Below, in pieces: positions 1-25,498 of a stretch of DNA of 25,498 bases. Source of the DNA: a virus (taxonomy: Duplodnaviria; Caudoviricetes); IMG/VR virus record IMGVR_UViG_3300022178_003741, positions 1 through 25,498 of that record. One strand, written 5' to 3'. Each line of letters starts with the position of its first letter. Within the stretch, counting starts at the first letter, position 1. Position numbers and translations under genes: made by a program. The notes beneath the pieces are model-generated. The model had not been told where the DNA came from and did no database searches. It worked only from the letters and a program-made list of their open reading frames with translations.

Positions 1-2
1 TT

Positions 3-344
3 AATAAGCTGCTAGATCAAGGGGAACAGAGTACCGATTTTGGTACTAGTGGCTGTATGTACCGTAGTAGTGAGGGCTTATGTTGCATTGTAGGCTTCAT
101 GATGGATGATGAGACAGCACACAAAGCTGATAGTATGGGGGAGTCCTCAGTGGCTTATTTAATAAGGGATGGACTATGGGGGGAGGACTTAACAGAGTTA
201 CAGGTTAGCCAACTTGTTAGGCTACAAGGATGTCACGACTTTGTCGACAATATTAAGCCATTCAATGAGGAGTTTATAGAAGCAGTGAAGTCTACATATA
301 ACTTAGCGTGGCTAGCTAAAGCACTAAAGGAGCAAGGCGAATGA
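3..344 (+). CDS. Phage hypothetical protein (5'-truncated by the window)
   Basis: Frame is open from base 3 (NKLLDQGEQSTDFGTSGCMYRSSEGLCCIVG...), so ATG57 is probably internal; the C.YR..EGL.C.VG pattern recalls a common small phage protein family; ends KEQGE. Confidence 0.75.
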   Translation, partial: NKLLDQGEQSTDFGTSGCMYRSSEGLCCIVGFMMDDETAHKADSMGESSVAYLIRDGLWGEDLTELQVSQLVRLQGCHDFVDNIKPFNEEFIEAVKSTYNLAWLAKALKEQGE

Positions 345-345
345 C
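326..345 (+). repeat. Gene-junction repeat copy 1 (AAAGGAGCAAGGCGAATGAC)
   Basis: Identical over 20/20 bp to 448-467; contains SD AAGGAG and an ATGA stop/start overlap. Confidence 0.9.
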
Positions 346-466
346 AATTTTTGAGTTTATGAGTGACAGCCCATTCCTTACTGCGTTTATAGTTGTGATT
401 ATTGGAATGACCTTAGAAGCGATATTTAAAACACTATTAAGTAAGAAAAAGGAGCAAGGCGAATGA
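341..466 (+). CDS. 41-aa small membrane protein (absent from the ORF track)
   Basis: MTIFEFMSDSPFLTAFIVVIIGMTLEAIFKTLLSKKKEQGE; strong SD, ATGA overlaps at both ends, one hydrophobic helix then a Lys-rich tail. Confidence 0.8.
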   Translation: MTIFEFMSDSPFLTAFIVVIIGMTLEAIFKTLLSKKKEQGE

Positions 467-467
467 C
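448..467 (+). repeat. Gene-junction repeat copy 2 (AAAGGAGCAAGGCGAATGAC)
   Basis: Identical to 326-345. Confidence 0.9.
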
Positions 468-645
468 TGACATAGCTCAAATTTGCAAACTAAACAACAT
501 GACTGAGGCAGAATACCTTAATCAAATAACACTACACTTTTTGGCTTCGATGGATATGCAACTAGATAAACATGACAATGAGCCACTAACAATAACTAAA
601 GGTAATGTATCTTTACTGATAATGCGCCCAAAGGAGCAAGAGTGA
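463..645 (+). CDS. Phage hypothetical protein (60 aa)
   Basis: SD AAGGAG, overlapping start/stop at both ends, ends PKEQE. Confidence 0.75.
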   Translation: MTDIAQICKLNNMTEAEYLNQITLHFLASMDMQLDKHDNEPLTITKGNVSLLIMRPKEQE

Positions 646-649
646 TGAC
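630..649 (+). repeat. Gene-junction repeat copy 3 (AAAGGAGCAAGAGTGATGAC)
   Basis: 16/20 match to copies 1-2, at the same position relative to a stop/start overlap. Confidence 0.75.
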
Positions 650-842
650 TAAGCCAACCAAAAAACAGAAAATTAAGATGCTAGAAATATCAAACGCTTT
701 TCTTATGGCTGAAATTGTAGAGCTTGAGAAAGAAAATAAAGAACTACAAGAATGGTTCGATGAATGTTACGAGGAGTTGCGGTTAACGAGAGATGCTGTT
801 GAGTTTGCACCCCGTTCTTGTGAGCCAAAGGATCAAAAGTGA
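642..842 (+). CDS. Small coiled-coil phage protein (start GTG642 or ATG645)
   Basis: Basic N-terminus, heptad-like AEIVELEKENKELQEWFDECYEEL, SD upstream, ends PKDQK. Confidence 0.7.
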   Translation: MMTKPTKKQKIKMLEISNAFLMAEIVELEKENKELQEWFDECYEELRLTRDAVEFAPRSCEPKDQK

Positions 843-846
843 TGAT
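827..846 (+). repeat. Gene-junction repeat copy 4 (AAAGGATCAAAAGTGATGAT)
   Basis: 17/20 match to copy 3, same GTGATG stop/start overlap. Confidence 0.65.
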
Positions 847-1369
847 TGACTTACATGAAAAACAAAAACTTGTATATCGACTTTTACATAAAGCCAAGAT
901 ACCTGATGATTTAATGGCTGAAAAATTCCAAGACTTTGCTGCATATTTCTATTCTAATTATAAGTACGATGATGCTTATGCAGAGTCAACGTATATACAT
1001 CTTTTATTTGGTAATTGGTTGTCTCTCTGTGCTTTAAAATATAAGACAAAAGACAAAGTTGCATTACAACTGTCTATTAATCTTGGAAGTTACAATGACA
1101 GGAATAAGGATTGGTTGGATTGGCTGCAAATGGAAAGGGAAAATTACCTGTATACGACACAGCAAGAAATATCAATTTACTGTGAGGAAGTATTTAGTAT
1201 GTTCCAACCTTTAACACAAGAATATATCTTAGAGAAAGCAGGTAAACAGAAACTAACTAAAGATGAGGATAGTATTATAAAGAAAGTTAGTAGGGAAGAA
1301 GGTATCACAAGACAAGGTGTAGAACTCAGGATAAAAAAAGATTTAAATAAAGTTTTAAAAAACTTATAA
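839..1369 (+). CDS. Putative phage RNA polymerase sigma factor (ECF-like; start GTG839 or ATG842)
   Basis: About 175 aa; region-2-like EKFQDFAAYFY...YDDAYAESTYIHLLFGNWL; C-terminal region-4-like HTH IKKVSREEGITRQGVELRIKKDLNKV. Confidence 0.6.
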   Translation: MMIDLHEKQKLVYRLLHKAKIPDDLMAEKFQDFAAYFYSNYKYDDAYAESTYIHLLFGNWLSLCALKYKTKDKVALQLSINLGSYNDRNKDWLDWLQMERENYLYTTQQEISIYCEEVFSMFQPLTQEYILEKAGKQKLTKDEDSIIKKVSREEGITRQGVELRIKKDLNKVLKNL

Positions 1370-1400
1370 CATACACAACAACTGTTTGAATGGTGAGTAT

Positions 1401-3401
1401 ATGAAATTAGTATGTGACATAGAAGCGAATGGGCTTTACGAAGAAGCTGATACAATACACTGCGCTGTATTTAAAGATTTAGATACAGGTAAGGTGTACA
1501 GATTAACAAAGAAAGAAAGCATCCTAAAGATGTTAGAGAAGTGTACGTATCTCATCATGCACCACGGTATAGGGTATGATATACCCCTAATCAAGAAGAT
1601 ATACGGGTATGAGTACAAGGGTAAAATACTTGATACGGTATTAATGTCGAGAGAGATATTTAAGAATAGGCAAGTACCTGCACAGATGAAAGAAGACTAT
1701 AAAGCGGCAGGTAAGAAACTTAGTGGCTCACATAGTCTAGCATCATGGGGTTATACACTGGGTAGGGGGAAGGTAGAGCATGAGGATTGGTCTGTATTCT
1801 CAGATGCTATGATGCACAGATGTGTAGAGGATGTAGAGATAACACATATTTTGTATGAACACATACTTGGCAGTTGGAACAGAACTCACTTTCCACCCCG
1901 TTCTGCGTGGCTCACACATGACTTCATGAGGGTTATCAGTAGACAAGAGAAACATGGTTGGAAGTTAGATATTGATAGATGTGAGAAAAGTATACATCAA
2001 CTAACTAAGTGGATACGTTGGATAGATAACGTACTAGAATCTTCTCTACCTATATTACCAATCATTAAAGAAGATAGGTTAGATGAGAATGCTGATAGCA
2101 GTGGCTTCCAGAATCCTTTTACTAAAGCTGGTACGCTCCATGTGAGACTTGAGAACTGGATAGAGAGAGAAGGGATAAATTGGAATCGGGATATAATAGG
2201 AGGTGCTTTTTGCAGAATAACATTTAGAAAAGTCAATCTTAATTCAGACAAAGAAGTAAAAGAATGGCTAAAAGACATGGGCTGGCAGCCAGAAGAATAT
2301 AATTATAGTAAGAAGGAGGTAGATGAAGATGGTAATCCTAAGCGCACTAGTCCTAAGCTTAGTGCTGATGATTCTTTTATTGGTGTTGATAGTAAAGTTG
2401 GTGGTCTTATATGCAAGCGTGTTCAATGTAGGCACAGACAAAGTAACATCCAAGGCTGGCTTGATAGGGTTCGTCCTGATGCTCGGCTTGAGTCACGTAT
2501 TAGTGGCTTCGCTGATACTTATCGTGTACGCCATGCAAACATAGCTAATGTTCCTAATTTAAATAGTTTCTATGGGAAGCACATGAGGAAGTGTTTCACT
2601 TGTGAGGAAGGGATGGTACTGGTGAGTGCAGATGCTTCTGCTTGTCAAGACCGTATGATTATATCCAGAGCTAGGGATGTTGGTATTAAAGATCCTATCT
2701 TTGAGGATATGATATTAAATGGGGACAAATCCAAAGGTACAGACAGTCATAGTAGAGCAAGGGATGAGATTAATATTCTGTTTGCTGAGATGGGTCTACC
2801 ACCTATTAACCGTAGCGCCGCTAAGAACTTCTCTTATGCCTACAAGTTTGGAGGTGGTGCTAAGAAATTAGGCTTTATGGCAGGTGAGAAGAATGAAAAG
2901 AAAGCTATTAAGATAGGTAAAGCTATTAAGGAAGCATTCGATACAGTCTTCCAAGCTCAGATAGAACTGCAAGAACATTTGAAGAGAGAATGGATAAAGA
3001 GGTCTAGGAGTAGGCAGGTTAAGTATAAGTGGAAGGGGAGAGAGCAGGAGAAGACAGAGTATTACAATGGTCGCATTAAAGCTCTTGATGGTAGGGATGT
3101 GCTTATAAGAGATGAGAAGAACATACTTGTGTATACAGTACAGAGTGATGAAGCATTAGTTATGCAACACGCGACTGTCTTAGTTAACGAAAGATTAGAC
3201 GCTAAGTATGAGGATGGGGTAGACTTCAAACAAGTCGGATTCTTTCATGATGAATACACGTTTGAAGTTAAACCTGAAATAGCGGAGGATGTTAAAGTTA
3301 TACTTGAGGAGAGTATTGGAGAGTCAGGAGAGTATTTCAATCTTAACTTACCCCAGATAGGAGAAGGTGAGATTGGTTTAAATTGGTCAGAAATACACTA
3401 G
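1401..3401 (+). CDS. Family A (T7-type) DNA polymerase with 3'-5' exonuclease domain
   Basis: ExoI CDIEANGL, ExoII HHGIGYDIP, HSLASWGY, ExoIII RCVEDV; motif A LVSADASACQDR, motif B RSAAKNFSYAYKFG, LDGR, motif C FHDEY; ATG1401 has SD GGTGAG (the ORF-track TTG1386 is less likely). Confidence 0.97.
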   Translation: MKLVCDIEANGLYEEADTIHCAVFKDLDTGKVYRLTKKESILKMLEKCTYLIMHHGIGYDIPLIKKIYGYEYKGKILDTVLMSREIFKNRQVPAQMKEDYKAAGKKLSGSHSLASWGYTLGRGKVEHEDWSVFSDAMMHRCVEDVEITHILYEHILGSWNRTHFPPRSAWLTHDFMRVISRQEKHGWKLDIDRCEKSIHQLTKWIRWIDNVLESSLPILPIIKEDRLDENADSSGFQNPFTKAGTLHVRLENWIEREGINWNRDIIGGAFCRITFRKVNLNSDKEVKEWLKDMGWQPEEYNYSKKEVDEDGNPKRTSPKLSADDSFIGVDSKVGGLICKRVQCRHRQSNIQGWLDRVRPDARLESRISGFADTYRVRHANIANVPNLNSFYGKHMRKCFTCEEGMVLVSADASACQDRMIISRARDVGIKDPIFEDMILNGDKSKGTDSHSRARDEINILFAEMGLPPINRSAAKNFSYAYKFGGGAKKLGFMAGEKNEKKAIKIGKAIKEAFDTVFQAQIELQEHLKREWIKRSRSRQVKYKWKGREQEKTEYYNGRIKALDGRDVLIRDEKNILVYTVQSDEALVMQHATVLVNERLDAKYEDGVDFKQVGFFHDEYTFEVKPEIAEDVKVILEESIGESGEYFNLNLPQIGEGEIGLNWSEIH

Positions 3402-3410
3402 GAGATAAAG

Positions 3411-3653
3411 ATGAAAGCACCAGATATATTTATTATAATACCTTGTACGGAGGGGTACACACATTACATCAGACCCTATGATATTATTAACATGTGTGAG
3501 ACACCTAAAGGGGTATCGGTTAGATTTAAATTAACAGTGGAGGTAGCTTATTTAACTACACTGTTGACAGCCCAAGAAATACATGAAAGAATTATTCAGT
3601 TAGAAGAAGATAATTTTAAATACACATTTGGAGAAAAGAATGCCAGCAATTAA
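3411..3653 (+). CDS. Phage hypothetical protein (80 aa; weak FlbD/SwrD-like pattern)
   Basis: SD AGGAG upstream; beta-rich pattern ending in the helix TAQEIHERI. Confidence 0.7.
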   Translation: MKAPDIFIIIPCTEGYTHYIRPYDIINMCETPKGVSVRFKLTVEVAYLTTLLTAQEIHERIIQLEEDNFKYTFGEKNASN

Positions 3654-4197
3654 CGGTAATGTAGAAGCAGTAAGTATTAAAGAAATGCCTAGCGAAGATT
3701 CATATGGCAACACACATAGAGCCTCCCTGAAATTAGATGGTGAATGGTATTCATACGGCACAATTAAAAAATCTGAAATTAATATCAAGACAGGTGACTC
3801 TTGGACTCAGTTAGCTAAGGGTATGCAAGTAGAGTTTATGTACGACTTGAATGGAGACTTCAAGAACATTAAGAAGAAGACATTCAGTATTACAGATGCG
3901 ACTTCTGCTCAACCCCAGATGCAACAGCCTCAACAGGCATACGCTACATCAGCACCAGCTAGACGGGGCAATGTCAATCCTGCTGAAGTAGGGCAGTGCA
4001 TGAACTTAGCAGAGTCTGTCCTCGGCTATAGTGGGGAAGAACTTTTGAACCCTGAGAAAGTTATTGAAGCTATTGCTTGGTACAAAGAGGTGCGAGTGTT
4101 GTTTACGGAGTTGTATGAAGGTGTGACTATCAAAGAGAAGGTTGTTAAGACATCCCCTCCACCTCCTTCTAACAACTATGATGATGACGACGTATAA
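3640..4197 (+). CDS. Probable single-stranded DNA-binding protein
   Basis: Beta-rich, aromatic N-terminal domain consistent with an OB fold; Q/P-rich linker; acidic tail NYDDDDV; lies between the polymerase and exonuclease; ATG3640 follows SD GGAG. Confidence 0.65.
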   Translation: MPAINGNVEAVSIKEMPSEDSYGNTHRASLKLDGEWYSYGTIKKSEINIKTGDSWTQLAKGMQVEFMYDLNGDFKNIKKKTFSITDATSAQPQMQQPQQAYATSAPARRGNVNPAEVGQCMNLAESVLGYSGEELLNPEKVIEAIAWYKEVRVLFTELYEGVTIKEKVVKTSPPPPSNNYDDDDV

Positions 4198-4205
4198 TTA
4201 ATAAC

Positions 4206-4227
4206 AGAGACCCTTCGGGGTCTTTAT
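4206..4227 (+). terminator. cUUCGg hairpin after the SSB gene (weak intrinsic terminator or 3' stabiliser)
   Basis: AGACCC-TTCG-GGGTCT followed by only a short T run. Confidence 0.65.
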
Positions 4228-4244
4228 ACCAACAGGGGGTTGCA

Positions 4245-4460
4245 ATGGATATTCGAATAAAGAAAGCTAAGTATTTGGAGGGTTATCAAATGTCTATTAA
4301 TGATTTCTATTTTCATTTTGATGAAGTGGCAGTATCTTCTACGGAGGATGTTAGTCTCTACAATAGAGAACGCTTCATATGTTTAGTTGGTAAGAAGTAT
4401 AACAGTGAAGTATTAGAGCTGTGTGCAAAGCAAAGTATTCAAATTAGAGCATCGGAGTAA
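4245..4460 (+). CDS. Phage hypothetical protein (71 aa)
   Basis: G-rich SD upstream; collinear with the operon. Confidence 0.7.
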   Translation: MDIRIKKAKYLEGYQMSINDFYFHFDEVAVSSTEDVSLYNRERFICLVGKKYNSEVLELCAKQSIQIRASE

Positions 4461-4462
4461 TC

Positions 4463-4597
4463 ATGATAAATCCAGAAGTAAGACTTCTTCTAGCAAAAAT
4501 AAAATCACAACATGAACGTTGGAAACGAATTAGTAATCAGACTGTTGAAGAAGTTATTGATTACTTAGAAACAGAATTGGTGCAGAGTGATGAGTAA
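4463..4597 (+). CDS. 44-aa helical phage protein (absent from the ORF track)
   Basis: MINPEVRLLLAKIKSQHERWKRISNQTVEEVIDYLETELVQSDE; SD GGAG upstream; fills the gap between its neighbours. Confidence 0.65.
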   Translation: MINPEVRLLLAKIKSQHERWKRISNQTVEEVIDYLETELVQSDE

Positions 4598-4769
4598 ATT
4601 AAAAAGTATGAGCAGTACACCGCAGTGGTTTAGTAATCCTAATAAAGTCCAAACAGAGGAAGATATTAAAGAGTCCTTAGAGTACGAGCGGGTGCACTTA
4701 CAAATAAGACAGCAGGAATTGGAGGATATACATGAAGCCAGAATTAAAGAAAGCAACACTCGCTATTGA
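4590..4769 (+). CDS. Phage hypothetical protein (about 59 aa)
   Basis: Overlaps both neighbours; charged helical sequence. Confidence 0.55.
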   Translation: MSKLKSMSSTPQWFSNPNKVQTEEDIKESLEYERVHLQIRQQELEDIHEARIKESNTRY

Positions 4770-5508
4770 TGGAGACATACTCCTATATAGCATAGGCTGG
4801 GGGAGTGAAGATATTGAAGAGAGTTGGATAGTAGACGAAAGAATTGAAAACTTCTTTAAAAATCTTTTTAAAAGTGCAGGTACAAGTAAATATAAAGTCT
4901 ACCTAACAGGTAAGGGTAACTTTAGAGAACAGTTGGCAGTGAGCCATAAGTACAAAGGTAATAGAAAGAAAGATAAGCCTAAGTGGTACAAGTATATAAA
5001 AGATTATCTAATGTATATGTATAACACAGACTTAATAGAAGGGATGGAAGCAGATGATGCAATGGCAATGCACATCACAAAAGACAAAGATGCCATATGT
5101 TGTAGTATTGATAAGGACTTGTTACAAGTAGAAGGTTGGCATTACTCTTGGAAGACACACAACAGAGACTCACTTCCCTTGCGTTATGTGGATCACTGGG
5201 GTAAGTTAGAGAGGCAAGAGAAGAAGCTATATGGAGAGGGTGTGATGTGGTTGTACGCTCAATCTCTATTAGGGGACTCAACAGATAATATTGTCGGTAT
5301 AAAGGGATATGGTAATGTCAAAGTCTACAACACGCTCAAAGATTGCACGACAGAAACGGAGTTATATAATGTTGTCAAAGAAACATATGAAGGACAGCAT
5401 GGTGAAGAAGCCGAAGTTAAACTGAAAGAGAATATGGATTTACTGTGGATGGTGAGAGAGCTAACAGATAGAGGAGAGCCTATACTATGGCAACCACCAG
5501 AGGTGTAA
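4732..5508 (+). CDS. 5'-3' exonuclease (T7 gp6/FEN-like)
   Basis: Motifs AIDGDILLY, GNFR, YKGNR, EADD, SIDKDL and GDSTDNIVGIKGYG (H3TH). Confidence 0.95.
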   Translation: MKPELKKATLAIDGDILLYSIGWGSEDIEESWIVDERIENFFKNLFKSAGTSKYKVYLTGKGNFREQLAVSHKYKGNRKKDKPKWYKYIKDYLMYMYNTDLIEGMEADDAMAMHITKDKDAICCSIDKDLLQVEGWHYSWKTHNRDSLPLRYVDHWGKLERQEKKLYGEGVMWLYAQSLLGDSTDNIVGIKGYGNVKVYNTLKDCTTETELYNVVKETYEGQHGEEAEVKLKENMDLLWMVRELTDRGEPILWQPPEV

Positions 5509-5870
5509 AGAATAAAGCAGGGGATACATGGACAACAGCCCGATACTGGAGCTTCATACGGAGTTGTTTAAGGAGAGCTTGGAGTCGATATCCTGTTCGG
5601 TATCAAGTTTTAAAAGAAGCTCAGAAACCTTACACAGGAACAGATAATAGAACGAAGTGGTTGTATGAATGTTCTGACTGTTCTCTAGACTTTAAGACAA
5701 AGGAAGTAGAAGTAGACCACATTGTAGGAGCAGGAAGCTTAAAGGACTACAGTGACTTAGCTGGATTCTGTGAAAGATTGTTTTGTGAGGCAGATAACTT
5801 ACGTGTATTATGTAAACCTTGTCACAAAAAAAGAACGGATGCGGAGAAAAGCAATGCTAGAAAAATATAA
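5487..5870 (+). CDS. Zn-binding HNH endonuclease
   Basis: CSDC...VEVDHI...NLRVLCKPCHKKRT. Confidence 0.88.
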   Translation: MATTRGVKNKAGDTWTTARYWSFIRSCLRRAWSRYPVRYQVLKEAQKPYTGTDNRTKWLYECSDCSLDFKTKEVEVDHIVGAGSLKDYSDLAGFCERLFCEADNLRVLCKPCHKKRTDAEKSNARKI

Positions 5871-6030
5871 CTATTGGATATCTCTGATACACAGTGGGGA
5901 TACAGATACATTGATAGAAGAGATAAATGAAGAAGTGTTTCTTCTTTCACCTGAAGCTGGGGAAGAACTTGACATCACATTCGCAGAAGCTTGGGATTTT
6001 GCAAAGGGGTATAGAAATGAGAATTACTAA
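5854..6030 (+). CDS. Small acidic phage protein (58 aa)
   Basis: ATG5854 follows SD GGAG; the longer ORF-track start would overlap the HNH gene extensively. Confidence 0.6.
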   Translation: MLEKYNYWISLIHSGDTDTLIEEINEEVFLLSPEAGEELDITFAEAWDFAKGYRNENY

Positions 6031-6976
6031 TTGGAAATCAGAGGCAATATCTCTCGCTCTTACAACAACATTAAGTTGGAGAGCCATAGCTAAGAAGCTT
6101 AATAAGAGTAAGTCAACAGTGAGTGATTTACTACGTAAGGCTGCTAAGGATGACTACCTACAAACACCATCTAAGAAGGAAGATCAACCCAATATACTGC
6201 TATTTGATATTGAAACATCAATGATACAGGCTTACATTTGGGGGTTATGGAATCAAAACATTGGTATTAGCAGTATTATTAAAGACTGGTATGTTATCTG
6301 CTGGAGTGCAAGGTGGTTAGGTACAGAGAAGATGATACACGACTCCATTCATCTACATGGTAAGAAACTCCCGTACTCCGACTACGAAGAACAAGTGGTT
6401 CGCTCACTATGGATGTTGTTAGATGCAGCGGATATTGTTATAGCCTTCAATGGCAAGAAGTTCGATAAGAAGAAAATGAATGCTAAGTTCTTTGAGTACG
6501 AATTGTTAGAACCTACTCCTTACAAAATCATTGACCCAATGTTGATTGTGAAGGGGAACTTCGCATTAACAAGTAATAAGATGGACTTCGTAGTACGCTA
6601 TGTGAAGGATAATGATGAAGGTAAGTCTTCCACTAACATAGCTTTATGGCATAAGTGTATGAATAATGATGTAGCTTCCTTAGATTACATGCTAGATTAT
6701 TGCGACCAAGACATAGAAGTGTTAGAGAAGGTGTATAGGGCAGTAAGACATTGGGATAAGAATAGTCCCAATCTTGCTTTACATTACAAAGATGATAAGC
6801 CTCGCTGTAATGGATGTGGTTCAACTCAACTTAGGAAGTTGGAGAATAAGACTACACACACAACATTGAGTACTTTCTCTGTATTCAGATGTGATGGGTG
6901 TGGTAAGGTGCTGAGAGATAGAACAAGTCTCCTATCTAAAGAGAAGCGTAGTACATTATTAATGAATAGTAATTAG
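6017..6976 (+). CDS. RNase H-fold DEDD 3'-5' exonuclease with N-terminal HTH and C-terminal Zn finger
   Basis: HTH SWRAIAKKLNKSKSTVSDLLR; LLFDIETS, IAFNGKKFD, LDYCDQD; CNGC...CDGC; ATG6017 follows SD AGGGG. Confidence 0.88.
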   Translation: MRITNWKSEAISLALTTTLSWRAIAKKLNKSKSTVSDLLRKAAKDDYLQTPSKKEDQPNILLFDIETSMIQAYIWGLWNQNIGISSIIKDWYVICWSARWLGTEKMIHDSIHLHGKKLPYSDYEEQVVRSLWMLLDAADIVIAFNGKKFDKKKMNAKFFEYELLEPTPYKIIDPMLIVKGNFALTSNKMDFVVRYVKDNDEGKSSTNIALWHKCMNNDVASLDYMLDYCDQDIEVLEKVYRAVRHWDKNSPNLALHYKDDKPRCNGCGSTQLRKLENKTTHTTLSTFSVFRCDGCGKVLRDRTSLLSKEKRSTLLMNSN

Positions 6977-6985
6977 GGGTAAGAA

Positions 6986-7357
6986 ATGAAATTTGTATTA
7001 TGCAGTGAACAGACATACCAAGAAAAGTACCAAATAGAAGCTCATCAATGGATAAAGATAGTTGACCACGTAGACCTCTTAGGCTTTAAAAACATCCATG
7101 TGACTATCCACGACTGCTGGATGTATGAGATAAGTGATGACAGAGTAGATTTCTTAGAACAACAACTTCTAGCTTTAGCTGATTTTGGGTACATTACACT
7201 CACGTACCTAGACTCAGAGGGTTGGTCAGAGAACTACGTGTACCAGAGACAAGACCCTTTAGCTGAACAAGAAGATTTATTTGCAACACCTCCTAGTGGC
7301 GTCGTAGCTTATGAAGAGAGTGATGATGATTGTGAAGGTGGAGCATGTAAAATATGA
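6986..7357 (+). CDS. Acidic 123-aa protein with a C-terminal NrdA-type redox tail (CEGGACKI)
   Basis: Ends ...EQEDLFATPPSGVVAYEESDDDCEGGACKI; E. coli NrdA ends ...DDGCESGACKI; no RNR catalytic motifs in the rest; SD AGGGG upstream. Confidence 0.8.
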   Translation: MKFVLCSEQTYQEKYQIEAHQWIKIVDHVDLLGFKNIHVTIHDCWMYEISDDRVDFLEQQLLALADFGYITLTYLDSEGWSENYVYQRQDPLAEQEDLFATPPSGVVAYEESDDDCEGGACKI

Positions 7358-7554
7358 TGGCCTATACAATTGAAGTTTGGTGTGATGTAGCTAAGAAATG
7401 GGGTGCTGTCTATCGTAATGGTAAAGGTGCTTTGTTCAGTAGCCGAAGTGGAACTAGTGCTTATCTCACTAGACAGGCAAAGCATGGGGATAAAGGGAGT
7501 TATCGCGTCAATACTTATAAACTAGAATTATTACTTACGGAGGATGTAGAATGA
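7354..7554 (+). CDS. Phage hypothetical protein (66 aa)
   Basis: ATGA overlaps with both neighbours. Confidence 0.65.
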   Translation: MMAYTIEVWCDVAKKWGAVYRNGKGALFSSRSGTSAYLTRQAKHGDKGSYRVNTYKLELLLTEDVE

Positions 7555-8039
7555 TTAACTTCAAACAATTTAAAGACTACGTAGTAGTACCCACCTTACG
7601 GCACTTAGAGAATGAAATACATTATAGCGATGAAGCTGTCGACCTCCTCATGATGACTGCTGCACATGAGAGTAAAGGTGGGAAGTACCTCAGACAGGTA
7701 GGTGTACCTGATGGAGTAGGGGCTTATGGTGTCTACCAAATGGAACTAGGTACGTCTGCTGATATCTGGGCTAACTTCCTAGATTATAGGAGCTTAGGCG
7801 TAGTCATTGATGGTCTAGTAAGTAGTCTGAAAGGGGAGAGTTTAATTACTAACCTATCTTATGCTACAGCTATGGCAAGAACACATTACTACAGAGTGCC
7901 ACAGGCTATACCAACAAAGAGTGATAGCGGTTACTTAGATAAGCTTGGTAGGTATGCTAAGAAGTATTATAATACACCTCTCGGTAAAGCAACTGCGAGT
8001 AAGTACGTGACAGATTATCTTGAGTGGAGGGATAGTTAA
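7551..8039 (+). CDS. Lysozyme-superfamily (lytic transglycosylase-like) protein, candidate endolysin
   Basis: Helix-ending E-S (LLMMTAAHESKGG) then GAYGVYQM, resembling SLT motifs I and II; WKKYYNT-like AKKYYNT near the C-terminus; SD GGAGG. Confidence 0.6.
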   Translation: MINFKQFKDYVVVPTLRHLENEIHYSDEAVDLLMMTAAHESKGGKYLRQVGVPDGVGAYGVYQMELGTSADIWANFLDYRSLGVVIDGLVSSLKGESLITNLSYATAMARTHYYRVPQAIPTKSDSGYLDKLGRYAKKYYNTPLGKATASKYVTDYLEWRDS

Positions 8040-8695
8040 TGAAAGGTATTGAAGTTCAACTTGTAGATAGTATGGGAGGTGATTTATCTATTTCTAACTC
8101 AGCCCGTGTGTCCTTTGATAAGTGGAAGGAGACTATGGATGAGAAGGATGCTAAGTTAATAAATTACTTAGGTGAACACCAGCACATGACACCTTTCAGG
8201 CACAACTGTGTACAAGTAAGATGTGAGTCTCCAATCTTCTTAGCAAGACAGCTTATGAAGCATCAAGCAGGTCTTACATGGAACGAAGTAAGTAGACGAT
8301 ATGTGGATGATGGTATTGAGATCTTTCACCCAGAGGATTGGAGAGCGAGACCTGATAAGAATATTAAGCAAGGTAGTGGAGGTGACGTTGTAAAGTGGGT
8401 AGATAAAACGACGAGTGTAAGAACAGCTTACTTAAAAGTTATCAATCAAGCAGTAGAAACTTACATGCAGATGATTGAGGCAGGGGTTGCTCCAGAGTTG
8501 GCTCGTATAGTACTTCCACAAAGTATGTTGACAAGCTGGATATGGACAGGTAACTTACTTGCATTCGCTCACGTATATAACTTGCGAATTAAAGAGAATT
8601 CTCAGTTAGAAGCACAAGTCTTTGCTGAGAAGTTAGGAAACATAATCAAAAAACAATTCCCAGTAGGTTGGGAAGCATTGACAGGAGATAAATAA
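8039..8695 (+). CDS. thyX: Flavin-dependent thymidylate synthase ThyX
   Basis: N-terminal SARVSF, H.TPFRH, PIFLARQLMKHQ...WNEVSRRY signature, GVAPELARIVLPQS, R...SQLE. Confidence 0.95.
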   Translation: MKGIEVQLVDSMGGDLSISNSARVSFDKWKETMDEKDAKLINYLGEHQHMTPFRHNCVQVRCESPIFLARQLMKHQAGLTWNEVSRRYVDDGIEIFHPEDWRARPDKNIKQGSGGDVVKWVDKTTSVRTAYLKVINQAVETYMQMIEAGVAPELARIVLPQSMLTSWIWTGNLLAFAHVYNLRIKENSQLEAQVFAEKLGNIIKKQFPVGWEALTGDK

Positions 8696-8979
8696 TGACT
8701 CATTACCATAAAGAAATAGAAGATTACGTAGCGGCTATAGAAGATAAGTTACAGGAAGAACCAAAGAGTAAGTATCACAAGAAACTCCTTAATCAGGGCG
8801 TGACTGTTGATGTATATGATGTTCTTTATGCTTATGGTGTAGAGAACCCAGCCATAGCTCATGCTATTAAGAAAATGTTAATGGCAGGACAGAGAGGATA
8901 TAAAGACTTCAATCAAGATATACAGGAAGCGATAGACAGTCTCAAAAGAGCTAAAGACTTCCCACCTATAATGTTCTAG
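8695..8979 (+). CDS. Conserved phage protein, DUF3310-like
   Basis: KYH...VDVYDVL...HAIKKML.AG.RGYKD...DI.EA..SL.RA resembles the DUF3310 (T7 gp1.7-related) pattern. Confidence 0.55.
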   Translation: MTHYHKEIEDYVAAIEDKLQEEPKSKYHKKLLNQGVTVDVYDVLYAYGVENPAIAHAIKKMLMAGQRGYKDFNQDIQEAIDSLKRAKDFPPIMF

Positions 8980-9012
8980 TATAAATAAAGAAGTCTTCTT
9001 ACAGACGCATAC

Positions 9013-9037
9013 AGGGGCTTATATAGCCCCTTTCTTT
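9013..9037 (+). terminator. Intrinsic terminator at the convergence of the two arms
   Basis: AGGGGCT-TATAT-AGCCCCT stem followed by TTCTTT, between stops at 8979 (+) and 9036 (-). Confidence 0.75.
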
Positions 9038-9329
9038 ACTTCCTCTTTCCTTTCCGAGTCATTCCGCTGTAACTCCCGTTGTCTGCTCTATTAGCAGTCT
9101 TAGACCTTACTCTTGTATTGCTCTCTTTCTTGCTTCCTCCATTGCGTAGAGGATTCTTGTGGTCTATATCCTTACCATCCCCTTTAGCAACCTTCCCTTT
9201 CTTTATAGCTTGGCTACGGGCTTTGTTTCTAGCAGCACGTTCTTTCTTGGCTTTAGGCGTAGAGTTGTAAGCTCTCTGCTGTTTACTTCTTGCTGAAGCG
9301 TTCGCTGATGTTTCACCTTTCTTTGGCAT
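9036..9329 (-). CDS. Small, highly basic minimal HNH-family protein
   Basis: GDGKDIDHKNPLRNGGS...SNTRVRSKTANR (DH..P...GG...N...N); very K/R-rich; SD GAGG upstream. Confidence 0.8.
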   Translation of the reverse strand: MPKKGETSANASARSKQQRAYNSTPKAKKERAARNKARSQAIKKGKVAKGDGKDIDHKNPLRNGGSKKESNTRVRSKTANRADNGSYSGMTRKGKRK

Positions 9330-9386
9330 AATTTCCTCTTAATATGTCATTCATCGTATAATATAGACCGTTCATCGCATTTATGC

Positions 9387-9414
9387 TTGACAGATTTTAA
9401 ATATTGATTACATT
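9387..9414 (+). promoter_or_regulatory. Candidate sigma70-type promoter pointing antisense into the structural arm
   Basis: TTGACA (9387-9392), 16 bp, TACATT (9409-9414), in the only sizeable intergenic gap. Confidence 0.35.
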
Positions 9415-9467
9415 AAAGATAATCCTTAAGTAATTATCTATACATCATTACTAATCCTACCTTCTAA

Positions 9468-9662
9468 TTAAATCCTTTTGTTAAGAATTGTAGTAAAAGA
9501 GGATGCTATTAATAACAACTCATCATCTAGATTATCCTTAAACACTATTCTAGAACCACCTGATGGTACATCTACTACATCCGTAATAGATAGCAGACCT
9601 CTAACTGCAATCTCTAATGTATCACCTAGCAGACCATCTGTAGCTATCTTAAACGGGTTCAT
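9468..9662 (-). CDS. Small protein of the tail-appendage cluster (64 aa)
   Basis: ATGA overlap with the upstream gene; internal repeat IATDGLL/IAVRGLL. Confidence 0.65.
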   Translation of the reverse strand: MNPFKIATDGLLGDTLEIAVRGLLSITDVVDVPSGGSRIVFKDNLDDELLLIASSFTTILNKRI

Positions 9663-10222
9663 TGACGTGTTACTGTTGTTGTATTAAGACCATCCCCTGT
9701 CAAGGCTTGAACAATGCTCCCTACTGACCTTTGCGTTTGTGTAACTGTTAAGGGATTAGAATCATCAAGTCCTTGCAATTTATGCAGTTCATCTACTAAT
9801 GAGTTCATTGTACTTAGTATCTGAGACTCCCCAGATGTTAGTCCTGATACTCCTGTCTCTACTACCACTGCGCGAGTAGATACTTCCTGTCTTATAAATG
9901 CATCAAACCCCCCACTCTCTATAAACATGGGTGATAAGGAGTTACGAGGGAATAAGTTACCTACTACAATAACCTCCCCATTGGCAGAAGGTGCTTTTAT
10001 TCTCCACCCTAGATCATTCCTACAGAAGAAGTATGGGGCTATCTGTTGCCCACCCCCTATGTCATCCCCACCCGTTGTCTCAAAGGCTATGGGGTACTTC
10101 GCATTATCATTTAGCAGCACCCACTCCTTCCATGCACTATATAATTCAGATTCAACATAATACGTACCTGTAGTCGGCAATTGTATTAGAAGTGTGTCTC
10201 CATCAAATGTAGCTACTGCCAT
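9659..10222 (-). CDS. Putative virion structural/tail-appendage protein (187 aa)
   Basis: TAATG-coupled; ELYSAWKEW motif shared with its neighbours; Thr/Gly-rich C-terminus. Confidence 0.65.
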   Translation of the reverse strand: MAVATFDGDTLLIQLPTTGTYYVESELYSAWKEWVLLNDNAKYPIAFETTGGDDIGGGQQIAPYFFCRNDLGWRIKAPSANGEVIVVGNLFPRNSLSPMFIESGGFDAFIRQEVSTRAVVVETGVSGLTSGESQILSTMNSLVDELHKLQGLDDSNPLTVTQTQRSVGSIVQALTGDGLNTTTVTRQ

Positions 10223-12132
10223 TATTCATTCCTGTAATTTCTATCGAACCGTTGCTGAATAGGTATTGACTGGTTTTCTGAGGCATAAGTTAGATTGATT
10301 TTCAAATTTTCGTAATCTTGTGCCGCAACAACAATATATCCATCATTACCCGCTTCAGTTTGACTAAACGTAAATAACGTTCCACTATTTTCAACACCAT
10401 CAATTTCTACCGCTGTAGCGGGGTTTGTGCCAACGTATGCGCGTACTTCTGAGTTTGGCTGTAGGTTGGTAAGCGTAATGGTGACAGGTGGAGCTACTGT
10501 ACCGTTAGTATCTGTTCTAACACCGTTGAATACACCACCGTCTGTTAGGCTTATCGTGCCTGTAGTAGTTGCATCACCAGTGTAAGTTGCTCCGTTTACG
10601 ACCATATCCCAATCATCAAAATTAAACGAATTACCTGTGCGTATTAAGTCTTCACCGTACGTCATGTTAGCTGTCTGCGTTAATTGATACTGGTAGTAAT
10701 CATAAAGACTTTGCGCGTTGTGATTAGAGGTTATCGTGACTGTTTCAGTAGCAAAGTTAAGAGAAATCCCAGTAATCGCTGCCGCTTGTGCCTCGTTAGA
10801 TACGAGATTGGTATTCACTGGCAGCCTGACTTCCTGTCTAATAGGTTCACTAACTGCACTTTGAAAACCTGAGTAGATATAACCATACTTTCTAATTCGT
10901 ATGTCAAAGGGGGTTTTGTTTGATGAAGGTGCTCTGTCTTGATACTTGTTAAAAATAGTTACAATTTCGCTAACTGCACCGCTTGAACTTGTGCGTATAG
11001 CATCTTGTATAGTCCCATCTGTATCATATATAGCTACCTTTACTCCTGACAGACCTGTACCACCTGCATTCGCCAGAGTGTAGTTGACGCTTTTGGCCTG
11101 AAATACATAACCGCTTCCGCTGTCTGTGATGTCTGCATCTGTAAAAGTAGTGCAGTCAACCAGAGTTGCGCCACCTGAACTTTGACTTTGCAGAAAAACT
11201 ACAGTGTTAAGAGAGTCTAAATCAAAGACAGTATCCCGGAACACACCTGTATAAGTGAGATGAGTCTTAAATGCCGCTAACCCATTGGCAAACTGAACAT
11301 TAGATACGTCTCTTCCAAAGGTTGCACGTATCGACCAAGCAGGTGTTAAATTAGTGTTACCTCTGAATTTAGTATCTACCAACTCACTAGCAGAATGATA
11401 AAAAGCCCCACCTATTGGCCCATCCCATATCGAACCAATCATTCTTACTGGCCCAGTACCTCTCATAAAAGCCCAGCTTCCCGCTGAGATTGTGTAGTTT
11501 TTAATGTAACAACCGTAAAAATTAAAGACGGGGCCGTTAGCTACTTCCGAACCGCCATTGCCAAAGACGTTTGAGCCAAATGAAGTCCTAGCGTTATCTA
11601 ATGAGATATAGCAACCTTGCCTTGTGATTGTCGAACCGTTAGCTTCACCACCTGTTAATCTTCCAAACTGCACAGCGCAGCCGTTTGCGGCTTGCCAAGA
11701 CGATAACGCGCTTTGGTTTTTCGTGTCTATCGAAACATCTACATCTGCTAAGAAACCACTACCAGTCACACTCCAATCTCTTCCGTTAAACGAGTAAGAT
11801 TTACCTGCAACCGTACAAGCCGTTGTTGCCGCTTCAATATCAGCAAGGTTTGTGCTTATAGTAAAAGAAGCACCTGACGGTGGTGAGCTTTTAAACCCCC
11901 CATCGCCCACGGTTATTGTTGAAGATGTAGCACTTTCAATGTACCTAATTTCCCACGTTGCAGTTAAAGAAGGGTTGACCTTCCACAACAGAAAGCGCCC
12001 TGCATCACCAGAAGTAGGAGCGTTGCCAGAGGCATATTGAATAACGGTTGTTGAGCTACCTGAACCGCTAACAAAAGCCTTGTAAGCTCCGCTGACAGTA
12101 ATACGAGTTGAGCTTGATGTAATAGTAGCCAT
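10222..12132 (-). CDS. Putative tail spike/fibre (receptor-binding) protein (636 aa)
   Basis: S/T/G/N-rich and beta-rich, with a possible beta-helix centre and Ig/prealbumin-like C-terminal segments (GLSGVKVAIYD, ITLTNLQPNSEVRAY). Confidence 0.65.
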   Translation of the reverse strand: MATITSSSTRITVSGAYKAFVSGSGSSTTVIQYASGNAPTSGDAGRFLLWKVNPSLTATWEIRYIESATSSTITVGDGGFKSSPPSGASFTISTNLADIEAATTACTVAGKSYSFNGRDWSVTGSGFLADVDVSIDTKNQSALSSWQAANGCAVQFGRLTGGEANGSTITRQGCYISLDNARTSFGSNVFGNGGSEVANGPVFNFYGCYIKNYTISAGSWAFMRGTGPVRMIGSIWDGPIGGAFYHSASELVDTKFRGNTNLTPAWSIRATFGRDVSNVQFANGLAAFKTHLTYTGVFRDTVFDLDSLNTVVFLQSQSSGGATLVDCTTFTDADITDSGSGYVFQAKSVNYTLANAGGTGLSGVKVAIYDTDGTIQDAIRTSSSGAVSEIVTIFNKYQDRAPSSNKTPFDIRIRKYGYIYSGFQSAVSEPIRQEVRLPVNTNLVSNEAQAAAITGISLNFATETVTITSNHNAQSLYDYYQYQLTQTANMTYGEDLIRTGNSFNFDDWDMVVNGATYTGDATTTGTISLTDGGVFNGVRTDTNGTVAPPVTITLTNLQPNSEVRAYVGTNPATAVEIDGVENSGTLFTFSQTEAGNDGYIVVAAQDYENLKINLTYASENQSIPIQQRFDRNYRNE

Positions 12133-12142
12133 TATCTATCTC

Positions 12143-13486
12143 TTATGCTGGATTAGTATAGTTACGTTCAAGAGGTGCAACTAGCGAGAAGTTCAACCCA
12201 ACCGCTCGTGTTATCGTACCTGTTGCAACAACGTATTGTGCAGAGTTCAAGCCAATAGCTACAATAGTAACATCAGCATCGGTTGCGGCTGTCCTGCCGC
12301 CTTGTACATTACCATCGTAATCGAAATCAAAACTAATACTTTGAGAGCCAGAGATAGCACCTGAAATATCAACAGCACTATTATTATCTACCAAAATAGC
12401 ACTTGAAGTACCAAAATTTCCAGAGGGATTAGTAGTATAAAACATACGGTAAATCGCACTAGCGTCGCTTTGAAGGTTGGCATTAAAAGATATACTCCCT
12501 GCTGCTACGAATGGGAATGTACGACCTACGCCAGTATCATCTGTAAACGTTATTCTGTTGGTATCATTACTATTGAAGTTATCAATGTAAACACCACCAG
12601 TAGATGTTAATATTGTTTCTAGGTTATCCCCTACAAATTGTAACATAGACTCAGCTAGAAGCCCATTATCACTGCCTGCACCATCATCAATGTCTACATT
12701 TTGGCGTAGTTGGTATTGGACATACTGATATATCTGTTCAGCAGTGGCATTGTTACCATCTATAACTATTGAGTAGTTATACGGAGTACCTCCAATGCTA
12801 CGAGCTACAGCACCATAAGTAATACTCATCCCTGTATACGGAGCTAATGTACTGATATCACCATCAGAAGTTGTAATCTTTAAGTCATTACTTTCTGATA
12901 ACGGGAATCGGTAAGCAATATAAGACAAATCAGATACACCGATGTCGGTAGTAGTCTGTGAGCCGTATAGCTTACCCTGTGTACGAATGTATAGAGTTAA
13001 GGTCTCTGCTCGATAATCAAAATTACCATTACTAGCATCACCGAAAGTTTGAACCCCTTGGTTAATAACACCAGCAAAAGCGAAGTCAGTTTTAGTAGAC
13101 TGAGATGAAAAAGCATAATGAGCCGTATCAGAAGCGTCAATGTCACCAAGGGATATGACCCCCATATATTCCCTGTTAACTGCACTACCTGCATCTATCT
13201 CTCTCCAACCAGCAGAACGTACAAGGTTACGACTTGTATCATCTACTAGAACCCAACCCTCTACGAATTCGTATTGCTCTGGCGTGATTGCCACCATTGG
13301 GAAATCAAAGGGTATCTTAGTATCATCGGTACGCCATTCTTCTTTTAAGAACGAATACAACGCTTGCCCTGTAACACCATCGTTAGATAGATTACCTGCT
13401 ACTGCGAGTGTAATAGTCAAAGCAGTAGTATTAATTACTATTTCTATGCCTTGGTTTAGGTTATCTGGGTCTGTAATAAGTGCCAT
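12143..13486 (-). CDS. Putative virion structural/tail-appendage protein (447 aa)
   Basis: Acidic, T/S/D/G-rich beta protein; QALYSFLKEEW and EQIYQYVQYQL motifs; C-terminal ERNYTN. Confidence 0.7.
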   Translation of the reverse strand: MALITDPDNLNQGIEIVINTTALTITLAVAGNLSNDGVTGQALYSFLKEEWRTDDTKIPFDFPMVAITPEQYEFVEGWVLVDDTSRNLVRSAGWREIDAGSAVNREYMGVISLGDIDASDTAHYAFSSQSTKTDFAFAGVINQGVQTFGDASNGNFDYRAETLTLYIRTQGKLYGSQTTTDIGVSDLSYIAYRFPLSESNDLKITTSDGDISTLAPYTGMSITYGAVARSIGGTPYNYSIVIDGNNATAEQIYQYVQYQLRQNVDIDDGAGSDNGLLAESMLQFVGDNLETILTSTGGVYIDNFNSNDTNRITFTDDTGVGRTFPFVAAGSISFNANLQSDASAIYRMFYTTNPSGNFGTSSAILVDNNSAVDISGAISGSQSISFDFDYDGNVQGGRTAATDADVTIVAIGLNSAQYVVATGTITRAVGLNFSLVAPLERNYTNPA

Positions 13487-13950
13487 TATACATCTGCCTT
13501 AATTGTTATTTCGTTAATAGAGCCACCAGCCCTGTTTATTTTCATTTTGTAATCAGTTTTCCTTGTCTTCTCAATAGAATCAACTAGCTTTAAATTACTC
13601 TCCGCTATTGCTTTAGCCACTTCCTTATTAGAATCTTGTATGCTTACAATCATCCCAAGGATACTCTTCTCTAACACATCTAATTGCTTAACAGTTTGCA
13701 ATAAAATCTGAGGTGTAAGAGTATCTTCTTTGTTACCCTCTACTACAGCTTCTCTAAGCGTCTGTACAAGTAGTTCTGTTTCTTTTGACTTCCTATCTAA
13801 GATACTTTCTGTTGTACTCTGAGAGGCTTCCCCTGCTTCTTTAAGAGTGCTTATAAGAAGAGCTATATCTTCTTTATGAGATGAGAAAACCTTAGCAACT
13901 TTTTCTTCTTCAGTTGCTACTCTTTTTAAGACAGCTTTCTTTTTATCCAT
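13486..13950 (-). CDS. Coiled-coil protein (154 aa), possible appendage connector
   Basis: Helical repeats LLISTLKEA/LLVQTLREA/LLQTVKQL and a short C-terminal beta-hairpin; TAATG-coupled on both sides. Confidence 0.6.
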   Translation of the reverse strand: MDKKKAVLKRVATEEEKVAKVFSSHKEDIALLISTLKEAGEASQSTTESILDRKSKETELLVQTLREAVVEGNKEDTLTPQILLQTVKQLDVLEKSILGMIVSIQDSNKEVAKAIAESNLKLVDSIEKTRKTDYKMKINRAGGSINEITIKADV

Positions 13951-15833
13951 TAGACAACCTTACCCTTACGGATTTTTATCTGATTCCCTTCCTCATCTTC
14001 ATACATCCCATCGTCATAATCTGAGTAATCTATCTGAGTAAGTTTAGGTGTTGGAGGTGGAGCAGCTACACTCTCTTTTTTAGTTTTTACGGGAGTTATT
14101 ACTGGCTGCTTTCCTTCAAGAACCATCATAGACTTTATAGCATTATCTATAAAATCCTTAACTCTCCCTTCGTCTACACCTAAGATTTCAAAACTTTTAA
14201 ATAAATCCTTCATATAAGAATTATATCTTTTAACACTATCTGGTACTACGTATGAACCACTTATGTTTTCTAGCAGCCCCGTATCAGGACTAAGAGAAAA
14301 GTTTTTAAGCACATCCGTACTCACCATTATTCTATCAGAAGATCTTCCTGTACCCGCACTATACGTTCTTGATGTTTGAGTATTAATTGCTCTTGCTTGA
14401 GCAGCACTTACTCTTTTGTAAGATTCTGAAAACAAAGCCTCTTCTATTTCAGCGTAAGCTTCTAAAGATAAACTTTTTCCTTCTGTACTAGCTATAGAAC
14501 GAGCTAATTTATTTATCCCACCAGCGTTAGCAAAAGCATTTACTTCCTGCTTCGTTCCCGTAATGGAATTTAAGACTATGGCTGCGTTATGTTTTTTGTC
14601 CGTTTCGCTATAACCTCCTCCAAGAGATTCTTGTTTAATCTTTTCCGTAAGCACAGTTACTTTTTGTGCAGGGGTAGACTCATCATCCTCAATATTGAAT
14701 CTTATTTGTCCAGAAATAGCTCTACTTGTAATTTTAGCTATAGCTGATTTTTCCACATCACCTAGAGGTATATTTGAAGACATCATCATTAATGTAGATA
14801 TAGCGGCTGCCCTTTCTTGGGGATCACTAGAAGTAGACATTTTAAATAAACCGTCTCTTAAAATCCTATCATTTTGAGCATCAAACAATTTAACATAAGA
14901 CTCATCTGATAAGAGTTCTTCGGCTCTAGTTATTTCTTCTGTAGCCGCTGTTTTAAAAGCATTTTGTTGTTCGAGAGAATATGTTATACCTTTATCTTTA
15001 GCGTTTTGTTGTTGTTCAAGTATGAGTTGAGGAATACTCCTTTTTTGAAGCTGTATCACATCCAGCATAGCTTCTTTTCCTCCTAACCCCGTTATATTAT
15101 TAAAACCGCCTAAGCCATCAATAGTTGTTAATATAGAGGATGAGAATTGATTTCTAAATTGAGGAAGGGCTGCTGAAAGAAACGCCTTAGTTTTTTTCTT
15201 AGCTTCCATTTCATTATAAGTTCCTTGAGCTATACTTTTGGTAAGAACAGCCGAACTCCTTTGCCTCTCTCCTGCGTCTATTTGACCTTGTATATGGAGG
15301 TTTCTCAACTCCTCCTCAGACATATCTTGTATACCATGTACACTATATCCCGAACTCGAAGAAGACGAAGCAACAGCATCTTCCATTGTCGCTCTTTTTA
15401 CCTTAATATCCATTTCAGCATTTCTTTTTTCTTTTTCTTTAGCGGAGATAGAACTAGACATAGCACCAAGGTTTGTACCTGTTAGCTTATTAGTGCCAGA
15501 CACAATTTCATATTGCATTTCAGGAGGATATCTTGATAAGAATTTTTTATCATACTCAGCTAGTTGTGTTCGTGTGATCCCTTCCTGATTAGCAATACTT
15601 TGTCTTTGCTCTCTATAGCCCATAATACCTTCAGCAATCATCCTTTCTTGAGCAGATTGTTTCTGAGTCAGCTCTTGAAGTTGCGTCTTAGCTTGCTGTT
15701 GCTGATAGAACTGCATTCCAGTGCCTACCGCATTAACAATATCTGCGCCTAAAGAATTAGAAGGAGCAGCAAGTTGTGGAGTTGCGGATGCTGTCTCTGT
15801 TGCTTGTTTAATTTCTCTTGTAAAATCTACCAC
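13950..15833 (-). CDS. Internal virion (DNA ejection) protein (627 aa)
   Basis: Alpha-helical, Q/A/S-rich, Cys-free; follows the largest gene; GTG start overlaps the upstream TAG. Confidence 0.65.
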   Translation of the reverse strand: MVDFTREIKQATETASATPQLAAPSNSLGADIVNAVGTGMQFYQQQQAKTQLQELTQKQSAQERMIAEGIMGYREQRQSIANQEGITRTQLAEYDKKFLSRYPPEMQYEIVSGTNKLTGTNLGAMSSSISAKEKEKRNAEMDIKVKRATMEDAVASSSSSSGYSVHGIQDMSEEELRNLHIQGQIDAGERQRSSAVLTKSIAQGTYNEMEAKKKTKAFLSAALPQFRNQFSSSILTTIDGLGGFNNITGLGGKEAMLDVIQLQKRSIPQLILEQQQNAKDKGITYSLEQQNAFKTAATEEITRAEELLSDESYVKLFDAQNDRILRDGLFKMSTSSDPQERAAAISTLMMMSSNIPLGDVEKSAIAKITSRAISGQIRFNIEDDESTPAQKVTVLTEKIKQESLGGGYSETDKKHNAAIVLNSITGTKQEVNAFANAGGINKLARSIASTEGKSLSLEAYAEIEEALFSESYKRVSAAQARAINTQTSRTYSAGTGRSSDRIMVSTDVLKNFSLSPDTGLLENISGSYVVPDSVKRYNSYMKDLFKSFEILGVDEGRVKDFIDNAIKSMMVLEGKQPVITPVKTKKESVAAPPPTPKLTQIDYSDYDDGMYEDEEGNQIKIRKGKVV

Positions 15834-18800
15834 TATTTCCCCTCTAAGATGGCTGTGCCTTCTCGAATATGTTTAATTGTTTTTCTACCCTCACCTTGAG
15901 GCGCTTTCTGTTCTACCAGTTTGTAATATTCAGTTTTATTCCCTGCAACAGCTTTATCTAAATAAGGCTTAGTGTATATTTCATAATCAGGTGAACCAAA
16001 CTTTAAACCTCTATTATAAAAAGCCCTCTCTATATTAGGATGATAATCAGGGTCAGTAAGAAGTTTTGCAGTAGCAATCCATTTACTCCTAATCTTATTT
16101 TGTTCCATAAAGCCTAACTTTACATCACCATTCCCCATAAGAGCGTTACCTGAAGCAGCACCGATAGCTTCTCTTGCGTAGTTCTGTAACATTGTATCCG
16201 TTATTATACTGGCATTCTTATCCTCACCTTTTAAAGAAACTTTTCCAAAGTTTGTACGGTAGAAGTAATCAGCAGCCATTTCAGATTGTATACCTAAGTT
16301 TTTAGCAAGGGCTTCTGACTTTAAAATTGGAATGTCACTTGTTAAAGAACGTGCCGAAGCATTTCTTCCTGTCCAGTATATAACATAAGACTTAACAGCT
16401 ACATCTAGAAATTTTAAGTTTTCTACAGCTTCTAAAAACACAGCATTTGCCGAATCATCCCAGTCAACTTCCTCCGAAACCCAAGAAGCTTTTATACTAT
16501 AATAGGAAGCCTGAAGACTCTCCGCTATACCTCCCATCATAAAAGCAGAAGCTCCTAACATATTAACTTGAGGGAAATCTGCAAACACAAGATTAGAGAA
16601 CATATCTACAAAGGCAGAAGGACTCATAGTGGCATTTACATCTACACTACCTCCATCCTCAATTGTAGAATTTATAGCTGCATTTAAACCCCCATCAAGA
16701 AACGCATCTAATACAGCTGGCATCTCATCTGGTTCGTATTGTTTACGTATCTGGTCTTCTAAGGCCATACCAAGACCTTTCCCCATACCTCCTTCTAAAC
16801 CAAACAAGCCATATGTAATAAGTGTAGACATGAAAGCTTTATTCCACGTATCCGCATACCTACCTTTATTTTTACCTAAACTTCCAAGATGTTTATCCGT
16901 TACAGGTTTCATTAAAGCATTAATAGGTTTGCGTATAACTTCCCACTGAGGCTCTATTACTGCATCTAAAAAGAACTTATGCACTGCTTGCATAAATTGC
17001 CCAGCCATAGCTACAGGATTAGCTTGGTTTTGATAGGCGAACCTGTCCAAACTATTCTGTGACTGTGTTCTTTTTTGAGCTTGAAAGGATATATCAGCTT
17101 TCCCTTTCCCATCAAACGCTCTCCCTGACTTCCTTAGCTCATTAAACTCTAGTAGATAAGCTAAGGCATTGTTTGTTACAATAGCACTCTCCTGAACACC
17201 TAGAGAAGCTTTTCTAGGAAGGTCATAAAGACCTTTTTTAACTGTTCTTAAACCTGCTTTTGTTTTAGAAAGAGAGACAGTCGCTCCTTCTGTACGAGCT
17301 AAATCTAAGAAATCATTACTTCTTCCTACAGCATCAATCAAACCATTTGTACTAAGCTCTTCAAATAACTCAAGAGCTAAAGCCTCATCTCCAACCATAA
17401 AGTTCAGAGGTTTCATATTGCCTGTTTTAAAAGCTAACAATACAGCAGGAAGCATAGCTACAGCTTGAAGTCCAGAAGTTCCACCTGTAGACATATTATA
17501 GAAAACAGGTACTAAGTTCTGAAGACCTTGATATAAACCATTCCATACAATATATAATTCAGAAGTTAATCTTTGTAAATCTGTTGCTGCTTTTTGAGTA
17601 TTAGGGTCAAATTTTAGAGGGGATAATATAGGACGAAGAACCATATCTACACTTTTAAAAATTTCACCCCTTGTATTTGTCCGTAAAGATTTTAAATAAG
17701 CATGATGGTTTATGAATTCAGTTCGCATATCTGGATTAGCATTAAGCTTTTTCATACCCTCCTTACTAATCATATCATCCCAAACAGGAAGAAATTCTGT
17801 AGTAGCTCCTTCTTTAAGGTACTCTGCAAAACCTTTGTTAAATTTAATACGCACTGCTTGGTAAGCATTATAATCTAAAGCTGAAGATAGGCTGCCAATA
17901 CTTTTAAATAAGGACTCAAATCCATTTAATGTATCTGCACCTTCTACCCCATCCGAACCTTTAACTAGCTCTCCTCGATGCTTTAAATGGCTAGCTCCAT
18001 ATCCAAACTGGACACTTTCACTATCTCCAAATATATCACTTTCTAAAGCCTCCGTTTCTCTGCTTTGTTTAGCTATTGCGCCTTCTGTTTTACTTGCTAT
18101 TTTTTCAGCTTGGGCTTTTGTTTTAACTATATGAGTAATAGTAGGTGCTGATATTGCTTTACCATCAACCATCTTAGCAGCTTTAGCAGGGGCTTCTACT
18201 ACCCAACCTGCATCCCGATACATTCTATCAATATGACCTTTTCGTCTATTTAGTGTACGACCCGCTTCTAAAGGCTTTATCTGTTTAGGCTGCACAATAG
18301 AATAAGTATAAAACTCTTCTCCGACTTTTTTAGGAACACCTAGTTTAACGACAATAGCTCCTTCAGGTAAATCTTCTATATCAATAACCTTCTTTGAAAG
18401 AGAGTCGTATATTACATCAGAGTCAATTGTATCTTTTTCTACAGCCCTACCAATACCTAAGTCTTCTCCATCTTCAAAATCTATGTACTTCTGTTGTGCT
18501 GTACGTAGTTTGTTGTAGTAGTTCTTTTCTCGTATTGCATAAATGTCATTATAAATGCCACGTATATCTCTATAGGCTTTAAAAACTCCTTCAGGAACAT
18601 CCAAACTTAAGTCAGCTTTAATGCTGGCGAGGTCAAGCCACTCTTCCTCTAAAGAATCTCCCCTTTCAAGAAGATCTAATAAAAGTTTATTTTCTTCTGA
18701 CGAAAGAACTTTTACTGCATTTTTAGCTTTGTCTTCCATCTTTTGCATTAGACTTCTGTTGACATTTTTCATAGCCGACAAACCGAGAATTAAATCTTCT

Positions 18801-21262
18801 TCAATATTTCTATAACGATTTAAAGCCCAAGAGATAGCCCAAGAAGGTGTACTCCCTTTTATATCTAAACCTCTAACATCAGAGTAAGGGTTGTAATAAT
18901 GGTCTAACTCAGTTTCAACAAAGAATCCATTTTCTTTTTTTACGACTTTGTACTTATAACCAACAGCAGCTTTTTCCATAGCATCTGTAGCTTCATCGCT
19001 TGTTTTAAAACCACCTTTAGCTCCATCCCCTAATAAAAAAGTAAAAGTTCCTAAACTTTCCGGAACATCATTATGTTTGAAACCTGTAGCTGAATAATCA
19101 GGAGTAAGGGAAGTCCCCATAGGCTTTTCTAATTCTCTTCCTAACGCTTGGCCTATACTGTGCTTTATACCTTCCTCTGGAAGTATATTCTCATCTACAA
19201 AAATAAGGTCATTAAGCATTCTTCTTTCATTTACATAAAGAAAACCTTGCTCTGTTTCAGGGGTAGGTGTAGGGATTAATCTTTCAGCTACCTCCTCTGG
19301 AGTCAAACCCGTTTCTTCTGCAAGACCTTTTAAACCTTTAGTCCCCCTAACAATATTAAGTTTATCAGGAACAAACTTATACAACGTATCAAACAAACCT
19401 TGATTAGGTCGTAGTCCCGTAGGATTAATTGTAGGACTTTGCATACTGCTAACTGCAAACTCACCATTAGGTACAAGTACATCAGAAGTTTTTAATCTAC
19501 CATCTCTTAGCATTGTCTCTGTACGAGAAAGGTCACTTTCTGCTTTTGCAGCAATATCAAAATCTGTGATTAGTTCTTGATTAACTTTCTGTCTATCTTT
19601 TATAGTAGTTTTAAATGCATCATTTTCAGCCTTAACTTCTTTTAAAGCCGTTTTAAATTTAATCTTTTTGTCTTTAGATAACAATCGAGCTTTCTTATTT
19701 AAGTCCTCTGATTCTGTTTTATTTAATAACACTGCTAAATCTTTCTTTTCTGATTCAAGGGCTTTACGTTCTTTACGAGAACCTTTAGCAGAAGCAGATT
19801 TAGTGAGAGCATCTCTTTTATCTGTAGTTTTTTCTATAATTTGAGGAGCAGAAGGACTAGTCCCTTCCATTCTATATTGAGCATTATCAGGGGACAGTCG
19901 CCTTATAGCTTCTGAGCGCAATAACCCTTGCATTAATTCTTCTTGCTCTTTAGCAGCTTCAGCTAAATTTCTACTAGAATGGATACGCCGCATTAGAAAC
20001 TTACCCATTGCTCCTATGCTCTTAGCTAAACCAGCAGCCTGTGTTATAAAGAGAGTTCCATTAAAACCTGTTTCGAGCATAGCCCCTACTTCAGCTTCAG
20101 TGTAACCCTCTGACTTCATTCTTGCACCTTGAAGTACAGCGTTGTATAGGGTATCAATTTGCCCACTAGCAATGAAGGAGTTGTTGTTATTAAATAAATA
20201 TGTTTCTTGGTTCTTGGCTGCTTCAACCATTGACTCCATAAGAGCCATTTGTTTATCAAAAGGGAGTCCATCCATCTTGTCTAAGTTGGCGTATATATCA
20301 GAAGCCCCTTTTAAAAGTTCTTCTGAGCCAGCTCCTACAAGAGTTGTAAGCTCTAAAAAATCAACAAACATACCTAAATAAGTAGCACTACTATCGGCTT
20401 CATTTTGCATTTTAGAAAGGTTGTTAGACATTAAGTTATTCTTAACGGACTCTCGTAGAACGGGATGTAAACTTTCTATATCCGTCTCACCTTCGTAACC
20501 TTTTGTTGTACGGATTATATTTTTTACATAAGAAGCTCTTTGCTCTGCTAATGTAGGTTTACGTTGAAGTTCTTGTTCTAACTCTTTTAGTAACACCCCC
20601 ACTTCTTTTGGTGTGTTAGCTTCTTCTATATTCTTTTCATATAGAGAAAACATATCCCCATAGAATTCTTCTCCAAAAGCATTAGAGGCTTCGCTTACCA
20701 TCTGGTAGTCACCTGCTTTAATTTGCTTTTGTATTACTTCTACAGGTGAGCCTGTTTTAGCACTGGCTATAACAGCTTGTTCTTTAGAGGCATGCTCCGT
20801 AAACATAGGCATGAAAGGAATGGATTCTACTTCTCCAAAATCAAATGCTTCAAGTTCAGCTTCGTCCCCAAAAGAAAAATCTTGTGATGTATCTAAGACA
20901 ACATCAGGTTCTCTTTGCTCCCATACTTTACCACCTTGAAGTCCTTCTGGAGGATTAGGGTCAACTCTTAATGACTCTCCTTTCTTTGCTCCAGCTTTTC
21001 CTTCTTCCATCTCAAGGGCTTCAAAAGCAGTCTCTAGGGATTTGACAGCTTCAGGATTAAATCGGCTTAAGGTGCTATTCCCTGCTTCTGTAGTAGGTTT
21101 ATCTGAGACAAGTTCTGTTTCTAATGCTCCAGCTTTACGAATATCATCCAGAGTATAACCCTTAGCCTTTAAGTCCTTAGCCTTCTCTACAGCCTTAGCT
21201 TGATTATCTTTAGCTTCAGGTTGCGACTCAATTGTACCTTCTTTTGTTTCTACTTGACGCAT
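15833..21262 (-). CDS. Large internal virion (DNA ejection) protein (1809 aa)
   Basis: Very large, Cys-free and largely helical, with hydrophobic C-terminal segments (LITYGLFGLEGGMG); sits in the core-protein block. Confidence 0.7.
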   Translation of the reverse strand: MRQVETKEGTIESQPEAKDNQAKAVEKAKDLKAKGYTLDDIRKAGALETELVSDKPTTEAGNSTLSRFNPEAVKSLETAFEALEMEEGKAGAKKGESLRVDPNPPEGLQGGKVWEQREPDVVLDTSQDFSFGDEAELEAFDFGEVESIPFMPMFTEHASKEQAVIASAKTGSPVEVIQKQIKAGDYQMVSEASNAFGEEFYGDMFSLYEKNIEEANTPKEVGVLLKELEQELQRKPTLAEQRASYVKNIIRTTKGYEGETDIESLHPVLRESVKNNLMSNNLSKMQNEADSSATYLGMFVDFLELTTLVGAGSEELLKGASDIYANLDKMDGLPFDKQMALMESMVEAAKNQETYLFNNNNSFIASGQIDTLYNAVLQGARMKSEGYTEAEVGAMLETGFNGTLFITQAAGLAKSIGAMGKFLMRRIHSSRNLAEAAKEQEELMQGLLRSEAIRRLSPDNAQYRMEGTSPSAPQIIEKTTDKRDALTKSASAKGSRKERKALESEKKDLAVLLNKTESEDLNKKARLLSKDKKIKFKTALKEVKAENDAFKTTIKDRQKVNQELITDFDIAAKAESDLSRTETMLRDGRLKTSDVLVPNGEFAVSSMQSPTINPTGLRPNQGLFDTLYKFVPDKLNIVRGTKGLKGLAEETGLTPEEVAERLIPTPTPETEQGFLYVNERRMLNDLIFVDENILPEEGIKHSIGQALGRELEKPMGTSLTPDYSATGFKHNDVPESLGTFTFLLGDGAKGGFKTSDEATDAMEKAAVGYKYKVVKKENGFFVETELDHYYNPYSDVRGLDIKGSTPSWAISWALNRYRNIEEDLILGLSAMKNVNRSLMQKMEDKAKNAVKVLSSEENKLLLDLLERGDSLEEEWLDLASIKADLSLDVPEGVFKAYRDIRGIYNDIYAIREKNYYNKLRTAQQKYIDFEDGEDLGIGRAVEKDTIDSDVIYDSLSKKVIDIEDLPEGAIVVKLGVPKKVGEEFYTYSIVQPKQIKPLEAGRTLNRRKGHIDRMYRDAGWVVEAPAKAAKMVDGKAISAPTITHIVKTKAQAEKIASKTEGAIAKQSRETEALESDIFGDSESVQFGYGASHLKHRGELVKGSDGVEGADTLNGFESLFKSIGSLSSALDYNAYQAVRIKFNKGFAEYLKEGATTEFLPVWDDMISKEGMKKLNANPDMRTEFINHHAYLKSLRTNTRGEIFKSVDMVLRPILSPLKFDPNTQKAATDLQRLTSELYIVWNGLYQGLQNLVPVFYNMSTGGTSGLQAVAMLPAVLLAFKTGNMKPLNFMVGDEALALELFEELSTNGLIDAVGRSNDFLDLARTEGATVSLSKTKAGLRTVKKGLYDLPRKASLGVQESAIVTNNALAYLLEFNELRKSGRAFDGKGKADISFQAQKRTQSQNSLDRFAYQNQANPVAMAGQFMQAVHKFFLDAVIEPQWEVIRKPINALMKPVTDKHLGSLGKNKGRYADTWNKAFMSTLITYGLFGLEGGMGKGLGMALEDQIRKQYEPDEMPAVLDAFLDGGLNAAINSTIEDGGSVDVNATMSPSAFVDMFSNLVFADFPQVNMLGASAFMMGGIAESLQASYYSIKASWVSEEVDWDDSANAVFLEAVENLKFLDVAVKSYVIYWTGRNASARSLTSDIPILKSEALAKNLGIQSEMAADYFYRTNFGKVSLKGEDKNASIITDTMLQNYAREAIGAASGNALMGNGDVKLGFMEQNKIRSKWIATAKLLTDPDYHPNIERAFYNRGLKFGSPDYEIYTKPYLDKAVAGNKTEYYKLVEQKAPQGEGRKTIKHIREGTAILEGK

Positions 21263-21267
21263 TTACA

Positions 21268-21822
21268 TTACCCTCCAAAAGGTGAAGGAGGAAGAGGATT
21301 AGAAAAAATCCCACTAGAAACATGACTTGCATTAGAGCCACTCATTCCACCCTGCACACCATAACCACTTCCTGATGATGCTGCTGGAGTAGCTGGAGAC
21401 GTATTAACCAGACTACTGCCCATCATTGCTAAATTCGAAGCTGCTCCAAACATAGATGCTTGCCCTGAATATTGACTCGCTTTATTCATATTACCTGCAA
21501 TCTTTGTTTGAAAGAAATCCATCTGATTACCAAATTGTAAATTACCTGCTGTAAGTGATCCAACAGCACTATACCCACCTTGCGCTGCGCTACTCCCTGA
21601 AATGCCTCCTGTGGCTGCTCCTTGGACTATTTGTGCTTGAGCTATACGTTGCTCTCGTACAGCTTTCATCTGCTCTCTGGCTTGCTGCGCTCTCCTTACA
21701 CCTTCCTGATTACGAGCTGCTTTCCGTTGCGCTTTACGGGACTTCTCCCCAACAACAAGAGAACCCACAGTAGCTGCGGCTGCAACCGCAGCATAGGTAG
21801 CTGCTGATATACCAAAAGTCAT
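21268..21822 (-). CDS. Small internal virion protein (T7 gp14-like position)
   Basis: Hydrophobic Ala-rich N-terminus, basic Q/R-rich helix, Gly/Ser/Ala-rich remainder. Confidence 0.7.
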   Translation of the reverse strand: MTFGISAATYAAVAAAATVGSLVVGEKSRKAQRKAARNQEGVRRAQQAREQMKAVREQRIAQAQIVQGAATGGISGSSAAQGGYSAVGSLTAGNLQFGNQMDFFQTKIAGNMNKASQYSGQASMFGAASNLAMMGSSLVNTSPATPAASSGSGYGVQGGMSGSNASHVSSGIFSNPLPPSPFGG

Positions 21823-22265
21823 TTTAATATCTCCAATAGTTCTTTTTTATCTGTAATAATATGCCTGTTTGCCACTTCTTCGGTATCAGTACAGTTATCT
21901 AAATTTAAATGTACAGTAATCCAAGTACAATCTGTATCAGCATATACACATCTTTTAGCATGGGGTGTAGAAGTAAATACAAAAGGTGCTACAGCTTTAA
22001 CTTCTCCATCTTGACTAACTATCGTACTTGTACCTTCAGCTAAAATAGTGAAGTGGGAATACTTATGCATCTCACCTACGACAGCTACTCCTTGAGGAAT
22101 AAATAAAGAACGAAGGTACATACCATCTGCAAAATAATGAATAGGCTCTAAATCTTCTTTTGTAAGTTTCTCATCTTCGGGTATATCCTCCATAGCTTCT
22201 TGTAAAGAAAAAGCTTTTTGTAAAATAGTCTGGCCTTCTACAAATTCCATCATTTGACTAATCAC
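21819..22265 (-). CDS. Cupin-fold protein in the morphogenesis operon (start GTG22265 or ATG22253)
   Basis: HYFADGMYLRSLFIPQG...GEMHKYSHFTILAEG...APFVFTS...WITVH double-stranded beta-helix pattern. Confidence 0.65.
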   Translation of the reverse strand: MISQMMEFVEGQTILQKAFSLQEAMEDIPEDEKLTKEDLEPIHYFADGMYLRSLFIPQGVAVVGEMHKYSHFTILAEGTSTIVSQDGEVKAVAPFVFTSTPHAKRCVYADTDCTWITVHLNLDNCTDTEEVANRHIITDKKELLEILK

Positions 22266-23479
22266 ATTCTAGCCCTCATGGTGTAACCTACGGAGTACCC
22301 TAAGAGTTGCATATCTTTTTCTGGCTCTGTTTGAAATACGAATTGAACAGCATCACCATTACCCCGAATATTAAATTTCTTAGATAAAATACTTTCTCCT
22401 GTATCAAATACATAAGGATAAGCATCAGGTATGAATCCTCTTTGCATTGGTTTATACAATTGCATAACTTTACCTTTGCCTACACCATTAATTACTCCTG
22501 TGTATTTTCCATACACTGCGCTGTTATCAAAATCCCAACGAGCTTGAAATAAACAACTACTAGGGTAATCAAAGATATAACTGTTTGTTCCATATCCTGT
22601 TATATTCTTTTCTGTCTTATTAAAAAACACTCTAGCTTGTGATACAGCTTTCTTATTAGAAAATTTACCTAGTGTCTCATACCCTGTTACAAGGTACGCA
22701 TCTTGGTCTGTACCAAAATCTTTAAACAAGGTGTTCTTACGAAAAGAAAAAGAGTACATAACATCTGTAGCTGTTTGAATAGAAGATGGATAGTAAAGAG
22801 CATTCGCTACAGTAAAAGGTCTACTAAGCTTATAAGTGGGACTTTGTTGTTTTTGTGGATAAAATGCTACTATAGTTGTGTCTAAGATTAATCCTCTACC
22901 TTCTATTTTAGGTAGCCACCACTCACATTGTTTATTAGCAGAGTTGTATACACCTTTAGCATCTTTACCTACAAGGTTAGTTAAATAATGTGTACGTATA
23001 GATGCTTCGGTAATATCTACGGCATCCACTGTACCAAACTGGTTAATACTTAATTGCATAATAGCATTATTAGAAAAATAATATATCTCATTACCTGCTG
23101 ATACAATACTATGAGGACTATCTATACCACGGTCTGTAACTTTTTCTACGTTAAAGGCTGTAGCTTTAAATCCTCCGTCAGGATTACCTATATACCAAAC
23201 ACCGTTACCAGCAAAGATAAGAATACCTGCACTATAATCCTGCATAGCTTTTATACGCACAGTATCTTCTAGCTCTAATACACCACCATCTGTATCTAGT
23301 AAATCTGGAAATTCAGTGCTTGTAGGGTCATTCTGTTGATAACATCTACCTGCATCATCTTCTGTTTGCATTACCTGACTGTAATACACTAAACTATCTA
23401 CAGCATAAAAGAATCGACCAAAAGCCCCTGCACAAGACACTGGGTTTTTAAAATCTTTTTTAGGGCTATCTACTGCCAT
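22262..23479 (-). CDS. Tail tubular protein B/nozzle-like, C-terminal part (405 aa)
   Basis: Beta-propeller-like segments (FGRFFY, LIFAGNGVWYI, IYYFSNNAI); C-terminal IRGNGDAVQFVF...MQLLGYS; own SD AAGGA. Confidence 0.75.
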   Translation of the reverse strand: MAVDSPKKDFKNPVSCAGAFGRFFYAVDSLVYYSQVMQTEDDAGRCYQQNDPTSTEFPDLLDTDGGVLELEDTVRIKAMQDYSAGILIFAGNGVWYIGNPDGGFKATAFNVEKVTDRGIDSPHSIVSAGNEIYYFSNNAIMQLSINQFGTVDAVDITEASIRTHYLTNLVGKDAKGVYNSANKQCEWWLPKIEGRGLILDTTIVAFYPQKQQSPTYKLSRPFTVANALYYPSSIQTATDVMYSFSFRKNTLFKDFGTDQDAYLVTGYETLGKFSNKKAVSQARVFFNKTEKNITGYGTNSYIFDYPSSCLFQARWDFDNSAVYGKYTGVINGVGKGKVMQLYKPMQRGFIPDAYPYVFDTGESILSKKFNIRGNGDAVQFVFQTEPEKDMQLLGYSVGYTMRARM

Positions 23480-23506
23480 GTGACATCCTTAATTTTGTAG
23501 TTACCA

Positions 23507-24487
23507 TTATTTCAGATCTCGATCATCAAATGGTTCATAAGGGGGTATCCCTCCACCACCATCAGGATTAGTTGGGTCAGTAGGTGTATCAGGGTTGTAA
23601 GTAGGGATAGAAGGAAAAGAAGTTGACCCAAGAGCAGTTAAAGTTGTATTAGGCGCTCCATCTATATTAGGAGTAAGCATTCTTACATTCCTATCAAAAG
23701 CGTTAACGTTATAAACGTAGTGACCCCTACCTGCCTTACTATTACCAAAGTTAGCTCCTTCTACATCTTTAGAAGAAAACTCTGTATTTCCATTACTATT
23801 AATAATAACACCAATAGAAGCTACTTGAGCATTGCTTGGATAAACACCTGTGTAATCAAAATAAGCTGTAATAACACGTTTATCAGCGTGAGCTGCCTCC
23901 GCATCAGGTCTTATTAAATGCCAATCCACATTATATAAATTGTATTCGTGATTGTCAGTTAAATTTGTGGGGTTGTTTGATATTTGTAATCCATCATCTA
24001 CTAATTCAAAATCCCGTACATGAAGATTTATGTTACTAAGAGTTATCTCTTTAGTTAACTCCGTATATTTACACAAAACAGGACTCTCTCCTGTATCTGT
24101 AGTAATAGCTAAGTAGTTAGTTGTTTCTGCAAATTGTGTTTTAACAACCGATGTAGATAGAATTGTTTCAGATATAAATGTAAAATCGGCATCTACCGCA
24201 TGGAAACGAATAGCTGTTTGAGGTGTAGCATCTGTAACAATAACACATACAATAGATGGACCTCTCCAATAAAATACATTTTCTATTTCTGCCTCATTAC
24301 GTGTGACAGTAAAAGGTGTAACTAACTCCTCAAACCCTAATCTTCTTTTACGAATTAATCCGTCTTTATCAACTATAAAATTTAATTCATCCGCTGTAAA
24401 GCCTTCAGGAAAAGTTAAAGCCGATGACTCTGTATTTAAACCTTTTATTAAAGAAAGGTAGTCTTTTTGACCTGAAGCTCTAGGCAT
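23507..24487 (-). CDS. Tail tubular protein B/nozzle-like, N-terminal part (326 aa)
   Basis: N-terminal KGLNTE....FPE....DELNF....DG....RRLG typical of tubular B starts; ends in a Pro/Gly-rich tail. Confidence 0.75.
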   Translation of the reverse strand: MPRASGQKDYLSLIKGLNTESSALTFPEGFTADELNFIVDKDGLIRKRRLGFEELVTPFTVTRNEAEIENVFYWRGPSIVCVIVTDATPQTAIRFHAVDADFTFISETILSTSVVKTQFAETTNYLAITTDTGESPVLCKYTELTKEITLSNINLHVRDFELVDDGLQISNNPTNLTDNHEYNLYNVDWHLIRPDAEAAHADKRVITAYFDYTGVYPSNAQVASIGVIINSNGNTEFSSKDVEGANFGNSKAGRGHYVYNVNAFDRNVRMLTPNIDGAPNTTLTALGSTSFPSIPTYNPDTPTDPTNPDGGGGIPPYEPFDDRDLK

Positions 24488-24489
24488 CT

Positions 24490-24795
24490 TTAATCCTTAT
24501 GTCCACCCATTAAAAACTTCTTAATGGCACTGGGTTGCTTGTATTTAGCTGGTACAGATAATCCGTTTGCTTCTGCCCACTTTAATAAATCTACTTTAGA
24601 ATTTAAAGTTTCTAAGTTAACTTCTTTTTCAACAGAAGATATAGCAGGTTCTTTACTTAATTCGTAAAGTTCAAAAGCCCGTAAAGCATCTCTTCGTCTT
24701 AAAAAACTACCATTAAGAGCTTCAGCAACTTTACCACTTCTACTCCATTTATATAAACCATCAAAAATAAGTTTGTATTCGGTTTCAATACTCAT
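24490..24795 (-). CDS. 101-aa protein with a possible C-terminal HeH/Rho-N-like domain
   Basis: TAATG-coupled to tubular A; C-terminal LETLNSKVDLLKWAEANGLSVP...AIKKFL. Confidence 0.65.
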   Translation of the reverse strand: MSIETEYKLIFDGLYKWSRSGKVAEALNGSFLRRRDALRAFELYELSKEPAISSVEKEVNLETLNSKVDLLKWAEANGLSVPAKYKQPSAIKKFLMGGHKD

Positions 24796-25496
24796 TACTC
24801 ACCATGTCCTCTAGGTACGTAACTTCCACTTAAACCTTTTCTACCATAGGATGTCTTACTTCTACCTTGACCTATTGTACGGTTGTCTTGTTGAAGTTTA
24901 ATTTTTTTAGCTCTAGCCCTTTGAGAAATCATCCCTATTGGCTGTTGATGTACAAGAGTAAGAGCTTCATTAAGAAACATATCTAAATACGTTTCAGATA
25001 AATGGTTAGGAATAGGTATTACAAAAGAGTCTTCTTGTAAGAATACTTTTTCTTGTGAGCCTACAAATCTCGTCTTACTTGCTTGAAGGGTAGTATCGTA
25101 TTCACTATTATAAGAATCAAATACAACATGGATATTATCAAAAGAGGTAAAATAAGTAGGGAACTGATTAGTCTTAATAGACATTTTGCTGCCATTGAAA
25201 CCTTCCACTATTATAGAATCTGAAGTGTCAGAATGCAAGCTGTGTTCAACAAAGTCAAGAGGAGGTAGGTATTGTACAAGTCTATACTCTAAGCCACCAG
25301 CTTCCTTTGAGACATCATACCATACTTTACTTTCTTGTATTTTTTGTACTCTTTCAGGTAGCAGCATATAATTAGGACGGGTAACATCCGACAAAGACTC
25401 TAGAGTTAACTCATCCATAGTGAACAAGATATTGTCGTATTCTTGCACCATTTGGTAATACATGCGCTCTGCTATTTTAGCTACTTGCTGAGACTC
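24795..25496 (-). CDS. Tail tubular protein A/adaptor-like (5'-truncated by the window)
   Basis: Frame is open to the window edge (ESQQVAKIAERMYY...); PTYFTSFDN..VVFDSY motif; lies upstream of tubular B. Confidence 0.7.
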   Translation of the reverse strand, partial: ESQQVAKIAERMYYQMVQEYDNILFTMDELTLESLSDVTRPNYMLLPERVQKIQESKVWYDVSKEAGGLEYRLVQYLPPLDFVEHSLHSDTSDSIIVEGFNGSKMSIKTNQFPTYFTSFDNIHVVFDSYNSEYDTTLQASKTRFVGSQEKVFLQEDSFVIPIPNHLSETYLDMFLNEALTLVHQQPIGMISQRARAKKIKLQQDNRTIGQGRSKTSYGRKGLSGSYVPRGHGE

Positions 25497-25498
25497 AT

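Follow-up and report, generated by a model that had tools for sequence, protein, structure and literature searches.

In class Ia ribonucleotide reductase (RNR) the alpha subunit ends in a redox tail, which carries C754 and C759 in E. coli NrdA and passes electrons from thioredoxin or glutaredoxin to the active-site cysteines. The phage protein studied here, P0001, ends in the same manner, as both have an acidic flexible linker, a CxxxxC pair and a C-terminus two residues after the second cysteine. P0001 differs from class Ia RNR alpha in being a separate 123-aa phage protein which has no catalytic barrel and is encoded in genomes without RNR genes. A tail carried by a separate protein in RNR-less genomes could act only in trans. 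Whole RNR genes are a known means by which phages raise dNTP supply. These phage RNRs (nrdAB, nrdJ), which are auxiliary metabolic genes, share with P0001 the presumed purpose of dNTP supply, whereas the P0001 gene spans 0.37 kb, does not encode a whole enzyme and provides no radical chemistry of its own. In yeast, the tail step can be served or blocked from another polypeptide, as in the case of Sml1 and of the inter-subunit action of the R1 C-terminal tail, which was reportedly described by Zhang et al. in 2007. These systems are eukaryotic. Stand-alone tail peptides of phages possess the same tail as P0001, and their carriers are also RNR-less and often place them near nucleotide-metabolism genes. 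They differ in being mostly acidic peptides of 39-62 aa, many with an NrdB-tail-like motif, while P0001 combines a folded domain with a clamp-like motif. The β-clamp clients (Pol III alpha and epsilon, Pol IV, Pol V and Hda) resemble P0001 in having Q-x-x-[LM]-[FL] or Q-x-x-[LM]-x-[FL] (PMC11139829) within an acidic and possibly disordered linker. Unlike them, P0001 is not a DNA-acting enzyme, has Glu at position 2, shows the motif in a part of its family and is a putative clamp binder. Detached RNR tails or a protein combining the tail with a clamp motif were not described in the literature covered by our search, outside which most subscription papers fall. By its sequence, P0001 appears to be a non-member of the NrdA family which carries an NrdA-tail-like part, and this kind of system was not found in print within that coverage.

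The window, which is the whole stretch of 25,498 nucleotides analysed, represents a virus record about 59% complete. Its plus strand encodes a family A polymerase, an exonuclease, an HNH nuclease and ThyX, and the virion genes are on the minus strand. The P0001 gene is located in the plus strand block with the following features.

6975..6979, plus strand: Shine-Dalgarno-like AGGGG, seen in the sequence 6 nt 5' of the ATG and overlapping the stop of the upstream (phrog_403) gene
6986..7357, plus strand: P0001 gene of 123 aa (domain, linker and NrdA-type redox tail), with 15 synonymous and 4 non-synonymous codon changes relative to L129
6986..7240, plus strand: N-terminal α/β domain of ~85 aa, modelled by AF2, which stands alone in versions of 78-107 aa in other phage-like proteins
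7268..7282, plus strand: QEDLF (aa 95-99), a β-clamp-binding-like pentamer of relaxed form, with non-canonical Glu at position 2 where relatives have a canonical residue
7301..7357, plus strand: NrdA-type C-terminal redox tail, composed of VVAYE, an acidic spacer, C116-x4-C121 and a free C-terminus two residues past C121
7354..7554, plus strand: 66-aa ORF translationally coupled to P0001, not conserved beside homologues
8039..8695, plus strand: thyX (PF02511, E=1e-40), at the nucleotide-metabolism end of the replication block, three genes downstream of P0001

The translation of 6986-7357(+) ends in ...SDDDCEGGACKI-stop. The tail cysteine codons are at 7331 (C116) and 7346 (C121), giving the order C116-x4-C121-K-I-stop. 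A preliminary description of this DNA had reported a 123-aa ORF with an NrdA-like two-cysteine end, a Shine-Dalgarno element, coupling to the next gene and thyX nearby. The translation, the two codons, the AGGGG element, the overlap of the P0001 stop with the next start (ATGA) and the place of thyX all agree with it. As the 66-aa downstream ORF is not conserved next to P0001 homologues, it is probably outside the P0001 system. The codon changes between P0001 and L129 mark the gene, as judged from sequence comparison, as one under purifying selection. Contigs of two RNA libraries partly cover it at a depth of 2-3, which does not by itself establish transcription, and a promoter scan stayed at chance level (12 vs 11.8). 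Successive searches enlarged the set of P0001-related proteins from 23 to 41 and then 63, with 33 representatives at 50% identity. The ORF is a genuine gene of a Zobellviridae-like podophage, conserved yet accessory, and its product is organized in three modules, the ~85-aa α/β domain, a linker with QEDLF and the NrdA CxxxxC tail. One relative with 90% identity to P0001, P0002, has in place of the tail a stretch similar to the beginning of the exonuclease gene and is likely an assembly chimera.

The tail is the part of P0001 which relates it to NrdA. The C-terminus of E. coli NrdA in the K-12 record reads ...IQDDGCESGACKI, and 9 of the last 13 residues are identical in P0001. The match of the family profile to NrdA covers nothing beyond this 13-residue end (hhalign P=70%, E=4e-5). 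Of the 45 members of the close, tail-seeded family, 44 retain both cysteines together with the terminal G-[AS]-C-x-[IL], down to ~30% identity, and the same holds for 14 tailed members found later. This 45-member set left out P0002, which has no tail, and the tailed P0023 and P0024 with short starts, and L143 was a false match. Conservation of the cysteine pair in homologues, which had been suggested earlier as a check of function, is thus borne out. The spacing in the close family is CxxxxC in 40 proteins and CxxxC in four. The linker diverges in both length (about 24 to 41 residues) and sequence, and in conservation the tail is second only to the domain. P0001 therefore has the C-terminal CxxxxC on an acidic flexible linker which is typical of class Ia RNR alpha, and it has no PF02867/PF00317 barrel, as it is only 123 aa long and gave no Pfam match. 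Residues 105-123 are predicted to be disordered (AF2 pLDDT<50), which supports the flexible acidic linker noted before; the linker is not featureless, as it holds QEDLF at aa 95-99, which had been missed.

The N-terminal region was predicted by AF2, using 35 sequences, to fold as a small α/β domain over aa 1-85, with pLDDT of 82-88 per block for aa 1-80. Pfam and PDB sequence searches with P0001 gave no match, and weak Pfam matches of distant family members were below the cut-off. The domain model gave nothing at E<=1e-3 in Foldseek against PDB. In a VIA-wide fold search the best Z was 5.1 with a poor model and 5.6 with a better one, the latter a tie among TIR, receiver and P-loop domains at rmsd 3.1-3.2 over 79-87 residues. 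These modelled matches seem to reflect only a common α/β arrangement. The BFVD search returned one unnamed protein at 39% identity and weak matches to phage hypotheticals of 75-93 aa, and the ESM Atlas matches (clusters labelled radical-SAM) were all <0.9 and were disregarded. No catalytic fold or motif was recognised in the Foldseek PDB and VIA searches. The absence of CxxC in aa 1-90 and of any Pfam or PHROG redoxin match sets the domain apart from the thioredoxin/glutaredoxin fold. The absence of a Pfam match and of any alignment to the NrdA C-terminal profile agrees with the earlier statement that the N-terminus shows no recognisable RNR motif.

The domain is also found without the tail. 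Among the newly found homologues 13 of 27 are tail-less, and the tail is present in just 8 of 31 domain representatives (P0098 and P0099, long and weak, were left out of this set), which indicates that the tail is a graft. The preliminary description had already spoken of a grafted RNR tail, and a body unlike NrdA with a majority of tail-less versions is what a graft predicts. In L285 the corresponding locus encodes a tail-less homologue of 95 aa (hhalign P=95%, E=4e-8). It lies directly upstream of, and overlaps, a glutaredoxin-like gene (L285:5368-5900). In the tree, tailed and tail-less forms are intermixed and weakly resolved. This sequence pattern suggests that the tail was repeatedly gained or lost on the domain, in trees whose few columns and many open forks do not fix the number and direction of the changes. 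Of the 35 aligned members, 32 have C6, located where strand 1 ends, and many of the tail-less homologues have it too.

A decayed nrdA fragment was considered as the origin of the whole ORF. When the body was compared with 155 NrdA C-terminal pieces from which the tails were removed, the profile-profile score was 12.4, and 36 of 150 column shuffles reached this value. A score within the shuffle range argues that the body is not derived from NrdA, and the alignment of the N-terminus with the C-terminal region of NrdA, named before as the finding that would overturn the graft, was therefore not obtained. By eye, aa 57-74 look like the last helix and strand of NrdA. The domain is predicted to fold alone (AF2), occurs without the tail and is under apparent purifying selection, so that a decayed fragment or a chance look-alike is extremely improbable and already largely refuted.

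The tail together with a stop was searched as a pattern in IMG/VR, of which 57 of 64 parts were scanned. It matched 119 loci, comprising 85 NrdA and 34 non-NrdA loci. All 119 viral matches end in a true stop though the pattern allowed TGG too, which is more than chance would give. Of the 34 non-NrdA loci, 31 encode phage proteins, one is a copy of the P0001 gene and two stand for chromosomal peptides of the Neisseria type. Most of these phage proteins are acidic peptides of 39-62 aa from jumbo phages and from 40-50-kb relatives of the phage studied here, and the others are fusions of ~80 and 263 aa. The tail on P0001 is one among many on unrelated phage proteins, a point which the preliminary description had missed. 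Other unrelated domains bearing the tail were seen in L038 and L061 (263-aa ORF, which retains an NrdB-like motif too), in L011/L021 (61 aa) and in L010 (~80 aa). Four PHROG families have the tail (phrog_14561, 24014, 38753 and 20277). Cultured jumbo phages (SPN3US, Erwinia phages and CR5) encode tail-only peptides of 47-62 aa, with 65 Erwinia/Salmonella records, and two of the loci are given below.

L128:2908-3096: SPN3US_0234, tail-only peptide, five genes from thymidylate synthase
L001:3974-4117: tail-only peptide of a cultured jumbo phage

The genes for tail peptides, including pEaSNUABM30_00036, are annotated as hypothetical in the phages. Upstream of the tail, 12 of 28 stand-alone peptides have the motif [LF]xx[FL]x[LFIV], which resembles the NrdB C-terminus, against 2.7 expected, and 29 of 49 NrdB ends fit the same motif. 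Its presence in the stand-alone peptides suggests that the tail module is aimed at NrdA itself. In the P0001 family the motif was found in none of 40 linkers. In a related RNR-less phage, an ORF at L355:7781-8104 terminates with an acidic linker followed by a tail variant that has CxxC, and its true start is probably internal.

In bacterial genomes (9 of 64 parts scanned) 112 of 120 matches to the tail pattern were NrdA. Neisseria chromosomes (L147:2601-2729(-), L157, L218, L221 and L045) encode a 42-aa stand-alone tail peptide between iscS and iscU. In four Neisseria genomes this peptide coexists with an NrdA which retains its own two-cysteine tail. In Psychrosphaera (L172) nrdA seems to be broken by frameshifts in the assembly, leaving the tail in a separate frame of 23 codons, which is probably a sequencing error.

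RNR genes were then sought in the carriers. PF02867, PF00268, PF13597 and class II RNR gave no match in the window, which holds ~59% of the genome. PF02867 was absent from all 36 carrier records (L088 left out of the count) and from all 20 virus records at least 90% complete, and the lack of nrdA in carriers, proposed earlier as a check, was hence observed. NrdB was found in none of 27 records, 26 being carriers, and NrdD in none of five. The class II RNR protein matched only the two positive controls among 28 records (26 carriers), and no RNR was found in SPN3US and SNUABM_30. A tail-less nrdA elsewhere in the carrier, as a split gene would have it, was not detected by PF02867 in G001 (100% complete) or G044 (92%). 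Among 25 related near-complete phages, chosen by neighbouring genes, nine have RNR and no known tail carrier is among these nine. In the small relatives RNR was found in none of seven tail carriers versus 9 of 21 others (one-sided p=0.043), the genomes being non-independent and the non-carrier labels uncertain because the genome search for tails was insensitive and missed the known peptide of G025. Avoidance of RNR by carriers among the small relatives thus appears marginal from the sequence counts.

The linker of P0001 holds a motif similar to those which bind the β-clamp. The review PMC11139829 gives two clamp motifs, Q-aliphatic-x-[LM]-[FL] and Q-aliphatic-x-[LM]-x-[FL], and describes their position 2 as tolerant. 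When any residue is allowed at this position, 22 of 45 linkers contain the motif against 1.1 expected from shuffling, and 8 of 45 have the strict form against 0.3. Of 14 tailed members which turned up once the test had been set, 11 have it (0.15 expected), 10 in strict form (0.05 expected). The motif counts, early and late, rest on related sequences; 10 of the 11 later matches are from one subclade and two are near-copies of earlier sequences. Pentamers (QEDLF, QVEMF, QMDMF, QGDMF) and hexamers (QLDLPL, QSEMVL, QSEMAF) alternate at the same place. The background in window proteins is four matches per 8170 residues. Tail-less representatives show the motif near their end in 3 of 21 cases against 0.37 expected. 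It is missing from about half of the tailed members and from all three further tailed representatives; one large tailed subgroup is without it and shows a predicted helix-like segment. QEDLF is outside the folded domain (pLDDT ~54), within a low-confidence helix modelled at aa 91-99. Q-x-[DE]-L is found in 37 of 69 bacterial NrdA linkers, and the QEDLF of P0001 may, to judge by this resemblance, be partly descended from the NrdA linker. No clamp gene was found in three carrier phage genomes, so any clamp partner would be that of the host. Real binding to the β-clamp seems somewhat more probable than not.

The preliminary description had offered three roles, the re-reduction of host NrdA in trans, the baiting of host thioredoxin or glutaredoxin, and electron delivery to another phage enzyme, and the distribution favours the first. 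The retained cysteine pair, the unrelated carriers, the avoidance of RNR genes and the NrdB-like dock in the sister peptides together suggest that the tail most likely acts on host NrdA. We tentatively propose, with somewhat less than even confidence, that P0001 is a stimulatory in-trans redox shuttle for host NrdA which is probably clamp-docked in the P0001 subfamily. The tail would take electrons from host thioredoxin or glutaredoxin and would re-reduce the active site of the host class Ia RNR in trans, presumably giving more dNTPs, while P0001 is presumably docked on the host β-clamp, with a possible coupling of the two. What favours a stimulatory effect is that the carriers rely on the RNR of the host and retain the cysteine pair. 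The P0001 family has no NrdB-like docking motif and no obvious NrdA anchor, which speaks against the shuttle. Moreover, the rate-limiting step of the enzyme is a conformational one preceding radical transfer, as stated in PMC11903788, so an extra tail need not increase flux. The Neisseria peptide in the isc operon beside a fully tailed NrdA also allows non-RNR roles. A wider proposal, that P0001 is an adaptor bridging the host sliding clamp and the recharging of host RNR for dNTP regeneration at forks, as one of a convergent class of detached tails replacing viral nrdAB, is doubtful.

If the shuttle is true, a portable redox tail of ~20 residues on unrelated proteins of RNR-less phages would be a different phage strategy, plugging into the recharging of the host enzyme. 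With P0001 and its 123 aa, or with a synthetic peptide, two old questions become accessible to experiment, namely if the alpha tail of bacterial class Ia RNR is able to function entirely in trans and if flux in vivo is limited by re-reduction. A working clamp motif would give a natural physical link from RNR to the replisome, and P0001, should it be inhibitory, would offer a natural lead for targeting a bacterial enzyme which is essential. The cultured jumbo phages with tail-only peptides (SPN3US etc.) are a ready genetic system.

The tail is a native substrate of thioredoxin and glutaredoxin, and it could be a mere bait or handle for the host redoxins, for example for a T7-like polymerase or against a redoxin-dependent defence, with NrdA uninvolved. 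The missing NrdB-like motif in the P0001 family and the glutaredoxin-like gene directly downstream of tail-less L285 fit such a use. The phage has a family A polymerase, and an insert in it, judged by eye against the T7 layout, is presumably like the thioredoxin-binding loop of T7. We regard this bait as unlikely, as it leaves unexplained the RNR avoidance of carriers, the NrdB-like motif of the sister peptides and the retention of the exact NrdA terminus, and at 16 other carrier loci no gene for a redoxin was detected by a crude motif screen. A further reading is a service of the tail to its own N-terminal domain or another phage enzyme, where it would recycle a reactive cysteine such as C6. 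The wide conservation of C6 and the glutaredoxin neighbour of one tail-less homologue agree with it. Several members with a tail have lost C6 (P0040, P0044, P0045, P0048 and P0076), many tail carriers are peptides of 39-62 aa without any domain and no catalytic fold or motif was recognised, and this recycling is accordingly quite improbable.

P0001 might also act against the host, the tail serving as a competitive decoy for the NrdA active site and the motif blocking the β-clamp, so that host replication is stalled and dNTP pools are reshaped, possibly evading dNTP-sensing defences. The logic of the decoy is that of Sml1. The clamp-like motif is enriched, and according to PMC11903788 the alpha tail and the beta tail require one common entrance to the active site. 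Clover, a dTTP-sensing defence, is escaped by phage nrdA/nrdB mutants according to PMC12265719. A pure blocker would not require both cysteines at fixed spacing, the carriers have no RNR of their own as a fallback, and the phage thyX suggests that de novo flux is wanted. Host shut-off is on these grounds a distinctly unlikely role, and the stimulatory shuttle for host NrdA is retained as the preferred reading.

The best polymerase matches of the window are from Vibrio phages at ~42% identity, and one such record is classed in Zobellviridae. The last eight residues of P0001 equal the NrdA end of Pseudoalteromonas, Shewanella, Thalassotalea, Oleispira, Moritella and Rheinheimera. A gammaproteobacterial host, hinted at before from the tail, fits both the NrdA ends and the polymerase matches, which do not amount to proof. 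The P0001 homologues share one block, 3' of a phrog_403 or phosphoesterase-like gene and 5' of a phrog_3108 gene. In six close relatives (L345-L349 and L352), with a phrog_3108 gene 83-85% identical, the gene is missing at the locus, and no P0001-type gene was found genome-wide in G040 (94% complete). All these very close relatives are also without RNR, which indicates that P0001 is dispensable.

The slot upstream of P0001 (window:5927-6976) is occupied by the phrog_403 protein with RNase H-like, HTH and Zn-ribbon parts, or in close relatives by a phosphoesterase-like protein of ~274 aa. The 162-aa phrog_3108 product (window:7551-8039) is conserved, contains an invariant HES motif and gave no Pfam match; its appearance is transglycosylase-like by eye alone. 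thyX is gained and lost among close relatives. The region 9659-13486 on the minus strand, which varies among relatives, has three probable tail-region genes (187, 636 and 447 aa) with no Pfam/PHROG match above noise. A strong terminator-like hairpin is present at window:9013-9041, where the replication and virion gene blocks converge.
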